Shown here: piece by piece, positions 1 to 64,000 of the stretch | How the letters are laid out: each line of letters opens with the position of its first letter | Numbering within the stretch: the first letter of the stretch is position 1 | NCBI GenBank assembly: GCA_001784475.1 | Contig: MFRE01000022.1 | Location: 44,234 to 108,233, forward strand | Length of the DNA stretch: 64,000 nucleotides | Reading direction: 5' to 3' | From: Candidatus Magasanikbacteria bacterium RIFOXYD2_FULL_41_14 | Lineage (GTDB): Bacteria > Patescibacteriota > Patescibacteriia > Magasanikbacterales > GWA2-37-8 | Notes under the pieces: generated by a model | What the model was told of the DNA's origin: nothing | What the model saw: only the letters and a program-made list of their open reading frames with translations | The model's database searches: none | Made by a program: the position numbers and the translations under genes

Positions 1-2430
1 CTTCTTTAAACCGCATCAGTCGGGTGCCTTGGGTGGCGCGACCAGAAGTGGCGATTGATTTGAACGGCAAACGGATTACTTGGCCGTGCGTGGAAATTAA
101 CATTAAATCTTTGGTGTCAGCATCAACCCGGTCAATAACGCGTCCGTGAATAAGCCAACCGGTTTTTTTGGTGATTTCCGTGGTTTTGATACCAGAGCCA
201 CCGCGTCCTTGCAAGCGATATTCTGCGAGTGGCGTGCGTTTGCCAACGCCATTTTCTCCGACAGTTAAAAATTCTAATGATTTGTTTTTGGGATCAACAA
301 TATCCATGCCAATTACTTCGTCATCGCTTTTTAGACGCATCCCGCGGACACCGGCGGCATTACGGCCCATTTCGCGTACATCTTTTTCGCGGAAACGAAT
401 CGCTAAGCCTGCTTTAGTCGCGATCATAATTTCGTCGTCGCCAGTGGAAGGGCGCACCCATTCTAAATTATCATCGGTTCTTAATTTAAGTGCGATTAAA
501 CCATTACGGCGGACATTGGCAAAATCTTCTATCGCAGATTTTTTGATGAGGCCCTTGCGCGTTACCATTACCAAGGATTGGGCGGTGCTTACATCCGACA
601 TGGCGAGCAAAGTGGTAACTTTTTCATTAGGGGATAGTTGCAAGAAATTGACCACTGCTTGGCCTTTGGCCGTGCGACTGGCTACTGGGATATCATAGGC
701 CATGAGTTGAAACACCCGCCCGCGATTGGTGAAAAACAAAATATTATCGTGGGTGTTGGTGGTAAGCAGGTGCTCCACTGTGTCTTCTTCTTTGGTGGTA
801 ACGCCAATCACTCCCTTGCCTCCGCGCGTTTGTTGGCGGAAAGTGTCGGGGTCAAGGCGTTTGATATAGCCATCAGAAGTTACCATTACAATCGCCGGTT
901 CATTGGGAATTAAATCTTCGGTGGTAAATTCCTTGACTCCATGCGCGATTATTTTAGTGCGTCTGGGTGTGGCGTAGCGCTCTTTAATTTCGCTAATTTC
1001 AGTTTTGATTATTTTTGAAATTCTGGATTCTGATGACAAAATTGATTCTAATTCTTTGATTAATTCTTTTTTCTCTTTTAATTCATCTTCTATTTTTTGG
1101 CGCTCTAAATTAGCCAACTGTTGGAGCTTCATTTCCAAAATAGCAGTTGCTTGGCGATCGGAAAATTTAAATTTGCTGATTAAGTTTTTCTTGGCTTCTT
1201 CTTTATCGCTACTGGCGCGAATTGTTTTAATAATTAAGTCAATTTTATCCAGCGCCATTTTTAGACCTTCTAAAATATGAGCGCGATCGCGGGCTTTTTC
1301 TAAATCAAACTCGGTACGACGACGAATAACCACGCGGCGGTGTTTGATAAATTCTTCTAAAATGTTTTTTAAATTCAAAACGCGTGGCTGAATACCATCC
1401 ACTAGCGCCAAGAGATTGACGTGGAAAGAGGTTTGTAAATCAGTGGTTTTGTATAAATGGTTTAATACTTTTTGCGGGTAGGCATCTTTTTTTAAATCAA
1501 TTACCACGCGTACGCCGTCTTTGTTGCTTTCATCGCGCAGATCGCGGATGCCTTCAATTTTCTTTTCTTGTACCAAATTGGCGATTTTTTCAATCATCTC
1601 TGCTTTGTTGACTTGATAGGGGACTTCCGTAACAATGATTTGGAATTGACCAGCTTTTGGTTCTTGAATTTCGGTTTGTGCGCGCATCACGATACCGGCT
1701 TTGCCAGTAGCATAAGCGGCTAAAATATCTTTTTTGTTATAAATAATGCCACCAGTGGGGAAGTCCGGGCCTTTAATAATTTCCGCTAATTCCTCAATAG
1801 TGGTTTTCGGTTCATCAATTAATCGGACAACACCATCGCAGAGTTCTCCTAAATTATGAGGGGGGATTGACGTGGCCATGCCGACCGCGATGCCCATAGT
1901 GCCATTGAGTAGCAAGTTTGGTAATTTTGCCGGCAGGACACTTGGTTCATTGTGCGAACCATCGTAGTTTGGGGTAAAATTAACTGTGTTTCTTTCAATG
2001 TCCGTTAGCATTTCTTCGGCTATGGCTTTTAATTTCGCTTCAGTATAGCGGTAGGCCGCCGCGCTGTCGCCGTCCATTGAACCGAAATTGCCTTGGCCAT
2101 CAACTAATGGGTGGCGCATGGCAAATTCCTGGGCCATACGAACCATAGAATCATAAATAGCGGCATCACCGTGTGGGTGATATTTAGCCATAACTTCACC
2201 GACGACATGCGCGGACTTGCGGTATTTGGCGTTATGGCGCAAACCCATAGTCCACATAGCGTAAAGAATACGGCGGTGAACTGGTTTTAAGCCATCGCGG
2301 ACATCTGGTAAAGCGCGCGCGACAATTACGCTCATGGCATATTCCAAATATGAACGTTTTACTTCGTCAACAATTGGAGTTAAAGTTAGCTTGCCGATGT
2401 CGCCTTTTGGTAGCGGAATTTTTTCTTGCA
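1..2430 (-). CDS. gyrA: DNA gyrase subunit A, N-terminal ~810 aa; 3' end of gene lies beyond window start
   Basis: Minus-strand translation from ATG at 2430 reads [59 protein letters not shown]..., the canonical GyrA N-terminus with the active-site Tyr region. The ORF is open to position 1. Plus-strand ORFs here are antisense artefacts. Confidence 0.9.
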
Positions 2431-2446
2431 TATATCAATTTTGAAA

Positions 2447-2866
2447 TCATTGTTTAAGGGTAGTAGAAACAGTGGCAGTTGCGGTTGTTGGCGTAGAAGA
2501 CGCGCTGGTGGGTGTGTTGGCAGTAGCTGAATTTTTTAGTAATTGAATTATTATTGCTATTTTTTCTTTTACTAATTCTTTTTTGGTGTCGTGATTTTTA
2601 GTCAATTTGAAAGCTTCTTCCCAGCTTTGTTGACCTTGGGTAAAAAGTTGTTTTTCTTTAGATTGGCCAAAATTAAGAATGGAAATTTGATTGTAAATGG
2701 AATAGCCCCAGAGAGTGGCGATAATTGTCCCCACCGCTATCACTAGAAACCAAAGCCAATTAGAAATCGCTTGTTTGGGAGTAGCTAGTTGACGCAAACG
2801 TGCCAAGTCCTCGGTTTTATCTTCGGTCGCCAGCATCTTTTTTTTATTTTTTTTAACAGATGCCAT
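2447..2866 (-). CDS. small membrane protein (one TM helix, Thr/Ala-rich C-terminal tail), unknown function
   Basis: 139-aa ORF in tight tandem with gyrA. Hydrophobic segment WLWFLVIAVGTIIATLWGYSIY. Confidence 0.45.
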   Translation of the reverse strand: MASVKKNKKKMLATEDKTEDLARLRQLATPKQAISNWLWFLVIAVGTIIATLWGYSIYNQISILNFGQSKEKQLFTQGQQSWEEAFKLTKNHDTKKELVKEKIAIIIQLLKNSATANTPTSASSTPTTATATVSTTLKQ

Positions 2867-2877
2867 ATTTGGCTATG

Positions 2878-3492
2878 TCAGTAATTTTTTTCTAAAATAT
2901 ATAATTTTCTGTCGTCTTGCGGTAGGTCTTTCTTTTTTATAATAATTTTTTTATCAGTTATTTCCGGTTTAATCCCCAACTCTTTTACAAAATTCTCAAC
3001 CGGCAATACGTTTTTATCAGTGTCGCAATGATAGGCGATCGGGATGACAATTCGGGGTTCTAATTCGTTGACAGTTTCAGCGGCTTTGTCTGGGTCAAGA
3101 TAAACATTTTTACCACCGACTGGCAATAATAAAATATCAATGTTGCCGAGTTTGTCAATTAAGGAGGTGTCTATTTTAGTTTTAGTTGTTCCCAAATGGA
3201 CAATAGACAACCCTTCGGCGTTAAGTTTGAAAATTATGCCGTCAGCATGTGGGTAGGCGTAAATCATCACTCCTTTAACTTCGCACTCTCCCAAGGTGTC
3301 TAGTACGAAAGGGTTTTGCATCAAGGTTATCGTCCCGTTTGGGCCATGGGAAAATAGGGCGATATTGGCTGCCAAATTTTTGGGGAAATCGCCTTGTTCA
3401 GGACGGTAGGGGTTTATCAGGATTACCACATCTTCGTCCAAGTTTTTGGTTTGGAGTTTGACACAGGTGTTGCCGAGCCAGGAAATATGCAT
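2878..3492 (-). CDS. metallo-beta-lactamase-fold hydrolase
   Basis: 204 aa, general MBL-fold architecture with His/Asp-rich patches (SHGP, YPHAD). No exact motif was verified. Confidence 0.55.
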   Translation of the reverse strand: MHISWLGNTCVKLQTKNLDEDVVILINPYRPEQGDFPKNLAANIALFSHGPNGTITLMQNPFVLDTLGECEVKGVMIYAYPHADGIIFKLNAEGLSIVHLGTTKTKIDTSLIDKLGNIDILLLPVGGKNVYLDPDKAAETVNELEPRIVIPIAYHCDTDKNVLPVENFVKELGIKPEITDKKIIIKKKDLPQDDRKLYILEKNY

Positions 3493-3515
3493 ATATAAAT
3501 ATTTGACATTTTAAC

Positions 3516-3533
3516 TGTGATAATTTTATCACA
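3516..3533. promoter_or_regulatory. 18-bp perfect palindrome TGTGATAATTTTATCACA in divergent promoter region (candidate operator)
   Basis: Read directly from sequence. Lies between the divergent gene starts at 3492(-) and 3592(+), next to a TTGACA hexamer at 3503-3508. Confidence 0.4.
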
Positions 3534-3591
3534 TTATCGGCTTGAAGACAAGGGGGTAATTAGAATATTTAATTGAAGAAATAATGTTTAT

Positions 3592-5751
3592 GTGATAAAA
3601 TATCGGTATAATTTTATGAGCGTTAAATTTAACTTTTTTCAGAATATTAAATCAATCTTAAAATTTTTTTTTGGAGTTGCCATTTTTGCGGTAATTCTTG
3701 TTTGGTTTTATTCTGATGCCAAACCGATTTGGCAAAATCCACGCATACCACCGCAAATTCAAACCGCGCAGGCGGTTACTTGGTATAATACCAGTTGGTT
3801 ATATCGAAAAACAATTACGATTGATTACACCAAGGTTTCTACCACTTTGGCAAATTTTCCAGTAATGGTGAGTACGACTGATGCTAATTTAGTAGCTTAT
3901 GCGTCTTCTACTGGCGCTGATATTTTGTTTACTGATTCAAGTGGTACCAAATTAAATCACGAAATTGAAAGTTATACCAGCGCTACCGGTAAGTTAATCA
4001 CTTGGGTGAAGGTGACGAGCTTGTCTAATTCGGCAAATACTATTCTTTATATGTATTATGGCAATACGGGGGCAGCTGATCAGCAAAATATTACGGGGAC
4101 ATGGGATTCAAATTATGTGGGCGTATGGCACATGAAAGAAAATCCGTCCGGTTCGGCGCCCCAGATGAAAGATAGCACGACTAATGCCAATCATGGCACT
4201 ACTCAAGGTTCAATGCCTTCCGGATCCTTGGTAAACGCGCAGATTGGCGATGGTTTGGATTTTAATGGTTCCAGTTATTATGTCTCTCTTCCGGTTACAT
4301 CCTCGCTTAATATCACCGGGGCGATTACTGTTGAGACCTGGGTTTACGCGGATGCTCTTTCGTCGGCTAGAAGGTTTGTGTCTAAAAACAACACCGTAAC
4401 CAAATCTTGGGAACTTAATTTTGAATCAGCTGTTGGTGGTTTAACTACCATGAGAGTTTTTGATGGCGGAACAATAAAACGTACGCAAGAAGCGGCAGCA
4501 ATGACGGTCGGATCTTGGTTCCATTATGTTGGTGTATTTGATCCCAGCACTGCCGTGATAATTTATAAAAACGGCTCACAAAGCGGAGCTCTAACTTCCG
4601 GAATTCCGGCAGCGCAGAACGACAATCCCAATATCGCGGTATTATTTGCTCGCAGTCCCTATGCTGGCTGTTTAAATTGTTATTTAGATGGCAAAATGGA
4701 TGAAGTGCGCGTTTCCAATGTGGCCCGCTCCGCCGGTTGGATTTTAACCGAATATAACAATCAATATTCACCGTCGACCTTTTATAGTATAGAAAGTACA
4801 GCACAAACCCCACCATTTTATGATCAAATTTATTATAAATTTTTTAATAATACTGATTCTACTGATGTTGGTTTAAAACTGGCGAACCAAAATTTACCAG
4901 CTACTTTATCGTCCGCTGGCGACCCGTTCCGTTTGCGCTTGGGTTTGCATGTAACCGGCAGTCAAATAGACGCTAGTGGCCAAAGTTTTAAATTACAGTT
5001 TGCGGAAAAATCAGGGGATTGTGACGGCACTTTTTCCGGTGAAAGTTATGCTGATGTAACCGGAGCGACCGTAATTGCGTATTATGATAATGCCACCCCT
5101 AATGATGGTGATAGTTTAACTATAAACGCGGGTGACCCAAATATTGGTAATAATGTGATTGAACAGACATATGAAGAGGCCAATAATTTTACCAATTCCG
5201 TGGGCGCAATCGCAATCGGCGAGGAAGGTTTGTGGGATTTTTCTTTATACGATAATGGCGCTACCGCCAATACGTCATATTGTTTGCGGTTAATTAAATC
5301 AGATGGTAATAATATTGATAGTTATACCGAAATACCGGAAATAATCACTGCGTCTGGTGTGTCGCCGATAGTGTCGGTGTCGGTTCAAGATGGCATTATT
5401 AATTATGGGTATTTGCCCGTTGGTTCCAGTACTACCACGATTGCCGTTGCAGATTCTCAAACGGTTACTAACGATGGTAATGTGGATATAGATTTGGGTA
5501 TCAAAGGTTCAACGTCCACGCCGGGCAATTGGACGCTGGGTTCGCAGGCAGGGGCAGACCAATATGTCCATGAATATTCGGTTGACGTCGGTGACACTTG
5601 GGTGCCACTTACTGCCGATTATCAACTTTTGGTTCCGGGAGTGCCGCCAGATGCCGGCGGTGTTATTGATTTTAGAATTCAAGTGCCAAGTTCAACTTCG
5701 GATTATAGCACGCAAAATGTTGATATTACTATTTTGGCGGTTCAGTCATAG
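3592..5751 (+). CDS. large secreted/membrane-anchored protein: N-terminal TM/signal, DUF2341-like region, concanavalin-A/LamG-like lectin region, C-terminal ~130-aa beta-rich module
   Basis: 719 aa. WYNTSWLYRKTITIDYTKVSTTLANFPVMV is typical of DUF2341. The middle part matches LamG/ConA-like glucanase-fold proteins. The start may instead be the second Met at 3616. Confidence 0.55.
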   Translation: MIKYRYNFMSVKFNFFQNIKSILKFFFGVAIFAVILVWFYSDAKPIWQNPRIPPQIQTAQAVTWYNTSWLYRKTITIDYTKVSTTLANFPVMVSTTDANLVAYASSTGADILFTDSSGTKLNHEIESYTSATGKLITWVKVTSLSNSANTILYMYYGNTGAADQQNITGTWDSNYVGVWHMKENPSGSAPQMKDSTTNANHGTTQGSMPSGSLVNAQIGDGLDFNGSSYYVSLPVTSSLNITGAITVETWVYADALSSARRFVSKNNTVTKSWELNFESAVGGLTTMRVFDGGTIKRTQEAAAMTVGSWFHYVGVFDPSTAVIIYKNGSQSGALTSGIPAAQNDNPNIAVLFARSPYAGCLNCYLDGKMDEVRVSNVARSAGWILTEYNNQYSPSTFYSIESTAQTPPFYDQIYYKFFNNTDSTDVGLKLANQNLPATLSSAGDPFRLRLGLHVTGSQIDASGQSFKLQFAEKSGDCDGTFSGESYADVTGATVIAYYDNATPNDGDSLTINAGDPNIGNNVIEQTYEEANNFTNSVGAIAIGEEGLWDFSLYDNGATANTSYCLRLIKSDGNNIDSYTEIPEIITASGVSPIVSVSVQDGIINYGYLPVGSSTTTIAVADSQTVTNDGNVDIDLGIKGSTSTPGNWTLGSQAGADQYVHEYSVDVGDTWVPLTADYQLLVPGVPPDAGGVIDFRIQVPSSTSDYSTQNVDITILAVQS

Positions 5752-5789
5752 TGGTGCTGTGGATAAGTACGCCCGCGCGCGGGGGGGGG

Positions 5790-5818
5790 TTGGAGATAAA
5801 AAAGTTATGTGGTATAAT
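5790..5818 (+). promoter_or_regulatory. sigma70-like promoter (TTGGAG-17-TGgTATAAT) preceded by a G9 tract
   Basis: -35 at 5790-5795, extended -10 TGGTATAAT at 5810-5818, G9 homopolymer at 5781-5789. Confidence 0.5.
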
Positions 5819-5848
5819 ATAGTTGTTAATTATTTAAATTTATTTTTT

Positions 5849-6343
5849 ATGAAAAATAAAAAATTGGATTTAGTTATAGGCGTGTTATTTGTGGTAGCGC
5901 TTGCGTTTGGGGTGTCGGCGCAAGGGGCTGATACCGGCACGGTATCAGCGACAGTAACAGTTCAAAATGTTTCATTAACTGTTTCCGATGGCACTGTTGC
6001 TTATGGCACACAATCAGCCGGTGCTATGACGAGCACGTTACTTACCGGAGATATCCAGACAGTTACTAACAATGGTAATATAACAGAAAATTTTAACATC
6101 AAAGGCCAAGATTCCGCCAACTGGACACTGGCTTCATCTAGTAGCACCGACCAGTATACCCACCAATTTTCCACTACGACTGGTTCCTCTTGGACTTCTC
6201 TAACTACCAGCTATGCCACTTTGGACACAAGCAAAGCGGCTGCCGCCACTTCTACTTTTGATTTGCGCATTTATGTGCCTTCCGCTTCCACCAACTATAC
6301 TTCTCAGAGTGTTGATGTTACCGTACAGGCGGTAGCCAGTTAA
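5849..6343 (+). CDS. small secreted protein (signal peptide), paralogous to the C-terminal module of the 3592-5751 protein
   Basis: ATG at 5849 gives MKNKKLDLVIGVLFVVALAFGVSAQG (signal peptide). The mature part aligns with the last ~130 aa of the upstream protein (TVTNDGN...NWTLxS...DQY.H....DVT.QAV). The listed ORF 5564..6343 is an upstream extension through the intergenic region. Confidence 0.55.
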   Translation: MKNKKLDLVIGVLFVVALAFGVSAQGADTGTVSATVTVQNVSLTVSDGTVAYGTQSAGAMTSTLLTGDIQTVTNNGNITENFNIKGQDSANWTLASSSSTDQYTHQFSTTTGSSWTSLTTSYATLDTSKAAAATSTFDLRIYVPSASTNYTSQSVDVTVQAVAS

Positions 6344-6353
6344 TAACTTTTTT

Positions 6354-6950
6354 ATGCGTAAAATCATAGTAATGGTTGGATTGATAAGTTTAGCTTTGAC
6401 TATACCACTTTTTGTTTCGGCGCGGGTGGGTGTGGGTGTTGGCGCTGGTAAAATTCAAATGACTGAACAATTAAAACCGGGCAAAACTTACGAATTGCCG
6501 GTTTTGCCGATTTTAAATACCGGTGATGAATTTTCCGCGTATGAAGCTACCGTGGAATATCATGAAAATATTCCCCAAATGTGGCCGAAGCGCGAGTGGT
6601 TTAAATTTACTCCTCAAACTTTTGAATTAGAACCGGGGCAGGTAAAAAATGTAAAAGTGGAATTGAGTTTGCCGGTAAACGCCAAGCCGGGAGAATACCG
6701 TGCTTATTTAGAAGGTCATCCGGTTAAAAAAAGTCGCGCTACCGGCGGGGCGGCGGTGGGTGTGGCTGCGGCGGCTGATTTGCGTTTTACGGTGGTGCCG
6801 GCCAATATATTGGCTGCTTGGTATTATAAAATAACAACTTTTTACAGTCGCTATCATCCTTACGATACGATCGGGTTGGCTTTGCTCGCGTCCGCTTATC
6901 TATTTTATTGGGTGAAAAAGAATTTTAAGTTTCAGATCGCGAAAAAGTGA
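6354..6950 (+). CDS. secreted protein with signal peptide and C-terminal TM anchor, unknown function
   Basis: 198 aa. N-terminal MRKIIVMVGLISLALTIPLFVSA, C-terminal hydrophobic helix plus a basic tail. Confidence 0.5.
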   Translation: MRKIIVMVGLISLALTIPLFVSARVGVGVGAGKIQMTEQLKPGKTYELPVLPILNTGDEFSAYEATVEYHENIPQMWPKREWFKFTPQTFELEPGQVKNVKVELSLPVNAKPGEYRAYLEGHPVKKSRATGGAAVGVAAAADLRFTVVPANILAAWYYKITTFYSRYHPYDTIGLALLASAYLFYWVKKNFKFQIAKK

Positions 6951-7016
6951 CATCCAACTCGCGCCGGATGTTATCCTGAGGAGTCATAGTGACGAAGGAT
7001 TTATTATCTTCTGTAC

Positions 7017-8087
7017 ATGAAAAGATTTTTGGTTCAATTCATTTTGTTTGTTTCACCCCTACTGGTTATATCATTAGGGGCTTTTTTTTCTTATCCTCAT
7101 CTGGTTTCGGCCGTGTCCACGGCGACGGTAGTCGCAACCATTAAAATAGAAGTTTGTGGTGATGGTGTAAAAGATGATAGTGAAGAGTGCGATGGCAGTG
7201 ATTTGAACGGCCAAACCTGTACCAATTTTAGTGGGTTCACGGGTGGAACATTATCCTGCTCGGCCGGATGTTTGTTTGCTATCACTGCTTGTACCAGTGG
7301 CGGAACTTCTCCCGGTGGTGGGGGCGGAGGAGGGGGCGGTGGCGGTATTCCACCAACGGAACCGGTAATTACGAGCGCGGTGTTTGTCGGTCGCGCTTAT
7401 CCGGGCAGTTTGGTAACACTTTTAAAAGATGGCCAAATAGCCATACGCACCGTGGCCGGACCGGACGCTAATTTTCAAATGACTTTGGCCGGACTATCTG
7501 CTGGCAATTATATTTTTTCTTTGTACACGACGGATAATATTGGTCGGCAATCATCGGCTTTGACTTTTCCGGTTTTTGTTACTAGTGGCGCGACTACCCG
7601 TGTTTCTGGAATTTTTTTAGCGCCGACCATTGCGGCTGATAAAAGTGAAGTAAAACGCGGAGACACTTTGTCTATTTTTGGCCAGTCTTTACCGCAAAGC
7701 GAAATTACGGTACAAGTGAATTCCACGCAAGAATTTTTTGCTAAAGCCAGAGCCGACAAAGACGGTGTGTATTTATATAATTTAGATACGGCATTTTTGG
7801 AAATCGGCGATCATAGCGCGCGTTCCAAATCCACGGTCGCGAACGAAATTAGCGCTTATAGCGATCGGATTGCTTTTAAAGTCGGGACAAAATCAGTGAA
7901 TGAAGCGGTGGATACAACTTATAAAAAAGCGGACTTAAACCGCGATGGTAGTATTAATTTGGTGGATTTTTCCGTGGCCGCATATTGGTATAAACGGAAG
8001 TCGCCGCCGGCGAAATATGATTTAAATAACGATGGCAAAATTGATTTGGTGGATTTTAGTATCATGGCCTACTACTGGACAGGATGA
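7017..8087 (+). CDS. secreted Cys-rich protein with G11 linker and C-terminal dockerin-type repeats
   Basis: Signal peptide. Cys-rich CGDGVKDDSEECDGSDLNGQTC segment. Poly-Gly run. Two Ca-binding-loop repeats, DLNRDGSINLVDFSVAAYWY and DLNNDGKIDLVDFSIMAYYW, typical of type I dockerin. Confidence 0.6.
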   Translation: MKRFLVQFILFVSPLLVISLGAFFSYPHLVSAVSTATVVATIKIEVCGDGVKDDSEECDGSDLNGQTCTNFSGFTGGTLSCSAGCLFAITACTSGGTSPGGGGGGGGGGGIPPTEPVITSAVFVGRAYPGSLVTLLKDGQIAIRTVAGPDANFQMTLAGLSAGNYIFSLYTTDNIGRQSSALTFPVFVTSGATTRVSGIFLAPTIAADKSEVKRGDTLSIFGQSLPQSEITVQVNSTQEFFAKARADKDGVYLYNLDTAFLEIGDHSARSKSTVANEISAYSDRIAFKVGTKSVNEAVDTTYKKADLNRDGSINLVDFSVAAYWYKRKSPPAKYDLNNDGKIDLVDFSIMAYYWTG

Positions 8088-8104
8088 GGGATTAAATAAT
8101 TAAC

Positions 8105-8177
8105 TGTCATTCCCGCGAAAGCGGGAATCCAGACGTTGGTCGTCGGCCATTGGATCCCCGCTTTCGCGGGGATGACA
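8105..8177. repeat. MITE-like inverted-repeat element (GTCATTCCCGCGAAAGCGGGAATCC...GGATCCCCGCTTTCGCGGGGATGAC)
   Basis: Terminal inverted repeats, two internal hairpins and a GGATCC core. Same family as the copies listed below. Confidence 0.6.
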
Positions 8178-8237
8178 AAAATATTCCCGCCAGAGCGGGT
8201 CGGCCTATGGCGGAAAAATGACAAATAAAATATCAAA

Positions 8238-9137
8238 ATGAAAAATGACAATGTAAAATTTAAAATTAATAAATTACGAAGTGCAGTATTAGTATTTGTA
8301 GTTGCGTTTTTATTTGTTGCGCCTGTGTCGGCCGCATCATTGTATTTTAATTCCCCAAAAACCGATTACAAAGTCGGTGAACAATTTACCGCCAGTGTTT
8401 TGGTGGATTCGGTTGATGAAGCGATTAACGCGTTTGAAGGAAAATTGGTTTTTTCTGATGATCAGTTGGAAGTGAAAGAAATTTTTATTGGTAATTCAGT
8501 GATAAATTTTTGGATTGACACTCCAAAAGTTGGAAATGGCGAAATTCAATTTTCTGGAATTGTTCCAGGCGGATTTCAGGGTGATAAAGGGTTGTTATTT
8601 TCAGCTGTATTTTTAGTTAATTCGATAGGCACGGGGGAAATTAATTTTTCTGATTATAAATTATTATTAAATGATGGTCGGGGGACGGCGGCGTTAACTG
8701 TGGTCGCAAATTTAAAATTAAACATTTTACCGGTTGCGCCCGGAACGGTTGCGCCTGAATATATGCCATTTCCCGATGGCACTTTACCCGAAGAATTTAC
8801 ACCAGAATTGACGCGTTCGTCGGGTGAATTTAATAATCAGTGGTTTTTAGTGTTTGCGACTCAAGACAAGGGTTCGGGGATTGATTATTATGAGGTGTGC
8901 GAGGGCAATCAAGATAATTGTGAAAAAACCGACAGCCCGTATATTTTAAAAGACCAAAATTTAGTTGGTAAAATTTTTGTGAAAGCGGTTGATAAGCGTG
9001 GCAACGGGCGAATGGTTGTTTTAGAACCGCCGGGCGGTTTGGTGTGGTATGAAAAATATCAAAATTATGTTATACTATTCTTAGTATTAGTTGCTTCTGT
9101 TTTGTTAGTCCTCAAAAAATATGCGCGGAGGGTTTAA
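8238..9137 (+). CDS. cohesin-like domain protein with signal peptide and C-terminal TM anchor
   Basis: 299 aa. N-terminal ~140 aa beta-sandwich-like module (SLYFNSPKTDYKVGEQFTASVLVDS...GEINFS) resembles cohesin modules and is paralogous to the N-terminus of the next ORF. C-terminal YVILFLVLVASVLLVL helix. Confidence 0.45.
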   Translation: MKNDNVKFKINKLRSAVLVFVVAFLFVAPVSAASLYFNSPKTDYKVGEQFTASVLVDSVDEAINAFEGKLVFSDDQLEVKEIFIGNSVINFWIDTPKVGNGEIQFSGIVPGGFQGDKGLLFSAVFLVNSIGTGEINFSDYKLLLNDGRGTAALTVVANLKLNILPVAPGTVAPEYMPFPDGTLPEEFTPELTRSSGEFNNQWFLVFATQDKGSGIDYYEVCEGNQDNCEKTDSPYILKDQNLVGKIFVKAVDKRGNGRMVVLEPPGGLVWYEKYQNYVILFLVLVASVLLVLKKYARRV

Positions 9138-10923
9138 ATATGGATTGGCGGTTTTATTTTTTCTTTTATGTCCGGCCTCGGCGCGCGCGGCCAGTTTATA
9201 TTTATCGCCAGCATCCGGTTCGTACGCTTTAAATAGTAATATCGCGGTGAATGTTTACGTTAGTAGCGCCGACAAAGCGATGAACGCCGTTTCGGGCGTG
9301 TTGGATTTTCCGGCGGATAAATTACAGGTGACCTCCATATCTAAATCCGGTTCGGTAATTAATTTATGGGTGGCAGAGCCGTCTTTTTCCAATTCTGCCG
9401 GTACAGTTAATTTTGAGGGTGTTGCTTTAAACCCCGGATATACTGGTACTAGTGGTAAAATTATTACCATAAATTTTAAAGTTAAAGCCACTGGCGCGGG
9501 TTTGCTTAAGTTTTTATCTGGTTCGGTGTTAGCCAATGATGGTCAGGGGACAGAAATATTATCTGGCACCGGCAATGCGCAGTTTGACTTAGGACAAGGA
9601 AAACCAGTGCCGCCACCACCTGTGACCGTTGTTCCGGCTGGTAAACCAGCGGCTCCGACTGTAACTTCTCTCACTCACCCTGACCAGAATAAATGGTATG
9701 CTGTTAAAGATGCTAAGTTTACTTGGAATTTATCAAGTGATATCACTAAAGCACGATTATTAGTGGACAGCAAAGCGGATACAGCTCCCGCAGTAGTGTA
9801 TTCGCCGGCTGTATCTGAAAAAGAAATGCCGGATATTGATGATGGTGTTTGGTATTTTCATGTCCAGTTATATAATAGTCATGGTTGGGGCGGTATTACT
9901 AATTATCGTTTTCAAATTGATTCTGTCGTACCGACCGATTTTTCAGTGGTTGAAATTAAGCGTGTTGATTCAAGCGAACCGCGTGTTGTTTTTTCCCTAT
10001 CGGCAATTGACGTTGGTTCTGGTATTGATTTTTATGAAATTCGGATTGACAGTCAGGAAGCGATTGTTTGGAAAGATGATGGCACTCACCGATATGAAAC
10101 TCCGACCCTTGATCCTGGTAAACATATTTTAACAGTGCGTGTCTTTGATCGTGCTGGCAACGCCGCATTAGAGTCCGTTGATTTTGAGGTGGTACCATTA
10201 GATAAACCAGTTATTGAGAATTATCCGAACAGTCTGAGGACGGGCGAGCCGTTGGTAATAATTGGTAGGACATATTCCAATAGTCAAGTGACAGGTTATC
10301 TCCAACGCGGTGCGGCCGAACCAACCATTCTGACGATAGCAAGCGACGAAACGGGGCGGTTTATATTTGCGCCGAGCGAAGAATTACGTTCTGGCACTTA
10401 CTTGGTTTGGTTCCAAGTGGCTAAAGATAATGGAGCCCGCAGCGAAGTCACGAAAAAATTTGCTATTATTGTTTCCGAGCCAGCTATTTTACGTATCGGA
10501 TCATTGGCAATTAATGTTCTAGCCGTAATTATTCCTCTTTTTGCGCTTGTGCTATTACTTGTAGGCGTGATTTGGTTTGGATTTTATCGCTTCCGTATTG
10601 TCAGTCGTAATTTAAAAGCAAAGACAGCTGAAGCCAGTTTGGCGCGCAAAGCTTTTGAAGCATTGACTGTTCATTTGTCGGCTGAAATAAATATGTTTGA
10701 GCGCACGGCTTTAAAACGCAAATTAACCTTAGAAGAAGAAGATGTTTTGGCCCAAATGACGAAAGATTTGGCTGAGGCCAATAAAATTGTGGGCAAGAAA
10801 GCAATGGCACCAGTGCCTGGACGTTTTTCCATTCGTGAATCAGAGGTAGAAAAGGCAAAAATGGCGCCTTGCGCTCGTCGGGCGACAAAAATAGCCAAAA
10901 GTACCAAAAAACCGCTAATTTAA
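9121..10923 (+). CDS. large cohesin-like surface protein with Pro-rich linker, Ig/Fn-like repeats, C-terminal TM anchor and cytoplasmic tail
   Basis: 600 aa. N-terminal module SLYLSPASGSYALNSNIAVNVYVSS...NFKVKATGAG is similar to the previous ORF. PVPPPPVTVVP linker. TM helix LAINVLAVIIPLFALVLLLVGVIWFGF. Overlaps the upstream ORF by 17 nt. Confidence 0.45.
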   Translation: MRGGFKYGLAVLFFLLCPASARAASLYLSPASGSYALNSNIAVNVYVSSADKAMNAVSGVLDFPADKLQVTSISKSGSVINLWVAEPSFSNSAGTVNFEGVALNPGYTGTSGKIITINFKVKATGAGLLKFLSGSVLANDGQGTEILSGTGNAQFDLGQGKPVPPPPVTVVPAGKPAAPTVTSLTHPDQNKWYAVKDAKFTWNLSSDITKARLLVDSKADTAPAVVYSPAVSEKEMPDIDDGVWYFHVQLYNSHGWGGITNYRFQIDSVVPTDFSVVEIKRVDSSEPRVVFSLSAIDVGSGIDFYEIRIDSQEAIVWKDDGTHRYETPTLDPGKHILTVRVFDRAGNAALESVDFEVVPLDKPVIENYPNSLRTGEPLVIIGRTYSNSQVTGYLQRGAAEPTILTIASDETGRFIFAPSEELRSGTYLVWFQVAKDNGARSEVTKKFAIIVSEPAILRIGSLAINVLAVIIPLFALVLLLVGVIWFGFYRFRIVSRNLKAKTAEASLARKAFEALTVHLSAEINMFERTALKRKLTLEEEDVLAQMTKDLAEANKIVGKKAMAPVPGRFSIRESEVEKAKMAPCARRATKIAKSTKKPLI

Positions 10924-10932
10924 CATAAGCTC

Positions 10933-10970
10933 AATCTGTCAATACCCCTAGTATTGACAGATTTTGTTTT
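10933..10970 (+). terminator. rho-independent terminator (13-bp perfect stem AATCTGTCAATAC/GTATTGACAGATT plus T-tract)
   Basis: Read directly. Follows the stop of the 9121-10923 gene. Confidence 0.6.
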
Positions 10971-10981
10971 TGTGCTATAAT
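10954..10981 (+). promoter_or_regulatory. consensus sigma70 promoter TTGACA-16-TATAAT overlapping the terminator 3' arm
   Basis: -35 at 10954-10959, -10 at 10976-10981. Confidence 0.5.
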
Positions 10982-11126
10982 TAACACATTAATTAAGCCC
11001 GCCTCAATGGCGGACACTCGGCTCTGCCTTATCGGCGGACGGGATAAGAGCGTTTTTTTTGTTTATTTGGAGCAAAGCTAACATTAGCGCGCTCTAAATT
11101 TTCAGATTAAGCGTTTATAAAATTTT

Positions 11127-12347
11127 ATGTTGAGCGACAAAGTCAGCAAGCAAGATTTTAAAAGTATTTTGCAAGACCACCCGATTAATGTTCCCAAAGT
11201 AGGAGATATTGTTACGGGTAAAGTTTTGTCCGTGGACAAGGGCGAGGTTAGAATTGATGTGGAAGGCGTTACTACTGGTATTGTACGTGGTCGCGAATTA
11301 TTCGCGGAATCACGTGAACACGCCAACTTAAAAACAGGCGATGAAGTAGAGGCGACGGTGATGGAAATGGAAAATGAAAATGGCGATATGGAACTTTCTT
11401 TCCGTGTGGCCGGATATCAGCGTGCCTGGGATAATTTGCGCAAGTGGGCTAAGGATTGCCTTACTATTAAAGCTAAAGTTACTGGCGCGAATAAAGGCGG
11501 GCTTATCATGCAGGTGGAGGCTATGCCTGGTTTTATGCCAGTGTCACAACTTGACCCGGAACATTATCCGCGCGTTACTGGCGGTGACAAATCTCGTATT
11601 TTAGAAAAATTACAAGAATTAATCGGCAAGGATTTAGAAGTTAAAGTGATTGATGCCGATGAAAAAGAGGAAAAATTAATTGTTTCCGAACGCGCTGTTT
11701 GGGAAGATGCACAAAAAGCGGTTTTGGAATCATACAAAATTGGCGATATTGTTAATGGCGAAGTGAGTGCGCTTACTTCATTTGGAGCATTTTTGAAATT
11801 TGGCGAAGGTTTGGAAGGTTTGGTTCATATTTCTGAAATCGCTTGGCAGAGAATTGAACATCCACGTGATTTGTTAAAAGTGGGTGATCATGTGAAAGCT
11901 CAGATAATTCAATTAGATAAGTCCAAGATATATCTGTCCTTGAAACGCTTGGTAAGCGATCCGTGGAAACAGGTCGGAGAAAAGTATAAAATTAACGATA
12001 AGGTTAAAGGTAAGATTATCAAAATTGAACCGTTTGGTTTAATGGTGGCGCTCGACGAAGATATTCACGGTTTGGCCCATGTTTCGGAATTATCCGATCA
12101 GCCAGTGGGTAATATTACCGAGAAGTTTAAGATCGGCCAAGAAGTGGAGTTTGAAATTATGAACATTGAAGCGATTGAGCACCGATTGGGCTTGCGTCTC
12201 GCTGGTGTTGCTGGTAAAGCGCCGAAAGCACCAAAGGTAAAGAAATCCGAAAAGGCCAAAGCAAAAGAAGATGAAAAGGATGGAGACAATGTGTTGGCTG
12301 ACGGCGAAGAAAAAGAAGAAAAAAAAGCAGACAAAAAAGCCGAGTGA
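11127..12347 (+). CDS. rpsA: 30S ribosomal protein S1 (short form with Lys-rich C-terminal tail)
   Basis: 406 aa with repeated S1-domain-like units (GDIVTGKV..., GDIVNGEVSALTSFGAFLKF..., GDHVKAQII...). Confidence 0.8.
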   Translation: MLSDKVSKQDFKSILQDHPINVPKVGDIVTGKVLSVDKGEVRIDVEGVTTGIVRGRELFAESREHANLKTGDEVEATVMEMENENGDMELSFRVAGYQRAWDNLRKWAKDCLTIKAKVTGANKGGLIMQVEAMPGFMPVSQLDPEHYPRVTGGDKSRILEKLQELIGKDLEVKVIDADEKEEKLIVSERAVWEDAQKAVLESYKIGDIVNGEVSALTSFGAFLKFGEGLEGLVHISEIAWQRIEHPRDLLKVGDHVKAQIIQLDKSKIYLSLKRLVSDPWKQVGEKYKINDKVKGKIIKIEPFGLMVALDEDIHGLAHVSELSDQPVGNITEKFKIGQEVEFEIMNIEAIEHRLGLRLAGVAGKAPKAPKVKKSEKAKAKEDEKDGDNVLADGEEKEEKKADKKAE

Positions 12348-12491
12348 TATAAAGATCGCGTTGCTAAATACCCCCGAATCAATCGGGGGTATTTAATTGG
12401 CATAAATTGACAAAATCATGTTTTTAGTGTAGGATTTGTTAATAGAGATATAGAAATTAATCTTAAATTATTACTATTCAATATTTCAATT

Positions 12492-14324
12492 ATGCGTAAT
12501 TTTTTCAAGAATTTTTTAATGATTTTTTTGGTTCTGGTCTTAGTAGCCGGAGTTTTGTCTATGACTCAAAATGGGACCAGTAAAAAATCAGAGGAAATAG
12601 ATACTGCAAAACTGGCCCAAGAAATTAACGCCGGACAAGTTAAAAAAGTGACTGTTGCCGGTGATTCGTTGACAGTAGAGCTGCAGGATACCGACGCCCC
12701 TAAACAAACCCTTAAAAAAGAACCAACCGAATCGTTTGGTGAACTTATGAAAAATTATGGTGTTACCGACGAGGCACGCCAGAGTTTAGCGGTGGAAATA
12801 AAAGATGAAAGTGGTTGGAAATTTTGGATGATGAATTTATTGCCAATAATTTTGCCTCTTGTTATCATCATCGGGTTTTTGTATTTTATGACCAGAAGCG
12901 CGCAGGGTATGAACAATAAAGCAATGGGCTTTGGGCAAAGCAATCCGCGTCAAGCTGATAGCCAAGATAAAGATAAAAAAACTTTCAAAGATGTGGCCGG
13001 AGCGGTTGAAGCCAAAGAGGAATTATCTGAAGTTGTTGATTTTTTGAAAGATCCGAAAAAGTTTTCAGTAATGGGGGCAAAAATTCCCAAAGGTGTACTG
13101 CTCATGGGCAATCCAGGTGTGGGTAAAACTCTTTTTGCCAAAGCGGTGGCCGGAGAAGCGGGTGTGCCATTTTTTCACATGTCGGGTTCGGAGTTTGTGG
13201 AAATGTTTGTGGGTGTGGGTGCATCACGCGTGCGTGATTTGTTTGCTAAGGCTAAAAAGGCTGCTCCGGCGATTGTGTTTATTGATGAAATTGATGCGGT
13301 CGGCCGCCGACGTGGTGCCGGTTTAGGTGGAGGGCATGATGAGCGCGAGCAAACTCTAAATCAAATATTAGTTGAAATGGATGGCTTTGAGCCAAATTTG
13401 GGTGTAATTGTAATCGCAGCCACTAACCGCCATGATGTTTTGGATCCGGCCTTGCTCCGCCCCGGTCGTTTTGACCGGCGTGTTACGATTGATTTACCGG
13501 ACATCCGCGATCGCGAAGAAATTTTAAAAATTCACGCGGCTAATAAGCCATTGTCTAAAGAGGTATCGCTTAATCGGTTGGCACAGCGCACGCCTGGTTT
13601 TTCTGGAGCGGATTTGGCCAATCTTTTGAACGAAGCAGCGATTTTGGCAGTGCGACGCAATAAAAAAATCATTGATGAAATTGAAGTGTTAGAATCAGTA
13701 GAAAAGGTATTGCTTGGGCCAGAACGCAGAAGCCGAATAATTTCGGATAAAGACAAAACCATGACCGCCTATCACGAAGCCGGTCATGCTGTTGTGGGGT
13801 ATTTTATGCCTAACTGCGATCCCGTGCGTAAAGTATCTATTATCTCTCGTGGTTCAGCCGGTGGTTATACTTTAAAAATGCCTAGTGAAGACAAGCATTA
13901 TCATACCCTCACCCAGTTTAAAGATGAGATGGCAATGATGATGGGTGGTTATGTAGCCGAGAAAATGATTTACGGCAATGATGAGATTTCCACTGGTCCA
14001 TCGTCTGATTTGCGTAATGCTACCAGTTTAGCTCGTGAGATGGTGACGGCTTATGGTATGAGCGACAAATTAGGTCCGCGTACTTTTGGCAAAAGTGACG
14101 ACATGATATTTTTGGGGCGCGAAATTCACGAACAAGTTGACTATAGTGATAAAACCGCGGAAATGATTGATGCTGAAGTGTTGCATTTGATAAATGAAGC
14201 TCGCGAACGAGCGGAAAAAATGTTGGCGGCCAAACGTCCAGAAATGGAAAAATTAGTAGCCGCGCTTTTGGAGAAGGAAACTATTGAACAGGAAGAAATT
14301 GTGGTGGTATTGGGAGAGAAATAA
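12492..14324 (+). CDS. ftsH: ATP-dependent zinc metalloprotease FtsH
   Basis: N-terminal TM, Walker A GNPGVGKT, second region of homology, HEAGHA zinc motif. 610 aa. Confidence 0.95.
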
Positions 14325-14369
14325 TTTTAGATTTTAGATGTAAGATTTTAGATATAGCGAATTGGAACA

Positions 14370-14400
14370 AACCGTTCGGTGATTGCCGGACGGTTTTTTT
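14370..14400 (+). terminator. rho-independent terminator after ftsH (CCGTTCGG...CCGGACGG hairpin plus T7)
   Basis: Read directly. Confidence 0.55.
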
Positions 14401-14591
14401 ATTAAAATTTTAGCATATGCTATAGCATAGTCTAAATCAAGTAAATAATTAGCGCCTGGTAGCGTTTTTTCTGGCCCAAGTGTTGCAGTGTTTGTTTGTT
14501 TAATTGTTGCATTATCACCGCTTGGCCTATTTTTTCAAAATATGGTATAATACCAATTAACTAATCAACTATTAAACTAATCAACATCACT

Positions 14592-15560
14592 ATGCGCGAA
14601 CCAAATTATCGTCAAGCCTTTCTGCATTCTTGGCAGATTGTGGCAGAGCACAAAATTTTGTGGGTTTTTGGTTTACTATCCGCCTGTTTGGGTCAGTGGG
14701 GGCTAGGGCATTTTTTAGGTGGGCTTAATTTAGCTAGTGTAAATAGTTTAGCATCAGATGGAGACATGCTGTCATTTTGGCACGCAGTTTTGGGTGCCGG
14801 ACATGTCAGTGGAATGTCGGCCATATTTGTCGCTTGGCTTATACTTATTGTGGTCGCTTTAGTAGTTTTATTTATTTTTGTGGCAGTTGTTTCCCGTGGG
14901 GCACTCATTGCGGCTGTAGGCCATTGGTTTGCCAAAGATGGCAAAGTGCCGACCACTCTTGCTTGGCGCTATGGTGTAAAGAATTTTTGGGAGATTTTCT
15001 TTTTGACTATTTTAGCACGCGCATTTGAAGCGGCGCTGTTACTTTTGGCAATACCAGTATTTGTGTATCATACCGGCACGACCGCTGGTGCATTTGTGCA
15101 AGCGCTCTACGGCGCTGTTACTTTGGCTGTCGGCTTGATTGTGGAAGTGTTAACAATCTTTGCTTCCGGGTATGTTGTGATTGACGGAGCAAGCGTGCCA
15201 ACGGCGATTTCGCGTGCTTGGCGACTGCTTGCCCGCCATGTTTTGATAGTACTAGAATTGGGAATATTATTAGTTGTTATTAATTGTTTATTGGTAATTG
15301 GCGTTTTACTATCTTCTTTTGTCGTGTTTATTCCGGCAATTTTAATTTGGTTAGTCGCGGTTGTCACTGGTTGGAACGCCTTGATTGGAGCCGGCGTCAC
15401 TTTGGCGATAATCTTATTTATAATAATTCTCGTTTTATCAGCCGGCATATTTAATGCGTTTAACACCAGCGCTTGGATGTATTTATTTATTAAAATGCAT
15501 CGCGAAAATTATGTGGGCTGGTTACTCAATAGAATAAAAAGTTTGTTTGTAAGAAAATAA
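14592..15560 (+). CDS. polytopic integral membrane protein (about 7 TM), unknown function
   Basis: 322 aa, repeated long hydrophobic stretches. Preceded by an extended -10 TGGTATAAT at about 14548. Confidence 0.5.
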   Translation: MREPNYRQAFLHSWQIVAEHKILWVFGLLSACLGQWGLGHFLGGLNLASVNSLASDGDMLSFWHAVLGAGHVSGMSAIFVAWLILIVVALVVLFIFVAVVSRGALIAAVGHWFAKDGKVPTTLAWRYGVKNFWEIFFLTILARAFEAALLLLAIPVFVYHTGTTAGAFVQALYGAVTLAVGLIVEVLTIFASGYVVIDGASVPTAISRAWRLLARHVLIVLELGILLVVINCLLVIGVLLSSFVVFIPAILIWLVAVVTGWNALIGAGVTLAIILFIIILVLSAGIFNAFNTSAWMYLFIKMHRENYVGWLLNRIKSLFVRK

Positions 15561-15565
15561 TTGCC

Positions 15566-17284
15566 ATGCCATTTCCTTCTATTAATGATTTGCTTAAAAA
15601 AGATGACGTCCCAAAAGCGCCCGATGTTGAGATTGATTGGAATAACCCGGTTTCCAAGTTTAATAAAGGAATAAAAGACATTGATATTCGCGCGAAGGAG
15701 AAAGAAACCAAGCAGATTGCCACAGCATCGGGTATGCCTTATATTAATTTGGATGAGACCCCAATCTCTTCCGAAGCTTTAAAGATTGTTTCAGAGTCAG
15801 TGGCACGTGAAAAGAAATTGGCCTGTTTTTATTTTTCCGCTTCTGAATTGCGTCTGGCTTCCACCAAACCTTTGCCGGCCGATGATGATTTTGTTTATCA
15901 ACTGGGTGAGCGCCATCATTGCAAGGTGGCAACATATCTGGTTTCGGAGCATGGTTTTGAACGAGTATTAAGATTATATTCCACTTTACCGATCGTGTTG
16001 CCTGTCACCAAAGACATTAACATCACCGACGAAGAATTGGCAAAGTTTAGCGCGGAAATAAGTACCATTGCTAGTTTGGCCGAGCATTTTAAAATTGTTT
16101 CCATTACTGATATTTTGTCGCTCATGATTGCGGCGGCTTTACGTTTAAATGCTTCGGATATTCATGTTGAAGCGGAAGAGAACACAATTAAGGTGCGCTA
16201 TCGGGTTGATGGTGTTTTGCACGAGGTGGCGCAATTACCGCGTGAACAATGGGCTAGATTTATTTCGCGTATTAAATTATTGGCCGGTTTAAAAATTAAT
16301 GTTGTTAATAAGCCACAAGACGGTCGGGTGTCATTAAAATTATCACATGAAAGTTTGGATGTGCGTGTATCTACTTTGCCAACCACTTATGGCGAGAGTG
16401 CGGTTTTGAGAATTTTATTTAGTGGCAATAAGGGGGTTAGTTTTGATGATTTAGGAATTCGGGGCGAGGCCTATGTTCGCCTAAAGCGTGAGATGGAGAG
16501 GCCTAACGGCATGATTATCACTACCGGTCCGACTGGCTCTGGCAAAACAACGACTTTGTACGCTATTTTACGTTCTTTAAATAAACCGGGGGTAAACATT
16601 GTCACCATGGAAGATCCGGTAGAAATTAAAATGGAGGGCATAAACCAAAGCCAGGTAGATGTGGAACATGGCTATACTTTTGCCAAGGGCCTGCGCAGTA
16701 TCTTGCGTCAGGATCCGGATATTTGTATGGTCGGCGAAATTCGTGATTTAGAATCAGCGGAAATTGCGGTGCAGGCAGCGCTCACCGGACATTTGATGTT
16801 ATCAACCGTGCATACCAATAGCGCTGCTGGCACGGTACCGCGCTTATTGTCTATGGGGGTGAAGCCATTTTTGTTGGCGCCGGCTTTAAATGCCGTGATG
16901 GGGCAACGTTTGGTGCGTCGCATTTGTGAACATTGCGTGGTAGAAGAGGAGTTGAGCTCGGAAATATTAGAACGAGTCGGGAAAATAATTAACAGTTTGC
17001 CGTCAGACGCGAAGGCCTCTATTAAAGATCGTCCTCTTACTTTTTATAAAGGCAAAGGATGTGCGAAGTGTAGTGGTTTGGGCTATAAGGGTCGGGTTGG
17101 TATTTATGAGTTGTTTACCATGAATAAAGAAATTGAAAGTGTGATTTTGGCGGATAACGCTTCGGAATATACTATTGCTGAAATGGCTGTTAAAGATGGC
17201 ATGATTACAATGGCCCAGGATGGAATTTTGAAAGCAATGGATAAAATTACTACTATTGAAGAAGTATTTAGAGTGTCGGAGTAG
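15566..17284 (+). CDS. pilB: GspE/PilB-family secretion ATPase (type IV pilus/type II secretion assembly ATPase) with N-terminal GspE_N domain
   Basis: 572 aa. Walker A GPTGSGKTTT, Asp box, Walker B DPDICMVGEIRD, His box, C-terminal tetracysteine CEHC...CAKC. Confidence 0.85.
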   Translation: MPFPSINDLLKKDDVPKAPDVEIDWNNPVSKFNKGIKDIDIRAKEKETKQIATASGMPYINLDETPISSEALKIVSESVAREKKLACFYFSASELRLASTKPLPADDDFVYQLGERHHCKVATYLVSEHGFERVLRLYSTLPIVLPVTKDINITDEELAKFSAEISTIASLAEHFKIVSITDILSLMIAAALRLNASDIHVEAEENTIKVRYRVDGVLHEVAQLPREQWARFISRIKLLAGLKINVVNKPQDGRVSLKLSHESLDVRVSTLPTTYGESAVLRILFSGNKGVSFDDLGIRGEAYVRLKREMERPNGMIITTGPTGSGKTTTLYAILRSLNKPGVNIVTMEDPVEIKMEGINQSQVDVEHGYTFAKGLRSILRQDPDICMVGEIRDLESAEIAVQAALTGHLMLSTVHTNSAAGTVPRLLSMGVKPFLLAPALNAVMGQRLVRRICEHCVVEEELSSEILERVGKIINSLPSDAKASIKDRPLTFYKGKGCAKCSGLGYKGRVGIYELFTMNKEIESVILADNASEYTIAEMAVKDGMITMAQDGILKAMDKITTIEEVFRVSE

Positions 17285-17415
17285 TTTTATTTAAAGGTAA
17301 CAGAAAAGCAATCGTTTTGGCGAAATACTGTTGTTAGCGGAAGATTGAAGATTAAAGATTGGAGATTTACTTAGGTAGTCTTCGCTCTTAATTCTTTAAT
17401 TACTTACAAAAATAT

Positions 17416-18558
17416 ATGATTGTACGCCACAGTGAAACTAACGCTCCTTTTGAGCCATCGGTGCGTTTTTACCGCACTATTGCCTTGTCATTTTTGGCAG
17501 TTACCATTATTCTTTTAGGAACAATTATTTTTGTTACCTCTAAAAAAGCGACTCTAATAATCACCGCTAAAGAAGATGTAAAAAGCGCAAACTTGAGTGT
17601 GGGACTGGGCAAGGATAAAACCGATGATGCGGTGCGCGGTATTGTTACCTCCACCGTCTTTAGTTGGACGGAGAAATTTTTTCCTACTACTTATAAATCC
17701 GAAGACAGTGTCGCCGTCGGTTCACTTGTGATTTATAACAAAAGTAATGCCAGCCAGCCCCTAGTAAAAACCACACGCTTTTTAACACCAAACAATATCA
17801 TGTTTCGCTTAACCGACGACGTAGTTGTACCGGCGAATGGTCAAATTACCGCTGAAGTTTACGCAGATCAAATTGGCGCAAATAGCGAAATTGGGCCTAG
17901 CCAGTTTGTTATTCCTGGTTTATCTGCCGACAGACAAAAATTTGTTTATGCCGAAAGTGCGGAAAATATGAAAGGCGGTAGCAATAAGGTGGGTGTTTTG
18001 ACCGACTCTGATTTACAATCCGCTCGAACTATTTATATTGAAAAGTTAAAGCAAAATTTAATAAAGCAGTTACCCCCTTATCAGGATGGCTTTGAAGCAG
18101 TGGTGTCGGTAGTAAGTCAGCAAGTTGATGCCGATTATGCCGTGGGGGATTCAGTAGCCGAGTTTAATTTGTCTGGTTCCAATACGGCGGTAGTGGCGTG
18201 GTACAAAAGTGATGATTTAAAATCAATGATTGCTAAAGAAATTAACAGTAAGGTTGACGTCAGTTTGGAAAAAGTGGTGGCAGTAATCGGAGATCCGCTT
18301 GTCACTTTGACGTCATATGATTTGGCAAAAAATACCGCTCAATTAGCAGTTAGCCAAGAAGCTAAAGTAACCTTGGCAGTGGATGCTGATAAATTGTCAC
18401 CCGGGCGTTTTTTGGGACAGACCAAAGAAGAAATTGAACGCTATGTGCTTGGTTTAGAGCATGTATCAGCGGTAGATGTTAGTTTTTCGCCGTCCTGGGC
18501 CAGAAAATCGCCTACTTCAGTTGATCGTATTAAGGTGGTTGTAAAAAGTATAAAATAA
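17416..18558 (+). CDS. bitopic membrane protein (N-terminal TM, large extracytoplasmic domain), unknown function
   Basis: 380 aa. TM helix IALSFLAVTIILLGTIIFV. Confidence 0.45.
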   Translation: MIVRHSETNAPFEPSVRFYRTIALSFLAVTIILLGTIIFVTSKKATLIITAKEDVKSANLSVGLGKDKTDDAVRGIVTSTVFSWTEKFFPTTYKSEDSVAVGSLVIYNKSNASQPLVKTTRFLTPNNIMFRLTDDVVVPANGQITAEVYADQIGANSEIGPSQFVIPGLSADRQKFVYAESAENMKGGSNKVGVLTDSDLQSARTIYIEKLKQNLIKQLPPYQDGFEAVVSVVSQQVDADYAVGDSVAEFNLSGSNTAVVAWYKSDDLKSMIAKEINSKVDVSLEKVVAVIGDPLVTLTSYDLAKNTAQLAVSQEAKVTLAVDADKLSPGRFLGQTKEEIERYVLGLEHVSAVDVSFSPSWARKSPTSVDRIKVVVKSIK

Positions 18559-18562
18559 TTAT

Positions 18563-18587
18563 TGTCATCCCGACGAAGGTCGGGATC
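18563..18587. repeat. half-copy of the GTCATCCCGA-family element (GTCATCCCGACGAAGGTCGGGATC)
   Basis: Read directly. Confidence 0.45.
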
Positions 18588-18644
18588 TCTGTCCGGTCGG
18601 TTGTTCTGATTTGACAAAAAAATCAGATAATATATAATGTATAC

Positions 18645-18867
18645 ATGGCGATTGAAACGGTTACCAACCGTTTATCCGCAAGGATCCCGATTTAGTCGGG
18701 GCTAAGCCAAATAAAAGTTAAACATTCGGGTGGAACCGTCCTTCGTTCCGACTTGGTCGGAACTACGGCCGGCAAGCCGTCTAGTGCTGTGAAAAGCATT
18801 AACGTTTTTGCCAAATTATTTTGAAGGACCCCGATACCTTTTTTGAGGTATTGGGGTATTTTTTTTA
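18645..18867 (+). ncRNA. candidate small RNA (~220 nt) between a consensus promoter and a strong intrinsic terminator
   Basis: Promoter TTGACA (18611-18616)-16-TATAAT (18633-18638). Several perfect 8-bp hairpins inside (AAACGGTT..AACCGTTT, GTTCCGAC..GTCGGAAC). Terminator ACCCCGATACC...GGTATTGGGGT plus T9 at 18827-18867. No convincing ORF. Confidence 0.3.
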
Positions 18868-18890
18868 AATTACACTTATCGGCAGTAGGC

Positions 18891-18914
18891 ACGTCCGTAC
18901 ACGTGTACGGACAT
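18891..18914. repeat. palindromic repeat copy 1 (ACGTCCGTACACGTGTACGGACAT)
   Basis: One of three copies of the 20-28 bp palindrome with a CACGTG core. Confidence 0.6.
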
Positions 18915-18936
18915 AAATAAGTATTTAAATCATGAT

Positions 18937-19482
18937 ATGAACAAGCCAATAATTTTAAAAGGTCCGCGAGTTACTTTGCGACCGATAAAATTAAGTGATG
19001 CCAAAGATTATGTTGGGTGGTTTCGTGATAAAGAAGTTGTGAAATTTTTAGGCAATAAATTATTGAACATTAAAGAAAAAGGCGTGCGGGATTATTTCAT
19101 TAAAGAAAAAGCAAAAAAAGACGTTATGTTGTGGGCGATTACCGTAGTAGGGGCAGGACAAATTGGCAATGTTCATTTGGGTCTAGATAAAAATAATAAA
19201 CGAGCATCATTAGGACTGGTTATTGCCGATAAGAAATATTGGGGTCAAGGTTATGGGCCAGAAACTTTAAAAATTTTAGGTGATTATGTTTTTAAAAAAT
19301 TAAAATATAATCGATTAGAATTAACAGTATTCACGAATAATAAACGGGCGGTTAGCGCATACAAAAAAGTTGGGTTTAAAGTAGAAGGTACTTTGCGGAA
19401 ATACATTTATGCTTATGTGTTAAAAAAATATTGTGATGAATATGTAATGGGTATTTTAAAAGAAGAATGGCTTACTAAATAA
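18937..19482 (+). CDS. GNAT-family N-acetyltransferase (RimJ/RimL-like)
   Basis: 181 aa, WGQGYGPETLKILGDYVF...RLELTVFTNNKRAVSAYKKVGF. Confidence 0.75.
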   Translation: MNKPIILKGPRVTLRPIKLSDAKDYVGWFRDKEVVKFLGNKLLNIKEKGVRDYFIKEKAKKDVMLWAITVVGAGQIGNVHLGLDKNNKRASLGLVIADKKYWGQGYGPETLKILGDYVFKKLKYNRLELTVFTNNKRAVSAYKKVGFKVEGTLRKYIYAYVLKKYCDEYVMGILKEEWLTK

Positions 19483-19520
19483 ATCTTAAATCTAAAATTA
19501 TAAATCATAAATTAAAAAAT

Positions 19521-21320
19521 ATGGAAAAACAACAATTAGAACAAATTCGTCACTCTTGCGCGCATTTAGTCGCGGCTGCAGTGCAAGCGCTTTACCCGGA
19601 GGCTAAATTTGGCGTCGGTCCGGTAATCGAAAATGGTTTTTATTATGATATTGAATTTCCGGAAAATATTAAGGAAGAAGATTTGGGAAAAATTGAAGCC
19701 AAGGCGCGCGAATTAGCCAAGCAAGGTTTGGCATTTGAAAGAAAAGAAATCAAAATCGACGACGCAATTAAATATTTTGAATCAGTTGGGCAAAATTACA
19801 AAGTAGAATTATTAAATGATTTAAAAACCAAAGGTACGACTAAAATGAGCGCTGAAGAATTGCAAGATGTTGGTGGTGCAGTGGAGAATGTTTCATTGTA
19901 TCAAACTGGTGAGTTTGCTGATTTATGTCGTGGTCCACATATTGAAACAACCAAAGGTTTGAATTTATCTGGTTTGAAATTAATGCGTTTGGCTGGTGCT
20001 TATTGGCGAGGAAAAAGTGATAATCCACAATTGCAACGTATCTATGGCGTATATTTTGAAACAAAAAATGAATTAACCGATTATTTAAATTTATTAGCCG
20101 AAGCCGAGAAACGCGACCATCGTAAAATTGGCGCGGAACAAGAATTATTTTTCTTTGACGACCGCGTTGGTAAGGGCCAGGTTTTGTGGCTTTCAAATGG
20201 CACAATTATTCGCAATGAAGTTGAAAAATTAGCATTAGAAAGTGAAGAGGCGGGAAATTATTTACGCGTGCGTACACCGCACTTGGCCAAAGAAGAATTG
20301 TTTTTGACTTCTGGCCATTTGCCGTATTACAAAGATAGTATGTATCCGCCGATGGTGATGGACGATGGCACGTATTATTTGAAAGCGATGAATTGCCCGC
20401 ATCATCATACGGTATATAATTTCAAACCACATAGTTATCGCGAATTGCCGATGCGTTTGGCAGAATATGGTGAATGTTTTCGCAATGAGTTGTCTGGCAC
20501 TTTGGCAGGGTTGCTCCGCGTGCGCGCGATGGCGATGAACGACGCGCATATATATTGTACGAAAGATCAAATCAAAGACGAATTTAAAAAGGTTATGGAG
20601 ATGGTGATGGAATATTTCCGAATCTTCAAATTAGAAGATTATTGGTTTCGACTTTCTAAGTGGAGTCCGGATCACTTGGAAAAATATGTGAACGAGCCGG
20701 ATAATTGGAATTATTCAGAAGGAATTATTCGCGAGGTCCTGCAGGAAATGAAAGTGAAATTTGTGGAAGCCGAAGATGAGGCGGCCTTCTATGGTCCGAA
20801 AGTTGATGTATTGTTCAAATCGGTCGTAGGACGTGAAGAAACGATGTCCACTATCCAATTGGACTTTGTGGCTAAGGCACGGTTCGGCTTGAAATACACC
20901 GACTGCGAGGGCAAGGAGAACAATGAGGTGTTCGTTATCCACCGCGCGCCGTTATCAACCCACGAACGGTTTATGGCGTTTTTAATTGAGCATTTTGCTG
21001 GTGTTTGGCCAGTTTGGATGTCGCCTGTGCAAATAATGTTCGCGCCGGTAGGTGAAAAACATTGGGAGGGTGCGCAGAAAATGGCGGATGAATTCAAGTT
21101 GGCCGGGGTGCGCGTGGAAGTTGACTCGGCTGATGAAACCGTAGGTAATAAAGTGCGTAAAGCGGTTGGTCGCAAAATTCCATATATTGTCGTAGTGGGG
21201 GATAAGGAATTAGCCGGTGGCGAATTAATGGTGCGTGTGCGCGGAGAAGAAAAACCGGCAAAATTTGCCAAAGAAGAATTTTTGGCGCGCGTTCAACGGG
21301 AAATCAAAGATAGAGTTTAA
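19521..21320 (+). CDS. thrS: threonyl-tRNA synthetase (lacks N-terminal TGS domain)
   Basis: 599 aa. HSCAHL editing-domain start, class II core motifs, C-terminal anticodon-binding domain. Confidence 0.95.
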   Translation: MEKQQLEQIRHSCAHLVAAAVQALYPEAKFGVGPVIENGFYYDIEFPENIKEEDLGKIEAKARELAKQGLAFERKEIKIDDAIKYFESVGQNYKVELLNDLKTKGTTKMSAEELQDVGGAVENVSLYQTGEFADLCRGPHIETTKGLNLSGLKLMRLAGAYWRGKSDNPQLQRIYGVYFETKNELTDYLNLLAEAEKRDHRKIGAEQELFFFDDRVGKGQVLWLSNGTIIRNEVEKLALESEEAGNYLRVRTPHLAKEELFLTSGHLPYYKDSMYPPMVMDDGTYYLKAMNCPHHHTVYNFKPHSYRELPMRLAEYGECFRNELSGTLAGLLRVRAMAMNDAHIYCTKDQIKDEFKKVMEMVMEYFRIFKLEDYWFRLSKWSPDHLEKYVNEPDNWNYSEGIIREVLQEMKVKFVEAEDEAAFYGPKVDVLFKSVVGREETMSTIQLDFVAKARFGLKYTDCEGKENNEVFVIHRAPLSTHERFMAFLIEHFAGVWPVWMSPVQIMFAPVGEKHWEGAQKMADEFKLAGVRVEVDSADETVGNKVRKAVGRKIPYIVVVGDKELAGGELMVRVRGEEKPAKFAKEEFLARVQREIKDRV

Positions 21321-21383
21321 ATTACTGTGGTATGAAGTCAAGTAGAAGAGTGGTTACAATATGTTGGTGCACTGGTTACTTCT

Positions 21384-22640
21384 GTGGCCACTGGTATTGG
21401 TTTTGAAAATAATGCACACGCAGAAGGACAAGTGGATGGTAAAAATGTTGGTAAAAAAGAGAAACCAGATTTAACTTCTCCAGAAGTAATTGGTGGCCAG
21501 GAACAAAAAGAAACAAAGAAGGATTATGAAAAAATTATTGCTGATATTCTGCGGGAAACATTTTTTTGGGTAAATAATCCTGAATATTCAGGAGCTGAAA
21601 CTATAGATGGTGCAGAAAAGATAAATCAAAGAATTCAACAGTTGTTGAAATCTAAAAATCCGTCAATATATATTTTTGGAGAAAATCATCAAAATGATTT
21701 TTGTGAAGATTTTTTTCTTGATATATTAGAAGCTGACCCAGGAGCCAAAACTGTTGTTGAAGAGGCCTTAGACCACCCTGATGAGAAAGAACATGAAGTA
21801 GGGTTGTTATCAACCACTTTCTTTGGGCGCGAAGGTTATGAAGAGAAATTAAAGGAGTTATTATCCAGAAGAAACATCGCTAGGGTAATTTTACAGCATC
21901 CTTTTAATCCAGCCAAAGAGGCAGATAGTAAAATTTTACCATTTATTAAAGAAGGTCGGGTGCATATTCTGGTGGGGGGTGCTCACTCTATGCTTGCGCC
22001 TGGCGAACAAGATACAAAAACACAAACGTCGCAGTTACACCTTGATTCTGATGACGTTCTTTTAAAAACACCCCAGCAAGATTATTTTTTTGATTTATAT
22101 AAAAAATACGGAGCGGTAGCAATTAAGTATATAAATATTTATAATCTAGCGAGGGAGTGTAATATCAGAATATTAGATCAAATATTACCAGCATTAAAGA
22201 CGGGTGAGATTACCGTTGAAAAGGCAGTACAATTTTTAGAAAGACAAATTGGAAGATACACTGATCAATTGAGTTCAACAGATCCGAGGTTGGTTTGGCA
22301 GGATGAGGGTAATAGTGGTTTTGGAATACTGACTTCAAAAATTGAGGAGCTCAATTTTGATATTTTGGAATCTAGCAATCTTGAAGCCTTATTTAATTAT
22401 CCCCCATTTCGGGATTTGTTTATGTCCGGTGATACTAGTTTTGCAATGATTTTAAATGGTGTAAGAGTATCTAGTGGAGATGTCGTTGTAGATTTTGTGG
22501 TTTATGATATTGGTAATAAGCGTATGGTTGTAACATATAATAGAAAAAATCCTAAAGATGGGGTGCTTGAGGTTGATAAAATTGTAAATTTTGATCTAAC
22601 TAATGAAAATGGTAAATGGAAATATAAATTAGTAGATTAG
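21384..22640 (+). CDS. hypothetical protein, possible TraB/ChaN/Tiki-like fold
   Basis: 418 aa, GTG start, AT-rich, no signal peptide. IYIFGENHQND resembles the GxxH motif of that superfamily. Weak evidence. Confidence 0.35.
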   Translation: MATGIGFENNAHAEGQVDGKNVGKKEKPDLTSPEVIGGQEQKETKKDYEKIIADILRETFFWVNNPEYSGAETIDGAEKINQRIQQLLKSKNPSIYIFGENHQNDFCEDFFLDILEADPGAKTVVEEALDHPDEKEHEVGLLSTTFFGREGYEEKLKELLSRRNIARVILQHPFNPAKEADSKILPFIKEGRVHILVGGAHSMLAPGEQDTKTQTSQLHLDSDDVLLKTPQQDYFFDLYKKYGAVAIKYINIYNLARECNIRILDQILPALKTGEITVEKAVQFLERQIGRYTDQLSSTDPRLVWQDEGNSGFGILTSKIEELNFDILESSNLEALFNYPPFRDLFMSGDTSFAMILNGVRVSSGDVVVDFVVYDIGNKRMVVTYNRKNPKDGVLEVDKIVNFDLTNENGKWKYKLVD

Positions 22641-22677
22641 ATTCACTCAATTATAAAGCTGAGTACAGAAAATAATT

Positions 22678-23421
22678 ATGGAGATTATCAAGACAAAATC
22701 GTTTAGTTTGGCAGTTGTAACTACCGGTGATAAAAATTCCAACAAGTTGTCAATTTTAATGCCCGGTAGATTAGACACGAAAGATTATTGGAATTTTGAA
22801 AGCCACGCCAAAGTTTTGGCTGGTAAAGGTTTTTTTGTGGTTGCTTTTGACCCACCCGGCACTTGGGAAAGCCCGGGTGGTATTGAATTGTGTACCGTCA
22901 CTAATTATATTAAAGCGGTTAATGAGCTGATTGAATATTTTGGGAATAAGCCAACCTTGCTTGTTGGTCACAGTCGGGGAGGGGCGACCGCGGCCTTGGT
23001 GGCGGCTTCCAATTTGCTTGTTAAAGGCATGGTTTTGTTAATGGCCAGCTATAGCGCATCTTCTGCACCGCCTGACGAAATCATTGCCAGAGGATTTAAT
23101 CTTGACTATCGCGATTTGCCACCGGGACAATCAAAAAGCAAAGAGCAAAAAGAATTTCGTCTGCCTTTAAATTATCGAAAAGATGGCGAGCAATATAATT
23201 CCGCGCAGGCGCTAAAAAATTGTAGCACTCCTAAATTGTTAGTTTATGCAACTTATGATGAATTTCGTTCTTCTGAAACAGTAGAAGATATTTTTAGGAT
23301 TTTGCCAGAGCCGAAAATGTTAAAAAAGTTTGATTGTAAACATGATTACCGTTATTATCCTGAGGTGGTGGCCGAGGTAAATAAGGGGATTGAAATTTTT
23401 GTGGATAAATTTGTTAATTAA
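22678..23421 (+). CDS. alpha/beta-fold hydrolase
   Basis: 247 aa, nucleophile elbow VGHSRGG. Confidence 0.6.
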   Translation: MEIIKTKSFSLAVVTTGDKNSNKLSILMPGRLDTKDYWNFESHAKVLAGKGFFVVAFDPPGTWESPGGIELCTVTNYIKAVNELIEYFGNKPTLLVGHSRGGATAALVAASNLLVKGMVLLMASYSASSAPPDEIIARGFNLDYRDLPPGQSKSKEQKEFRLPLNYRKDGEQYNSAQALKNCSTPKLLVYATYDEFRSSETVEDIFRILPEPKMLKKFDCKHDYRYYPEVVAEVNKGIEIFVDKFVN

Positions 23422-23437
23422 CAAATTTATTATTGGT

Positions 23438-24709
23438 TTACTGATTATTTTTTTTGAAAATTTCCTCAAAATTTCCAATTGATTTTAAAAATCTTTCCGG
23501 ATGGGCTTTAACTTTTTTTGATAGTTCTTTTCTTTTAAACCATTTAATCGCCGCTACTTCACTTTTTTGAATTTTAAATTGTGAGATCGGTTTATCTATC
23601 GTTGCGAAAAATCTTTGGGAAAAGAAATTGTGTTTGCCGGTATAGCGGATTTTTTCTCCTTTTATTATTTTAACATTTTTTAGTCCAATTTCTTCTTCGG
23701 TTTCTTTGATGATGTTGGATTCGTATGTTTCGCCTTGGTCGTTGGTCCCAGCGACTGCCACACCCCATTTACCAGGGTCGTGACTTTTATTAAACGCTCT
23801 CTGGGCAAGCAAAATATTACCTTTTGAGTTTTGAACCCACAAGGCGGACACGCGATAAATATCTTTTTGTTTTACATCTTCTCGTTTTTTGTGTCCGATA
23901 ATTTTGTCATTTTTATCAACAATAATTATTTTTGGTTTTATGGTTTTTTTATATTCTTCTAGAAATAATTGTAAAGTTTTTTTCAGATTATTTTTTTCTA
24001 TTTTACTTAAATTTAAAACTTTTTTTGTTTGACGTAGGAGTATCGCTTTTTTAACGTATTGGATCCCCAAAAAATTAGGGCAACATTTTGCTAAAGCGCC
24101 AGGGATATTCTTTTTTTTAACGGTTACCCCCTTACTGAGTAAGAGACAATTACTCATGTTAATAATATAATTTATCCATTTTCGCGGTTCTCTATTAAAT
24201 ATATTCCATCCTGGATTTGCGCTGGTTGCGTGTTCGTATTCAAATTGCAGTTCGTTTGTTAGGTCTCGTTGTATTATTTTTTTGACTTCTGGTATTAGTT
24301 TAATAACATTTTTTCCATACAATATTCGTGATTGTTTTTTTAATTTTATTAATCCCAAATTTCCAATGAATCTCGTCGCTTGATTATTATTTTTTATCCT
24401 GTTGTTAAAATCTGCGTCAAGCGTAGTATAGCACTGAATATCAATTGAATATTTTTTTGATAATTTGTCGATTTCTGTTTCAGAAATATTAACAGCACTT
24501 CTAACCAAAGCCATGACATCGTAATCGCTGTAGCCGTCAATAAAGTCATAATTGCCGTAGCTACCAACCGCTAATAAGGAAACTAAATTTTTACCAAGTT
24601 TTTTTCTTAGTAATTTTACAAGCGCTCGTTCCATTTGTTTTAGTTGGGAGCGGTGTGTGTCCATATTTGTAATACACAATGTATCGTTAATTTCTAAGTA
24701 TGAGCCCAT
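23438..24709 (-). CDS. fusion protein: N-terminal minimal nucleotidyltransferase (KNTase-like) plus C-terminal Nudix hydrolase
   Basis: GSYGNYDFIDGYSDYDV (GS...hDhD NTase motif). C-terminal Nudix box GTNDQGETYESNIIKETEEEIGL. The region before the Nudix box resembles IDI-type Nudix. Very AT-rich. Confidence 0.6.
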   Translation of the reverse strand: MGSYLEINDTLCITNMDTHRSQLKQMERALVKLLRKKLGKNLVSLLAVGSYGNYDFIDGYSDYDVMALVRSAVNISETEIDKLSKKYSIDIQCYTTLDADFNNRIKNNNQATRFIGNLGLIKLKKQSRILYGKNVIKLIPEVKKIIQRDLTNELQFEYEHATSANPGWNIFNREPRKWINYIINMSNCLLLSKGVTVKKKNIPGALAKCCPNFLGIQYVKKAILLRQTKKVLNLSKIEKNNLKKTLQLFLEEYKKTIKPKIIIVDKNDKIIGHKKREDVKQKDIYRVSALWVQNSKGNILLAQRAFNKSHDPGKWGVAVAGTNDQGETYESNIIKETEEEIGLKNVKIIKGEKIRYTGKHNFFSQRFFATIDKPISQFKIQKSEVAAIKWFKRKELSKKVKAHPERFLKSIGNFEEIFKKNNQ

Positions 24710-25953
24710 AGTAATTTAAAAAAATTATAAATTGGATGTGAAAAAAATTTATTAAAATTCTTTTTAAGTGTTTTAGAATCTTCGTGGGTTTCGCGTTTGG
24801 CCAATTTAAAGGCGTATTTTTTATTAATTTGCGCCCAAGCGACCGACATCTCGTCGCTTTTAGCAGGTTTTTTGACTTGTATTTTATCGCACTGCCTAAA
24901 TAGATTGTGATTTACGGACAGCCACAGTGAAATTATTCTTACCCCTAAAAAGTTTTCTGGCTCAGCATTTATTAAAGACGGGATTAATAATTTTGGAAAA
25001 ATTAAATCCAAGTCATCTAAATTCCCAAGCACAAAGGCCATATTCCAAGTAATGTACAGACTTGCCCAGTTTTGGCTTGTGTTAACAGTTGGGAATAGGT
25101 TATTTTTTTCAGAGATCGATTGGTAAAAAATATCATCGTTCTTTGTCGGAATAACATTTTTGTTTTTAAACATGGCTAAGGGAGGGTCACACCTTAGATC
25201 TTCGGATAGTGCATAAGCAGAAATCGAATTAGTTTTAAAGTCGTTGTGATATTCGGTAATACCAGCTTCGTAAATATTTATACGCACTAATTCATTTATA
25301 TGTTCTATGTTATTTTTTAAAATTGGTGACAGTAGCTTGTATTCTAAGTAATTTATTTTTTTATCACGTAGCATTTTTTTGGCTTCTCCGATTGTTAAAT
25401 GTGAACCCGCCAGACCACGTCTTATGCGGAAGTAAATCATCAGCGGGTCCAGCGAGAAAGCCTTGGCGATTTTGAAAAAGTCTCTTGAAATTTTTAGCGC
25501 GCGCATAAGAGCATTTAACGAATGGGTAGTGTCAATTCCGCATGCCCTCTCCTTAATTTTGTAATGGTCTTGTACTTCAACAAAGAAGTCGTGGCTATTA
25601 CACATGGTGGCGGTCAAAGCTTCCAGAACGAACATGACGTGCACTGATCGGGCAATATGCTCGAATGGCCGAAACCAATTATTTTTAAGCGCCAAGTCCG
25701 CGAATTCAACTATGGCCGGATGTTTTGATGCCACGCCTTTTTTTATATTATTAAACATTGGTTGCAAATCTTGCGGTTCAGAAATAATATCCTGAAAAAA
25801 TTTGCGCATGCGCTCGTTTTTTGTTTTTAAGTCGTTGAGTTTTAGTTCTGCGATAACCCCCTTCATTATTTGGGGGTTGGTTGTTATATTTTTCTCCAAA
25901 CCAAAAGCTACCATGGTTTTGTCAAAAATTTCGCTCGCTTCTTTTAGTGGCAT
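24694..25953 (-). CDS. hypothetical 419-aa protein, overlaps the downstream NTase-Nudix gene by 16 nt
   Basis: No recognisable motif. Very AT-rich. Co-oriented with the next gene, suggesting translational coupling. Confidence 0.4.
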   Translation of the reverse strand: MPLKEASEIFDKTMVAFGLEKNITTNPQIMKGVIAELKLNDLKTKNERMRKFFQDIISEPQDLQPMFNNIKKGVASKHPAIVEFADLALKNNWFRPFEHIARSVHVMFVLEALTATMCNSHDFFVEVQDHYKIKERACGIDTTHSLNALMRALKISRDFFKIAKAFSLDPLMIYFRIRRGLAGSHLTIGEAKKMLRDKKINYLEYKLLSPILKNNIEHINELVRINIYEAGITEYHNDFKTNSISAYALSEDLRCDPPLAMFKNKNVIPTKNDDIFYQSISEKNNLFPTVNTSQNWASLYITWNMAFVLGNLDDLDLIFPKLLIPSLINAEPENFLGVRIISLWLSVNHNLFRQCDKIQVKKPAKSDEMSVAWAQINKKYAFKLAKRETHEDSKTLKKNFNKFFSHPIYNFFKLLWAHT

Positions 25954-26229
25954 ATTGGCAAAGAGTATTTTTGTTTTAAGTATTTATTTTTTTATCTTCC
26001 GCCCGCACTCCTCCGTCTCATCTGGCCGTTTGTAATCATATTCCGAGCGATAAGTCGTCCCAATTTCGGGCGTGGACACTTCAAAAATATCGCAATCGGT
26101 AATCGCCTGGTAGCGGTGTTTTTAGTCAAATTATGGTATAATGATTTTAAGCTTAGTATATCAATTCTACTATATTTACGAGAAAATCACAATATTTTAT
26201 AAAATTGGTTTGTGTTTTCGAGAATAGAT

Positions 26230-26697
26230 ATGACAGTAAAATTCGTATTAATTTTACCAAATATTAGGAGCGCGCATAATGTGGGCGCGATTTTTCGCAC
26301 AGCTGATGGCGCTGGGGTAGATAAGATATATTTGACTGGGTATACTCCGCGTCCGCCTCATCCGCGTTTGGATAAGGTGTCTTTGGGGGCAGAAAAATCA
26401 GTGCCTTGGGAAGGGGTGGCACAGGCCGGACGGTTGGTTAAAAAATTGAAATTTGAAGGGTATAAAATTGTGGCCTTGGAACAAACCAAAAATAGTGTTA
26501 ATATATATAAGTGGACACCAGTGTTCCCCTTGGCTTTAATTGTTGGCAATGAAAAAACTGGTGTTTCCAAAAGTTTATTGAATTTATGTGATACGGCTGT
26601 GGAATTGCCAATGCTCGGTAAAAAGAAAAGTTTGAATGTGAGTGTGGCGGTTGGCGTGGCGATGTATCAGGTCACCAATCATAAATCTAAAATCTAA
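26230..26697 (+). CDS. SpoU/TrmH-family RNA 2'-O-methyltransferase
   Basis: MTVKFVLILPNIRSAHNVGAIFRTADGAGV... with C-terminal knot motifs. The listed ORF start at 26212 is a GTG upstream extension. Confidence 0.75.
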   Translation: MTVKFVLILPNIRSAHNVGAIFRTADGAGVDKIYLTGYTPRPPHPRLDKVSLGAEKSVPWEGVAQAGRLVKKLKFEGYKIVALEQTKNSVNIYKWTPVFPLALIVGNEKTGVSKSLLNLCDTAVELPMLGKKKSLNVSVAVGVAMYQVTNHKSKI

Positions 26698-26720
26698 AAT
26701 CTAAAATTTGAAATTAATAT

Positions 26721-27443
26721 ATGTCCGAATCAACTCTAAATATTTTCCGTCTATTTCATCGGGATTTGCCACCTTTGTTTCCGGCGGATCGGCGCACAAA
26801 AATTGCCGAGGTTTTGAAGCGGTTGGAAAATAACCCGACAGTGGATGTCACGGAAATTGAAAATGCTTTGGTGGCATTTGGCTACGAGGCCTGGCCGTGG
26901 CACAAAGCCAAGAAACATTTTTGGCAACGCGCTTGGGATAAATTGGGCGAACATTTTTTTGTGCCGAAATTGTCACCAAGTTTGCGTGAAAAATATGGAG
27001 ATTTTACGTTATGTGGTGGGACTTTGCAGGATGTGCACGCGGGTGTGCCGATAGATTATTTTAATATTGAGCAGCGACGCGAATTAATTGATGCCTTAAC
27101 GCAATTAGAAACTGATTTAGCCCGGCATGTTGATACGCAGATTACGGGAGTAGAAAAAGAGCAGTTTTTGAATTTGGTAGATGAATATCGCGCGGTGGCG
27201 GATAAAATAAAAGCGAAATTGGTAGATTTGCGAAAGTTGGCGCAGGGTGAAAATGAGCACGCAAATTTAGCGCGAGAAATTAATGAAAAAATAAAATTAT
27301 TTGAACACGGTTGGTGCTATTTAGCACCCGAGCCCCAGTATCATGATGTCTGCGAGGCCATGGAATTTTTTCAAGGCCGAAAAAAAGATTTGAATCGGAT
27401 GCGTGGGGCGCATTTAATTCCGGAGGTTAATTTTTATAGTTAA
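26721..27443 (+). CDS. hypothetical cytoplasmic protein
   Basis: 240 aa, no motif recognised. Confidence 0.4.
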   Translation: MSESTLNIFRLFHRDLPPLFPADRRTKIAEVLKRLENNPTVDVTEIENALVAFGYEAWPWHKAKKHFWQRAWDKLGEHFFVPKLSPSLREKYGDFTLCGGTLQDVHAGVPIDYFNIEQRRELIDALTQLETDLARHVDTQITGVEKEQFLNLVDEYRAVADKIKAKLVDLRKLAQGENEHANLAREINEKIKLFEHGWCYLAPEPQYHDVCEAMEFFQGRKKDLNRMRGAHLIPEVNFYS

Positions 27444-27449
27444 AGCGTT

Positions 27450-27551
27450 TGTCATTCCGAGTGAAGCGAAGCGCAACCGAGGAATCCCTTGAAGCTGATA
27501 ATCACACAGATGGCTGCGTTAAGGGATCCCTCGGCTACGCTCGGGATGACA
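27450..27551. repeat. MITE-like element (GTCATTCCGAG...AAGGGATCCCTCGGCTACGCTCGGGATGAC)
   Basis: Right arm is identical over ~36 bp to the copy at 30212-30247. Confidence 0.6.
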
Positions 27552-27562
27552 ATTGGAAAAAT

Positions 27563-28078
27563 ATGTTTAAAAAAATTTTATTAATTATCGCGAGCGAAGG
27601 ATTTAGGCAAGAAGAATATTTTGAAACCAAAAAGGTGCTAGAGTCCGTTGGTTTTGTGGTCGTGACGGCTAGTGATGCGATGGGAAAGGCCGTTGCCAAA
27701 GATGGTTCTTTGGCTAGCGTTGATTTGTTGGTCGGGGATGTGAATGTCGCGGATTATGATGGGATATTTTTTGTAGGTGGCCCGGGGGCATTGGCGCATT
27801 TGGATAATGAAAAGTCATATCAAATTGCTAATTTATCGGTAAATAAACCGCACGGCGCTATTTGCATCTCGCCACGTATTTTGGCGCACGCCGGAATTTT
27901 GAAAAATAAAAAAGTGACTGGTTGGGATAAAGACGAAGAATTAGCTGGAATTTTAGATAGTGTCGGCGCGGAATATGTTAAAAAATCGGTAGTGGTGGAT
28001 GGTAATTTGATTACCGCCAATGGCCCGGAAGCGGCTAAGGAATTTGGCGAGGCGATTGTGAAATTGTTAAAAACTTAA
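27563..28078 (+). CDS. DJ-1/PfpI (ThiJ) family protein
   Basis: MFKKILLIIASEGF...GAICISPRILAHAGIL fits the DJ-1/PfpI nucleophile-elbow Cys-based fold. The listed ORF 27449.. is extended through the repeat element. Confidence 0.7.
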   Translation: MFKKILLIIASEGFRQEEYFETKKVLESVGFVVVTASDAMGKAVAKDGSLASVDLLVGDVNVADYDGIFFVGGPGALAHLDNEKSYQIANLSVNKPHGAICISPRILAHAGILKNKKVTGWDKDEELAGILDSVGAEYVKKSVVVDGNLITANGPEAAKEFGEAIVKLLKT

Positions 28079-28083
28079 ATTTT

Positions 28084-28671
28084 ATGGCTAATCGCGATTT
28101 AGAATTTTTATTTGAAATTGCCTCTTTGCGCAATGTTCCGCGCGGTTGGCGTCAACACCTGGGCGTTGACTGTGCTAGTGTTTTGGAGCATGTGGTACGC
28201 ACCGCATTTTTGGCCTTGATAATTGCTAGGCGTGAGGGGGGGGCAGATGAAAATAAAGTCATGAAAATGGCCTTATTTCACGATTTACCGGAAGCCCGAG
28301 TATCAGATTTGAGTTATGTGCAAAAAGTGTACGCGAGCGCCGACGAAGATCGTGCCACAACCGATATGTTAGCCGAAACGAGCCTAGAAGATTTTGCGGC
28401 TTTGTTTCGCGAGACCGAAGCGCACGAAAGCATAGAAGCAAAAATAGTGAAAGACGCTGATAATTTGGATCTAGAGCTGGAGATACGCGAATTAGATAGT
28501 TTGGGCTCACCTTTGCCAAAAAAGTGGGAACATATTCGTCGGGCAGTGCGTGATAATAAATTATTTACTGAATCAGCCAAACAAATTTGGGACGAGATTC
28601 AAGTTTCTGATCCCCATAGTTGGCATTTGAATATGAATAAATATTTGTCCGGCAAAGATAAAATTATATAA
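28084..28671 (+). CDS. HD-domain phosphohydrolase (YfbR-like 5'-deoxynucleotidase)
   Basis: H...ALFHDLPE motif. Contains a G8 run at 28236-28243. Confidence 0.65.
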   Translation: MANRDLEFLFEIASLRNVPRGWRQHLGVDCASVLEHVVRTAFLALIIARREGGADENKVMKMALFHDLPEARVSDLSYVQKVYASADEDRATTDMLAETSLEDFAALFRETEAHESIEAKIVKDADNLDLELEIRELDSLGSPLPKKWEHIRRAVRDNKLFTESAKQIWDEIQVSDPHSWHLNMNKYLSGKDKII

Positions 28672-28711
28672 ATAAAAAAGTGGCCGATTGGCCACTTTTG
28701 ATTTTGTTTTT

Positions 28712-29698
28712 TTAATTTATTTTCTCCGATTTAATATTGGAGTATTTTTTTATCATTTTTTCCAATTCTTTACGATTTAATAATCCGGCTTGCGCGCCCA
28801 CGGCGGAAATTACCCCGCAACTATTGGCAATACCCCATTGCAGGGCGACTTGGGGTGAGTGACCATTGATTTTGGCGGCTAAATATCCGGAAGAAAACGC
28901 ATCGCCGGCACCGGTTTTGCTCACTACTTTTATTGGGAAACTTTCTAAATGATACACATCATCAATATTGCCGGCATACGCCCCGCGCGCGGCATCGGTA
29001 ATTACCACTTCGTCCGGCCCCAGTTTTAAAAGTTCGTGAATTAGCGCAGCGACAGTCTTTTCTTTTTTCAAAGTGGTGTTTAAAATTTTTTCTGCTTCTT
29101 CTAAATTTACAATTAATGTATCCACGGCCGGTAGTAGCGCGCGGATATCGGCCACGCTATGTTTTAATTGGTGCGAGCCGGGCGTATAGGCCAAGCACAC
29201 GGTCGCGTGTTTGGCAATATATTTTAAAAGTGTTTCGTGAAGTGGTTTTAGGCCTTCGGATAAACCGGTTAAATAAATCCAATCGGTCGGGGGGAAATTT
29301 TTGGGCCAAACATAATCGCGTTTGCTATGCTGTGATAAAATTGTGCGTTCGCCTTTAAAGTTTAATACCACTGAGTATCGAGTTGGTGTCTTTTTGCTGA
29401 TGGAAATTAAATTAGTATCAACTTTGGCTTTTTTTAAAGTGCTTAAAATAATTTGGCCATTGGAATCAGCGCCAATATCAGTTAGAAGAGCAGTGGAGAA
29501 TCCTAGTTTAGACACACCCACCGCCACATTGGCACCGTCACCGCCAACAGTTTGAAAACTTTCTTTTACCGGCACTTTGGCAGCGTAATCTAAACATAGC
29601 CGGCAGCGTCCGTGATCAAAGTCGCATTCAACAGATGCGTCGTCGATCATCACCTGTGTATCAATGACCGCGTCGCCGATGATAATAAGTTGTTTCAT
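28712..29698 (-). CDS. PfkB-family carbohydrate kinase
   Basis: 328 aa, C-terminal GAGDAFSSGYLAA signature. Confidence 0.8.
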   Translation of the reverse strand: MKQLIIIGDAVIDTQVMIDDASVECDFDHGRCRLCLDYAAKVPVKESFQTVGGDGANVAVGVSKLGFSTALLTDIGADSNGQIILSTLKKAKVDTNLISISKKTPTRYSVVLNFKGERTILSQHSKRDYVWPKNFPPTDWIYLTGLSEGLKPLHETLLKYIAKHATVCLAYTPGSHQLKHSVADIRALLPAVDTLIVNLEEAEKILNTTLKKEKTVAALIHELLKLGPDEVVITDAARGAYAGNIDDVYHLESFPIKVVSKTGAGDAFSSGYLAAKINGHSPQVALQWGIANSCGVISAVGAQAGLLNRKELEKMIKKYSNIKSEKIN

Positions 29699-29705
29699 AA
29701 ATTTT

Positions 29706-29791
29706 TGTCATTGCGAGGAGTCATTACGACGAAGCAATCTCATGAAATATGGGATTGCCACGTCCCGACTAAGTCGGGACTCGCAATGACA
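29706..29791. repeat. MITE-like element (GTCATTGCGAG...CTCGCAATGAC with internal GTCCCGACTAAGTCGGGAC hairpin)
   Basis: Read directly. Confidence 0.6.
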
Positions 29792-29814
29792 ATTAGTAAA
29801 TTATTTTTTTGTAT

Positions 29815-30123
29815 TTATTTTTTATCACCGTGATCTTTGTGATAGCCAATCATAATTTCAATAAGTTCAATAAAACTTGCAGCGGCCAGTCCGGCCATAG
29901 CAATAGTGAACATAATGTTGCCAATGTAAACAGCATAAACTAATAGACAACCAGCTCCGATAAAAAATACCGCATCTTGGCGTTTTTCCGCTTCCAAAAA
30001 AATAGCGTAGGTGATTAGAATCGCTCCGACCATCGCCACTACTTCTACGATGACTTTAAATAATGGCCAGGGGAGGGTGGGAAGGAAATTTGCGAGAGGC
30101 ATAATTTTAAAATTAAAAATCAA
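29815..30123 (-). CDS. small membrane protein (3 TM), unknown function
   Basis: 102 aa, hydrophobic. Confidence 0.4.
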   Translation of the reverse strand: MIFNFKIMPLANFLPTLPWPLFKVIVEVVAMVGAILITYAIFLEAEKRQDAVFFIGAGCLLVYAVYIGNIMFTIAMAGLAAASFIELIEIMIGYHKDHGDKK

Positions 30124-30155
30124 ATATCAAAATGTAAAATTTGTGATTGCACAAT

Positions 30156-30247
30156 TGTCATGCTGAGCGTAGTCGAAGTATCCCTTAAATTTGACAGCAA
30201 ATTAAATGTTGGCGTTAAGGGATCCCTCGGCTACGCTCGGGATGACA
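30156..30247. repeat. MITE-like element (GTCATGCTGAGCGTAGTCGAAGTATCCCTT...AAGGGATCCCTCGGCTACGCTCGGGATGAC)
   Basis: Imperfect ~30-bp TIRs. The overlapping plus ORF 30160..30618 is spurious and antisense to trxB. Confidence 0.6.
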
Positions 30248-30252
30248 GCGTC

Positions 30253-31197
30253 CTATTCCCATCTATTAATATACTCTATCGTGGCAAGCGACGCAATAAT
30301 TCCCTGCCCAACCGAAATGCCGATTTGTTTGTAGGGGATATTAGTAACATCACCCGCGGCAAATACTCCCGGCAAATTGGTTTTACATTTAGCATCTACA
30401 ATAATTTCGCCACCTGTATTTTTTTCCAGTCCAGCATCAAAATTAGAATTGGGAATTTGACCGATGTGGACCATAACGCCTTGTACTTCAATAGTATTGG
30501 TAGCACCGTGATTGTCCGTGTAATCCAGCGATACAACTCGGTCGGTGCCATTAATTTTGGTAGTGGTAGCGCCGTAAATTACTTCAATATTTGGCAAAGA
30601 TTTTACTTTGTCCACTAAAATTGTTTCACCTTTTGGAAAGCCACCCTTGTTTTCTGGTGTGTCGGTGTATTTGCTAATTAAATAAACTTTGGTAGCGATG
30701 CCGGCCATCATCAAAGCTGATTCCAAAGCAGAATTACCAGAGCCAATTGTTGCTGTCACTTTGTTTTTAAACAATGGTCCGTCGCAAACCGTGCAATAAG
30801 TGACACCTTTACGATTTAATTCTTCTTCGCCTGGGACTTTTAAGTGGCGGGGATGAATGCCAGTTGCGATAATTACTGTTTTGGTTTCGTAGGTATTGAT
30901 TTTGTCGGACGCATTTTTGGCTGATACAATATAATAATTGTCTTTCGCCTCTATTTTTTCCACGCGCCAACCTTCATCAATTTCAACTCCATATGAACGC
31001 ACATGCTCGGTAAATTTTTGCGCCAATTCAAACCCTTGAATTTCAATAATTCCGGGCCAGTTATTAACTACACCAGATAAAGCGACTTCGCCACCAAGTT
31101 CGGTGGCAACCATTTTAAAATTTAGTTTACGGCGCGCGGCATAAATTGCAGCAGCATTGCCGGCGGCAGATCCGCCGATGATAATTAGGTCTAGCAT
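30253..31197 (-). CDS. trxB: thioredoxin-disulfide reductase
   Basis: FAD motif LDLIIIGGSAAGNAAAIYAARR, redox CTVC, NADPH motif. Confidence 0.9.
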   Translation of the reverse strand: MLDLIIIGGSAAGNAAAIYAARRKLNFKMVATELGGEVALSGVVNNWPGIIEIQGFELAQKFTEHVRSYGVEIDEGWRVEKIEAKDNYYIVSAKNASDKINTYETKTVIIATGIHPRHLKVPGEEELNRKGVTYCTVCDGPLFKNKVTATIGSGNSALESALMMAGIATKVYLISKYTDTPENKGGFPKGETILVDKVKSLPNIEVIYGATTTKINGTDRVVSLDYTDNHGATNTIEVQGVMVHIGQIPNSNFDAGLEKNTGGEIIVDAKCKTNLPGVFAAGDVTNIPYKQIGISVGQGIIASLATIEYINRWE

Positions 31198-31260
31198 AAG
31201 TGATTTAATAATTGAAGATTAAAGATTGAAGATTGATGGTGGTCGCGCAATCTTTAATCT

Positions 31261-31938
31261 TTAGTATTCAATCTTTTTTATTAAATTATTGTATGCTATT
31301 TTCATATCAGGTGCTTTCGTTAATGCACTCCCCACGTAAAATCGTTCCACGCCCCAAGATTTGATTTGTTGAATAGTATTTTCATTAACCGAGCCGTCCA
31401 CTGCCAGTGTCGGGCGCTTTTTCGGCAATTGTTTTATTTTTTCACCCACGTCCGGCCGAAACGAATTTCCTTGTTTGCCCGGCACAACTGTTAAAAACAA
31501 TAGCATATCTATGTCCGTACACGTGTACGGACATAATTTTTTAATATCTGTGTCCGGACTAATCGCAATACCGACCGCGTATCCCATTTTTTTAATTTTA
31601 GCGATTACTGCTTGCGGGTCATCCGCTCCTTCAATATGAAAAATTACCCGAAAAACATTTTTTACTGATTTCCATTTATCTAATTCCGCCAGTGGGTGTT
31701 TTACCATTAAGTGTAGCTCCCATTTGAGCGGGCTGTTTAACAAATTTATTTCTGTTCGTTCAGAAAAGGAGACATTGTCCACCAATTCACCATCCATGAC
31801 ATCAATTTGTACGTAATCAGAAAATTCTTCGGCTTGTTTGGCCTGCTTGGTAAATTCGTTAAAATCATTGGTCAGAATTGTTAAAATGATTTTACTTTTT
31901 GTTTTCAAATTCAGTAATTTTTTTAATACGTCTAGCAT
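31261..31938 (-). CDS. rpe: ribulose-phosphate 3-epimerase
   Basis: IDVMDGELVDNVSF, HLMV, VVPGKQGNSF motifs. Contains palindrome copy 2 in-frame. Overlaps rpiB by 47 nt. Confidence 0.8.
   Translation of the reverse strand: MLDVLKKLLNLKTKSKIILTILTNDFNEFTKQAKQAEEFSDYVQIDVMDGELVDNVSFSERTEINLLNSPLKWELHLMVKHPLAELDKWKSVKNVFRVIFHIEGADDPQAVIAKIKKMGYAVGIAISPDTDIKKLCPYTCTDIDMLLFLTVVPGKQGNSFRPDVGEKIKQLPKKRPTLAVDGSVNENTIQQIKSWGVERFYVGSALTKAPDMKIAYNNLIKKIEY
31510..31535. repeat. palindromic repeat copy 2 (TATGTCCGTACACGTGTACGGACATA) inside rpe coding sequence
   Basis: Perfect 26-bp palindrome, encodes LCPYTCTDI in rpe. Confidence 0.6.
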
Positions 31939-32344
31939 ATTTTGGGTTATCAGAACGCATTTCTGTTTCTAAAAATTTTTTGACTATTGCGTAGGCGTGG
32001 TCAGTTGATAATACTTTGCCGGCTAAACACAAAACATTAGCATCACTATCGCGCCGGGCCATTTCTGCACCTTCGATACTGTAGCCCATACCCGCACGTA
32101 TGCCTTTGACTTTATTAGCCGAAAAACACATGCCCTGGCCGGAACCGCAAATTAGTATTCCGATAGCATTTTTGTTCGATGCCACTTTCCCCCCTAATTT
32201 AAAAGCATAATCCGGATAGTCATCTTCTGGGTCAAATTTATCTGGACCTAAATCTTCCACTTTTTTGTTTAATTGAGTGGTTAAATAGGTGACGAGGTGC
32301 TTTTTAAGCTGAAAACCACCGTGGTCTGAGGCAATATATATCAT
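31892..32344 (-). CDS. rpiB: ribose-5-phosphate isomerase B
   Basis: MIYIASDHGGFQLK...GILICGSGQGM, RpiB/LacAB family. Confidence 0.85.
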   Translation of the reverse strand: MIYIASDHGGFQLKKHLVTYLTTQLNKKVEDLGPDKFDPEDDYPDYAFKLGGKVASNKNAIGILICGSGQGMCFSANKVKGIRAGMGYSIEGAEMARRDSDANVLCLAGKVLSTDHAYAIVKKFLETEMRSDNPKYARRIKKITEFENKK

Positions 32345-32480
32345 ATTTTGCTATTATTTTTAGTGTTTTAATTATACCATTTTTGCTATTTTGATTCAAA
32401 TGTCAAAACAAGTATATTATGATTGACCGGATTGGCATTTTTAGGTACAATAATAGTATAAAATTATTCTCTATATTTTT

Positions 32481-33848
32481 ATGAAAAATCATCACATGGT
32501 TTTATTGCGCGTTTTAGGATTAGCGGTTGTAGTTTTAGTATTTTCCCCAGTGGCTGTATTTTGCTACGACGTTTATGGTGGCGGTTATGATTCTTACACT
32601 GGCTCTTATGATTCCTATGGTGTGGATTATGATAACTCAGCCTGGACCCCGTCAGTGCCGTCTACCGACAATTCTTATTCGTCCGGAGACACAGCAGGCA
32701 TTAGCGGACCAACTGGCTCGGGTAGTTCCAGTGGTGTGGCAGTTAACGCCACTACTAAAGTGGATTTTAAAGACACCAGTGGTTCTGGCTATGGAGCGGT
32801 TTTTTATAATTCTTCGGGTGCTTTGGAAAGTCGCGCGTTGGTTGATTGGGATAAACGCTTGGTATATGTTAAATCTGGCTCTAAACCAGATTACACAAAA
32901 GTGGTGGGGGAAGTTAAAGCAATCAATTGGATTACTGATGGCTATGAGGGTAGTTGGGGGTATATTGATACTACGGCTTTAGAAAATTATTTTAAACCAG
33001 TTACTCCGGCGCCTGCTTCGACTCCAGCAGTTTCTTCGGGGCCTAATTTTGCATCATCTGCCCCGACGGGTGCGCGTTTGGTGACAATTAGTAATGGCTA
33101 TGTTTATGATACCAATACTAAAGCGGAAATTAGTTACGCGATGCCAGAAGAATCCAGCGGAAAAATATACAATCGTGAGAGTAGTGCGGAAATTGGTAAA
33201 ATGTTGTCGGTGACAACTGGGTATTTAGATGAATATACTAATGTGTCATCTGGTTCCGTCGCTACTGGTTCCAATAACTCCGGCACGGGGACACAATCAT
33301 CCAGTGCAACAACACCAACGGCCGGTACAGTGTCTAATAACATTGCTAATACTGCCACTAAAGTTGCCACGCCAGTTACAGCAAGCAACAATTCGTCAGG
33401 TGCAATGTCGGCGACAGTGGCTAACGAAGCCGTTTCGGTAGAAAATTCTAATACTTCAATTCCAACCGGAGCCCAAGAGGTGTTTGCTAAATATGCGGAC
33501 GGCTCTTATGTTGTTTATGATAAAGCCACGGGTGCACCAATACCAGAGGCCTACTATAATGGTACTGATAAAACTATTTATTATGGAAATTCCGATCAGA
33601 CATATGGGAAAATATTGGCCAATAATGCTGGATATGTGGAACCAAACATGTTTGATGTTGCGACTAGTGGTGAGGCGATGATAGCGACTAGAAGTACTGA
33701 AGAGGCGACTTCAAATAGTGCGTCGCCTGATTCTAGTAAAAAAGTTCAAGCGGTTGGGATTGGAGCGGCGATGGGAAATTTAGTAAAAGCAGTGACAAAT
33801 GTTTTTTCAGAATTATTTAAATCAATATTTAGTATTTTTAAAAAGTAA
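32481..33848 (+). CDS. secreted Ser/Thr/Gly/Tyr-rich low-complexity protein
   Basis: 455 aa, signal peptide MKNHHMVLLRVLGLAVVVLVFSPVAVFC. Confidence 0.45.
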   Translation: MKNHHMVLLRVLGLAVVVLVFSPVAVFCYDVYGGGYDSYTGSYDSYGVDYDNSAWTPSVPSTDNSYSSGDTAGISGPTGSGSSSGVAVNATTKVDFKDTSGSGYGAVFYNSSGALESRALVDWDKRLVYVKSGSKPDYTKVVGEVKAINWITDGYEGSWGYIDTTALENYFKPVTPAPASTPAVSSGPNFASSAPTGARLVTISNGYVYDTNTKAEISYAMPEESSGKIYNRESSAEIGKMLSVTTGYLDEYTNVSSGSVATGSNNSGTGTQSSSATTPTAGTVSNNIANTATKVATPVTASNNSSGAMSATVANEAVSVENSNTSIPTGAQEVFAKYADGSYVVYDKATGAPIPEAYYNGTDKTIYYGNSDQTYGKILANNAGYVEPNMFDVATSGEAMIATRSTEEATSNSASPDSSKKVQAVGIGAAMGNLVKAVTNVFSELFKSIFSIFKK

Positions 33849-33854
33849 AATTAT

Positions 33855-34274
33855 ATGAGTGATCATGAAGGCGGTAGTCAAGGCGGTAATCTAGTGGGTG
33901 GCGCAGACGCGGCGCCCGTGCGGGATTTGCCCAAAGGACGTTTGGTGACAATAGATGAGTTTTATACTCCTGATCCAGCTGAGCCGGCTCGCGCTTGGCA
34001 TAATTTTGTGGCTCATTTTGCCGGTGGAATGTTTGGTGATTCACATCACTCTAAAAAATATTATCAGGAATTTGCTGCTGAATATCCAGATTTGGCGGCC
34101 AAGTTATGTGATGCCGTTCAGGAAATGCGTAAGCAAAAAGTTAATCATTTAGCTCAAATAAAAAGTGATTCACAATTAAGACAGATGGTCTATGATGCCT
34201 ATGCAATAATGAAAAGGCATGGGGCCAATGATCAGGAATTGTTTGGCTTTGGTTTTGAAACTTTAAAAGATTAA
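33855..34274 (+). CDS. hypothetical protein
   Basis: 139 aa, no motif. Confidence 0.4.
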   Translation: MSDHEGGSQGGNLVGGADAAPVRDLPKGRLVTIDEFYTPDPAEPARAWHNFVAHFAGGMFGDSHHSKKYYQEFAAEYPDLAAKLCDAVQEMRKQKVNHLAQIKSDSQLRQMVYDAYAIMKRHGANDQELFGFGFETLKD

Positions 34275-34301
34275 TCTATATAAAACTTAGAATACAATTT
34301 T

Positions 34302-34943
34302 ATGTCTGTAAATAAATATTTAAGTGTGGTTGTAGCTGGTATTTTTTTAGTTGGTGTCGGGTGCCAGAGAAACGCGCCGTTATCCGCCGATTTACCACCC
34401 GCACCAGTTAGTCAAGTCCCGAGCGCCGTATCATTACCACAGGCAGTGGTGCCTTCAGCCCCGATTCAATCCGCTCCGGCCAGTCAAACTACTGTAGTTG
34501 CGGCCCCATTTTGTCCATTAACAGTGGATCTAGTTAGTCAATTTTGCACTGTTAAAGGTGGGTTAGAAATTGGTGCATATGGATGTTCGTTAAACAGCAA
34601 AGTATCTGGTATGCCGTTTGTTTTGTTTGCTACCCAAGGTTGGGCGGATAATATGCGCGAACAAATGGCAGGCGCTTATAATGCCGCAAAATTTGGAGAT
34701 GTACCAATGCCAACGTGGAACGAAAGCGGAGTGGGAGATTTAGCTTTTTTAACACCGCTAATTGGCCTTAATGAGGATGCGGCCAGGTCCACTGTTGAAA
34801 GCAAAGGTTATAATTTGTATATTAAAAAAGGTGGCACACTCTATCAATTTGTAGGTTATGGCAAGGATTTCCCCAGTCAGGATGCTGGAAATTGTTCGGT
34901 AGAACAGATGAAAAAAATGGCGCAGAAGATATTGAGTGAGTAA
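34302..34943 (+). CDS. putative lipoprotein
   Basis: 213 aa, signal peptide with lipobox LVGVGC. Confidence 0.5.
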   Translation: MSVNKYLSVVVAGIFLVGVGCQRNAPLSADLPPAPVSQVPSAVSLPQAVVPSAPIQSAPASQTTVVAAPFCPLTVDLVSQFCTVKGGLEIGAYGCSLNSKVSGMPFVLFATQGWADNMREQMAGAYNAAKFGDVPMPTWNESGVGDLAFLTPLIGLNEDAARSTVESKGYNLYIKKGGTLYQFVGYGKDFPSQDAGNCSVEQMKKMAQKILSE

Positions 34944-34972
34944 TATTTTTTTATTCGTTTATTTAAATATTT

Positions 34973-35752
34973 ATGTCTGAACGCGGACCAAAATTTATTC
35001 CTCCAGTGGAAAAAAGTTTGCTTAGAAAAAATGTTGAAAGAGTCGGCGTTGGTTTGGCGGTGGTGCTGGCCGGTTTAGGGGTTAAGAAATTTAGTGAATC
35101 TGGAACAGAAATTGTACGAGCCAATATTCCACCACAGCCTGCCAAATTGGTGGGGGAAGCAACAGGCGTAAATGAAAGTAAACAAGCGGTCCTTGCTGAT
35201 TTGCGTCGGAAAATCAAGAATGATTCATTGGGAGGCAACGCTGGTGATGTTTTTGGCGGAGGACTTCCGCCAGAAGACGGCGAGGCAGTGATTGAAACTC
35301 CCGTAGAAAAGCAAGCGCGGTTATTTAAAAATGTTTTTGAAGAAGTTAAAAAAGTCTTTCCTAATGCTGTTTTGCGATCGGAATTGGATGATGCTATGGC
35401 AGAGGTGTTGGATTCTGATCCTGATGATTCGGCGGCAACAGCCAGAGGGCGCGAATTGGAAAATAGAGAAAGGGAATCTGTGGTGGTCGGGGATTATTCA
35501 GATTTTGCTAATCACGATAAGTATCAGATTAAAATTTCTATGCCTGTTGCAGAACAGCAGTTGGCTGGTAGTAGGATGTATTTTTTCTTAGATCCATTAG
35601 TAGACGAAGGTAAGGTGTCAGTATCTTTTTCAGGGGGTGGGTCTGAAAAAAAAGTGGTGGATCCGAAAGATTTGCCAAGTTTAATGCAGGATGCTTATGT
35701 CGCTTATGTGGCGCATTTAGAAGAGGTTAAAGAGCGAGAAAGCGCAGAGTGA
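34973..35752 (+). CDS. membrane-anchored hypothetical protein
   Basis: 259 aa, N-terminal TM VGVGLAVVLAGLGV. Confidence 0.45.
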   Translation: MSERGPKFIPPVEKSLLRKNVERVGVGLAVVLAGLGVKKFSESGTEIVRANIPPQPAKLVGEATGVNESKQAVLADLRRKIKNDSLGGNAGDVFGGGLPPEDGEAVIETPVEKQARLFKNVFEEVKKVFPNAVLRSELDDAMAEVLDSDPDDSAATARGRELENRERESVVVGDYSDFANHDKYQIKISMPVAEQQLAGSRMYFFLDPLVDEGKVSVSFSGGGSEKKVVDPKDLPSLMQDAYVAYVAHLEEVKERESAE

Positions 35753-35756
35753 TAAG

Positions 35757-35986
35757 TTGACTTTTTATTAGATTTATATTAGTATTAATATATAAGCGCC
35801 ACACCCGTTATCAGCGGGAAATTCCCACATTGGATGCGTTAGAGGCAGAAGTCCCGGCTGGGTCGGGATGTAGAACCTCTCGGGCAAGCCCGTTAAAGCT
35901 GTAAATAAGTTAAAGCCACAGATGGTACCGTCCGCCGAATAGGCGCGACTCTGGGCACGCATTTTTTGCGTGTTTTTATTTTTTAC
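35757..35986 (+). promoter_or_regulatory. promoter plus ~190-nt structured leader with terminator upstream of ileS (candidate T-box-like riboswitch)
   Basis: TTGACT (35757-62)-17-TAGTAT. 5' hairpin CCCG-UUAUCAG-CGGG with AUC (Ile codon) in the loop at 35810-12. UGGUACCG at 35923-30 matches the T-box core. Terminator hairpin plus U-tract at 35954-35986. Confidence 0.3.
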
Positions 35987-36054
35987 TGTCATGCTGAACT
36001 TGTTTCAGCATCCCTTAAATGGCCTGGGATCCTGAAGCAAGTTCAGGATGACAA
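35987..36054. repeat. MITE-like element (GTCATGCTGAACTTGTTTCAGCATCCCTT...GGGATCCTGAAGCAAGTTCAGGATGAC)
   Basis: Read directly. Lies between the leader terminator and the ileS start. Confidence 0.6.
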
Positions 36055-36069
36055 CTATAACTAGTTTTT

Positions 36070-38973
36070 ATGTATAACGCCGATCAAAACGAACTCGAAA
36101 TATTAAAATATTGGCAAGACCACCAATGTTTTGAAAAATCAGTCGAACAACGTCCGGAAGATAAGCCCTATGTTTTTTATGATGGACCACCGTTTGCGAC
36201 CGGTCTGCCACATTATGGGCATATTTTGAGTTCGGTAATTAAAGATGTGGTGCCACGTTATTGGACCATGAAGGGCTATCGCGTGCGCCGGCGTTGGGGT
36301 TGGGATTGTCACGGGCTTCCAATTGAAAATATTATCGAAAAGGAATTAAAGATTTCTGGCAAGAAAGATATTGAAAATAAGTTGGGAGTTGATAAATTCA
36401 ACGATGCCTGTCGTTCCAAGGTTTTGACGTACACCAAAGAATGGAAAAAAATGGTGGACCGTGAAGGGCGCTGGATTGAATTTGATAATGCTTACAAAAC
36501 CATGGATCCCACTTATATGGAATCGGTTTGGTGGGCTTTGAAAACCATGTGGGACAAAAATTTGATCTACAAAGGCCGTAAAATGCTGATGTTTTGTCCG
36601 CGTTGTGAAACTCCGGTATCAAAAGCGGAAATCGCAATGGATAATAGTTATAAGGATATTACCGAATTGTCATTGACTGTCAGATTTAAATTGTTGGATG
36701 AGCCTGACACCTTTTTATTAGCTTGGACCACAACTCCTTGGACATTGCCAGCCCACATGTTTATTGCCGTTGGGCCAAAGATTGAATATGTAAAAGTAAA
36801 ATATAATAATGAATTTTATATTGTCGGTAAAAAACTGTTGGGTAATGTTTTTAAAGGTAAGGATTATGAGGTGGTACAAGATTTGTCCGCCAAGGATTTG
36901 GTCGGTAAAGAATATGAAGCTTTGTTTCCGTTTTATGCTAATATTAAAAACGGTTTGAAAGTTTGGGAGTATGAGAATGTGAGCGACGAAGAGGGGACAG
37001 GTCTAGTACATATGGCTGCGTTTGGCGATCAGGAAGAATTGGAATTTATGAACAAGAACGAGATTGAGACAATAGTTCATTTAAGTACCAAGGGGGAATT
37101 TGTTGAAGGTACTGGTTTTCTCACAGGTAAAAATATGAAGTCGCAGGATCGTGAAATCCGGAAATATTTGGAAGAGAATGACAAACTTTTTAGCGCTGTA
37201 AACTATACCCACTCCTATCCGTTTTGTTGGCGTTGTGATACACAGCTATTTTATAATCCAACAGTGGCTTGGTTTATCAACATCCAAAAAGTAAAATCAC
37301 GTCTGAGTGAGCTGAACGAGAAAATTAATTGGTTCCCAGATCATTTAAAACATGGGCGATTTTTGAATATTTTAGAGACCGCACCCGATTGGAATATTTC
37401 GCGTAATCGTTATTGGGCCACACCCTTGCCTTTTTGGCAATGTGAAAATGAAAAATGTGGCGAGTATGTTTGTGTGGGTAGTGTCAGCAAATTAAAAGAA
37501 ATGGCAGTTAATTTTAGTGAAGTTTATCAAACCGATAAAGTGGCAGATTTGGATTTGCATAAAGACAAAATGGATAAAATAAAATTAAAATGTGCGAAAT
37601 GCGAGAGCCAAATGACCCGCATACCTGAAGTAATTGATTGTTGGGTGGAAGCGGCCTCGATGCCTTTTGCTGAATTTCATTATCCTTTTGAAAATAGGGA
37701 AGTTTTTGAAAAACGTTTTCCGGGTCAGTTTATTGCTGAGTACATTGCTCAAACACGTGCTTGGTTTTATTATATGCACGCGATGTCGGTATTATTGTTC
37801 GATAACATTAGTTTTGAGAATGTGGTTTGTACCGGCACGATTTTAAATGATAAGGGCGAAAAGTTGTCTAAGTCAAAAATGAATTATACTGATCCTTGGG
37901 TGATTATTGAGCAGTATGGCGTAGATGCTTTGCGATATTATTTACTGACGAGCGTAGTTTTGCAGGCCGAGAATTTATTTTTTAATGACCGCGAAGTAAA
38001 AGAAATTTACAACAAGGTCGTTAATATGCTGTGGAACGTGGTGGAGTTTTATAAGATGTATGCGGTGGAGCCGGACGTATCTGATGAAAAAGCGAGAAAA
38101 CAAGTCAGTGATAATATTTTGGACAAATGGATTTTGACCAAAGTGTCGGTGCTTGTCAAAGAAGTGACGGAAAATATGGATAATTATGACACAGTGAAAG
38201 CCGGCCGTCCACTTAAGGAGTTTATTGATGAATTATCTACTTGGTATGTCCGCCGTTCACGTGATCGGTTTAAGGGCGAAGATATGGCTGATAAAATAAA
38301 CGCGAGTAATACCTTGCGCCACGTTTTAGTTTTGTTATCTAAATTAATGGCGCCGTTTACGCCATTTATCGCGGAAAAAATTTATTTGGAATTAACCGGT
38401 GGTAGGTACAAGGAATCAGTACATTTGGAAGATTGGCCAGAAATTAGAAAATCGGATGAAGAAGTTTTAGCGAATATGACCACAGTACGTAAAGTGGTAG
38501 AATTGGGCCTGTCACTTCGCGCTGAAGCTGGTGTAAAAGTTAGGCAAGTTTTGGGTCGGGCGGCTTTGGAAGAAAATAAGTTATCACTGGAGTATTTAGA
38601 AATTGTTAAGGACGAATTAAATGTAAAAGAAGTGGTGGCAGAAATTAACCAAAAAGGTGTATGGGTTTCTAAAGAGGAAGGTGGGTTAAAAGTTTCCCTA
38701 GATATGGAGCTAACTCCAGAGTTAAAAAGAGAAGGATTGGTGCGCGAAGTGGTGCGCGCCATAAATCAATTGCGTAAGGAAAGTGGCCTGACAGTGAGCG
38801 ATCAGGTTAATTTGGTTTATGAGACAACTGATGAAGATCTATCTAGCGTCCTCGTGCAGTATGGCGATACTGTTAAAACCGCTGTTCTGGCCGCTTCTTT
38901 GGAGCCTGGCGTTGGCCAAACCGATTTGTTGGTAGATGGGCGCGCTTTGCGAGTTAGTTTGACTAAAATTTAG
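36070..38973 (+). CDS. ileS: isoleucyl-tRNA synthetase
   Basis: 967 aa. HYGH (PHYGHIL) and KMSKS (KLSKS) class I motifs, CP1 editing domain, C-terminal zinc-finger region. Confidence 0.95.
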   Translation: MYNADQNELEILKYWQDHQCFEKSVEQRPEDKPYVFYDGPPFATGLPHYGHILSSVIKDVVPRYWTMKGYRVRRRWGWDCHGLPIENIIEKELKISGKKDIENKLGVDKFNDACRSKVLTYTKEWKKMVDREGRWIEFDNAYKTMDPTYMESVWWALKTMWDKNLIYKGRKMLMFCPRCETPVSKAEIAMDNSYKDITELSLTVRFKLLDEPDTFLLAWTTTPWTLPAHMFIAVGPKIEYVKVKYNNEFYIVGKKLLGNVFKGKDYEVVQDLSAKDLVGKEYEALFPFYANIKNGLKVWEYENVSDEEGTGLVHMAAFGDQEELEFMNKNEIETIVHLSTKGEFVEGTGFLTGKNMKSQDREIRKYLEENDKLFSAVNYTHSYPFCWRCDTQLFYNPTVAWFINIQKVKSRLSELNEKINWFPDHLKHGRFLNILETAPDWNISRNRYWATPLPFWQCENEKCGEYVCVGSVSKLKEMAVNFSEVYQTDKVADLDLHKDKMDKIKLKCAKCESQMTRIPEVIDCWVEAASMPFAEFHYPFENREVFEKRFPGQFIAEYIAQTRAWFYYMHAMSVLLFDNISFENVVCTGTILNDKGEKLSKSKMNYTDPWVIIEQYGVDALRYYLLTSVVLQAENLFFNDREVKEIYNKVVNMLWNVVEFYKMYAVEPDVSDEKARKQVSDNILDKWILTKVSVLVKEVTENMDNYDTVKAGRPLKEFIDELSTWYVRRSRDRFKGEDMADKINASNTLRHVLVLLSKLMAPFTPFIAEKIYLELTGGRYKESVHLEDWPEIRKSDEEVLANMTTVRKVVELGLSLRAEAGVKVRQVLGRAALEENKLSLEYLEIVKDELNVKEVVAEINQKGVWVSKEEGGLKVSLDMELTPELKREGLVREVVRAINQLRKESGLTVSDQVNLVYETTDEDLSSVLVQYGDTVKTAVLAASLEPGVGQTDLLVDGRALRVSLTKI

Positions 38974-38978
38974 CGATG

Positions 38979-39119
38979 TTGACAGCCCGTGTTCGGAGAG
39001 GTATAATAGGTATTGTTAATTTAATTTAAATATGGAACCAGAGCCTCCTTCGGTGGCGACGGAATACAATTATAATAATTTTTTAACCCAAGACCAATAA
39101 AATGGCCCTTGGGTTTTTT
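38979..39119 (+). promoter_or_regulatory. consensus promoter plus short leader with possible 22-codon uORF and terminator-like hairpin immediately upstream of the ATP-grasp gene
   Basis: TTGACA (38979-84)-17-TATAAT (39002-07). uORF ATG at 39032 (MEPEPPSVATEYNYNNFLTQDQ). Hairpin AACCCAAG...CTTGGGTT plus T6 at 39085-39119, ending 5 nt before the ATG at 39125. Confidence 0.35.
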
Positions 39120-39124
39120 AATCT

Positions 39125-41548
39125 ATGAATGCTCATAATTACAAAAAAGATTTTGGCGGTAAAACGGTTTTAATTCTTAGTTCCGGCACAGAACGCAACC
39201 GCTTTGTTTTTAATGTTGTCAATCGTTTGGGTTTAAAAACAGTTGTGCTGAACGACCGTGTTAATTGGAGTAAGCGTTTAGCAGATGATTTTATTCTGGC
39301 AGATAATTTTAATCACGCGCAAGTTTTAAATGTCCTGCGTTCTTATTTTTTAAAACACAAAGTGGCCGGTGTTGTTACTTTTTCCGAAGAAAATGTTGAA
39401 CTTCTAACTAAAGTTTGTCATGAATTTAATTTTATTGGCAACGGTCGCACTACTGCCGGTTACTTGCGTAATAAATACGCGATGCGGCAACGGTTCGCGG
39501 CTTGGCAGATTGACCAGCCAAACTTCGCGCTGGTTACGAACGATAGTGAATTGCAGATTGCCATTGCCAAGGTTGGCTTTCCAGCGATTATAAAACCGGT
39601 GGCTGGCACTGGCGGCGATTTTGTAGTTAAGGTTACTGATAAACATAATGCTCAAGAAATTTTTGATTTTATTAAAAAAAATGCCACTCCTAAATTTGAT
39701 CCCATATTTTTTCAAAATCAATATCAATTTTTGTACGAAAAATATTTACCGGGGGCCGAGGTTAGCGTGGAGGCGGTAACTCAAAACGGTCAAACTGATG
39801 TGGTAGCGATTGTGGATAAGCAGACCGGAGATGAGCCTTATTTTGTGGATTATAAACACAGTTTGCCTTCAAAATTAGATAGCGAAGAGCAAGAGATGGT
39901 AGAACGGCTAGTGTTTGCGGCGCATCGCGCTTTGGGGATTATGAACGGGATAACTCATACGGAGATTATAATGAGAAAAGACCGGCCGGCAATAATTGAG
40001 GTGGCCGGACAGATGGGCAGTCAATATATTTGGGATGGGGTGCGTACTACCTGGGGAGTTGATTTGGTGGAGCAGGCGTTTCGGGTTGCTTTGGGGCTGC
40101 CTATTACTACTCATCAACGGGCTTTGGAGCCAAAAAAATACTGGGCTTGTCAATATTTAGAAATTGAAAAATCAGGGATTGTGGCGGCCATTCACGGTGC
40201 CGATGAGGTGGCCAAGATAAAAGGCGTAAGAGATTTGTATTTAGACAAAGAAGTTGGTGACGCGGTTTTAGTTCCGCCCTTAAGTTTTGACACGATTGGT
40301 TGGCTAGCGGCAGAAGGGGAGAGCCATTCGGAGGTGGATGATGTGGTGAGCGCAGGAGTGGATAAATTAGAAATCCAAACCATTTCTTTTGATGCTGAAT
40401 CATCTGTTGGCCAAAGTGAACGTCGGAATAATTTTTCATCGGCGTTTGTAATGAAGAAAAAATATCTGGCGCAGGCACGGGTGGAAAAATTGCGCCGTTT
40501 GGATATTAAAAATTTGCGCGGGTTGCACGTGGGTATTTTAGGCAATGTTTATAAAAATAATTCTAAAACCACGGAAAAAAATGAAATCGCCGGCGAACTT
40601 ATGTCGGTTGGCTACGGCGTTCAGAAAGTTTTGCAAGAGCGTGGTTACCGAGTGAGCTTTTTTGATATGAATGAAAGCCCTTTGCCTTTGGAAAAAATCC
40701 AAAAATCAGGTGTGGATATTATTTTTAATGTTTGTGAGCGTATTAATGATTCTAGCTTGCTTGAACCACACGCTGCGGCGGTTTTGGATATTTTACAGGT
40801 GCCTTATACCGGTTCCAACCCCTTAACTTTGGCTTTTTGTATTGATAAAATTAAAGTAAAAAAATTATTGTCTTATCATAATATTCCTACTGCCAAATTT
40901 GATGTGGCCTACACCATGGACGATAAAATTGACAGTGAGTTACGCTATCCGCTGATTGTTAAACCGGCTAACACTGACAATAGTATTGGTATTACCAATA
41001 AATCAGTTGTTAAAAATATAAAAGAATTAAACACGCAACTTCACGAGGTGATAGTGAAAGCCGGTCGGCCGGCGCTGGTGGAAGAATATATTGAAGGCGA
41101 CGAGTTTGATGTCTCTATTATTGGTAATGAGCAAGGTTTGGAAGTTTTACCATTATCGCGTTCTATTTTTGATAAAATGCCGAAAGGTTATTGGCATATT
41201 TATCCGTTTGAATCAAAGTTTGGTGATGTTCCCGCTTATGATCAAATTAAATTGCAACGGCCAGCGAAGGTGGTCACTAAATTATCTAAATTAATCACTG
41301 AAATTGCGATTGATACTTATAATATTCTAGGGGCGCATGATTACGCGCGGGTGGAGATGCGGATAGATAAAGATCACAATCCATATGTGATTGAGTTAAA
41401 CCCTAATCCGTCTATTGGCGCTGATACTTGCACTGCAAAATGTGCGGCTTTGGCTGGTTATGATTATGGTGATTTTTTGGAGTTGATTTTAAGTTCAGCC
41501 ATTAAACGTTATCAAAATAGGCCACCTTTTTCTCATTTGAGCAATTAA
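39125..41548 (+). CDS. tandem ATP-grasp ligase fusion; C-terminal half is D-Ala-D-Ala-ligase-like
   Basis: 807 aa. First half FPAIIKPVAGTGGDFVVKV... is ATP-grasp. Second half resembles the Ddl N-terminal domain (HVGILG...) plus ATP-grasp (PLIVKPAN...YARVEMRIDKDHNPYVIELNPNPSIG). Confidence 0.6.
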   Translation: MNAHNYKKDFGGKTVLILSSGTERNRFVFNVVNRLGLKTVVLNDRVNWSKRLADDFILADNFNHAQVLNVLRSYFLKHKVAGVVTFSEENVELLTKVCHEFNFIGNGRTTAGYLRNKYAMRQRFAAWQIDQPNFALVTNDSELQIAIAKVGFPAIIKPVAGTGGDFVVKVTDKHNAQEIFDFIKKNATPKFDPIFFQNQYQFLYEKYLPGAEVSVEAVTQNGQTDVVAIVDKQTGDEPYFVDYKHSLPSKLDSEEQEMVERLVFAAHRALGIMNGITHTEIIMRKDRPAIIEVAGQMGSQYIWDGVRTTWGVDLVEQAFRVALGLPITTHQRALEPKKYWACQYLEIEKSGIVAAIHGADEVAKIKGVRDLYLDKEVGDAVLVPPLSFDTIGWLAAEGESHSEVDDVVSAGVDKLEIQTISFDAESSVGQSERRNNFSSAFVMKKKYLAQARVEKLRRLDIKNLRGLHVGILGNVYKNNSKTTEKNEIAGELMSVGYGVQKVLQERGYRVSFFDMNESPLPLEKIQKSGVDIIFNVCERINDSSLLEPHAAAVLDILQVPYTGSNPLTLAFCIDKIKVKKLLSYHNIPTAKFDVAYTMDDKIDSELRYPLIVKPANTDNSIGITNKSVVKNIKELNTQLHEVIVKAGRPALVEEYIEGDEFDVSIIGNEQGLEVLPLSRSIFDKMPKGYWHIYPFESKFGDVPAYDQIKLQRPAKVVTKLSKLITEIAIDTYNILGAHDYARVEMRIDKDHNPYVIELNPNPSIGADTCTAKCAALAGYDYGDFLELILSSAIKRYQNRPPFSHLSN

Positions 41549-41662
41549 CAGTAGATCGTCTGTTCGGTTTCAAAAAAATTTGACTTTTATCCATATATAT
41601 TGTATAAAAAGTATAGGGATTTTGCTTATTCCGAGTTTTTAATTCACAATAATCATATTTTT

Positions 41663-42649
41663 ATGAAAGTTGCCGAAGTATTTGACTTAGCGATTAAATT
41701 AGGTACGGCCGCTGATCCGCGCGGACAAAAGGGCGTGGCCCGTCATTTGGCACGCATGAAGAAACAATTTGACCGCCTTAGTGCCAAAGAGAAAGAGTTT
41801 TTTGATAAGGAAAAATTAACTAATCCGTACGCGGATTGCGCGATTAATTTTGACGATGGTAAGACCCAGGTTAAACGGGTTTTGGCTGGCATTGATATTG
41901 GTGGTTCAGAGATTTTACTCGCCAGTCAATTAAATGAACGTGGTAAAAAAATTGATTTGGTTAATGCACATCATCCCCAAGGCAAGGCGTTGGCAAATCT
42001 CCACGAAGTAATGGAAATGTTTACTGATGTTTATATTCAAAACGGTGTGCCGACACATATTGCGGAAAAAGTTACGGAAGAACGCTTAAAGGAAGTCGGG
42101 CGTGGCACTCACCCCATTAATCATTTTCAAGCGGTTGATGTCGCTCGTCATTTGGGCATTAATTTTATTAATACTCATACTATTACCGATAACATGGTTG
42201 ATAAATTTGTCGGAGATTATTTGGCGAAGCGGAAGCCGGATACTTTGGGCGATGTGGTGGAGTGTTTGATGGAATTACCGGAATATCAACAGGCCAAGAA
42301 AAACGGCGCTGGACCAAAAATTATTGCTGGCGCTCCCAATCATCGCGTTGGAAAAATGTTTATGGAAATGACCGGTGGCACTAATCCTTCGCCAAAAATT
42401 TATGAGCAATTTTCACGCTTTGGTATTAGCACAATTATCGGAATGCATATGCGCGATGAGTCCATGAAAAATGCTTCGGATGTTCACATGAATATTGTGA
42501 TTGCTGGACATATGGCGTCTGATTCGTTGGGTATGAATTTGTGGTTGGATGAATTGGAAAAACGCGGGATTGAAATCGTACCTTGTGGTGGTTTGATTCG
42601 GGTAAGTCGAAACAAATCCGCTCGAGGCGGACAGGAAAAGAAAAAATAG
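41663..42649 (+). CDS. NIF3/YqfO-family dinuclear metal centre protein
   Basis: MKVAEVFDLAIKLG..., NAHHP and AGHMASDSLGMN motifs. The listed ORF starts 63 nt upstream, but the second Met fits the family N-terminus. Confidence 0.65.
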   Translation: MKVAEVFDLAIKLGTAADPRGQKGVARHLARMKKQFDRLSAKEKEFFDKEKLTNPYADCAINFDDGKTQVKRVLAGIDIGGSEILLASQLNERGKKIDLVNAHHPQGKALANLHEVMEMFTDVYIQNGVPTHIAEKVTEERLKEVGRGTHPINHFQAVDVARHLGINFINTHTITDNMVDKFVGDYLAKRKPDTLGDVVECLMELPEYQQAKKNGAGPKIIAGAPNHRVGKMFMEMTGGTNPSPKIYEQFSRFGISTIIGMHMRDESMKNASDVHMNIVIAGHMASDSLGMNLWLDELEKRGIEIVPCGGLIRVSRNKSARGGQEKKK

Positions 42650-42675
42650 TTCTAAAAATTAATAAAAATAATACC

Positions 42676-42726
42676 TCCCGTAGGCCACTAAATGCTTTAT
42701 GGGGGTATTTTTTTTGATTTACATGT
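42676..42726 (+). terminator. intrinsic terminator after the NIF3 gene (AATACCTCCC...GGGGGTATT plus T8)
   Basis: Read directly. Confidence 0.5.
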
Positions 42727-42754
42727 TACGGTTTTTTTGCTATTATAACAATGT

Positions 42755-43318
42755 ATGATTTCACTTATCAACGGGCAAGTTGTCAGCAACAAAGACGGAC
42801 AAGTAGTTGTGAAAACCACTGGCGGGGTGGGGTATTTGGTTTTTGCGAGTTTGTCTGGTTTGAAAGAATGGGTAGTGGGGAAAGAAGCAGAAGTTTTGAC
42901 GTATTTGTCCGTGCGCGAAAATGCTTTGGATTTATTTGGATTTACCACTGAAGCCGAGCGAGGGTTATTTAAAAAATTACTAGATGTTTCTGGTATTGGT
43001 CCGAAGTCGGCTTTACATATTTTATCATTAGGCAGTGTGGAAGATATTAGCGCGGCGATTAATCGCGGTGATGTGGGGTATTTAACGCAAGTATCTGGCA
43101 TTGGCAAAAAAACCGCGGAAAGAATCGCGGTGGAATTAAAAAATAAATTAGCTGATTTAGGCGTGGTTGATGATGGTGGCCCAGTGGGGGACGCGGTAGC
43201 TGGTTTGGTGTCGCTCGGATATTCAGCCACAGACGCGCGAGTAGTAGTGAAAGGATTAAACCCATCTGGAAAATCTAGCGAAGCTTTGTTGAAAGAGGCA
43301 TTGCAGAAGATAAAGTAG
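42755..43318 (+). CDS. ruvA: Holliday junction DNA helicase subunit RuvA
   Basis: MISLINGQVV...GVGYLVF, two HhH motifs. Confidence 0.9.
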   Translation: MISLINGQVVSNKDGQVVVKTTGGVGYLVFASLSGLKEWVVGKEAEVLTYLSVRENALDLFGFTTEAERGLFKKLLDVSGIGPKSALHILSLGSVEDISAAINRGDVGYLTQVSGIGKKTAERIAVELKNKLADLGVVDDGGPVGDAVAGLVSLGYSATDARVVVKGLNPSGKSSEALLKEALQKIK

Positions 43319-43419
43319 TTTGTTAATTATAGAATTATATCTATAATTAAATTGATAACTGTTTTAGTTATTCAGTAGAAGTTTAGTAAGTAATAAAAAA
43401 ATCGACCGCAAGGCCGATT

Positions 43420-43447
43420 TTTATGTCCGTACACGTGTACGGACATA
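43420..43447. repeat. palindromic repeat copy 3 (TTATGTCCGTACACGTGTACGGACATAA), perfect 28-bp palindrome
   Basis: Read directly. Sits next to a bidirectional terminator hairpin between the convergent ruvA and pyrF. Confidence 0.6.
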
Positions 43448-43490
43448 AGTATATATTGGTATATATCATGGTATATACCAAATTTTATCT

Positions 43491-44261
43491 TCAATCTTCA
43501 TTCTTTAATTTTTCATACGCTTCCCAACCGGCTCGGCGATATTTTTTTGCTTCTGCTACCGGGTCGGGAGCGGAAATTATTCCTCGTCCAACTATTATTA
43601 CATCTGTTCCAGCGTTTATAGCTGTTTTTGGGGTATTATATTGTTGACCCAGCGTATCATTGCCAACCGATAGTTGAACGCCCGGGGTTATATTGATAAA
43701 GCAGGGGTTGTCACTTAATTTTCGCTGGGTAACAAAGCCAATAACAAAATCTAAATTATCCTCTGCCATTTCCAAGGTTTTTTGGGCGTATAATTTATCA
43801 GTTAGAGCGCCCTTGGCGCTCATTTCTGCGAGTAGCAAGAGACCGCGCCTTTTGGAAAGGCCCGCTTCTCTAAGTCCATCAATAATACCCGGTCCAGGCA
43901 AAGAGTGAGCATTGATAATATGGGCCCAATCGGCAATACAATAGATCCCGTTTTGGTATTGCTTTTGCACAGTGGCGCCAATATCGGCAAATTTACGATC
44001 TTCAAAAATTAAAAAATTATGTTTTTCCGCGAGCCGTTGTAATTCAGCGACAAGATTGGCGTCAAAATCTTCGACAATGTCAATGTGTGTTTTTATTACA
44101 CAAATTTCTGGGCCAATACTGTCGGCCAGTTGGAGAATTTCCGATTTAGTGGTGACATCCGCCGCCAAACAAAGATTAGTTTGTTTTGAATCCATCAAAT
44201 ACAAAAGTTGTTTAGCAGTTGGATTGGCGCACAGAGTAGAGCGTTGGGAATAGGATAGCAT
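43491..44261 (-). CDS. pyrF: orotidine-5'-phosphate decarboxylase
   Basis: 256 aa, [11 protein letters not shown] motif. Confidence 0.85.
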
Positions 44262-44270
44262 AATATAATT

Positions 44271-44903
44271 TTAAACAGTCCAGGTCTCCGGGTCTTTATT
44301 CCATTTCATAGCAATTTCTTTGTCTTCGGGTTTTAAGTAATCGTTTTTTGAAGCGGTTTCAATTAATGTGGTAAAGTCGCTTAAATTATAGAGAGGGATA
44401 TTGGCTTGCTCAAAACTGATTTTTGATTTGTTCATCTGGTAATTAAATATTGCCAATACTCCCACTACTATTGCGTCATATTCGTCTTGGCAGGCCTGAG
44501 CTGATCGCAGAGAACTCCCGCCCGTTGATATTAGGTCTTCTACTATTAAAACTCTAGAATTTTTTGGCATTGTGCCTTCTACCATTTGACCGCGTCCATG
44601 GCCTTTAGGTTGGGGCCGCACATAAACCATCGGCTTATTAAGTTCGTTCGCTAAAAAAGCAGCCCATGGTATGCCAGCAGTGGCAGTGCCGGCAATTATA
44701 TCAAATTCTAGTTTTTTTTGCAATATTAAATCTATAAAAAATTTTATTATTTTATTTCTTTCATCCGGATAAGAAATTAATAAGCGATTGTCGCAATAAA
44801 TTGGTGCTTTAATTCCCGAAGTCCAAGTGTAGGGCGGGTCAACACTTAATGTTACAGCTTTGACTTCTAGCAAAATATTAGCTACCTCTTCAGCAACGTT
44901 CAT
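44271..44903 (-). CDS. pyrE: orotate phosphoribosyltransferase
   Basis: 210 aa, PRPP-binding VLIVEDLISTGGS. Confidence 0.9.
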   Translation of the reverse strand: MNVAEEVANILLEVKAVTLSVDPPYTWTSGIKAPIYCDNRLLISYPDERNKIIKFFIDLILQKKLEFDIIAGTATAGIPWAAFLANELNKPMVYVRPQPKGHGRGQMVEGTMPKNSRVLIVEDLISTGGSSLRSAQACQDEYDAIVVGVLAIFNYQMNKSKISFEQANIPLYNLSDFTTLIETASKNDYLKPEDKEIAMKWNKDPETWTV

Positions 44904-44913
44904 AAATTTAAAT

Positions 44914-45705
44914 TTAAAATTTAATAATATTTCCCGTTTTATCGCGGTGGTATTTACCTAATTCAAAAATTTGATTGGCGATTGTTCGGCTCATAACCGG
45001 ACCGTCCATGCAAGTACAAATTCCCAAATCATCTACCACGCATTGTCCGCAGACGCCAAAACCGCATTTCATATGGCGTTCCACGCTTACCTCGCATTTG
45101 GTATCATATTTATTAGCCAATGCCAGCACGGCCGTCTGCATTAATTCCGGACCGCAGGTGACAAGGATTCTCTTGTCGTCGTTTTGGTTTTCTAATAATT
45201 TTTCCAACACATCGGTCACGCGTCCTTTGGTTCCAGCCGAGCCGTCATCGGTAGTAATATGTAAATTTAAATTGGGGATTTTTTTTAAACGGTCTTCAAA
45301 TAATAATAAATCATGAGAGCGCGCGCCGACGATGAAATCTATTTTAGCACCATTAATTCGCTCTGCCAAATTTCCGAGTGGTGCCGCTCCGTATCCGCCG
45401 GCTACCATATAATAGTGATAGTCCGGTTTAATTGAATAGCTCGTTCCGAATGGGCCGGTAATGCCCACGCGGTCGCCCAAATTCAATTCAAATAATTTTT
45501 CGGTAAGTGGTCCCCGTTTAAAAACCGTCAAACCGAAAGTTTTGCCGTCATCAAACGAAATTGAAAATGGTTTTTGATCAACGTCCGGAATCCAGAGCAT
45601 AACAAATTGGCCGGGTTGGCTTTTTAAGTTGTAATCAAAGTAGAACGTCTTTATTGACGTATTTTCATCAATTATCTTGGAAATTTTTATAGTAAATGGT
45701 TGCAC
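44914..45705 (-). CDS. pyrK: dihydroorotate dehydrogenase electron-transfer subunit
   Basis: FAD/NAD-binding domain plus C-terminal 2Fe-2S Cys cluster CGFGVCGQCVV. Confidence 0.85.
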   Translation of the reverse strand: MQPFTIKISKIIDENTSIKTFYFDYNLKSQPGQFVMLWIPDVDQKPFSISFDDGKTFGLTVFKRGPLTEKLFELNLGDRVGITGPFGTSYSIKPDYHYYMVAGGYGAAPLGNLAERINGAKIDFIVGARSHDLLLFEDRLKKIPNLNLHITTDDGSAGTKGRVTDVLEKLLENQNDDKRILVTCGPELMQTAVLALANKYDTKCEVSVERHMKCGFGVCGQCVVDDLGICTCMDGPVMSRTIANQIFELGKYHRDKTGNIIKF

Positions 45706-45772
45706 GTTTTAATTTTAGATTTAAAATTTAACCAATTGGATATGTGTCGTGTTGTGTGTTTTGTGTGTCATG

Positions 45773-46678
45773 TTAATGCGCCGTTCCTCTAATTTCTTCT
45801 AGTGATGTTATATTCTCCGCTTTCATAAATTCTTCCATTTCCGCGGTGATTTTAGAAAAGCAGGTGCCTTTATTGTAATACATCGCCGAGCCCACGCCGA
45901 GCAATGTGGCGCCGGCCATAATCATGGCAATGCCATCACGGCCGGTAGTTATGCCACCGGTGCCGATTATGGGAATTTTAACAGCTTTGTATATATCATA
46001 CACACATTTAAGGGCAATGGGGAATAGTGCTGGGCCTGACACCCCGCCCACTTTATTGGATAACACTGGTTGGCGCGACTCAATATCTATCATCATGCCG
46101 GCAGCGGTATTAATCGCGGTAATGGCATCGGCACCCGCAGATTCAGCCGCTTTGGCAATCTCAGCAATATTCCAAGCGTTGGGCGATAACTTCATAATTA
46201 CCGGCACAGTTGATTTTGTTTTTACAATTTTGGTAATCGTTTCAACCGCTTCGGTGGAATAAGCAAATGGTCGGCCAAATTCGGCGCCCACATTGGGGCA
46301 AGAAATATCCACTTCCAAAAAATCAATCGGACCGGTACAAATTTTTTCTGCCACTACGCCAAATTCTTCGGCCGTGCCAGCAAAAATACTGCCGATAATT
46401 GGCGCGTCAGTAAGCGAACGCAGTTTAGCAATTTCCGGTAAGGCATTTTCTATTCCCGGGTTAGAAAGTCCAACCGCATTTAAAAAGAAATGGTCATTAC
46501 CCATCATTACCGGGTTTTTATGCCCTTCGCGTGGCTCTAATGAGATTGATTTAGTGGTAACCCCACCGGCACCAATTTTAATTATATTGGCCAATCCCGC
46601 TCCGGTAACACCCAAAATACCCGATGCCAAAACAATGGGGTTTTTAAATTGTTTATTTAAAAAAGTAGTGTTTAGCAT
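45773..46678 (-). CDS. pyrD: dihydroorotate dehydrogenase catalytic subunit (class 1B)
   Basis: 301 aa, TIM-barrel FMN motifs (GGITTGRD). Confidence 0.9.
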   Translation of the reverse strand: MLNTTFLNKQFKNPIVLASGILGVTGAGLANIIKIGAGGVTTKSISLEPREGHKNPVMMGNDHFFLNAVGLSNPGIENALPEIAKLRSLTDAPIIGSIFAGTAEEFGVVAEKICTGPIDFLEVDISCPNVGAEFGRPFAYSTEAVETITKIVKTKSTVPVIMKLSPNAWNIAEIAKAAESAGADAITAINTAAGMMIDIESRQPVLSNKVGGVSGPALFPIALKCVYDIYKAVKIPIIGTGGITTGRDGIAMIMAGATLLGVGSAMYYNKGTCFSKITAEMEEFMKAENITSLEEIRGTAH

Positions 46679-46679
46679 T

Positions 46680-48305
46680 TTATTGGAAGCGTGCGTCTTT
46701 AATACTTTGAACAGTATGTTTAGCTACATCTACACTTGTCACCAGCAAAACATTATTCTTTACAGTTAATTTGCGGATGGCTTCGCCGTCGGTGTCAGAT
46801 TGGAAGTTTTTTTCGGCCGACGGGATATTAATTACTAAATCAAAACGGCGTTCGCGTAATAATGTTTCGATGTTGGGACGTTCGGTGGAAGAAATTTTGT
46901 GTACCAAGCGATTACTAATTTTATTTTCATCCAAAAATTGACTGGTATGTAAGGTCGCATACAACACACAACCTAATTTGGATAGTTCGGTGATGGCCGG
47001 CAATAAAACTTTTTTATTGTCTAACCCACCAATCGTCACCAAAATATTTTTCTTGGTTTGTTTTGCCATTTTCATCTGCAGTGTCCAGAGTTCAATAAAT
47101 CCAGGTGAAGCATTTTGATTGAACAAATCATTTTTATTAAACGTTGCCAATTTTTCGTCAAAGATCGCGTCCGGAGTTTTTAGAGCGACCACTTCGCAGT
47201 TACCTTTATACAATCGCAAAGTAACAGTGCCGTTAACCTTTTCATTTAAAGTATCAATAAAGCCGGACAGGTCTTTCATTAAAGGTTCGTACCAAAGCGC
47301 ACCATAGCACAAGTAGGCCCACTCTTGGTCCACTAATTCTTTGAATTTATTTTCTACCCGTGTGCAAACATATTTTTCCAATTGTTTGTGTGCCAAAATT
47401 ATCGCGTGCGCGGCTGGTTGTTCATATAGACCGCGAACTTTTAAACCAACAATTCGGTCTTCAATATGGTGGACAATGCCGATGCCATGGCATCCACCAA
47501 TGGCATTTAATTTAATAATTAAGTCGGCCAATTTCATTTCGTGGCCGTTTAAAGCGGTCGGCAAGCCTTTGACAAATTCAATTTCTACCAGCTCGGATTC
47601 GTCCGGCGCGTTTTGAGGTAAAGTGGTGATTTGTAAAATATTTTCCAAAGGGGGGATTAATTCCGGATTTTCAATTTCACCGCCTTCGCTCGTTACTCCC
47701 CACATATTGTCGTCGTGCGAATAAGGTTTGGCTTGAGTGTGCGAAATTGGAATACCGTGTTTTTCGGCGTAGGCGATTTCCTCGTCTCTACCCATGCCCC
47801 ATTCGCGTACTGGGGCAATTACCTTAATATCTGGGTTTAACGTCACCATGGTGCCTTCCAAGCGCACCTGGTCGTTGCCTTTGCCGGTGCAACCGTGGGC
47901 GATAGTGTCCGCTTTTTCCTCTTCTGCCACCTTTACGGCTAATTTGGCGAGTAGCGGTCGGCCTAGGGGGGTGCTTAGATGATAATTTCCTTGATAGCAA
48001 GCGTTGGCTTTAATGCCGTGAGCAATATATTTTTCCGCGAACTCATCTTTGGCATCCAGCACAATTGATTTAATTGCGCCTAATTTTAAGGCCTTTTGGC
48101 GCACTGCTTCTAAATCATCGGCCAGTTGGCCAATATCAATACACAGGGCAATTACTTCGGCGTGATAAACATCTTGAATCCATTTTAACATTACGGAAGT
48201 GTCTAATCCGCCTGAATACAAAAGCACCACTCGCTTTACTTCCTCCTTGGTTTTGGGTTCGTAGGTGGCGATGTGGGTGTAGGTTGATATTGGTTCTGGG
48301 GTCAT
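46680..48305 (-). CDS. argG: argininosuccinate synthase fused to a C-terminal MGS-like domain
   Basis: N-terminal VLLYSGGLDTS PP-loop and ArgG core (~400 aa). C-terminal ~130 aa (ILVTIGGLDNKK...LGCVLYATLHTSQFL...FDLVINIPSAEKN) resembles the MGS-like domain of CarB. Confidence 0.8.
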   Translation of the reverse strand: MTPEPISTYTHIATYEPKTKEEVKRVVLLYSGGLDTSVMLKWIQDVYHAEVIALCIDIGQLADDLEAVRQKALKLGAIKSIVLDAKDEFAEKYIAHGIKANACYQGNYHLSTPLGRPLLAKLAVKVAEEEKADTIAHGCTGKGNDQVRLEGTMVTLNPDIKVIAPVREWGMGRDEEIAYAEKHGIPISHTQAKPYSHDDNMWGVTSEGGEIENPELIPPLENILQITTLPQNAPDESELVEIEFVKGLPTALNGHEMKLADLIIKLNAIGGCHGIGIVHHIEDRIVGLKVRGLYEQPAAHAIILAHKQLEKYVCTRVENKFKELVDQEWAYLCYGALWYEPLMKDLSGFIDTLNEKVNGTVTLRLYKGNCEVVALKTPDAIFDEKLATFNKNDLFNQNASPGFIELWTLQMKMAKQTKKNILVTIGGLDNKKVLLPAITELSKLGCVLYATLHTSQFLDENKISNRLVHKISSTERPNIETLLRERRFDLVINIPSAEKNFQSDTDGEAIRKLTVKNNVLLVTSVDVAKHTVQSIKDARFQ

Positions 48306-48334
48306 AATTTAAATTTTAATATAAATAATATATT

Positions 48335-49621
48335 TTATAATGGTCGATCAATTTTATAACGGTCCAAGGCCAGATTTCCCGGGCCTCCGAGCGATACAAT
48401 TTCTTTTAATGCTTCCACTGGATCCGGGACTTGGAGTTTATCTAAATTTTCTTTAACATTTTGATAGGCCTCGCGAAATGGCATGCCGTTTTTCACCATT
48501 TTTAAGGCCTCATTGGCGGCAAATAATTCCGGTGAAAGTGATTTCATTAGTACGTCAACTTTGGGGGTGACTTTGTCCATCACGAGCGCCAATACTTCCA
48601 AACTACGGCGGGTAATGCCAAGCGCTTTAATTAGTGGCTCCTTGGTTAATTGCGTGTCGCGGTTATAGCCAGAAATTAAATTTTTGCAAATATCTTTGAC
48701 TTGAGTTTGGAGACCCACAATCACATTCACATTACTGCGCACGATTTCAAAAATATCCGGATTGCGTTTTTGGGGCATAATTGACGAGCCAGTCGTAAAT
48801 TCGTAGGGCAAATCAAAGAAGTTAAACTCCGGAGTGGTAAACCAAATCATCTCATTGGCTAAGCGTCCTAACGTCATCATAATTTGGGTGAGAACGGATA
48901 GAATATAACTTTCGGTAACACCGCGCGAATTAACACAGTAGAGAGAATTGATTTGGGTGCGTTCAAAACCCAACTCTTTACTCACAAATTCTCGCTCTAA
49001 AGGTAAATTTACCCCAAAACCGGCGGCTGCGCCCAACGGATTTTGGTCATTTAATTTATAGGCAGTTTCCAACAGCATAAAGTTGTTGATAAGTTCTTCT
49101 AGATAGGCGGCAGACCAGTGGCCAATAGACGAAGGCATCGCTCGGCGGGTATGGGTATAGCCGGGTAGGGGAATGAACTCGTATTTTTTGGCAAAGTTTA
49201 AAAATACTTCTTCCAATTTTATCATTTCCACGCTAATTTGTTTTAATTTTTTGCGCGTATATAGGCGGGTTGCCACGAGCACCTGATCATTGCGTGATCG
49301 GCCAGTATGAATTTTTTTACCAACGTCGCCCAGTTTTGTTACCAAATAATTTTCAATGGCGGTATGACAATCTTCGTCAGATTGTTCAATTTTAAACTCT
49401 CCCGCTGAATGCATTACCAAAATTTCGTTTAGTCCGACTGTTAAATCATTTAATTCCGTGTCGGTTAAAAGACCGATTTTGTTAAGTCCTTTAGCATGGG
49501 CGATAGAGGCCTCCACGTCAAAAGGTAACAAACTTTTGTCCAATTCATAATCTTTGCCCACAGTATATTTTTCTACAAGTGGGTGTAATTTAATATTGCT
49601 TGCTTGCCAAAGTTTTGCCAT
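48335..49621 (-). CDS. argH: argininosuccinate lyase
   Basis: 428 aa, fumarate-lyase signature GSSIMPQKRNPD. Confidence 0.9.
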   Translation of the reverse strand: MAKLWQASNIKLHPLVEKYTVGKDYELDKSLLPFDVEASIAHAKGLNKIGLLTDTELNDLTVGLNEILVMHSAGEFKIEQSDEDCHTAIENYLVTKLGDVGKKIHTGRSRNDQVLVATRLYTRKKLKQISVEMIKLEEVFLNFAKKYEFIPLPGYTHTRRAMPSSIGHWSAAYLEELINNFMLLETAYKLNDQNPLGAAAGFGVNLPLEREFVSKELGFERTQINSLYCVNSRGVTESYILSVLTQIMMTLGRLANEMIWFTTPEFNFFDLPYEFTTGSSIMPQKRNPDIFEIVRSNVNVIVGLQTQVKDICKNLISGYNRDTQLTKEPLIKALGITRRSLEVLALVMDKVTPKVDVLMKSLSPELFAANEALKMVKNGMPFREAYQNVKENLDKLQVPDPVEALKEIVSLGGPGNLALDRYKIDRPL

Positions 49622-49762
49622 AGGTTTGTAATTAGCTAGGTGTTTAAGAGTGCGTCCGTTCGACTATCGTTTAGAAAGCGTAGGCACGGCCGAGTGGCCA
49701 AGAGCGTCTTTCTAAATGATGGTCGAGCGGTGAGCAAATGATCCTATTATTTTAATAATTAA

Positions 49763-50734
49763 CTATTTAATACTTAATATTTTCTGACCGTTGCTAGTGG
49801 CGATATTTACCAAATCATCAAAATTATAATATCGACAGGCCTCTTGGAGCATACGCAGTTCGGTCCACATATCGCCGTCCACAAAGGGCTGATAGTAATC
49901 ATACACATTATCCACTCCGAGCGCAACCGTGATACCGGCCGCAAGCATTTCCGGTACATTGGCTATGGAATTATGCACTGGAGCGCTAAATTGGTCTAAT
50001 TGGCGCATAGCCAAAGCCGCTGAGGGGCAGACTACCACTCCGATGCCGGCGTCTGCCATTTTCTTATAAATTTCTTGTCGGTATTCTTTGGGTTGGGCTG
50101 AAACTGAGATGCCGTGAATGGCGACCACTCGGCCTTCGTAGCCGTGTTTAACTGTAGTGGTGATTAGTTTTTCCATGTCGCGTTCGTTGGGATTATTTTC
50201 TTGGTCAATGTGAATGTGTAAGGGCTTATTTAAATTTTTGGCAATGCTAAATAAAATGTCGTAATTTTCTGCGTCATTGGGGCGATCTTTGGATGGCAGT
50301 CCACCGGCGATATCGGCTTTGGCGGTAACTGCTTCATAGAGTGCGGCTGCCTCGGGGTTAACTAGCCCGCCCAAGGGCTGAGTGATTGTCAAAAAATTTA
50401 TTTTATCTTTGTATTCTTCTTTAACGCGGTTGGCCGCATCAATTGCTTTGTGTCCGACCGCTTCGTAGGCGTCAATAAAACTGCAGGTTAGTTTACAGCC
50501 TTGCGCCACTAAAATATCCAATCCGGTTTTGATTCTCTCTTTAATTTCACTTTCTGTGGAACGGCGTTTGATGTCATCAGACATGTTCCATTTTACTTCC
50601 ATATTCACCATAGATTTATCCAAGCCATCTTTGGTAATGTAAAAAGCCTTGTCAAAATGCGCATGGCAATTAACAAACCCGCCTTTGTCCGCGATGGCCG
50701 TCAGCATTTGTTCTTTTAGATTCCAGGGTTGCAT
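49763..50734 (-). CDS. metal-dependent amidohydrolase, cytosine-deaminase (CodA)-like catalytic barrel without the N-terminal beta-sandwich
   Basis: HAHFDK, HIHIDQ, AIHG and VALGVDNVYDYYQPFVDGDMW align with the CodA TIM-barrel motifs. Confidence 0.5.
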   Translation of the reverse strand: MQPWNLKEQMLTAIADKGGFVNCHAHFDKAFYITKDGLDKSMVNMEVKWNMSDDIKRRSTESEIKERIKTGLDILVAQGCKLTCSFIDAYEAVGHKAIDAANRVKEEYKDKINFLTITQPLGGLVNPEAAALYEAVTAKADIAGGLPSKDRPNDAENYDILFSIAKNLNKPLHIHIDQENNPNERDMEKLITTTVKHGYEGRVVAIHGISVSAQPKEYRQEIYKKMADAGIGVVVCPSAALAMRQLDQFSAPVHNSIANVPEMLAAGITVALGVDNVYDYYQPFVDGDMWTELRMLQEACRYYNFDDLVNIATSNGQKILSIK

Positions 50735-50895
50735 ATTTATATAAGTATTAAAAAAAATCCCGATTAAATCGGGATTATATAAATGATAAAAATTGTTGGC
50801 GGTGAACAGGAGACGATTTTGTTAGAGTAAATTTCATATCCGGATTAGTTTAACATCTTTTTGTTTAATTGGCAAGTAGGAGTTTGGGGATAAAA

Positions 50896-52335
50896 TTAAT
50901 TCATTTCTATCTCTTTCTTGCCATGGTATATTCGTATCGTTTTTACAGCGTTAACAATGTCATTGATTTTTGCAGTTTCTTCCGGATTTGCTTCGGCATA
51001 TGGTACTAATTCACCGTTTTTGGTTTTTACCAAGATATTAGTCCTAGGATTAAAACCTTTAGTATAATCTGCTTCTCCTAATATTACTCGGCCTTGTTTA
51101 GCAATTTTGTCGCGATATTCTTCTGCCTGTTTGGGTGTTTGGTATTCGTAAAAACTTATATCCATTTCGTTTATTTGTTGAGCTAAATGCACGTTTAACA
51201 TCGTTGTACCACCAGACACATCTAAACGCTGTGCAATAACACTTTTTAGTTGGTCCAATCCATTGTTTAGTAGAAAATCAATGTCTATTGTTTTTTCTGA
51301 AGTCACTTTTCCTGATTGTTCGGCCCAGATTTTTTTGAGTATTGGAACAATCACTGCAATTTCTACCATTTGTGCGTTGGGGTCGAGATAGAGTTCGTGG
51401 TGGAGAAGCGCGCGTAATCTTAAATATCTTGTGAGTCGGTCTTGATCTTCGCAATAAAGTTGTCCGGAAGCCGAATCAATTTTCATTGAGAATATCAAAT
51501 CCATTAAGTGCGGGTCGTGTTCAAGTAGTTCTTTTATTTGCACACCCTTACCAGCAGGTAGTTCATCATAACTACCGAATGCTTTATATGCGTCGGTTAC
51601 AGCATAGCCAAATTGATCACAAAAATCTAATATCTGCCCAAGCTGACCATCGCCGTCAATAATAGCCTGTATTCTCTCGGGAGACGTACCGTTTTCTTGA
51701 AGTACTGTCGCCATTTCTTCACCTTCTAATATGCGTTTTACCAATTTTTCTTCATCAAATAATTTTTTATCAACCATCTTAGTAGTGTCACCACCTGCTA
51801 CAGTTGCGCTATCATGTAGTAGTCCGGCGATCGATATTTCGGAAGCATCTTTAGCGGTTAGGTTGTTATTTACTATTACAATCTCTGCCAGGGCTGCCAC
51901 AACATTGCTATGGAAAAAACGAGAATGCGAGGTGTACATTTCTATGTTGGCATCGACGAATTCATTTGGGTGTACGCCGGGCATGGTAAGAACGTAGAGT
52001 TGAGGCAAGTCGTGAAGGCGCCCAAGTTTAGCAGCATCGTGTACTTGCGAATATGCTGATTGCTGATGTTCATCGCGTTCCATGGCGATTATTGGTACAG
52101 AACAATAGTAAAGTGGTATAAATGGGCCGTCGTATTCATCATAATCTGAGCGATTGCCTAAAAAATGTAAACTACCGCATTTTATGTCAGCGGTTTCAAG
52201 CGTTTGTCGAATTGCGGTGCCCGTATCTGTGGACTTGCCGTTTTCGTCAGTTGATTTTGCGTCATTAAAATCAACAACCGGTCGATATTGTGGGTGTAAA
52301 ATATCTTGTATATCGGACGGGGATCTTTCGACCAT
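50896..52335 (-). CDS. large HD-domain phosphohydrolase, unknown specificity
   Basis: 479 aa, H...H...GLLHDSA(T) HD motif in the middle. Confidence 0.45.
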   Translation of the reverse strand: MVERSPSDIQDILHPQYRPVVDFNDAKSTDENGKSTDTGTAIRQTLETADIKCGSLHFLGNRSDYDEYDGPFIPLYYCSVPIIAMERDEHQQSAYSQVHDAAKLGRLHDLPQLYVLTMPGVHPNEFVDANIEMYTSHSRFFHSNVVAALAEIVIVNNNLTAKDASEISIAGLLHDSATVAGGDTTKMVDKKLFDEEKLVKRILEGEEMATVLQENGTSPERIQAIIDGDGQLGQILDFCDQFGYAVTDAYKAFGSYDELPAGKGVQIKELLEHDPHLMDLIFSMKIDSASGQLYCEDQDRLTRYLRLRALLHHELYLDPNAQMVEIAVIVPILKKIWAEQSGKVTSEKTIDIDFLLNNGLDQLKSVIAQRLDVSGGTTMLNVHLAQQINEMDISFYEYQTPKQAEEYRDKIAKQGRVILGEADYTKGFNPRTNILVKTKNGELVPYAEANPEETAKINDIVNAVKTIRIYHGKKEIEMN

Positions 52336-52347
52336 ATTTATATATAT

Positions 52348-54006
52348 TTATTTCATCTTCTCTCGCAACAATTTCTCCGCCACCACCGGATCGGCGTTGC
52401 CTTCGGTCGTTTTCATCACCATTCCTTTTAAAAATTGCAACAGTGGTTCTTTGCCCGCTTTAAATTTGGACACTTGCTCGGGATAACTTTTAATTACTTC
52501 ATCCACTACCGCGCCTAGTGCACCCTCATCACTCATTTGGCCATAACCCTTTTCTTCCATAATATGCGTTGGGTCAATGTCGGTATTGGCGTCTAGCATC
52601 TCATTTAAAATTTTGGTGGCGTTAGTGGAATTAACGCGGTTGGTATAAAATAACGCCAATAATTCCGAAAAATTTTCCGGTGATAATTTTAAAATTCGGA
52701 TATCAATTTTTCGTTCGGCCATGGCACCCATCAATTTGGAGGTGAGCCAGTTACCGGTTAATTTTGCTAATGCTGATTTTTTATTATCTAAAATCTCCGA
52801 AGTAGTTTTTTTATTTTCGGGCTTGCCCGGCGTAGTCCCACTTGGTGGGACGGAGACGGGTAGAGAATGTAGCCACTCCACCAAATCAGAATATACATCT
52901 TCGGCATAAGCGGCCCAATACGGGTCGGTCGCGAGAATTGCGGAATCAGCATAAGAAAAGCCGTATTCGGTGTGGAAACGGGCGCGTTTTTGGGTAGGCA
53001 ATTCTGGTAGCACAATATCGCCGGCAATTTTTTGCGGATTAAATGGTGGAATATCTGGTTCGGGGAAATAACGATAATCAGCCGAAGTTTCTTTAATGCG
53101 TTGCATCACGGTTTCGCCTTTGTCATCGCTCCAACCGCGGGTTTGCTGAGGCCACGTTTCATCTTTTTCAATTATTTCGGTTTGGCGTTTAATTTCAAAA
53201 TCAATTGCTTTTTCCACCGCGCGGAAAGAATTAATATTTTTAACTTCTACTTTATTATTTAATTTATAATCACCAATTGGTTTAATCACACCATCTTCAT
53301 CAACAAATTTTCCGGTTTCCTGTACCGAAATATTGGCCTCACAACGCATTTGGCCTTTTTCCATGTCAGCGTTACTCACGCCTAGATAGCGAAAAATGGT
53401 TTGTAGTTCTTGGCAATATGCTTTGGCTTCAATTCCACTTTGCACATCTGGGTCAGAGACAATTTCCACGAGTGGCACGCCGGCGCGGTTAAAATCGACA
53501 AAACTGAAGGTTTTGTCGCCCCGGACTTGTTCCGGGGACCCCTGAATCCCCGCTTGCACGGGGATGACACCCACGCCTGCTGGTGCGTGTGTCAATTTGG
53601 CCGTATCTTCTTCCATGTGTACACGCGTGATGCCAATTATGGCACTGTCGCGATGGTTTTTGGTGCCAATTAGATTTAATTCAATTTTTCCGTGTTCTCC
53701 CACTGGTTCATCAAATTGGGAAATTTGGTATGCCTTGGGTAAATCAGGATAAAAATAGTGCTTGCGATCAAACTTGCTTTCAGTCGCGATTTTGCACCCT
53801 AAAGCGGTAGCGATTTTTACAATATCACAAATGGCACCGGCGTTTGGGACTGGTAATGTGCCAGGGTGTGCTAAGCAGACCGGACAGATATTGGTGTTAG
53901 GGGAGCCATGGTCCGGATCATTTTTGCAAGCACAAAACATTTTGGACTTGGTTTTGAGTTCAACATGGATTTCCATGCCGATAATTGCAGTATATTTTGT
54001 TTTCAT
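52348..54006 (-). CDS. gatB: Asp-tRNA(Asn)/Glu-tRNA(Gln) amidotransferase subunit B, carrying a repeat-derived in-frame insertion
   Basis: MKTKYTAIIGMEIHVELKT..., FDRKHYFYPDLPKAYQISQ, DFNRAGVPLVEIVSDPD, YRYFPEPD, C-terminal YqeY-like domain. About 22 extra residues lie between KLTH and SFVDFNR. Confidence 0.9.
   Translation of the reverse strand: MKTKYTAIIGMEIHVELKTKSKMFCACKNDPDHGSPNTNICPVCLAHPGTLPVPNAGAICDIVKIATALGCKIATESKFDRKHYFYPDLPKAYQISQFDEPVGEHGKIELNLIGTKNHRDSAIIGITRVHMEEDTAKLTHAPAGVGVIPVQAGIQGSPEQVRGDKTFSFVDFNRAGVPLVEIVSDPDVQSGIEAKAYCQELQTIFRYLGVSNADMEKGQMRCEANISVQETGKFVDEDGVIKPIGDYKLNNKVEVKNINSFRAVEKAIDFEIKRQTEIIEKDETWPQQTRGWSDDKGETVMQRIKETSADYRYFPEPDIPPFNPQKIAGDIVLPELPTQKRARFHTEYGFSYADSAILATDPYWAAYAEDVYSDLVEWLHSLPVSVPPSGTTPGKPENKKTTSEILDNKKSALAKLTGNWLTSKLMGAMAERKIDIRILKLSPENFSELLALFYTNRVNSTNATKILNEMLDANTDIDPTHIMEEKGYGQMSDEGALGAVVDEVIKSYPEQVSKFKAGKEPLLQFLKGMVMKTTEGNADPVVAEKLLREKMK
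53517..53571. repeat. GTCATCCCCG-family element copy embedded in-frame in gatB
   Basis: CCCCGGACTTGTTCCGGGG plus GAATCCCCGCTTGCACGGGGATGAC. Encodes ...GVGVIPVQAGIQGSPEQV... on the coding strand. Confidence 0.55.
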
Positions 54007-54075
54007 AATATAAAAAACTGATAGATTTTCATCTACCAGTTTATCAGTTTTGGGCTATTTTGGCAAATTACAATT

Positions 54076-54828
54076 TTATGAAATTGGCACTGTTTTATTC
54101 ACCGGAGTAGATTTCAAATTTTCATAAAGGATTAGCCCGGCTATTATCAGGAGAGGTAATAATAATAAGCTGATTATATTATTTGAGAATATTGTCACTG
54201 TGTTTGATGGTGCCAGCGACATTGTTGGTAATAAGTTCAAAATTTGGCCAATTATCCATTGCAATATGCCAGCCGCGATAGCGAATAGTACGCTAGGCGC
54301 AAACAATCTCCACAACACTGCCCACCACCGTCCGGTTACTAAGTTTTTGCTCATTTTCATTGCTTCAATTCCTTTGGTGTTATCGGTAGCTAAAGAGTAA
54401 ATGCTAAACTGAAACCAAACTGTGAAAATAATACCCGGGATTATGAATAAGATTGAGCCGGCCAAGATTGTTAAGCCGACAATAATAGATAACCAAATTC
54501 CCGATAGGATTATTGTTTTGGCGGAGATAAAATTTTCTTTCCAATCTCCTGGCAGTTGGTTTTTCAAAATTCGGTCGCATCCCTTAATAAGCGCGAGATA
54601 TGCCCAAAGTGACAAAATTAGTCCGGCGATAAATACTATTAAAAGTACAATATCGTTGGCAATTTTAGGCGTTACCATATGTACTTCTAAACTAATCTCG
54701 GTAAGAGTAATAATAGTGAGTGTTATTGTTGGGATAAGTGAAATCGCCAAATATACCCAAATTTGTTTAAAATGTTTGAGGTACAATTCTACGCTTTGAT
54801 TAATGATGTCGGTAGCTTTGATAAGCAT
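54076..54828 (-). CDS. polytopic membrane protein, unknown function
   Basis: 250 aa, about 6 TM. Confidence 0.45.
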   Translation of the reverse strand: MLIKATDIINQSVELYLKHFKQIWVYLAISLIPTITLTIITLTEISLEVHMVTPKIANDIVLLIVFIAGLILSLWAYLALIKGCDRILKNQLPGDWKENFISAKTIILSGIWLSIIVGLTILAGSILFIIPGIIFTVWFQFSIYSLATDNTKGIEAMKMSKNLVTGRWWAVLWRLFAPSVLFAIAAGILQWIIGQILNLLPTMSLAPSNTVTIFSNNIISLLLLPLLIIAGLILYENLKSTPVNKTVPIS

Positions 54829-54838
54829 ACGGTTTTAA

Positions 54839-55540
54839 TTAAGTTAATAATTGTTTAAGAAGTGTTATAGCCTCGCTATTCATTATACCAATTTTTTCGT
54901 TTCCGTTCAAATGGTGGACAACGGTGCCACGGTCGGCGAAGAATTTTTGATACTCTGGGGATAGAAAGATGCCCGACTCTTTTTTCAAATTTTCTAATTG
55001 CTCATAGAAGCTATTGTCATTTTTTCCGCTCCGTCCTTGTAGTCGTTTGACACTTTCTAATGGGTCGGTATTGACTATAACCAAGTGATCGGGGCGAAAT
55101 TCAAGCGCCAGTTTGTTGCCGGACAAAATCGCATTTTCTTCAAATGGCACGGCGTTATCAATTGATTGATAGCAGATGGAGCTGGATACGCCCCGATCTT
55201 GAATTATAACGCGGTTGTCACGGAGTAGGGGGATTATCATTTTGGTATAAAGGACGAGTCGGTCCAAAGAATAGGCCTCGGCCAACGCGCGAATTGGATA
55301 GTTGGTTCCTTTTTTTATCAGTTCATCACGGATAACTTTGCCAATGCCGGCAAAGGTTGGTTCAGCGGAAAAAATAAAATCATACTTGCTTGGTTCGGAT
55401 AATTCTGGGAATTGCCCGGTATCTTTAATATACTTTTTTAAATCAAAAATCGCGTTGCCTTGGTCAGACAAATATTTTTTCCAGCTCTCAATGATTGTGC
55501 CTTTGCCAGAGCCATCAATGCCGTCTACCATTATTAACAT
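54839..55540 (-). CDS. tmk: thymidylate kinase
   Basis: P-loop VDGIDGSGKGT, DRGVSSSICYQ (DRY-like), LID region. Confidence 0.85.
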   Translation of the reverse strand: MLIMVDGIDGSGKGTIIESWKKYLSDQGNAIFDLKKYIKDTGQFPELSEPSKYDFIFSAEPTFAGIGKVIRDELIKKGTNYPIRALAEAYSLDRLVLYTKMIIPLLRDNRVIIQDRGVSSSICYQSIDNAVPFEENAILSGNKLALEFRPDHLVIVNTDPLESVKRLQGRSGKNDNSFYEQLENLKKESGIFLSPEYQKFFADRGTVVHHLNGNEKIGIMNSEAITLLKQLLT

Positions 55541-55607
55541 ATTTAAATTGCAGATTTATGATTTTAGATTCTTGATATGTAATTAGTTATTTTTCTGAAT
55601 TATTAAT

Positions 55608-56078
55608 TTATTTCTTATAAATTACAAAATCAAAGCCATCGTGTGATTCGCGCCAGGTTTCTTTCCAGATGTTCTTATTAATTTCAGGGAAAAATGTGTC
55701 GCCCTCTGGTGACATGTGCACGAGAGTGATATAAAGCGTGTTCACGCGGTCAATGGTTTGGCGGTAGATGCTTGCGCCTCCGCAAATAAACACATCTTCG
55801 TCTTTTAATTTATTAAAAATATCGTCTAGCGATGTAAATTGACGCACGTTCTCAGGTAAACTAGGTACTAATTCACGAGTTATCACAACAGTTTTTCTGC
55901 CTGGTAGCGGTTTGCCAATATAACTGACAATTGATTCGTAAGTTATCAAACCCATAACGCAAGTTTTACCCAAAGTCGTATTTTTAAAATAGGCAAAATC
56001 TTCGGGAATATTCCAAGGAATTTTATTATTCTTGCCAATACAATTGTTGTCGGCCACGGCGGCGATGAGGGAAAACAT
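55608..56078 (-). CDS. folA: dihydrofolate reductase
   Basis: MFSLIAAVADNNCIGKNNKIPW is the canonical DHFR N-terminus. The listed ORF extends 12 codons upstream into an inverted repeat. Confidence 0.85.
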   Translation of the reverse strand: MFSLIAAVADNNCIGKNNKIPWNIPEDFAYFKNTTLGKTCVMGLITYESIVSYIGKPLPGRKTVVITRELVPSLPENVRQFTSLDDIFNKLKDEDVFICGGASIYRQTIDRVNTLYITLVHMSPEGDTFFPEINKNIWKETWRESHDGFDFVIYKK

Positions 56079-56137
56079 AATGATAATTTCAAAATCCAAA
56101 TTTCCAATTTCCAATCAATGTCAAAGCTCAAATTTTC

Positions 56138-56254
56138 GTTGTCATCCCGACCGTAGTGGAGGGATCCCTTAACGCCATCATTTTACGTATTAACTAATTT
56201 AAGGGATTCTTCCCCGACGCAAGGTCGGGATAAACTGTTACACTCAGAATGACA
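56138..56254. repeat. MITE-like element (GTCATCCCGACCGTAGTGGAGGGATCCCTT...AAGGGATTCTTCCCCGACGCAAGGTCGGGAT...AATGACA), itself flanked by a 22-bp inverted repeat
   Basis: Flanking IR: TCCAATTTCCAATCAATGTCAAA (56101-23) and TTTGACATTGATTGGAAATTGGA (56287-309). Confidence 0.55.
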
Positions 56255-56345
56255 ATTTGTTATTTGATCTTTGAAATTTGGGTTTGATTTGACATTGATT
56301 GGAAATTGGAAATTTTACATTAATAATATTTATTTTAATTGAGTT

Positions 56346-57218
56346 CTACACTGCTATTGGAAATGAAATTTTTGGATGGCTCTGGTAATTCATCAATTCC
56401 GTATCCGCATATTGCCAATCAAAAATATTGGTGAACTTATCGGTTTTAATTTGAGGTAGGTGATATGTGTTCGGGTCACGGGCTAATTGTTCGCGTGCGC
56501 CTTCCATATGGTTGGAATAAATATGCACGTCCGCCAAAAATCCCACTAGTTTGCCTTCTTTTAGGCCAGTTTCTTTGGCAAGCAGATGCAACAAAGTTGC
56601 ATATGAAGCAATGTTAAATGGCAGTCCAAGCATCGTGTCAACCGAGCGTTGGTTCCAGAGTAAATTCAGTCGGCCTTTAATTACTGTCACCTGAAAACAA
56701 TAGTGGCAAGGTGGTAAAGCCATTTCCGAGATTTTGGATGGGTTCCAGGCCGAAACAATCATTCGACGGTCAGTGGGATTGGATTTAATTTTCTCCACTA
56801 GGTTGTTAAATTGATCAATACCTTGGCCGGAATAGTCGGTGTCGTAAGAAATATAGTCAGCATTGAAATGTCGCCATTGAAAACCATAAATTGGTCCGAG
56901 GTCGCGTTCTTCGGCCATTTTTTGTTTAGTTTCTTCATCATGGGCATAAGGAACTTTTTTTGGATTACACCACTCGTCCCAAATATGGCAATTTCGTTCT
57001 TTTAGCCATTCTTTGTCGGTAAGCCCTTTGATAAAAAATTCTAATTCGGAAGTTATAACTTTAAATGGCATTTTTTTGGTAGTCAAAAGCGGAAAGCCGG
57101 CTGCCATGTCATGTTCAAACATTGCGCCAGCAATTGCCAAAGTGCCGGTACCAGTGCGATCATCTTTTTGTTCGCCTTTTTCCAAAATTGTTTTGACGAT
57201 GTTTAGGTATGATTGCAT
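56346..57218 (-). CDS. thyA: thymidylate synthase (ThyA type)
   Basis: MQSYLNIVKTILEKGEQKDDRTGTGT..., catalytic ALPPCHYCFQ. The listed ORF, extended to 57299, runs through the upstream repeat element. Confidence 0.9.
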   Translation of the reverse strand: MQSYLNIVKTILEKGEQKDDRTGTGTLAIAGAMFEHDMAAGFPLLTTKKMPFKVITSELEFFIKGLTDKEWLKERNCHIWDEWCNPKKVPYAHDEETKQKMAEERDLGPIYGFQWRHFNADYISYDTDYSGQGIDQFNNLVEKIKSNPTDRRMIVSAWNPSKISEMALPPCHYCFQVTVIKGRLNLLWNQRSVDTMLGLPFNIASYATLLHLLAKETGLKEGKLVGFLADVHIYSNHMEGAREQLARDPNTYHLPQIKTDKFTNIFDWQYADTELMNYQSHPKISFPIAV

Positions 57219-57235
57219 ATATTTATTTTGTTTAC

Positions 57236-57313
57236 TGTCATTTCGGACTAGATCCGAAATCCAGTCGTTGTTTTTATTGACCGCTGGATCCCCGATCAAG
57301 TCGGGGATGACAG
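57236..57313. repeat. MITE-like element (GTCATTTCGGACTAGATCCGAAATCCAG...CTGGATCCCCGATCAAGTCGGGGATGAC)
   Basis: Lies between the dut stop and the thyA start. Confidence 0.6.
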
Positions 57314-57329
57314 TTGAATCTTGCGATGT

Positions 57330-57752
57330 TTATTTTCCTGTACTTCCGAAACTTCCTAGCCCGCGGGATGCTTCTGATAATTCCCCAACCTCTTGAAGTT
57401 TGGCGATAGCCACAGGATAAATTATCAATTGCGCGATTTTATGGCCGGTTTCAATTTTATATGGTTCTTGGCCTAAATTTATCAGTTGTACATTGTATTC
57501 ACCGCGATAGCCAGCGTCAAATACTCCGCCCATTGTATGAATGCCGCCGTTTTTTGGTAAAGAACTTTTATCTTTCACAATCGCCGCGTAGCCGGTTTCA
57601 AACTCCAGCGCAAAACCAATAAAAAAAATTTTTCGTTCGCCTGGTTGTAAATTGTAGTCCTCAAGCGAATACAAATCCATGCCCACATCACCTGGGTAGG
57701 CGTAGGTGGGTAATATTGCGTCTGGTTTTAAGCGTTTAATTTTAACTTGCAT
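57330..57752 (-). CDS. dut: dUTP diphosphatase
   Basis: 140 aa, conserved dUTPase motifs (GYAAIVKDKSS..., GGVFDAGYRGE, RGLGSFGSTG). Confidence 0.9.
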   Translation of the reverse strand: MQVKIKRLKPDAILPTYAYPGDVGMDLYSLEDYNLQPGERKIFFIGFALEFETGYAAIVKDKSSLPKNGGIHTMGGVFDAGYRGEYNVQLINLGQEPYKIETGHKIAQLIIYPVAIAKLQEVGELSEASRGLGSFGSTGK

Positions 57753-58296
57753 ATTTTTTGACCAGCGCGTCCAACTGGGCGTGTAGATTTTCCATTGAGC
57801 CGTTATTATCGATGTGTTCGGTCGCGTGTTTTACTACGTCTAATATGCTCAATTCCGTAGAACGTTTATGGTCCTCTAAAAATTGTTCGTAAGTTTTGGT
57901 GTTGTCGTCTGAATTTTCACCACGTTTTGTCAGTCGTTCGTAACGAGTTTTTGGTTCGGCAAAAATTTCTATTAAGACAAAATTTGGTAATTGTGATAAA
58001 TATTCAATATCAGCCATTCGACGGATTCCTTCCACCACCACTAAATTATTGGTAGCGGCTTGCGCGTCGCCGGCAATGGCTTTGGCCAAGGTATTTTCAC
58101 CAAAAGTTGTGCGGATACATTCCGACATTTTAATCAAAAAATCACGCGATTGTTCCAGATAAATGCGATTTAGCAGGTCGCGCAAAATTGTGGAATAGCG
58201 GAAAGTATCGGCTTGATATTTTGTTTCTAAATATTTTGCCACCGTGCCCTTACCGCTTGATAGTAATCCGGTAAATCCTAAAATTATTTTATTCAT
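57742..58296 (-). CDS. P-loop nucleoside/nucleotide kinase (putative dNMP kinase)
   Basis: 184 aa, P-loop GLLSSGKGTV. Embedded in the dNTP-metabolism cluster. Confidence 0.5.
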   Translation of the reverse strand: MNKIILGFTGLLSSGKGTVAKYLETKYQADTFRYSTILRDLLNRIYLEQSRDFLIKMSECIRTTFGENTLAKAIAGDAQAATNNLVVVEGIRRMADIEYLSQLPNFVLIEIFAEPKTRYERLTKRGENSDDNTKTYEQFLEDHKRSTELSILDVVKHATEHIDNNGSMENLHAQLDALVKKYAS

Positions 58297-58302
58297 AAAT
58301 TT

Positions 58303-58773
58303 TTATTTAGCCCAATCCGACACATACTGTCGGCATTTAATTCCGGCGGCGTCAAACAACCGGCGGGCGGCGGTAAACGCATCCACCCCGTGGTATTTAT
58401 CGCTTTCAAAGATCACTTCAGTAATGCCGTTTTGAATGATGGTTTTAGCGCATTCGTTGCAAGGATAGAGACAAGAATATACCCGCCCGCCTTTGACCGA
58501 CATGTTGGCGTTATAAATCGCATTTTCTTCCGCGTGGCACATGTAGGCATATTTGGTCTCTAAAAATCCACCTTCGCGTTCCCAAGGGAGCTGGTCGGCT
58601 TCAATTCCGCGCGGAAATCCATTGTAGCCCATGCCAAGTACAACATTGTTCGTGTCAACAACCACAGCACCCACTTGTGAAGAAGGGTCTTTGGAGCGTT
58701 CGGCAATCACATGCGCCATGCGCATAAAACATTCATCCCAAGAAATAGTATTTTCACGAGGAGAAATAGTCAT
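58303..58773 (-). CDS. dCMP deaminase (CMP/dCMP-type zinc deaminase)
   Basis: HAEENAI...PCNECAKTII zinc-binding motifs. Confidence 0.85.
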   Translation of the reverse strand: MTISPRENTISWDECFMRMAHVIAERSKDPSSQVGAVVVDTNNVVLGMGYNGFPRGIEADQLPWEREGGFLETKYAYMCHAEENAIYNANMSVKGGRVYSCLYPCNECAKTIIQNGITEVIFESDKYHGVDAFTAARRLFDAAGIKCRQYVSDWAK

Positions 58774-58802
58774 AAAACTTGTTTAGTTTAATAATGAAAT
58801 TG

Positions 58803-58838
58803 TATCAAAAAACCGCCATTGGGGCAAGGGGCGGTTTT
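58803..58838. terminator. bidirectional hairpin terminator (AAAACCGCC...GGCGGTTTT)
   Basis: Read directly. T-tract on the minus strand follows the 58858-59940 gene. Confidence 0.5.
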
Positions 58839-58857
58839 TAAAGTAGATAAAATGGAA

Positions 58858-59940
58858 TTATAGTGATACTTTTATCAAGCCGTTATTAGCATTTAGTTTT
58901 ATTGTCACCCCATTTTTTATTTTGCTTTTTTCAATTTCTGGGCAAATAATGTAAGGTTTTTTTAGTTCACGAGCGATAATTGACATATGCGAAAGACAGT
59001 TGCCATTTTTGGTGATAACACCGGCTGCTTTTCTTAGGAAAGGCAAATGTTTTAATGTCATGAGTGGGCATACTAATATGTCATTTTTGTTAATTGAATC
59101 TTTGCTGGGATCTTTGATGGTTCTTTTTTTTCCGATTGCGACTCCTGGGCTGGCGCTAGTTCCACTAAGATAAATTGATTTTTCTTTTGGGATTTGTGTG
59201 TAAGTAAAAACTTTTTTTATTTCTCTATCGTAATCATTTAAAATAAATTTGTTATTGGTATAAATTCTGAATTCAAAGTATCCCTCAATATATTTTTTTT
59301 GATTAAATTTAATGTGCGATTTTTTTAGAAGATTTCTTTTTGAAATACTATTCGCCTGGAGACGTTGTGCGATTCTCATCACCCGTTTTTTTTCTATCAG
59401 TGGGATGTTTTGAGAAAAATACCATTTTTTAAAGTTGTAAATAAAATATGTCGGTTTATGATTTTGCGTTCCATAAATTAGTTGCCACAAATCGCCGCTG
59501 ATTATTTCCCCAACTATTTGGTTCTTTGTTATTACGATAATGCCGGAATAAGCAATTTTATGATAGGGGAATATATGTAGCGGGCCGTAGTTTTTGGATG
59601 TTATATTTTGTTTTTTAATCCAAAGCAAAGCTTCTTTAACTGTTTTTTGTCTAGCGCGTTTTTTGTAAAAGTTTTTTTTGTTTGGAAGTATTCGCCAGTC
59701 AAATATTTTTGTTTTCTTTATCTTCTCTAATATTTTTGGATTGTTTATAAAAGTCTCCAGTTCTATTTTAAGGCAGTGTTTACACTCAAACCCTAAAATT
59801 TTTGACAGTTTTTCCAGTCGAATTTCTTTAGTGCGATCTTCATACTCAATCGACTTGGCCCGTTTACTGCCAATAATTTTAAATAATTCTGTTAAAGGCG
59901 GTATTGACTCTCTGAGAATTTTTTCAGGCGTTAATTTCAT
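58858..59940 (-). CDS. protein with C-terminal PEP-utilizing-enzyme mobile (swivel His) domain; N-terminal ~250 aa unknown
   Basis: C-terminal GTSASPGVAIG...NGNCLSHMSIIARELKKPYIICPE matches the PEP-utilizers motif. Extremely Lys/AT-rich. The start overlaps the upstream gene stop (ATGA). Confidence 0.55.
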   Translation of the reverse strand: MKLTPEKILRESIPPLTELFKIIGSKRAKSIEYEDRTKEIRLEKLSKILGFECKHCLKIELETFINNPKILEKIKKTKIFDWRILPNKKNFYKKRARQKTVKEALLWIKKQNITSKNYGPLHIFPYHKIAYSGIIVITKNQIVGEIISGDLWQLIYGTQNHKPTYFIYNFKKWYFSQNIPLIEKKRVMRIAQRLQANSISKRNLLKKSHIKFNQKKYIEGYFEFRIYTNNKFILNDYDREIKKVFTYTQIPKEKSIYLSGTSASPGVAIGKKRTIKDPSKDSINKNDILVCPLMTLKHLPFLRKAAGVITKNGNCLSHMSIIARELKKPYIICPEIEKSKIKNGVTIKLNANNGLIKVSL

Positions 59941-60965
59941 ATTTTATGCAAAATTGTCATGTGTTTCTCTGTTTCTTTGATTATTTTTCTGGCGTTGGCT
60001 ATTGTATAGGCAGGGCGTCTGCCGAAAGCTGTTTCGTGGCATAGCATTATGCCGTCAACACCAGCCATTACCATGTTAGTCAAGTCGGATATTTCTGATC
60101 GATTAGGTATATATGAATTTATCGTACTGTCTAATATTTGAGTAGAGATTATTATTTTTTTTTGTTTTTTCTTGATCAAGCTAATTATATTTTTTTGTAG
60201 TATTCCCATTTGTTCAAATGGTACACTGACACCGACATCGCCTCTTTCCCACAATATCATAGAGTAATTATTATCATCACAGATGGTATCTAATTCTTCC
60301 GAAGTAATTTTTTTGGTAATCTTGATAATTATTTTTATGTGTTCTTTGTTCGGAATCATTGCTTTTAGCGCTTCATTAATTTTGAGGTTAAAAAATGGAA
60401 TCGCGATGTAGTTTGGGCGTGTATCTAAGGCCAAAGGAACAGTTTTTTGGTAAAAATTCAAAATATGTTTTTCATCCAGATATTGAAAGCCAAAGATATT
60501 AAATGGTTTTTTGAAAAAAATCGTTCCCGTATTTAATATTTTAGCTTTCACTGTGTCTTGGTCGATAATGTTAATTATTTGTATGGCTATTTCTCCATCG
60601 CCAATAGTTATTGTCTGATTAAGTTTAACAATTTCTCCCAGCCTGGCCACATTAACAGGGACGAACTCATTGCAATCCATTGTGTGGCTTGCTGATTTAA
60701 ACAAAAATTCTTCATTTTCTTGGACGGCGAACGACTTTGTTTCAAAATCTCCCAAACGCGGTTTTAACGCGGGAAGATCAATTAAAATTTTAGTATCGGC
60801 ATTAAGGCTATAAATTATCTCTTGGCTGTTTTTAATATTGGTTCTATTTTCTTCTAATGTTCGATAAGCAAAATTATACCTAAGAACATCAGCTCCGGCG
60901 AGAATTATTTTTTTTATTTTATCTTCAGATAGCGAGTTGACCCCGAGTGAGGCAATTATAAGCAT
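59937..60965 (-). CDS. pyruvate-kinase-like TIM-barrel domain protein (no C-terminal PK domain)
   Basis: ILAGADVLRYNFAY, MILWERGDVGVSVPFEQ and ISTQILDSTINSYIPNRSEISDLTNMVMAGVDGIMLCHETAFGRRP align with the PK A-domain motifs. Confidence 0.6.
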   Translation of the reverse strand: MLIIASLGVNSLSEDKIKKIILAGADVLRYNFAYRTLEENRTNIKNSQEIIYSLNADTKILIDLPALKPRLGDFETKSFAVQENEEFLFKSASHTMDCNEFVPVNVARLGEIVKLNQTITIGDGEIAIQIINIIDQDTVKAKILNTGTIFFKKPFNIFGFQYLDEKHILNFYQKTVPLALDTRPNYIAIPFFNLKINEALKAMIPNKEHIKIIIKITKKITSEELDTICDDNNYSMILWERGDVGVSVPFEQMGILQKNIISLIKKKQKKIIISTQILDSTINSYIPNRSEISDLTNMVMAGVDGIMLCHETAFGRRPAYTIANARKIIKETEKHMTILHKI

Positions 60966-61014
60966 GCTGTTATGCTTAAAACACCCCTGTAAGAAGGGGT
61001 GTTAAGTTTATTAA

Positions 61015-61689
61015 CTATTGAGCGACTTTGATGGCTGGACCCATTGTAGTACACAAGGACAAGCTTTGAATGTAAGTGCCCTTAGCAGTGGCCGGCTTGG
61101 CCTTGTTTAAAGTTTCCAGAAAGGCCGTCAAGTTTTCTTTAAGTTGTGTTGGTGTAAAACTTACCCGACCAACGAGCTGATGAATATTAGCTCCGTCGTC
61201 GTTTTTAAAGGTTACTTTTCCTTTTTTTAATTCTTCAATCATTTTTTTCAGATTCGGTCCGACAGTTTCAGTTTTCGGATTAGGCATCAAACCTTTCGGG
61301 CCAAGCACTTTGGCGGCTACGGCTAATTTCGGCATCATATCTGGGGTAGTAACAGCGATTTCAAAATTTATTTTACCGGTGTCTTTGATTTTTTTAATGT
61401 CTTCTTCGCCATAAACGAAATCTGCGCCCGCTTCTTTGGCTTCTTTTTCTTTATCCGCGCTGACAAAAGCGGCGACTGTTTTGGTTTTACCAGTTCCGTG
61501 TGGTAATACCACGGTCGCGCGTACCTGTTGTTCACCTTTTTTGGTGTCAATGCCCAAATGAGCATGTACCTCAATACCAGCGTCAAATTTGACTCCGGAA
61601 GTTTCCTGGGCGAGTTTAATCGCCTCATCTAAACTATAAACCTTGTCCTTCTCCACTTTGGAGGCAAAACCTTGCAGTCTTTTTCCCAT
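61015..61689 (-). CDS. rplA: 50S ribosomal protein L1
   Basis: 224 aa, MGKRLQGFASKVEKDKVYSLDEAI..., L1 family. Confidence 0.9.
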   Translation of the reverse strand: MGKRLQGFASKVEKDKVYSLDEAIKLAQETSGVKFDAGIEVHAHLGIDTKKGEQQVRATVVLPHGTGKTKTVAAFVSADKEKEAKEAGADFVYGEEDIKKIKDTGKINFEIAVTTPDMMPKLAVAAKVLGPKGLMPNPKTETVGPNLKKMIEELKKGKVTFKNDDGANIHQLVGRVSFTPTQLKENLTAFLETLNKAKPATAKGTYIQSLSLCTTMGPAIKVAQ

Positions 61690-61911
61690 ACGATTTAATT
61701 TTCAGTGGTACAAACTCCAGCCCGCCGGATGGCGGGGGCCAGATCCCACCTGTAATAAGTATATAGGATTTTAGCTCATTTTACGATTTTTGTCAAGCCC
61801 TTGGTGTAGTCAGGGGGCTTGACAAAATGGCCAATTTGTGCATATTCGCCCGCGCTAAACTGCCCCAAACGCCAAAGCTTGGCTTTTGGAAACAAAGGTG
61901 GTAGAATAAGG

Positions 61912-63192
61912 CCTATGGAACGCATAGTACAACTAACAATTGAAAAAATGGTATTTGGCGGGCAAGGCCTGGCGCGCTTAAATGGCAAGGCCTATTTTGT
62001 TTGGAATGCTTTGCCAGGTGAGGTAGTGGAGGCGCGCTTAATCAAAAGCAAGAAGGATTACTGTGAGGCGCAAGCTATTAGAATTTTGTCGCCTTCGCCT
62101 GACCGGATTGAACCTTTGGAAGCCCACTATTTATCGTGCAGTCCTTGGCAAGTAGCGGTTTGGGATAAAGAAAATGAGTGGAAGCAGTTGATGTCCATTG
62201 AAACTTATCGCAAGGTAGGTGGTTTGGATTTAACGCCGGATATATTTTATCTGGATGAATTTCAAACGGGCTATCGCAACAAAATGGAATATAGCTTTAC
62301 TGATTTGCCGAGTGGCAAGATGTCGTTAGCGTTTTTTAATCGCGGCGAGCACGGCCGCGCCGCCCATGAGGGGTGTATGTTGGCTGATCCGGCGATTAAC
62401 GAAGTAGCCGAAAAAATACTAAAGTGGGTTAATAAATATAAAATTCCTTACCGCTCTTTAAAAAGTTTGATTGTACGTTCTAATAATTTGGGCGAAACTA
62501 TCGCTGGATTATTTATTAAAGACCGGCTGGATTTTAAAGACTATCCGGAGTTAACGAAAAAGTTTTTAGGTTTTCAAATATATTTTTCTATTTATAACTC
62601 TCCAGCATCAGTGCCGACTGAATCGCTTTACCAAAGTGGTCAGGATTTTTTGACCGCACAAATTTTGGGGACAAAATTAAAGTTTGGCTTGTTAAGTTTT
62701 TTTCAGGTGCATATTCCTGTTTTTGAAAAAGCCTTGGCTGATATGAATGAGTGGGTGGAAAAAGGGGATACAGCCGTGGATTTTTATTCGGGCGTCGGGG
62801 CGATTAGTTTGCCTTTGCGCGACAAGTTGGCCGGGGCAATTTTAGTGGATAACAATAGTGAGGCAATAGAATACGCCAAATTAAATATTAAATTAAATAA
62901 GGCGAAAAATTTTTCAGCTGAGTGTGTGCCGGCGGAAAAAATAACAGAACTAATTGAGTCCGATAAAGTTTTAATTTTGGATCCACCTCGGGCGGGGTTG
63001 CATCAAGATGTGACCGCAAAAATTTTAGCAGAAAAACCAAAAAAGATTTTATATTTGTCTTGTAATTTATCCACACAGGCGCGTGATTTAAAGGCGCTCA
63101 CTGCCGGGGGGTACAAAATTAAATTCTCACGACTTTATAATTTCTTCCCGCGCACGCCTCATGTGGAGGGTTTGGTGGTATTGGAGATATAG
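61912..63192 (+). CDS. rlmD: 23S rRNA (uracil-5-)-methyltransferase RlmD/RumA-like (TRAM plus SAM methyltransferase)
   Basis: MERIVQLTIEKMVFGGQGLAR (TRAM), DPPRAG motif, C-terminal nucleophile region. The listed ORF starts 93 nt upstream, but Met at 61912 fits the family. Confidence 0.75.
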   Translation, partial: PMERIVQLTIEKMVFGGQGLARLNGKAYFVWNALPGEVVEARLIKSKKDYCEAQAIRILSPSPDRIEPLEAHYLSCSPWQVAVWDKENEWKQLMSIETYRKVGGLDLTPDIFYLDEFQTGYRNKMEYSFTDLPSGKMSLAFFNRGEHGRAAHEGCMLADPAINEVAEKILKWVNKYKIPYRSLKSLIVRSNNLGETIAGLFIKDRLDFKDYPELTKKFLGFQIYFSIYNSPASVPTESLYQSGQDFLTAQILGTKLKFGLLSFFQVHIPVFEKALADMNEWVEKGDTAVDFYSGVGAISLPLRDKLAGAILVDNNSEAIEYAKLNIKLNKAKNFSAECVPAEKITELIESDKVLILDPPRAGLHQDVTAKILAEKPKKILYLSCNLSTQARDLKALTAGGYKIKFSRLYNFFPRTPHVEGLVVLEI

Positions 63193-63207
63193 AAGCACGA
63201 CATTGAT

Positions 63208-63236
63208 TGTCATCCCCGTGACAACGGGGATCCAGT
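63208..63236. repeat. half-copy of the GTCATCCCCG-family element (GTCATCCCCGTGACAACGGGGATCCAG)
   Basis: Read directly. Followed by an ATGTCAAGTTTGACAT hairpin plus T6 terminator at 63276-63298. Confidence 0.5.
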
Positions 63237-63296
63237 CGTCTGGTATAATTATTAATTTCAAAATCAAAATTTCTAATGTCAAGTTTGACATTTTTT

Positions 63297-63902
63297 CTAA
63301 AAATTCCCATCTTTTAGGAATTTTTTTGTTGCATTAATTACATCATTCGCATAAGTAATAAACGTGTGAGCGTGGGGAGTGATTATAAATTTTTTGGTAT
63401 TTTTTAGGAGAGCCAATTGCAATGGCACTTTGTGATCATATTTTCCGGCGATAATTCCGTACTCATAATCGGGTTCGGGTAGCGTGTTTGATAAACTAGT
63501 TTCAGCAGTTTTCAGTTGTTTTAAAACTGGTCCGAAGATTAAATGGGCTATTTTAAATTTGCTTAAAATGTCGGCGTATTTTGAACCATGATTAGGTGTG
63601 GCAATCATCACTACCCGACCAACATTTTTTAGTGGGTGGTGAGTTAAAAAATATCGCACGATTATACCGCCCAACGAATAGGTGACAAAATTAATTTTTT
63701 TGGTCGCGTCTGGGCAATTTTTTAGTAGGGAAGTGCTTAAGTATTTTTCCGCGAGTTCTTCCACTGGAGCGCGATAAGATGGGTAGGGAACGTTGATGGC
63801 TGTGTAACCTTCTTTGGCGAGTGCTTTTTCTAAACGGCGCATTGTTCTTGTCGTGCGCCAAAGGCCATGCAATAAGACAGCATAATCTTTTTGGTTTGGC
63901 AT
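63297..63902 (-). CDS. alpha/beta-fold hydrolase (esterase/lipase-like)
   Basis: 201 aa, nucleophile elbow YSLGG. Confidence 0.6.
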   Translation of the reverse strand: MPNQKDYAVLLHGLWRTTRTMRRLEKALAKEGYTAINVPYPSYRAPVEELAEKYLSTSLLKNCPDATKKINFVTYSLGGIIVRYFLTHHPLKNVGRVVMIATPNHGSKYADILSKFKIAHLIFGPVLKQLKTAETSLSNTLPEPDYEYGIIAGKYDHKVPLQLALLKNTKKFIITPHAHTFITYANDVINATKKFLKDGNF

Positions 63903-64000
63903 ATTACTGTTTTTTTAACCACCATTTTTAATAATTGGTACTGTCATGGTTGAGAGCACAAAGCCCAGAGTCGGCACAATAGCATTAATAAATGGCTTAG

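Follow-up and report, generated by a model that had tools for sequence, protein, structure and literature searches.

A candidate reduced T-box leader upstream of ileS in a Magasanikbacteria genome and its relatives in Saccharibacteria

The window, by which we mean the entire 64-kb stretch of Magasanikbacteria DNA analysed here, carries a 317-nt intergenic region between an ORF at positions 34973-35752, encoding a hypothetical protein without a Pfam match, and ileS at positions 36070-38973 on the plus strand. The latter, of which the ATG is located at 36070, encodes a class I isoleucyl-tRNA synthetase of 967 amino acids with a DUF5915 C-terminal domain (E = 1.8e-119 to tRNA-synt_1), and the closest IleS proteins, which are 58-63% identical, were derived from Candidatus Magasanikiibacteriota MAGs. 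A first-pass annotation, made from the sequence by itself, had proposed that the intergenic region encodes a promoter-driven, reduced T-box. The promoter was found on the plus strand as described there (35757-35785), being of sigma-70-like type with TTGACT at 35757-62, a 17-nt spacer and TAGTAT at 35780-85 (9 of the 12 consensus positions), and transcription would start at about 35792. No further promoter-like site was found on the plus strand in the interval between the terminator described below and the ATG of ileS. The leader region appeared to have no coding potential, and the only ORF overlapping it is one of 72 amino acids on the minus strand. The intergenic region also contains a 67-nt palindromic element at 35987-36053 (plus strand), the 28-nt arms of which read TGTCAT ... 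ATGACA. This element is inserted in the 5' UTR with the terminator on one side and the ileS start on the other, lies outside the T-box proper, and is not present in the orthologous spacer of L004, a relative of Magasanikbacteria type. We noticed a sister of the palindromic element at 8105-8177 of the window.

The leader was compared with those of 80 CPR loci encoding IleS relatives (coded L001 onward), and base pairing was assessed in two alignments. The first comprises 35 Saccharibacteria leaders aligned by MAFFT and was not fitted to any structure. The second comprises 73 sequences from the matches to a covariance model, R1, which was built from the 35 Saccharibacteria leaders with the window excluded; its overall value of 92% paired cells leans toward the proposed structure, as the alignment was fitted to the model. 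In the 35-sequence alignment, 87.9% of the cells were paired, against 73.8 ± 0.7% in shuffled alignments (0 of 500 as high), and the value fell to 33-47% when the 3' partners were slid by 1-3 columns.

The 5' portion of the leader, the Stem I domain (35795-35840, plus strand), has a closing helix, P0, that surrounds the hairpin with the specifier and, at 35819-35835, a variable insert. The predicted centroid fold forms P0 from AGCGC (35795-99) and GCGUU (35836-40), and the equivalent helix of the relatives was 76% paired with double changes at 3/3 pairs in the 73-sequence alignment. Hairpins inserted at the site of the insert are also found in L005, L006, L022 and others. The K-turn is degenerate in the window (ACA...AA versus UGA...GA in the relatives). 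The short hairpin CCCG-UUAUCAG-CGGG, which the first reading had singled out as presenting an Ile codon followed by A, is present as an ultrashort Stem I at 35804-35818 (plus strand; CCCG at 35804-07, the loop at 35808-14 and CGGG at 35815-18), with AUC at 35810-12, followed on its 3' side by the conserved purine A at 35813. The specifier matches ileS, carries C at its third position and is followed by a purine, consistent with the 'C rule' of T-boxes (PMC7583486). A long Stem I with a K-turn, an AG bulge and a distal loop was not found in the window, of which the Stem I is a 4-bp hairpin.

This hairpin recurs widely. At about 60 ileS loci, AUC occupies positions 3-5 of a 7-nt loop on a 4-bp stem and is nearly always followed by A, and the AUC hairpin lies 108-144 nt upstream of a UGGNACC motif, the recurrent spacing being about 115-130 nt, in front of the ileS gene of about 60 CPR genomes besides the window. 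The stem itself occurs as GUGG/CCAC, GCGG/CCGC, CCCG/CGGG, GAGG/CCUC, GUAG/CUAC and ACAG/CUGU, and was 100% and 99.3% paired in the 35- and 73-sequence alignments, respectively, with compensatory changes at 4/4 pairs.

The nested helix with GA-containing internal loops that had been noticed by eye corresponds to Stem II (35841-35880, plus strand), the internal loops of which are purine-rich. It is composed of a lower helix, AGAGG/CCUCU, an upper hairpin, UCCCGGC-UGG-GUCGGGA, and an S-turn-like internal loop with CAGAAG (35846-51) opposite UGUAGAA (35869-75). The family consensus reads GGAAGAA ... AGUAGA(A/C)C, and the R1 model aligns the Stem II block of the window. The lower helix was 84% paired with double changes at 5/5 pairs in the 73-sequence alignment. 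A Stem IIA hairpin with an F-box and a IIB pairing occupies 35881-35900 (plus strand): CGG (35881-83) pairs with CCG (35890-92) across the loop GCAAGC, the F-box CCGUUA (CCGUWA in the family) lies at 35890-95, and AGC (35887-89) can form the IIB pseudoknot with GCU (35898-35900) at the position used in the family. IIA was 93.5% paired in the 73-sequence alignment. The IIB pseudoknot, which is absent from the R1 model, joins the 3' portion of the IIA loop to four nucleotides located 4-6 nt beyond IIA. It covaries (CGCU/AGCG, UCGG/CCGA, CCAG/CUGG, GCCU/AGGC, GAGU/ACUC and others), and the mean best helix was 3.70 bp versus 2.92 ± 0.08 bp with loop and partner shuffled between sequences. All elements expected of a T-box in this part, namely Stem II with an S-turn, the IIA/B pseudoknot and the F-box, were thus found.

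Downstream of IIB, a purine-rich linker, GUAAAUAAGUUAAA (35901-35914, plus strand), is the counterpart of the RRRxG ... AA string found on either side of Stem III in other T-boxes. Stem III itself was not found in the window, in which these 14 nt are all that separates IIB from A1. The definition of the RRRxG-Stem III-AA motif is that of PMC7583486, and the purine string is partly kept in the window as AAGUU-AA, running directly into A1 (AAGUU-AA-AGCCACAGA). Consistently, the 21-position Stem III block is deleted in the R1 alignment of the window. AAGYN-AA stands directly before A1 also in L004, L006, L007 and L069.

The discriminator, or antiterminator, occupies 35915-35956 (plus strand) and comprises helix A1, the T-box bulge and helix A2, each on the plus strand. 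A1 pairs GCC(A)CAGA (35915-22) with UCUGGGC (35950-56), and A2 pairs GUCCGCC (35930-36) with GGCG(C)GAC (35942-49) around the loop GAAUA. Between them lies the 7-nt bulge UGGUACC (35923-29), with UGGU at the 5' edge adjoining A1. The segment that had been likened to the conserved antiterminator core, UGGUACCG, could be located at 35923-35930, and a motif scan of the loci placed GAUGGUACC in front of ileS in over 60 of them. A1 was 99.5-100% paired in the family, with double changes at 4/6 pairs in the 35-sequence alignment, and A2 was 93-94% paired with many double changes. In canonical T-boxes, the A2 pair at the junction is a G·U, which acts as a steric sensor of the aminoacyl group. The terminal A2 pair of the window is not G·U but G35930-C35949; the counts across the family are 31 for GU, 14 for UA, 13 for AU and 7 for GC.

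The terminator hairpin with a U-run that had been reported before ileS was recovered at 35953-35975, as part of an intrinsic terminator at 35953-35984 (plus strand) composed of GGGCACGCA, the loop UUUUU and UGCGUGUUU. Its stem consists of six Watson-Crick and three G·U pairs and is followed by the U-rich tract UUAUUUUUU (35976-84). The first four nucleotides of the terminator, GGGC (35953-56), are at the same time the 3' end of A1. According to ViennaRNA, the full 9-bp stem has an energy of -11.2 kcal/mol, and the 5 bp left with A1 closed have -5.9 kcal/mol. The two overall states of the leader were predicted to be nearly iso-energetic (-25.3 and -24.9 kcal/mol), as a ligand-tipped switch would require, though the overlap of A1 and the terminator is small. 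The competition between the two appeared to be weak, as three of the four shared positions are G·U pairs; the six Watson-Crick pairs of the terminator have one nucleotide in common with A1. No Shine-Dalgarno-like sequence was found to be paired in the expression platform of the window, i.e., no sequestrator was detected. Two other pairings noticed in the window were dropped because they are not conserved in L004, L006 and L007, namely that of the terminator 5' strand with the P0 3' strand and a GCCA/UGGU mini-hairpin of the minimum-free-energy fold.

Searches with public models returned little for this leader. At the gathering thresholds, Rfam gave nothing in the whole 64-kb window or in 13 of the loci, and the T-box model RF00230, for which the gathering score is 93 bits, had no match at E <= 10 in the 601 nt and 200 nt around the element of the window. 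By-eye resemblances to a reduced RNase P, SRP or 6S RNA (GAGGCAGAAGUCCCGG, AGAUGGUACCGUCCGCC and GGGAUGUAG) were likewise rejected: no Rfam match was found at E <= 10, the segments concerned form part of local hairpins, and the comparisons with relatives point to a T-box. We also considered an RNA on the minus strand, which folds slightly better than the plus strand (z = -2.8 versus -1.5), but the covariance-model matches, U-tracts and promoters are all on the plus strand. RF00230 did align with the relatives. In a targeted 311-nt search, its positions 1-219 were aligned with the Saccharibacteria leader L041:3762-3921 (34.8 bits, E = 2.3e-6), and a Magasanikbacteria-type relative, L004, scored 15.6 bits (E = 0.12). 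The former alignment covers (i) the K-turn (GAU.GA ... GAG), (ii) the AGUA S-turn of Stem II, (iii) IIA with a CGUUA F-box, and (iv) the AGUG purine string, Stem III and AAaUaGGGUGGUACCGCG. Only the upper Stem I is missing, 78 model positions being replaced by a 7-nt loop. An E-value search of 65 kb from six loci lost the T-box matches to the filters, and RF00230 was recovered only in short targeted searches. As these scores are far below the gathering score of 93, it is understandable that the CPR leaders have never been annotated.

R1, the model built from the Saccharibacteria leaders, matched the window at 35808-35967 on the plus strand (25 bits, E = 3.1e-5), and this was the sole significant match in the 64 kb on both strands. 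A match at 1162-1318 on the minus strand (E = 0.12) was regarded as noise, lying inside a gyrase-like coding region and lacking the bulge. This match at 35808-35967 and the recurrence of AUC and UGGNACC in about 60 genomes indicate that the leader of the window is more than a chance assembly of motifs. The first-pass annotation had proposed that the T-box reading be given up if cmsearch with RF00230 returned no hit. Taken literally, that is what happened for the window, yet nhmmer and the custom covariance model show homology to leaders with which RF00230 does align. The proposed test was too strict, since much of the model score comes from Stem III and Stem I, and the window is without the former and most of the latter.

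Blastn and nhmmer searches with the intergenic region of the window revealed homology to the regions that precede ileS in L004-L007 and L022, and an exact 15-nt match to GATGGTACCGTCCGC was found upstream of ileS in many Saccharibacteria. Among the 80 CPR loci, R1 gave exactly one plus-strand match upstream of ileS in 71 (35-166 bits). The leader is present in essentially all the Saccharibacteria loci sampled and in some Magasanikbacteria (the window, L004-L007 and L069). No leader was found in L008-L011 or in L001-L003, the closest IleS relatives, in which the short intergenic regions carry a promoter only; the leader thus appears to be dispensable in some lineages. The sequence GGUGGUACCAC located 187 nt upstream of ileS in L001 is part of a coding region rather than of a leader. 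A metagenome search with the pattern AAAGCNNMARGATGGTACCG for further leaders without Stem III gave 62 matches, all of which (62/62) look like chance occurrences in coding sequence, and no leader.

A match to TATAAT at five or more of six positions was found within the 36 nt upstream of 53 of the 71 leaders, versus 12% of random positions. With its own promoter, an intrinsic terminator and no coding potential, the leader could in principle be a stand-alone gene for a trans-acting small RNA that lies beside ileS by coincidence. We regard this as highly improbable, since the leader is always on the same strand and immediately upstream of ileS or an ileS-containing operon (71/71 of the loci having it), no second copy was found in the ~870 kb searched with R1, and each of its modules has a counterpart in a cis-acting T-box. 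Other ORFs are situated between the leader and ileS in several genomes. The cis-acting T-box reading, by contrast, draws support from the homology, from covariation in every helix and from the linkage to ileS. Comparison of the orthologous upstream regions, which had been suggested as a check, revealed that the AUC loop and the T-box motif are kept in about 60 relatives and that the helices covary.

The Saccharibacteria leaders (for instance L041:3762-3939 and L012:3593-3771), which are homologous to that of the window by R1, share with it the decoding half, the A1-bulge-A2 core, a promoter of their own and a terminator with a U-tract. They differ from it in several respects. The Saccharibacteria leaders keep the K-turn (UGA...GA) and an 8-9 bp Stem III between AAGUG ... 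AA, neither of which is kept in the window, and at the A2 junction they mostly have G·U, A-U or U-A, where the window has G-C. Stem III of the Saccharibacteria was 78-99% paired and covaries in the 35-sequence alignment. The competing helices also differ: it is Stem III that competes with the base helix of the terminator in the Saccharibacteria, and A1 that competes with the terminator in the window. The 3' strand of Stem III can pair either with its own 5' strand or with a tail segment immediately before the U-tract, and the latter pairing yields a helix of 11-12 bp, which continues A1 and surrounds the entire A1-bulge-A2 element. This terminator/A1 helix was 96% paired in the MAFFT alignment, with double changes at 13/17 pairs. 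Covariation thus supports, in the Saccharibacteria, a clear competition of two states, Stem III and the terminator base.

Leaders without Stem III comprise six in total, namely those of the window, L004, L006, L007, L069 and, with variation, L005. The A2 junction pair is G-C in all six, and an overlap of 3-4 nt between A1 and the terminator is seen in five (GGGC in the window; GGC in L004, L006 and L007; CAG in L069). Within this group, A1 carries compensatory changes; its fourth pair, for instance, is C-G in the window and A-U in L007.

How might such a leader respond to tRNA? Bacterial tRNA-Ile has a GAU anticodon and A73 as the discriminator base; a search of the window and 60 of the loci for tRNA-Ile genes gave none. 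The leaders of L025, L035 and L077 read UGGC or UGGA, for which G73 or U73 would be expected. The segment 35795-35900 would present AUC followed by A, which would pair with the GAU anticodon of tRNA-Ile, and the S-turn of Stem II and the IIA/B pseudoknot would back this pairing. UGGU would pair with the free 3'-ACCA of an uncharged tRNA-Ile, which would stack on A1. If A1 is closed in this manner, GGGC (35953-56) would be held, and the terminator would be reduced from 9 bp to 5 bp. As the closure of A1 would trim the adjacent terminator to this extent, RNA polymerase may then read through into ileS. A charged tRNA, on the other hand, would be unable to dock; A1 would be left unstabilised, the full terminator would form, and transcription would stop at the U-tract (35976-84). 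Binding of tRNA and charge discrimination are thus inferred, as is the A1/terminator competition in a leader without Stem III.

Some aminoacyl-tRNA synthetase genes are autoregulated through structured leaders, that of E. coli thrS acting by tRNA mimicry. By analogy, the leader might bind a ligand other than tRNA, either IleRS itself, in a manner similar to thrS, or free isoleucine, and the existence of structured-leader autoregulation for synthetase genes lends this idea some plausibility. Nevertheless, the loop shows the codon AUC and not the anticodon GAU, so that the leader appears to be complementary to tRNA-Ile and not a mimic of it. In addition, the UGGN bulge adjoining A1 is the specific docking site of the NCCA 3' end (PMC7583486), and the RF00230 alignment spans the whole T-box architecture. 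We therefore consider another ligand very unlikely, and tRNA-Ile the probable one.

A more serious alternative is that the leader of the window is a decayed relic of a T-box that, having lost Stem III and the G·U sensor pair, can no longer switch and is now no more than a leaky terminator of constitutive action or a structured part of the 5' UTR. In favour of this, the leader has no Stem III, a degenerate K-turn, a G-C pair at the A2 junction and a minimal overlap of A1 and the terminator, and RF00230 found no match in the window; furthermore, L001-L003 manage without a leader. However, the layout without Stem III is kept in the window, L004, L006, L007 and L069, of which the IleS proteins are only 43-63% identical to that of the window. 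All of these lineages retain an intact AUC-A loop, UGGUACC bulge and F-box, their A1 and Stem I have undergone compensatory changes, and the GGC(A)CG junction of A1 and the terminator is conserved as well. As a relic would not be expected to keep AUC-A, UGGUACC, the F-box and covarying A1 and Stem I helices at such divergence, we judge decay to be unlikely, albeit less so than the other alternatives. The explanation that we prefer is that the leader (35757-35984) is a promoter-driven, tRNA-Ile-sensing T-box that controls ileS by transcription attenuation. We regard it as probable, and this confidence mostly reflects that in the homology. That the leader is a homologue of T-boxes is highly likely. 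That it still operates as a tRNA-Ile-dependent transcriptional switch through the overlap of A1 and the terminator is likely, with distinctly less assurance.

T-box riboswitches are a model case of RNA sensing RNA, have usually been described from Firmicutes, with reduced translational forms in Actinobacteria, and are pursued as antibiotic targets. Gene regulation in the CPR bacteria, which are ultrasmall and host-dependent, has barely been explored. A full-text literature search, of which the coverage is incomplete, gave no description of a T-box for CPR, Patescibacteria, Saccharibacteria or TM7, and the TBDB preprint does not mention candidate phyla. The opinion expressed on first reading that a T-box would be noteworthy in a CPR-type genome thus stands, as no published T-box from CPR or Patescibacteria was found. 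A clade of ileS T-boxes in Saccharibacteria and part of Magasanikbacteria extends T-boxes to CPR and provides a further character common to CPR and the Gram-positive phyla that carry T-boxes. Shared ancestry and transfer are both possible, since Actinobacteria serve as hosts for many Saccharibacteria. The clade scores far below the Rfam threshold, so that riboswitch surveys of CPR genomes are liable to undercount T-boxes. Leaders that combine an ultrashort Stem I and an intrinsic terminator with the loss of Stem III offer natural tests of which parts are needed for tRNA capture and charge sensing. If functional, they would be the smallest natural tRNA-charge sensor known, and such a compact native tRNA-responsive switch might serve as a tool for the emerging genetics of Patescibacteria.

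It is attractive to speculate further that CPR harbour a new clade of transcriptional ileS T-boxes with minimal parts and no tRNA-elbow platform, in which the Magasanikbacteria-type leaders have also dispensed with Stem III and the G·U sensor pair, and the terminator follows a new logic (Stem III versus the terminator base, or an A1 overlap of 3-4 nt). We put this forward tentatively, with confidence a little short of even. Three generalisations in a review (PMC7583486) bear on it: (i) transcriptional T-boxes cannot do without the Stem I platform, (ii) known T-boxes all have essentially the same discriminator core, and (iii) an antiterminator without Stem III does not appreciably bind tRNA, Stem III being indispensable for binding the tRNA 3' end. 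The CPR leaders, that of the window above all, depart from all three. If functional, they would contradict the essential nature of the platform and the indispensability of Stem III.

With the transcriptional T-boxes of Firmicutes (RF00230; for instance, B. subtilis tyrS and glyQS), the CPR leaders share a promoter-proximal position in front of an aminoacyl-tRNA synthetase gene, a specifier followed by a purine, the F-box and a terminator with a U-tract. The Firmicutes T-boxes, however, have a long Stem I with the AG bulge and distal loop platform, which the CPR leaders lack, and the Stem III of canonical T-boxes is missing in the window. The 5' strand of the canonical terminator is made up of the 3' strands of A1 and A2 (PMC7583486), whereas the terminator of the window takes up 4 nt of A1 only. 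In the Saccharibacteria, also unlike in canonical T-boxes, the terminator is formed with the 3' strand of Stem III and surrounds A1 and A2.

The closest known relatives, likened to the leader through review descriptions, are the ileS T-boxes of Actinobacteria such as Mycobacterium tuberculosis and Nocardia farcinica. This class with an ultrashort Stem I was reported by Sherwood et al. 2015, and the following comparison is based on the summaries in PMC7583486 and PMC12647780. The actinobacterial leaders are described there as acting on translation through a Shine-Dalgarno sequestrator, whereas the CPR leaders have an intrinsic terminator and a U-tract, and they keep Stem III, which the lineage of the window does not. 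The G-C pair at the A2 junction of the window is a further difference. On these descriptions, the two share the gene, ileS, a short Stem I with the Ile specifier in its apical loop, the lack of a tRNA-elbow platform, Stem II with an S-turn together with IIA/B, and UGGN between A1 and A2. The likeness to the ultrashort Stem I T-boxes of actinobacterial ileS, to which attention had been drawn by the first-pass annotation, is thus borne out module by module on comparative grounds.

In many of the loci encoding IleS relatives, the T-box leader lies 300-1100 nt upstream of ileS, and ORFs are found in the intervening region. Between the leader and ileS, L007 (3160-4000) carries a hypothetical ORF (about 298 aa) and L006 (3610-3963) a 117-aa ORF with a four-helix-bundle-like product; L016 (3193-3962) has two ORFs there, one of 79 aa and an acetyltransferase-like one of 184 aa. 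In such loci, the leader would thus govern small operons whose content varies from one locus to another.

A motif scan found that UGGU of the T-box bulge is replaced by UGGC or UGGA in three leaders (L025:3831, L035:3352 and L077:3360). If these leaders are functional, the discriminator base of the corresponding tRNA-Ile is predicted to be G73 or U73. As for the window itself, no tRNA gene was found in the entire 64 kb (1-64000), nor did any Rfam family reach the gathering threshold across it.

A subset of the Saccharibacteria leaders (seen in the regions upstream of the leaders in L068:3700-3745, L042, L047, L071 and L073) have their best -10 match 20-29 nt upstream, as opposed to 9-14 nt otherwise. 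The same subset possesses an additional GC-rich hairpin followed by U's between the -10 element and the K-turn, as exemplified by GAGGACGUAAAGACGUCCUCAUUUUU.

In the window, the leader is preceded by four consecutive plus-strand ORFs (32481-35752; 455, 139, 213 and 259 aa), none of which matched Pfam at E <= 0.001. The gene downstream of ileS (39125-41548) encodes an 807-aa protein with two ATP-grasp/D-Ala-D-Ala-ligase-like modules, a fused architecture that is unusual.

We noticed a small palindromic element (35987-36053) that follows the T-box terminator and precedes the ATG of ileS, and a second one of like build is located at 8105-8177. Both share a common design, with the ends TGTCAT ... 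ATGACA and arms of 27-28 nt, each of which forms an internal hairpin. The orthologous spacer in L004, a Magasanikbacteria-type relative, lacks the element found upstream of ileS and reads TTTTTTAC and then TATG; a similar CTGTCATTCCCGCGAAGGCGGGAATCCAGA was found in L013. The sole Rfam matches of the two palindromes were to microRNAs, an identity that we judged spurious. The two elements look like members of a MITE/REP-like family of interspersed repeats.

Follow-up and report, generated by a model that had tools for sequence, protein, structure and literature searches.

The locus analysed here raises the question of how a GC-rich palindromic repeat can come to lie in frame within gatB, and what this means for the protein. 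In the window, that is, the whole stretch of 64,000 nucleotides that was analysed, gatB occupies positions 52348..54006 on the minus strand. According to the list of open reading frames the gene is uninterrupted and codes for 552 amino acids; the reading frame reads ...EEDTAKLTHAPAGVGVIPVQAGIQGSPEQVRGDKTFSFVDFNRAGVP... and has neither stops nor frameshifts. We identify the product as a GatB protein from its domain architecture of GatB_N (PF02934) and GatB_Yqey (PF02637), its GatB fold and its conserved residues. Both domains are present in all homologs listed, at a query coverage of 98-100%. A sequence search of the PDB returned 3h0l_B (E = 1e-103) as well as 3al0_B and 2df4_B, and the AF2 model (pTM 0.82) matches the GatB chains 3ip4_B (E = 3.5e-46), 3h0l_B and 3al0_B. 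The residues H14, E132/E133/D134, N173, R174 and E181 are invariant columns among 74 aligned orthologs including the query, and we take the conserved residues to be the equivalents of the catalytic or metal-binding His12, Glu125 and Glu151 of Staphylococcus aureus. The relatives of the protein place the host as Magasanikbacteria-like (candidate phyla radiation) and not as Rickettsia, and in relatives the order gatC-gatA-x-gatB is found on a single contig. The enzyme would be essential in a host that has gatA and gatC and lacks GlnRS and AsnRS. One tract of gatB, some 180 nt long, shares 98-100% identity with a relative (L001), compared with 83% over the whole genes, which suggests recent recombination within gatB.

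An alignment of 120 orthologs confirms that about 22 extra amino acids are present between the motifs KLTH and FVDFNR, as the initial annotation had proposed. These residues, approximately 144-165, fall into columns which are empty in most of the 120 sequences. The usual loop at this site has 6 amino acids, for example GTNGVT in a relative of 82-83% identity, and the empty site of L085 (83% identity) reads CAC GGC ACC AAT GGC GTT ACC CTC GTT GAT. Had repeat-free relatives possessed a loop of equal length, the idea of an insertion would have failed; their loop is much shorter. Both DNA and protein alignments assign the 66 extra nucleotides (22 codons) to the span 53506..53577 of the minus strand. 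Alignment of the DNA to the empty site of L085 and to L001, which has a different insert at this loop, places them at about 53506-53571, the protein alignment places residues 144-165 at 53512-53577, and the exact junctions are ambiguous by about 6 nt inside this span. The conceptual translation reads ...THAPAGVGVIPVQAGIQ... across the insert region.

The core of the inserted palindromic element comprises 56 nt (53514..53569, minus strand). Its coding strand is TGTCATCCCCGTGCAAGCGGGGATTCAGGGGTCCCCGGAACAAGTCCGGGGCGACA, translated as (G)VIPVQAGIQGSPEQVRGD(K). The repeat sequences quoted in the initial annotation are indeed found at this place in gatB and form two hairpin arms, both with stems that are 100% complementary. 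The well-preserved arm, GTCATCCCCGTGCAAGCGGGGATTCAG, is NTS/SRM-like and lies at 53542..53568 on the minus strand, with the stem ATCCCCG/CGGGGAT at 53546-53565 (halves at 53546-53552 and 53559-53565). The second arm, GTCGCCCCGGACTTGTTCCGGGGACCC at 53515..53541 on the plus strand, is degenerate and similar to the left arm found in the copy at 57237; its stem is CCCCGGA/TCCGGGG at 53519-53537 (halves at 53519-53525 and 53531-53537). The ends of the element are of the family type, TGTCAT...GACA, the left one being degenerate with GTCGCC in place of GTCATC. In the intergenic copies the arms complement one another; in the gatB copy they do not. In addition, a perfect inverted repeat of 9 nt (CGACAAAAC / GTTTTGTCG, 53496..53518) pairs the end of the element with the neighbouring gatB codons for F-V-D. 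Compared with shuffled sequences the fold energy of the insert has z = -1.3 (RNA) and -2.2 (DNA); as runs of G and C fold well even when shuffled, we do not use the fold energy as primary evidence. A search of Rfam gave no family at the insert and only two chance-level matches elsewhere in gatB.

The window has at least nine further copies or arms of the repeat family to which the element belongs, all of them intergenic. The sequence GTCATCCCCG occurs 4 times where 0.05 occurrences are expected, and the pattern GTCATYCCCGN6CGGGRATYCAG likewise occurs 4 times, with 0 expected; the gatB arm (27 nt) is one of these matches and has no mismatch. Full copies are located at 8105..8177, where the left arm is identical to the published NTS consensus at 27 of 28 positions and the fold energy over 8101-8180 is -54.4 kcal/mol, and at 57235..57312, between reading frames of 290 and 140 amino acids whose names, thyA and dut, rest on synteny with L001. 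A compact copy of 67 nt (35987..36053, -41.6 kcal/mol) lies upstream of a reading frame of 967 amino acids. Two copies are of the GTCATCCCGAGCG sub-family (27450..27551 and 30156..30247), one is of the GTCATTGCGAG sub-family (29706..29791), and another has a degenerate right arm (56140..56232). Solo arms are found on the plus strand at 63208..63235 and 18563..18586. It is the distribution of the copies which suggests that the family is mobile. On inspection of the flanks no target-site duplication was seen next to the gatB copy or the intergenic copies. Among the reading frames of the 64 kb a crude HUH/Y motif flag detected no transposase, and motif scans detected no GIY-YIG protein. A reading frame of 95 amino acids bracketed by two elements was considered as the nuclease and rejected, as it looks like a membrane protein; its Pfam match, Imp-YgjV, is below the curated cutoff.

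One could object that the extra residues are an ordinary lineage-specific extension of the loop, a product of local duplication or slippage that is similar to the repeats by chance. The length of the GatB loop does vary across bacteria. However, agreement with the family pattern over 27 nt without a single mismatch is not expected by chance at all, the gatB element has the ends of the family, and undoubted family copies are located at the same loop in relatives. A chance extension is therefore effectively refuted, and the proposal that the insert is a copy of the palindromic family of the window holds.

In our view it is very probable that a non-autonomous palindromic repeat, selfish or neutral, inserted into gatB and is tolerated there by a permissive loop. 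The element would be an inverted pair of GC-rich hairpins headed by GTCAT, of the NTS/Ssn-related type and with a MITE- or REPIN-like structure. Its insertion would have brought a net gain of 66 nt, and since this GC-rich sequence is free of stops in the gatB frame, the ribosome would read through it and GatB would gain 22 residues. That the insertion is in frame and leaves gatB otherwise intact agrees with the continuous frame of 552 codons. The AF2 model has pLDDT values below 50 at residues 145-164, between the strands 137-140 and 168-171, and the surface loop suggested in the initial annotation is thus also predicted here: the insert would cap a beta-hairpin of the cradle domain as a disordered loop lying between its HxEED and DFNR strands. 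As the length of this loop is already variable across bacteria, the enzyme most likely still works. Most likely the element itself is selfish or neutral, and the intergenic position of the other copies in the window would be explained by selection, which removes copies that land elsewhere in genes. The mobilising enzyme is possibly a GIY-YIG protein of the Ssn type or another hairpin-specific nuclease.

Is the insert translated at all? In yeast mitochondria, mobile GC-rich palindromes named byps reportedly reside within protein-coding genes and are bypassed during translation. The gatB element is similar in that it is a GC-rich palindrome within a coding gene of an AT-richer genome. With byps, however, the ribosome skips the insert and the frame need not be kept; bypassed inserts break the frame or bear a stop behind a take-off codon, whereas the gatB insert has exactly 22 codons and no stop. 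Translational bypass, of the byps type or of the T4 gene 60 type, was ruled out because all inserts at this site keep the frame. Plain read-through is the simpler reading as every insert seen is in frame and without stops.

A further possibility is that the insert was created by sequencing or assembly, for instance as a repeat-induced chimera in a metagenome-assembled genome. Repeats are a classic source of misassembly. Moreover, this exact GatB is absent from the matches in the protein collection, where the best one is a Magasanikbacteria GatB with 88% identity, and no other assembly there has the same insert. On the other hand, gatB continues in frame on both sides of exactly 22 codons, and analogous in-frame inserts in the same loop are found in numerous assemblies which different projects produced independently. 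We hold an artefact to be very unlikely.

The relatives show that the loop has received other inserts. An insert in the same loop is present in 17 of the 120 closest orthologs, with at least eight unrelated sequence types, and the nearest neighbours of the insert-bearing proteins are mostly without one. Several of these inserts are palindromic at the DNA level, with fold energies in kcal/mol of -44 (L165), -34 (L166), -41 (L167), -69 (L168), -35 (L010) and -27 (L012). The gatB copy of L165 has the sharp boundaries CTGTCAT...ATGACAA and is matched at about 88% identity by an intergenic copy at a distance of 2.4 kb. An exact 12-mer search for copies of the inserts in the relatives' own flanks gave next to no matches owing to the divergence of the copies; fuzzy matching and a search for TIR patterns succeeded. 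Other core genes are affected as well, as in-frame copies of elements are found in ileS of L003 and in pyrC of L001. In ileS of L167 an additional segment occupies the site of the L003 copy; the two segments are not homologous, and the L003 peptide is of the element type. A different case is L171, which has a non-palindromic insert of 20 amino acids at the same GatB site. Its right-junction motif may be common to the palindromic insert of L165, and the insert could be a decayed palindromic copy. The idea of the initial annotation that such elements can create protein loops gains support from this possible decayed copy. Across the related genomes this one loop collects insertions that belong to many repeat families, and these would decay over time into ordinary-looking loop sequence.

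As a background for the loop length we used 150 diverse GatB representatives, in which the loop comprises 4 to 38 amino acids, and a profile search of genome contigs with the GatB alignment, whose listed matches are mostly from distant phyla. In a Brevibacillus locus, for example, the region reads KLTHSEYGGGSLVDYNR. All inserts seen, that is, those of the 17 orthologs and the long-loop cases among the roughly 170 loci listed, keep the frame and are free of stops.

Is a permissive loop sufficient to explain this accumulation? Instead of the selection filter, or beside it, the gatB position may be targeted at the DNA level, and precise loss may occur as well. The patchy distribution of the inserts would then result from their gain and loss at a single site. 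The inserts of L003, L166 and L167 are on separate branches with insert-free neighbours, and they have in common a left junction at which CACGCAGTG is followed directly by GGTCAT or AGTCAT; they also agree in frame and orientation, though their spacers differ. For the class B inserts this left junction, CACGCAGTG followed by GGTCAT, is identical in three lineages, which is a counterpoint to our explanation, since selection acting purely as a filter would not lead one to expect it. In another group P0018 and P0023 have inserts with the same spacer, and P0055, which is nearer to P0018, has the canonical loop of 6 amino acids; this suggests precise loss or recombination. The extra segments in ileS also occupy one common site in two lineages (L003 and L167). 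The enzymes of the IS200/IS605 'peel and paste' type are hairpin-specific and leave no target-site duplication, and the absence of such duplications here is what one expects of them. The arrangement NTS-ssnA-NTS has been likened to IS200/IS605 'peel and paste' (PMC11893778). However, the insert of the window differs in loop position and frame from the class A and class B inserts of the relatives, unrelated repeat families, probably with different enzymes, occupy the same loop, and the loop is variable in length across bacteria generally. Furthermore, the neighbour-joining tree of GatB on which the separation of the branches is based is rough and without bootstrap. We regard targeting as possible but rather doubtful.

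Which known repeats does the element resemble? In-frame palindromic repeats have been described in genes of Rickettsia as RPEs (Ogata 2000 Science, 2002 Genome Res, as presented in PMC10969869). As described there, RPEs occur in housekeeping genes that are unrelated to one another, within a small genome; the extra peptide fits the fold of the host protein, and the elements are considered selfish. Like RPEs, the gatB element is a short palindrome without coding capacity of its own which lies in frame and would be read through as an extra peptide. There are, however, differences. RPEs are about 100-150 bp long and are described in Rickettsia, whereas the gatB element has 56-66 nt and resides in a Magasanikbacteria-like genome. 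Further, it is here a single loop of one protein which is struck repeatedly by several unrelated families across lineages. By analogy, we suggest that the gatB element works like an RPE but do not class it as one. The initial annotation called a palindromic element within an essential gene unusual. This judgement is only partly borne out in view of the precedent in Rickettsia, the 17 orthologs with loop inserts and the in-frame copies in ileS and pyrC.

In sequence, the individual hairpin arm is nearly that of NTS. NTS (dRS3) and SRM are hairpin targets in single-stranded DNA of the GIY-YIG nuclease SsnA of Neisseria (PMC11893778, Nat Commun 2025). The arm at 8105-8132, TGTCATTCCCGCGAAAGCGGGAATCCAG, differs from the NTS consensus, CGTCATTCCCGCGMAVGCGGGAATCYRG, by 1 mismatch. 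Both are oriented, with GTCAT as head, ATCYRG as tail and a GC-rich stem between them, and both are present in many copies, nearly all intergenic. A regular expression for the SRM motif has 3 matches in the window (8105, 57284 and 63208) compared with about 0.2 in mononucleotide shuffles. The gatB arm at 53542-53568 is missed, which a manual check explains by one C-to-T change after the stem. Unlike NTS, the arms in the window mostly form inverted pairs, which make palindromes of 56-100 nt, and one such pair lies within a gene, where it keeps the frame; in N. meningitidis only 2% of the NTS are within genes (PMC11893778). Genes of the ssnA type code for a single-domain GIY-YIG protein (cd10448) and often have the repeats on their flanks. 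A further difference is that motif scans of the 64-kb window gave no ssnA-like gene. A Saccharibacteria locus (L024) does have a GIY-YIG protein of 96 amino acids (PF01541, E = 1e-15) adjoining an SRM-like hairpin. Genomes of the candidate phyla radiation go unmentioned in PMC11893778, and our literature search on in-frame palindromic repeats in the candidate phyla radiation or Patescibacteria found nothing relevant.

The family also resembles MITEs and REPINs in being small and dispersed, with terminal inverted repeats, hairpin arms and no reading frame of its own. The ends TGTCAT...ATGACA, the length of 56-100 nt and the presence of at least ten copies or arms in 64 kb agree with the structure of a MITE. 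REPINs are REP doublets which are mobilised by RAYT transposases. In contrast to MITEs and REPINs, target-site duplications were not detected, and neither a related IS nor a RAYT or further transposase was seen in the 64 kb. The MITEs ERIC and QMITE1 and those of Anabaena also form in-frame fusions (PMC10969869).

The insert could also have been co-opted, be it as an mRNA hairpin for stability or translation, as a site for an Ssn-type nuclease which limits recombination, or as a loop contacting a partner. The NTS hairpins of Neisseria are functional targets of SsnA and modulate the integration of transforming DNA (PMC11893778), the arms of the element remain near the family consensus within the coding region, and the near-identical tract shared with L001 suggests recent recombination in gatB. 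We nevertheless think co-option unlikely: orthologs have unrelated inserts or none, the insert peptide is predicted to be disordered, one arm of the gatB copy is already decaying, the insert of L171 at the same site is non-palindromic and possibly a decayed copy, and an Ssn gene was not seen in the 64-kb window.

The gene has a second in-frame insert, VPPSGTTPGKPEN, at residues 386-398 (52813..52851, minus strand), as seen in the alignment. It contains a pair of small hairpins, one of them GTCCCAC-CAA-GTGGGAC (coding strand) and the other with a GGGC/GCCC stem of 4 bp, and is also present in the closest relative. L085 has a different insert at this site, containing CHSERSEES. The pLDDT of the AF2 model is below 50 at residues 386-400.

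In-frame palindromic repeats as such are already known from the RPEs. New are the insertion hot spot in the GatB loop and the link to Ssn-type repeats in genomes of the candidate phyla radiation. Such inserts inflate the length of proteins, and where these come from metagenome-assembled genomes, both their annotation and their alignment may be misled. In GatB, unoccupied sites, fresh palindromes and copies that may have decayed are found next to one another, and the protein offers a clean natural experiment, which could be used to study the birth of protein loops, sites in enzymes that tolerate insertions and the targeting of DNA sites by hairpin repeats. Only tentatively do we suggest that Ssn-related repeats enter and leave core genes of the candidate phyla radiation at scale, and that the sites in GatB, IleRS and PyrC are true integration hot spots at which gain and loss are precise. 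If so, the repeats would regularly supply the proteins of these reduced genomes with new surface loops, and GatB would represent a natural time series from the fresh palindrome to the decayed loop.

The gatB gene of the window (52348-54006, minus strand) is an open reading frame of 552 aa, whereas most close GatB orthologs have a length of 516 aa. The best match in the database search was a GatB of Candidatus Magasanikbacteria with 88% identity, and the window and its relatives have in common the gene order thymidylate kinase, UPF0259-like membrane protein, gatB. The protein can be aligned end to end with its orthologs, matches solved GatB chains both by sequence search and by the fold of its AlphaFold model, and keeps the residues which are invariant among 74 orthologs (H14, E132, E133, D134, N173, R174, E181 and others). 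Outside the insert the gene is intact.

The coding strand around 53517-53571 has the sequence CAC GCA CCA GCA GGC GTG GGT GTC ATC CCC GTG CAA GCG GGG ATT CAG GGG TCC CCG GAA CAA GTC CGG GGC GAC AAA ACC TTC AGT TTT GTC GAT TTT AAC CGC and is translated as H-APAGVGVIPVQAGIQGSPEQVRGDKTFS-FVDFNR. The initial annotation had claimed an in-frame insertion of about 22 residues here, and we confirm this: the reading frame stays open through the insert, and residues 144-165 occupy alignment columns which are absent from almost all of the 120 closest orthologs. In relatives without the repeat the loop is far shorter, so that the refuting condition of the initial annotation does not hold. The usual loop between ...KLTH and TLVDFNR has 6 residues, and in L085, a relative with an 83% identical gene, the site is empty at the DNA level (CAC GGC ACC AAT GGC GTT ACC CTC GTT GAT) and the window is longer by 66 nt. 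The closest relative, L001, carries a different, shorter GC-rich hairpin insert at the same loop (HHPSPLLGQE). As the site is empty in L085 and differently filled in L001, the window insert is younger than the split of these three lineages. Both 7-bp stems that had been described are perfect (53519-53537 and 53546-53565). The two arms form separate hairpins and do not pair with each other. The copy is compact, with a core of 56 nt (53514-53569), and one arm is degenerate (GTCGCC versus GTCATC). Given the composition of the insert its fold energy is unconvincing as a sole statistic, and an Rfam search gave no family at this position.

That the insert is a copy of a repeat family of the window is borne out by the pattern counts. 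GTCATCCCCG occurs 4 times in the window against 0.05 expected, and the 27-nt pattern GTCATYCCCGN6CGGGRATYCAG likewise 4 times with none expected; the gatB arm at 53542-53568 matches the latter with 0 mismatches. By scanning for GTCAT-headed hairpins with subsequent alignment we found no fewer than nine more members of the family, either copies or solo arms, at 8105-8177, 18563-18586, 27450-27551, 29706-29791, 30156-30247, 35987-36053, 56140-56232, 57235-57312 and 63208-63235. All of these are intergenic, and the gatB copy is the sole intragenic one. The elements are 56-100 nt long with the ends TGTCAT...ATGACA; for the full copies, folding gives long hairpins with energies between -38 and -54 kcal/mol.

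Other palindromes are present in the window as well. The separate perfect palindrome ATGTCCGTACACGTGTACGGACAT has three intergenic copies (18885-18923, 31505-31543 and 43417-43455), which may represent terminators or a further repeat family. At 5928-5952 there is a perfect hairpin of 9 bp, CTGATACCG-TGC-CGGTATCAG, within the N-terminal part of an ORF (5564-6343) whose product is predicted to be secreted.

The AlphaFold model of the window GatB has a mean pLDDT of 84.6 and a pTM of 0.82. It predicts disorder for residues 145-164 (pLDDT below 50), which are flanked by strand 137-140, where the HxEED strand ends, and by strand 168-171, where the VDFNR strand begins. In the model the insert is thus at a beta-hairpin tip within the cradle domain, in agreement with the surface loop initially proposed. 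Relative to Aquifex GatB it aligns between H135 and G137. The published tRNA-recognition elements, a 3-10 turn at S. aureus residues 183-186 and the tail domain, lie elsewhere in the sequence. The natural length of the loop across bacteria lies between 4 residues and over 30, in keeping with a permissive site.

Among the 120 closest orthologs, 17 have an insert at this loop, and these inserts belong to at least eight unrelated sequence types. Besides the VIPVQAGIQ... type of the window, there are CHPRENGE...DSRFRGNDN in the ortholog proteins P0018 and P0023 (the same repeat family in another frame), the GTCATCCTGAGCG sub-family with GHPERSEGS...DSSASPQND in five orthologs, PPARGG in five orthologs and several singletons. 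The closest neighbours of insert-bearing sequences are mostly without insert. The DNA of six insert-bearing orthologs contains strong palindromes. The relative L165 has, at a distance of 2.4 kb from its gatB copy, an intergenic counterpart with about 88% identity; the identity is bounded exactly by CTGTCAT...ATGACAA and differences within the stem are compensatory. This is direct evidence that the loop inserts are copies of dispersed repeats. In farther lineages of the candidate phyla radiation (L010, L012, L138) this loop is occupied by palindromic inserts of other kinds. In L171 a 20-aa insert is found there whose palindrome is gone; because it may have its right-junction motif in common with the L165 element, it could be a decayed copy. 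The three class B inserts (L003, L166, L167) have an identical left junction, and the insert of P0018 and P0023 is missing in P0055, a closer relative. Both observations would suit a hot spot which arises, beyond permissiveness, from targeting at the DNA level with precise loss. Such targeting is the less likely reading; the use of the loop by unrelated repeat families, and the different position and frame of the window insert, speak for a selection filter.

The window gatB carries a second in-frame hairpin insert, VPPSGTTPGKPEN, at 52813-52851 (residues 386-398), with two small hairpins in a linker predicted to be disordered. It is shared with L001 and is older than the loop insert; the insert of L085 at this site is another one, likewise derived from a repeat (...CHSERSEES...). 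Over about 180 nt (window ~52660-52840, gatB alignment columns ~1170-1350) the gene is 98-100% identical to L001 compared with only 83% over its whole length, which suggests a recent recombination tract in which the second insert is contained. Other genes of the relatives are affected too. The ileS gene of L003 (L003:15625-19224) encodes an in-frame element-type peptide, ileS of L167 (L167:17514-20492) is extended at this very site by a segment that is not homologous to it, pyrC (dihydroorotase) of L001 (L001:13349-14575) contains an in-frame repeat-derived segment, and two other ORFs of relatives have in-frame copies. The L003 IleRS further has a His_Phos_1 domain insertion of about 200 aa, absent in L166 and L167. 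The L005 contig bears three paired-arm elements and a GatB 64% identical to that of the window; its label 'uncultured Gammaproteobacteria' is probably wrong.

A literal sequence search of the literature led to the Neisseria Transformation Sequence (NTS), described in 2025 with the consensus CGTCATTCCCGCGMAVGCGGGAATCYRG as the single-stranded DNA hairpin target of the GIY-YIG nuclease SsnA (PMC11893778). Degenerate Ssn-related motifs are spread over many phyla, among them the repeat-rich Rickettsia and Wolbachia (PMC11893778). The window arm at 8105-8132 is one position off the NTS consensus and three window arms fit a regular-expression version of the degenerate motif; the gatB arm falls outside it, by manual check through a single C-to-T change after the stem. 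In a Saccharibacteria MAG (L024:2150-2584) a 96-aa single-domain GIY-YIG protein (PF01541) adjoins the hairpin TCATTGCGAGGCCGCCTGAAGCGGGCGAAGCAATC, which resembles an Ssn-related motif; this arrangement hints that genomes of the candidate phyla radiation contain pairs of Ssn-type nuclease and repeat. In the 64-kb window itself we found neither a GIY-YIG gene nor any other candidate for a mobilising enzyme. The putative link to Ssn is therefore at the level of the motif only. A 95-aa ORF (29815-30102, minus strand) is bracketed by the repeats 29706-29791 and 30156-30247 in a repeat-gene-repeat-like layout. We rejected it as a GIY-YIG nuclease; its sole Pfam match is weak and sub-cutoff, to the membrane-protein family Imp-YgjV.

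The best-supported reading is that the gatB insert is a selfish, non-autonomous hairpin repeat. Such a repeat would have inserted into gatB and would persist because the added length is divisible by three, this frame of the GC-rich sequence contains no stop codon, and additional residues are tolerated by the loop. Its behaviour resembles that of the Rickettsia palindromic elements, for which in-frame copies were reported from many housekeeping genes (Ogata 2000 and 2002, cited in PMC10969869). The initial interpretation was right in substance, but 'unusual' was overstated in view of this precedent and of the frequent inserts at the loop. Protein-coding palindromic repeats are already known and the gatB insert belongs to that kind; in the searchable literature, whose coverage is incomplete, we found no paper on such inserts in candidate phyla radiation genomes. 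What seems to be new is that GatB contains an insertion hot spot for several repeat families, and that repeats of the candidate phyla radiation are tied, at the motif level, to the NTS/Ssn hairpin family.

Follow-up and report, generated by a model that had tools for sequence, protein, structure and literature searches.

Results

Organization of the locus

Two overlapping genes, designated A and B, lie on the minus strand of the window, the 64-kb stretch of DNA analyzed here, upstream of a set of genes for dNTP synthesis (Table 1). Reading of the sequence confirmed the two open reading frames and the 4-nt ATGA overlap given in a preliminary description of this DNA. The AT and Lys richness pointed out there was also borne out by the numbers, with a GC content of 0.336 for A and 0.315 for B compared with 0.405 on average over the window (sd 0.032, 1-kb windows) and a Lys content of 9.4% and 15.8%, respectively. 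Both GC and GC3 of the two genes were approximately 0.08–0.10 below those of the neighboring genes. Neither a further pyruvate kinase (PK), PPDK/PEP synthase or ndk gene nor a PPDK_N-like ORF was found within the 64-kb window. The PADLOC defense models gave no relevant match on the locus, and a defense-system reading of the pair was dropped.

Table 1. Features of the A–B locus (window coordinates)
Feature	Position	Strand	Description or basis
Gene A	59937–60965	minus	342 aa; pyruvate kinase without C domain (TIM barrel + lid)
Lid (PK B domain), ~aa 69–157 of A, inserted in barrel	60495–60761	minus	all-beta in AF2 model; aligns to B domain of solved PKs
Codon of Thr217, canonical Mg-ligand Glu position (KIE → KIT)	60315–60317	minus	alignment to 6qxl
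ATGA overlap (4 nt), A stop codon/B start codon	59937–59940	minus	sequence reading
Gene B	58858–59940	minus	360 aa; two-domain phosphohistidine protein
BN domain, aa 1–250 of B, compact ATP-grasp-like	59191–59940	minus	no Pfam, NCBIfam or PDB sequence match
Swivel phosphohistidine domain, ~aa 259–360 of B	58861–59166	minus	PF00391 match
Codon of His318 (LSH motif), presumed phospho-carrier	58987–58989	minus	invariant; aligns to PEP synthase catalytic His
Terminator-like hairpin, rplA/A gap	60984–60998	minus	consensus scan and sequence reading; weak
Terminator-like hairpin 3′ of B	58813–58827	minus	consensus scan; weak
Downstream dNTP-synthesis genes: dCMP deaminase, P-loop kinase (AAA_17/18), dUTPase, thyA, folA, tmk	54839–58773	minus	Pfam labels, called genes on identical contigs

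Gene A carries a pyruvate kinase core

The product of A matched the Pfam PK profile PF00224 at positions 6–327 of 328 with an E-value of 1.3e-47 (163 bits, cut-off 30), and PKs in the PDB were matched by phmmer across aa 3–337 (E 2e-29). The AF2 model of A had a pLDDT of 95.6, and its top TM-score of 0.89 was obtained with the Leishmania mexicana PK bound to ATP and oxalate (3hqo). No match to the PK C-terminal allosteric domain (PF02887) was found in A or B, and the full-length PK equivalog TIGR01064 reached only 186.5 bits at positions 5–339 of 476, below its cut-off of 306.4. These results agree with the earlier view that A is not an ordinary full-length glycolytic PK. By contrast, its description as an A-domain barrel alone had to be corrected, since the lid is also present. 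Judged by sequence and model together, A is a PK catalytic core comprising the TIM barrel and lid, and the C-terminal allosteric domain is the one part that it lacks.

Among the residues that handle PEP and the phosphoryl group, A keeps R29, D63, K68, R70, K215, T275, and E311. In the alignment, R29, D63, R70, K215, T275, and E311 correspond to R72, D112, R119, K269, T327, and E363 of rabbit PK and are conserved in the family, while Lys68 stands at the position of rabbit Glu117, giving a monovalent-cation site of the K+-independent type. Of the canonical Mg ligands Glu271/Asp295 (KIE ... RGD), the Asp is retained as Asp243, but the Glu is replaced by Thr217. The consensus at position 217 of the A family is E, with the variants G, T, D, and A; among the PKs of the clade both 217 (E/G/T/D/A) and 243 (E/N/K/D) vary, and an acidic residue has been gained at 240. 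Thus, of the cation, metal, and PEP-site motifs that had been recognized previously, the PEP-site residues were found, but the K+ site and the Mg-ligand Glu were not. The nucleotide-contact motifs of the lid, GDGE and K153, are conserved. The nucleotide-contact residues K153, D123, and T275 are kept in lineages with and without B, and the catalytic residues are also alike in the two groups. In its sequence, A looks like a self-sufficient NDP-dependent kinase.

Gene B combines a swivel domain with a compact ATP-grasp-like domain

The PEP-utilizer mobile His domain previously noted at the C-terminus of B was recovered as a match of aa 284–354 to PF00391 (E 1.7e-12, 47.2 bits, cut-off 23.1). As profile matches, PF00224 in A and PF00391 in B are not chance results. 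Searching the PDB sequences with a profile of the B family returned swivel domains only, including those of PEP synthase (8a8e, E 1e-33) and the PEPut domain of Geobacillus PK (2e28, E 2e-19). The swivel His is conserved, with His318 invariant in 95 of 95 family sequences and in all three genomic-context groups. Leu316 is also invariant, so that the motif reads LSH instead of the TSH of PPDK and PEP synthase, and the regulatory Thr is consequently absent from B. The PEP-utilizers_C TIM barrel (PF02896) is absent from B, whose chain ends 6 residues past the swivel domain.

The N-terminal 250 aa of B, here termed BN, had been called unassignable, which holds for sequence families, but the domain could be assigned by structure. 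The AF2 model of B had a pLDDT of 92.4 and a pTM of 0.89, and Foldseek aligned it with PPDK 1kbl over 351 columns (E 1e-9), colinear with the first two PPDK domains. The TMq was 0.41–0.44 for PPDK structures from Clostridium symbiosum (among them 1kbl and 1dik), in which the His domain is docked against the nucleotide domain, and 0.25–0.26 for the maize and Flaveria PPDK conformers. The fold of BN is that of an ATP-grasp, nearest to the nucleotide domains of RPH, HpeI, and PPDK, but BN had no sequence match to PPDK_N (PF01326) and is approximately 90 aa shorter. Two profile–profile comparisons of BN with PPDK_N gave no signal, and we therefore do not claim homology at the sequence level. The charged residues of BN are invariant in the family and are the same whichever gene adjoins. 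According to the model, BN is a confidently folded, compact ATP-grasp.

Conservation of the pair in Magasanikbacteria

A search of related genomes for the pair showed that it is kept in the dNTP operon of Magasanikbacteria, a clade that shares the gene order rplA-PK-[B]-dCMP deaminase-kinase-dUTPase-thyA-folA-tmk. Of the 29 species-level loci, 25 have the PK gene in this slot, with rplA on one side and the dCMP-deaminase/dUTPase/thyA cluster on the other. Roughly half of the species carry B after PK, and among the 27 informative loci there were 13 in which no B adjoined PK; where B is missing, the slot after PK is occupied by a CYTH and an Ndt-like gene, or by NUDIX. The spacing between PK and B was −11 to +21 nt in most lineages, and the −4 overlap recurred in loci L012, L024, and L035, with L012 and L024 carrying a single PK followed by two paralogous B genes. 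A mirror-tree co-evolution test of A and B comprised 7 usable loci in which two types of B paralogue were mixed. The conserved adjacency and spacing, together with one natural PK–B fusion, support a functional link between A and B.

The GC content of the PK and B genes was also below that of their neighbors in most relatives, and the AT and Lys richness is therefore a family trait. With PK in a conserved slot and the low GC shared, the earlier suggestion that the pair had been acquired was not upheld.

The B family beyond the clade

The B family was gathered from relatives located beside PK genes in genome loci, followed by a profile search; a word-indexed search with B alone gave one close relative and swivel-only matches. 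The family is small, with approximately 100–150 clusters (148 counted), and the nearest homologue outside near-identical genomes had only ~39% identity. P0265 unites PK, BN, and the swivel domain in one 729-aa ORF, which likewise lies between rplA and dCMP deaminase. In other Patescibacteria, a PPDK_N ATP-grasp lies directly upstream of B or is fused with it, indicating that a phosphoryl-handling module habitually adjoins B. Two other fusions, each a single architecture, were seen: in P0173 (4 contigs), B is joined to dCMP deaminase and the operon is the same but has no PK, while in P0258 its partners are an ITPase-like NTPase (NTPase_I-T) and a methyltransferase. B was also found standing alone. 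Since PK without B and B without PK both occur, neither is an obligate subunit of the other. Nudix boxes were found beside B genes in 4 of 49 loci, which was not above background.

Discussion

A possible phosphohistidine relay

Our preferred reading, which we put forward tentatively and do not hold with confidence, is that A and B work together as a three-station phosphohistidine relay of the PPDK kind, which has the PK barrel as its PEP station and serves nucleotide phosphorylation. The barrel of A would be the PEP/pyruvate station of a two-protein relay resembling PPDK or PEP synthase, and B would provide the other two stations, the nucleotide site of BN and the swiveling carrier His318. His318 would shuttle the phosphoryl group between PK-bound PEP and BN-bound nucleotide, most likely in the direction PEP → His318 → nucleotide to feed the adjoining dNTP-synthesis operon, or, less probably, in the reverse, PEP-synthase-like direction. 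Contact of the swivel domain with the PK active site, what BN binds, and which way the phosphoryl group moves are inferred; because each gene occurs without the other and the PK keeps its nucleotide-site residues, phosphotransfer from the PK site to His318, and with it the earlier reading of the pair as a two-component PEP-dependent phosphotransferase, is likewise something that we infer and do not assert.

The relay is favored by the colinearity of B with PPDK, the retained PEP and phosphoryl residues of A, the close PK–B spacing, the fusion in P0265, and the PPDK_N modules beside B in other lineages. The two B paralogues after one PK look like one donor serving several carrier modules, which also speaks for the relay. 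The PK barrel and the PEP-binding barrel of PPDK and EI belong to the same PEP/pyruvate-domain superfamily. Against the relay, each gene also occurs without the other, A looks self-sufficient, its lid may obstruct docking of the swivel domain, the Mg-ligand Glu is Thr217 in A, and we know of no PK that has so far been shown to phosphorylate a histidine. The fused PEPut domain of Bacillus PykA has been described as regulatory (PMC9009071). A broader version, which we regard as somewhat unlikely, is that the PK barrel is a PEP-charging station and the B cassette a general nucleotide-phosphorylating module on interchangeable donors, replacing the canonical nucleoside diphosphate kinase. If true, A would be the first PK-family enzyme to use a phosphohistidine relay, and the B cassette, a mini ATP-grasp plus His, would plug onto PEP via PK, or onto ATP via PPDK_N, in ultra-small bacteria and archaea. 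In these reduced genomes, (d)NMP or (d)NDP would then be converted to (d)NTP at the expense of PEP.

Comparison with known systems

B resembles PPDK and PEP synthase in being colinear with their ATP-grasp and His domains and in having the catalytic His, and with A included, each of the three station types is represented. The difference is that the barrel here is of the PK family with a lid and is encoded as a separate upstream polypeptide, in place of a PEP-utilizers_C barrel, and that BN, besides being shorter, has no detectable sequence similarity to PPDK_N and is followed by LSH instead of TSH. In Bacillus/Geobacillus PykA (2e28; PMC9009071), a PK core is likewise associated with a PEP-utilizer swivel domain bearing the conserved SH, but there PEPut is joined straight to a full-length PK that has its C domain, and an ATP-grasp is lacking; in A–B the C domain is absent and the swivel brings its own ATP-grasp, normally as a separate protein. 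VadK (Rv1127c) of M. tuberculosis has ATP-binding and phospho-transfer His domains without a PEP/pyruvate barrel, as B does by predicted structure; VadK autophosphorylates at its His and associates with metabolic enzymes (PMC13400623). VadK, however, is a truncated bona fide PPDK of ~490 aa, whereas BN is a far more compact, sequence-unrelated ATP-grasp and the partner of B is a PK in a dNTP operon.

The two-component and RPH-type dikinases, HpeHI and rifampin phosphotransferase (PMC12167813, PMC4844700), differ in that the upstream component here is a PK barrel instead of PPDK_N and that in B even the "substrate" domain resembles an ATP-grasp. The HpeHI-type layout, with a separate PPDK_N beside the swivel component, is absent in the window but present for relatives of B in other lineages. 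Finally, A shares with the PKs acting as NDP/dNDP kinases in Mollicutes and Streptococcus pneumoniae (PMC3091866, bioRxiv 10.1101/2024.06.25.600556) a link to dNTP synthesis through its operon and the retained nucleotide-contact residues. Those PKs are full-length, allosteric, and encoded with glycolysis genes, whereas A lacks the C domain and has remodeled metal ligands.

Alternative explanations

It is also conceivable, though again not very likely, that A works on its own as a PEP-dependent (d)NDP kinase, taking the place of nucleoside diphosphate kinase (NDK) in the dNTP operon, and that B is a separate, self-contained phosphohistidine nucleotide phosphotransferase of the same dNTP pathway. 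His318 would be charged by ATP bound in the ATP-grasp of B itself, and a second nucleotide would receive the phosphoryl group, by NDK-like ping-pong or dikinase chemistry; co-translation would serve only stoichiometry or ATP/ADP channeling. Such independence is consistent with the nucleotide-site residues retained in A, the occurrence of each gene without the other in the same operon, the fusion of B to other nucleotide enzymes in P0173 and P0258, the CYTH plus Ndt-like or NUDIX genes that otherwise fill the slot after PK, and the invariant BN residues, which do not change with the adjoining gene. PKs phosphorylate all NDPs and dNDPs and have been proposed as NDK substitutes in Mollicutes (PMC3091866; bioRxiv 10.1101/2024.06.25.600556). 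Two separate enzymes would, however, leave unexplained the consistent position of B right after PK or PPDK_N with a stop/start overlap, as well as the PK–B fusion. To our knowledge there is also no characterized ATP-grasp-plus-swivel enzyme with a single substrate site, which counts against this explanation. A regulatory role of B is unlikely in our estimate: B would be a sensor subunit that autophosphorylates according to the adenylate state, binds the barrel, and tunes the PK in place of the missing allosteric domain. The lack of that domain in A fits this role, as do the facultative presence of B in about half of the lineages and the catalytic residues of A, which are identical whether or not a lineage has B. 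Catalysis by Bacillus subtilis PykA is modulated up to 16-fold by its PEPut domain and the TSH motif in it (PMC9009071), and VadK autophosphorylates, binds metabolic enzymes, and tunes flux in Mycobacterium tuberculosis (PMC13400623). But B has the same invariant residues where its partner is PPDK_N or dCMP deaminase and where it has no partner, which rules out a B family dedicated to regulating PK; in place of the regulatory Thr of TSH, B has an invariant Leu, and two B paralogues after one PK would be odd.

A recently acquired foreign cassette, or a pair of decaying genes, is very improbable. The depressed GC and GC3 of A and B, the low identity of B to its nearest homologue outside near-identical genomes, and the replaced Mg-ligand Glu could be read in this way, but both ORFs are intact, both models are very confident, and the functional residues are invariant. 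Recent horizontal acquisition was rejected on account of the clade-wide synteny and the same GC depression in relatives, and the synteny suggests that the A/B phylogeny would be congruent with ribosomal-protein trees in Magasanikbacteria. Even less credible, to a degree that we consider extremely improbable, is a simply split housekeeping PK of the Bacillus type, with the barrel followed by a C domain and PEPut. Although Bacillus/Geobacillus PKs do have a C-terminal PEPut and the B swivel matches 2e28, PF02887 is not matched, and the PK structures recovered by fold comparison are limited to 2e28 and 3t05, which align through PEPut alone, over ~107 columns. The preliminary description had named a B N-terminus that models as the PK C domain, together with the lack of any other PK in the organism, as evidence for a split PK. 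Since BN models as an ATP-grasp instead, a PK C domain hidden in B was refuted, and A–B is not a split Bacillus-type PK.

Implications

Both dNTP synthesis and energy conservation in CPR bacteria are largely inferred from annotation. Their central and nucleotide metabolism is minimal and patchy, with PK detected in only about one third of genomes (PMC7304191). The coupled, occasionally fused pair of PK barrel and ATP-grasp-His protein in a dNTP operon suggests an unannotated step from PEP to nucleotide phosphorylation. Whatever the mechanism, BN is defined as a previously unassigned domain family, and the labels "PEP synthase" and "pyruvate water dikinase" on these 360-aa proteins are corrected. 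If the relay is real, it would represent a new way to build a PPDK-like machine, from a different barrel, and would bear on the function of PEPut in Bacillus-type PKs.

The A–B gene pair

Two overlapping minus-strand ORFs were found exactly where the preliminary description had placed them, A encoding the pyruvate kinase (PK)-like protein and B the protein ending in a PEP-utilizer swivel domain. The claimed AT-richness of both genes (GC 0.336 for A and 0.315 for B versus 0.405 for the window; GC3 0.32 and 0.30) and the lysine-richness of B (15.8% Lys) were also borne out. Since terminator-like hairpins lie directly 5′ of A, after rplA, and directly 3′ of B, the pair looks bicistronic, which is weakly suggested.

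Coordinates of the gene pair, related loci, fused architectures, and other features
Feature	Location	Position	Strand	Remarks
A	window	59937-60965	minus	342-aa ORF
B	window	58858-59940	minus	360-aa ORF
ATGA shared by A stop (TGA) and B start (ATG)	window	59937-59940	minus	sequence
Second low-GC island	window	23438-25953	minus	1-kb GC 0.31-0.35
807-aa protein	window	39125-41548	plus	two ATP-grasp modules
thyA, mechanical ORF	window	56346-57299	minus	317 aa, TTG start
CYTH-domain gene + nucleoside-deoxyribosyltransferase-like gene	L004	7004-7938		between PK and dCMP deaminase
CYTH-domain gene + nucleoside-deoxyribosyltransferase-like gene	L007	7022-7969		between PK and dCMP deaminase
NUDIX gene	L022	2937-3497		between PK and dCMP deaminase
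Three-domain PEP synthase	L026	590-3064		824 aa
PK without C domain	L026	6001-7029		canonical Mg ligands
PPDK_N-BN-swivel fusions	P0280, P0285, P0269, P0249, P0306
PK-BN-swivel fusion	P0265			729 aa; rplA to dCMP-deaminase context as in window; one contig
B-dCMP deaminase fusion	P0173			4 contigs
NTPase_I-T-methyltransferase-BN-swivel fusion	P0258, L117	4456-7211		archaeal-looking neighbourhood

A pyruvate kinase core without the C-terminal domain

Protein A matched nearly the whole Pfam PK profile (E 1.3e-47, positions 6-327 of 328), and its aa 3-337 aligned to residues 8-344 of solved PKs. The AlphaFold model (pLDDT 95.6, pTM 0.92) showed a TIM barrel into which an all-beta lid is inserted (approximately aa 69-157), and the top Foldseek matches were all PKs, the best being the Leishmania PK with ATP and oxalate (TM-score 0.89). 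The Pfam search returned no PK C domain (PF02887) in A, and TIGR01064 was matched only at positions 5-339 of 476, with 186 bits, below the cut-off of 306. Therefore, A consists of the PK A domain and the B (lid) domain, and the allosteric C domain is absent. The earlier view of A as a barrel only was right about the barrel and the missing C domain but had left out the lid.

Motifs served to place the active site on the numbering of the rabbit-muscle enzyme. A retains R29 (rabbit R72), N31 (N74), D63 (D112), R70 (R119), K215 (K269), D243 (D295), T275 (T327), and E311 (E363). The cation site is of the K+-independent type (L64, K68, L71), and the Mg ligand Glu271 of the rabbit enzyme is replaced by Thr217. 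Among the PKs lacking the C domain (C-less PKs) in Magasanikbacteria (L001-L037; window 60237-60317), the canonical Mg positions vary, with E/G/T/D/A at 217 and E/N/K/D at 243, and position 240, the Ala of canonical ARGDLG, is always acidic, which suggests a remodelled metal site in this clade. More distant C-less relatives retain the canonical KxE...ARGDLG. One distant Patescibacteria genome (L026) also carries a canonical PEP synthase 3 kb upstream of its C-less PK. The nucleotide contacts of Streptococcus pneumoniae PK, a lid Asp, a lid Lys, and a barrel Thr (bioRxiv 10.1101/2024.06.25.600556), correspond to D123, K/R153, and T275 in the A family and are kept with or without a following B gene. 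With these residues, A looks like a PK core that binds nucleotides and is competent for catalysis, and whose metal site is remodelled.

An ATP-grasp-like domain with a swivel histidine

A PEP-utilizer mobile domain was identified at aa 284-354 of B (Pfam, E 1.7e-12, 47 bits versus a cut-off of 23), and the first 250 residues (BN) matched no family in any library searched. Relatives of B picked up directly 3′ of PK genes in related genomes were used as a search profile, yielding 148 clusters of proteins of approximately 360 aa, 95 of which served as the alignment for AlphaFold. The model had two domains (pLDDT 92.4, pTM 0.89), and Foldseek placed about 350 columns colinear with pyruvate phosphate dikinase (PPDK; 1kbl, E 1e-9) and with PEP synthase (2ols). 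BN, which had been called unassignable, is thus so by library sequence match but not by fold. The TM-scores were 0.41-0.44 for Clostridium symbiosum PPDK entries versus 0.25-0.26 for maize and Flaveria; in the former entries, the His domain sits against the nucleotide domain, which suggests that the model docks His318 on BN.

Among the 95 sequences, D35, K38, R95, R97, W107, G144, G157, G220, Y221, E223, and D236 of BN were invariant, as were G313, L316, H318, R324, E325, and P329 of the swivel domain, which confirmed the conservation of the swivel His. In the model, E223 and D236-x-N238-R239 lie on the last two BN strands with the spacing of ATP-grasp Mg-ligand pairs, a likeness in spacing and place; canonical proteins of PPDK_N, the ATP-grasp nucleotide-binding domain family of PPDK, have DxEW...QxRP at the corresponding place. 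As modelled, B is a miniature of the N-terminal two-thirds of PPDK/PEP synthase. Since its N-terminus resembles these enzymes and not the PK C domain, the simply split housekeeping PK that the preliminary description had named as its refuting case is ruled out, and a split Bacillus-type PK is essentially excluded. BN is rare: when 1.84 billion representative proteins were searched in full with HMMER, only 99 matched. B itself is established as a conserved ATP-grasp and phosphohistidine protein that almost certainly has catalytic activity.

Gene order in Magasanikbacteria

In the window and identical contigs, the order is rplA, A, B, dCMP deaminase, P-loop (AAA_17/18) kinase, dUTPase, thyA, folA, and tmk. 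Of 29 species-level loci retrieved with a C-less PK, 25 had PK directly after rplA and 23 had a dCMP-deaminase gene downstream of it. The proposed search for the pair in related genomes recovered B directly 3′ of PK in 14 of the 27 loci informative on its presence, usually at a spacing of -11 to +21 nt and with two tandem B genes in L012 and L024. Elsewhere the slot was empty or held the CYTH and deoxyribosyltransferase-like genes or NUDIX, and the space from PK to dCMP deaminase seems to serve as a "nucleotide accessory" slot of varying content. A is established as a conserved PK core, and A and B are tightly co-encoded in a dNTP operon in approximately half of this entire lineage of the Patescibacteria, or candidate phyla radiation (CPR). 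In most relatives, the PK and B genes also fall below their neighbours in GC; low GC is therefore a trait of these genes and no sign of recent acquisition. The supposed acquired origin was not upheld, and a recent acquisition is essentially excluded.

Within the same window operon, the real thyA start is probably 27 codons further downstream, since the relatives are 290 aa long and begin MQSYLNIV. Two proteins are encoded in the second low-GC island: one of 423 aa, which carries a NUDIX domain at its C-terminus (aa 287-407), and one of 419 aa, which has no Pfam match. The 807-aa protein (ATP-grasp_4, D-Ala-D-Ala-ligase C-terminus) is possibly a double ligase.

The wider B family

Scanning of metagenomes added 32 loci with full B-type genes. 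Outside Magasanikbacteria, B often lies directly downstream of a gene for a stand-alone PPDK_N ATP-grasp (approximately 265 aa; L032, L038, L047, L054-L057) and at other loci of a gene for a long PPDK_N-X-swivel protein; it also stands alone or comes last in an array with two to four further "X plus swivel" genes. These PPDK_N/B and array arrangements resemble two-component dikinases of the HpeHI type (PMC12167813). In metagenome loci of other Patescibacteria (L046, L071, L059, L040), the genes preceding B in these tandem arrays encode different unknown N-domains with a swivel His; some of the arrays begin with a PPDK_N gene, and they look like multi-substrate two-component dikinase arrays.

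The A–B fusion is established as one architecture on a single contig. In P0173, the deaminase fusion, only 490 nt separate rplA and B, so that the operon contains no PK. P0258 is made up of NTPase_I-T (ITPase-like), SAM methyltransferase, and B-type parts; a NUDIX gene shares 4 nt with its start, and tRNA-intron endonuclease, XPG/FEN1-like, and TYW2 genes lie nearby. The BN invariants are identical among PK-linked, PPDK_N-linked, and stand-alone members, and the PK-linked B proteins form their own deep groups, including two paralogue types.

Possible mechanism

In the characterised ATP-grasp and swivel enzymes PPDK, PEP synthase, RPH, and HpeHI, the His ferries phosphate from one site to a second, spatially separate one (PMC4844700, PMC12167813); in VadK, it autophosphorylates (PMC13400623). 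We tentatively, and with some doubt, favour a PPDK-like triad in which the PK barrel of A would be the second site for the swivel His of B, PEP the phosphoryl donor, and a nucleotide bound in BN the acceptor; transfer might also run in the opposite direction. The main evidence against this relay is that either gene also occurs without its partner and that the nucleotide site and lid of A are complete; two rivals were therefore taken seriously. A and B could be separate enzymes of one dNTP-supply pathway, with PK as the NDP kinase, a role proposed for it in Mollicutes (PMC3091866), and B as an autonomous phosphohistidine nucleotide phosphotransferase, which we consider rather unlikely. That B is a VadK- or PEP-utilizer-like regulator standing in for the lost allosteric domain (PMC13400623, PMC9009071) seems slightly less likely still.

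No published description was found of an ATP-grasp/swivel protein linked to a PK barrel, and current database names of B relatives are "hypothetical," "PEP-utilizing enzyme," and "pyruvate water dikinase." The pair is best placed with the PEP-utilizer/dikinase phosphorelay family, to which it adds a domain family of ATP-grasp-like type that is new and a barrel partner without precedent.
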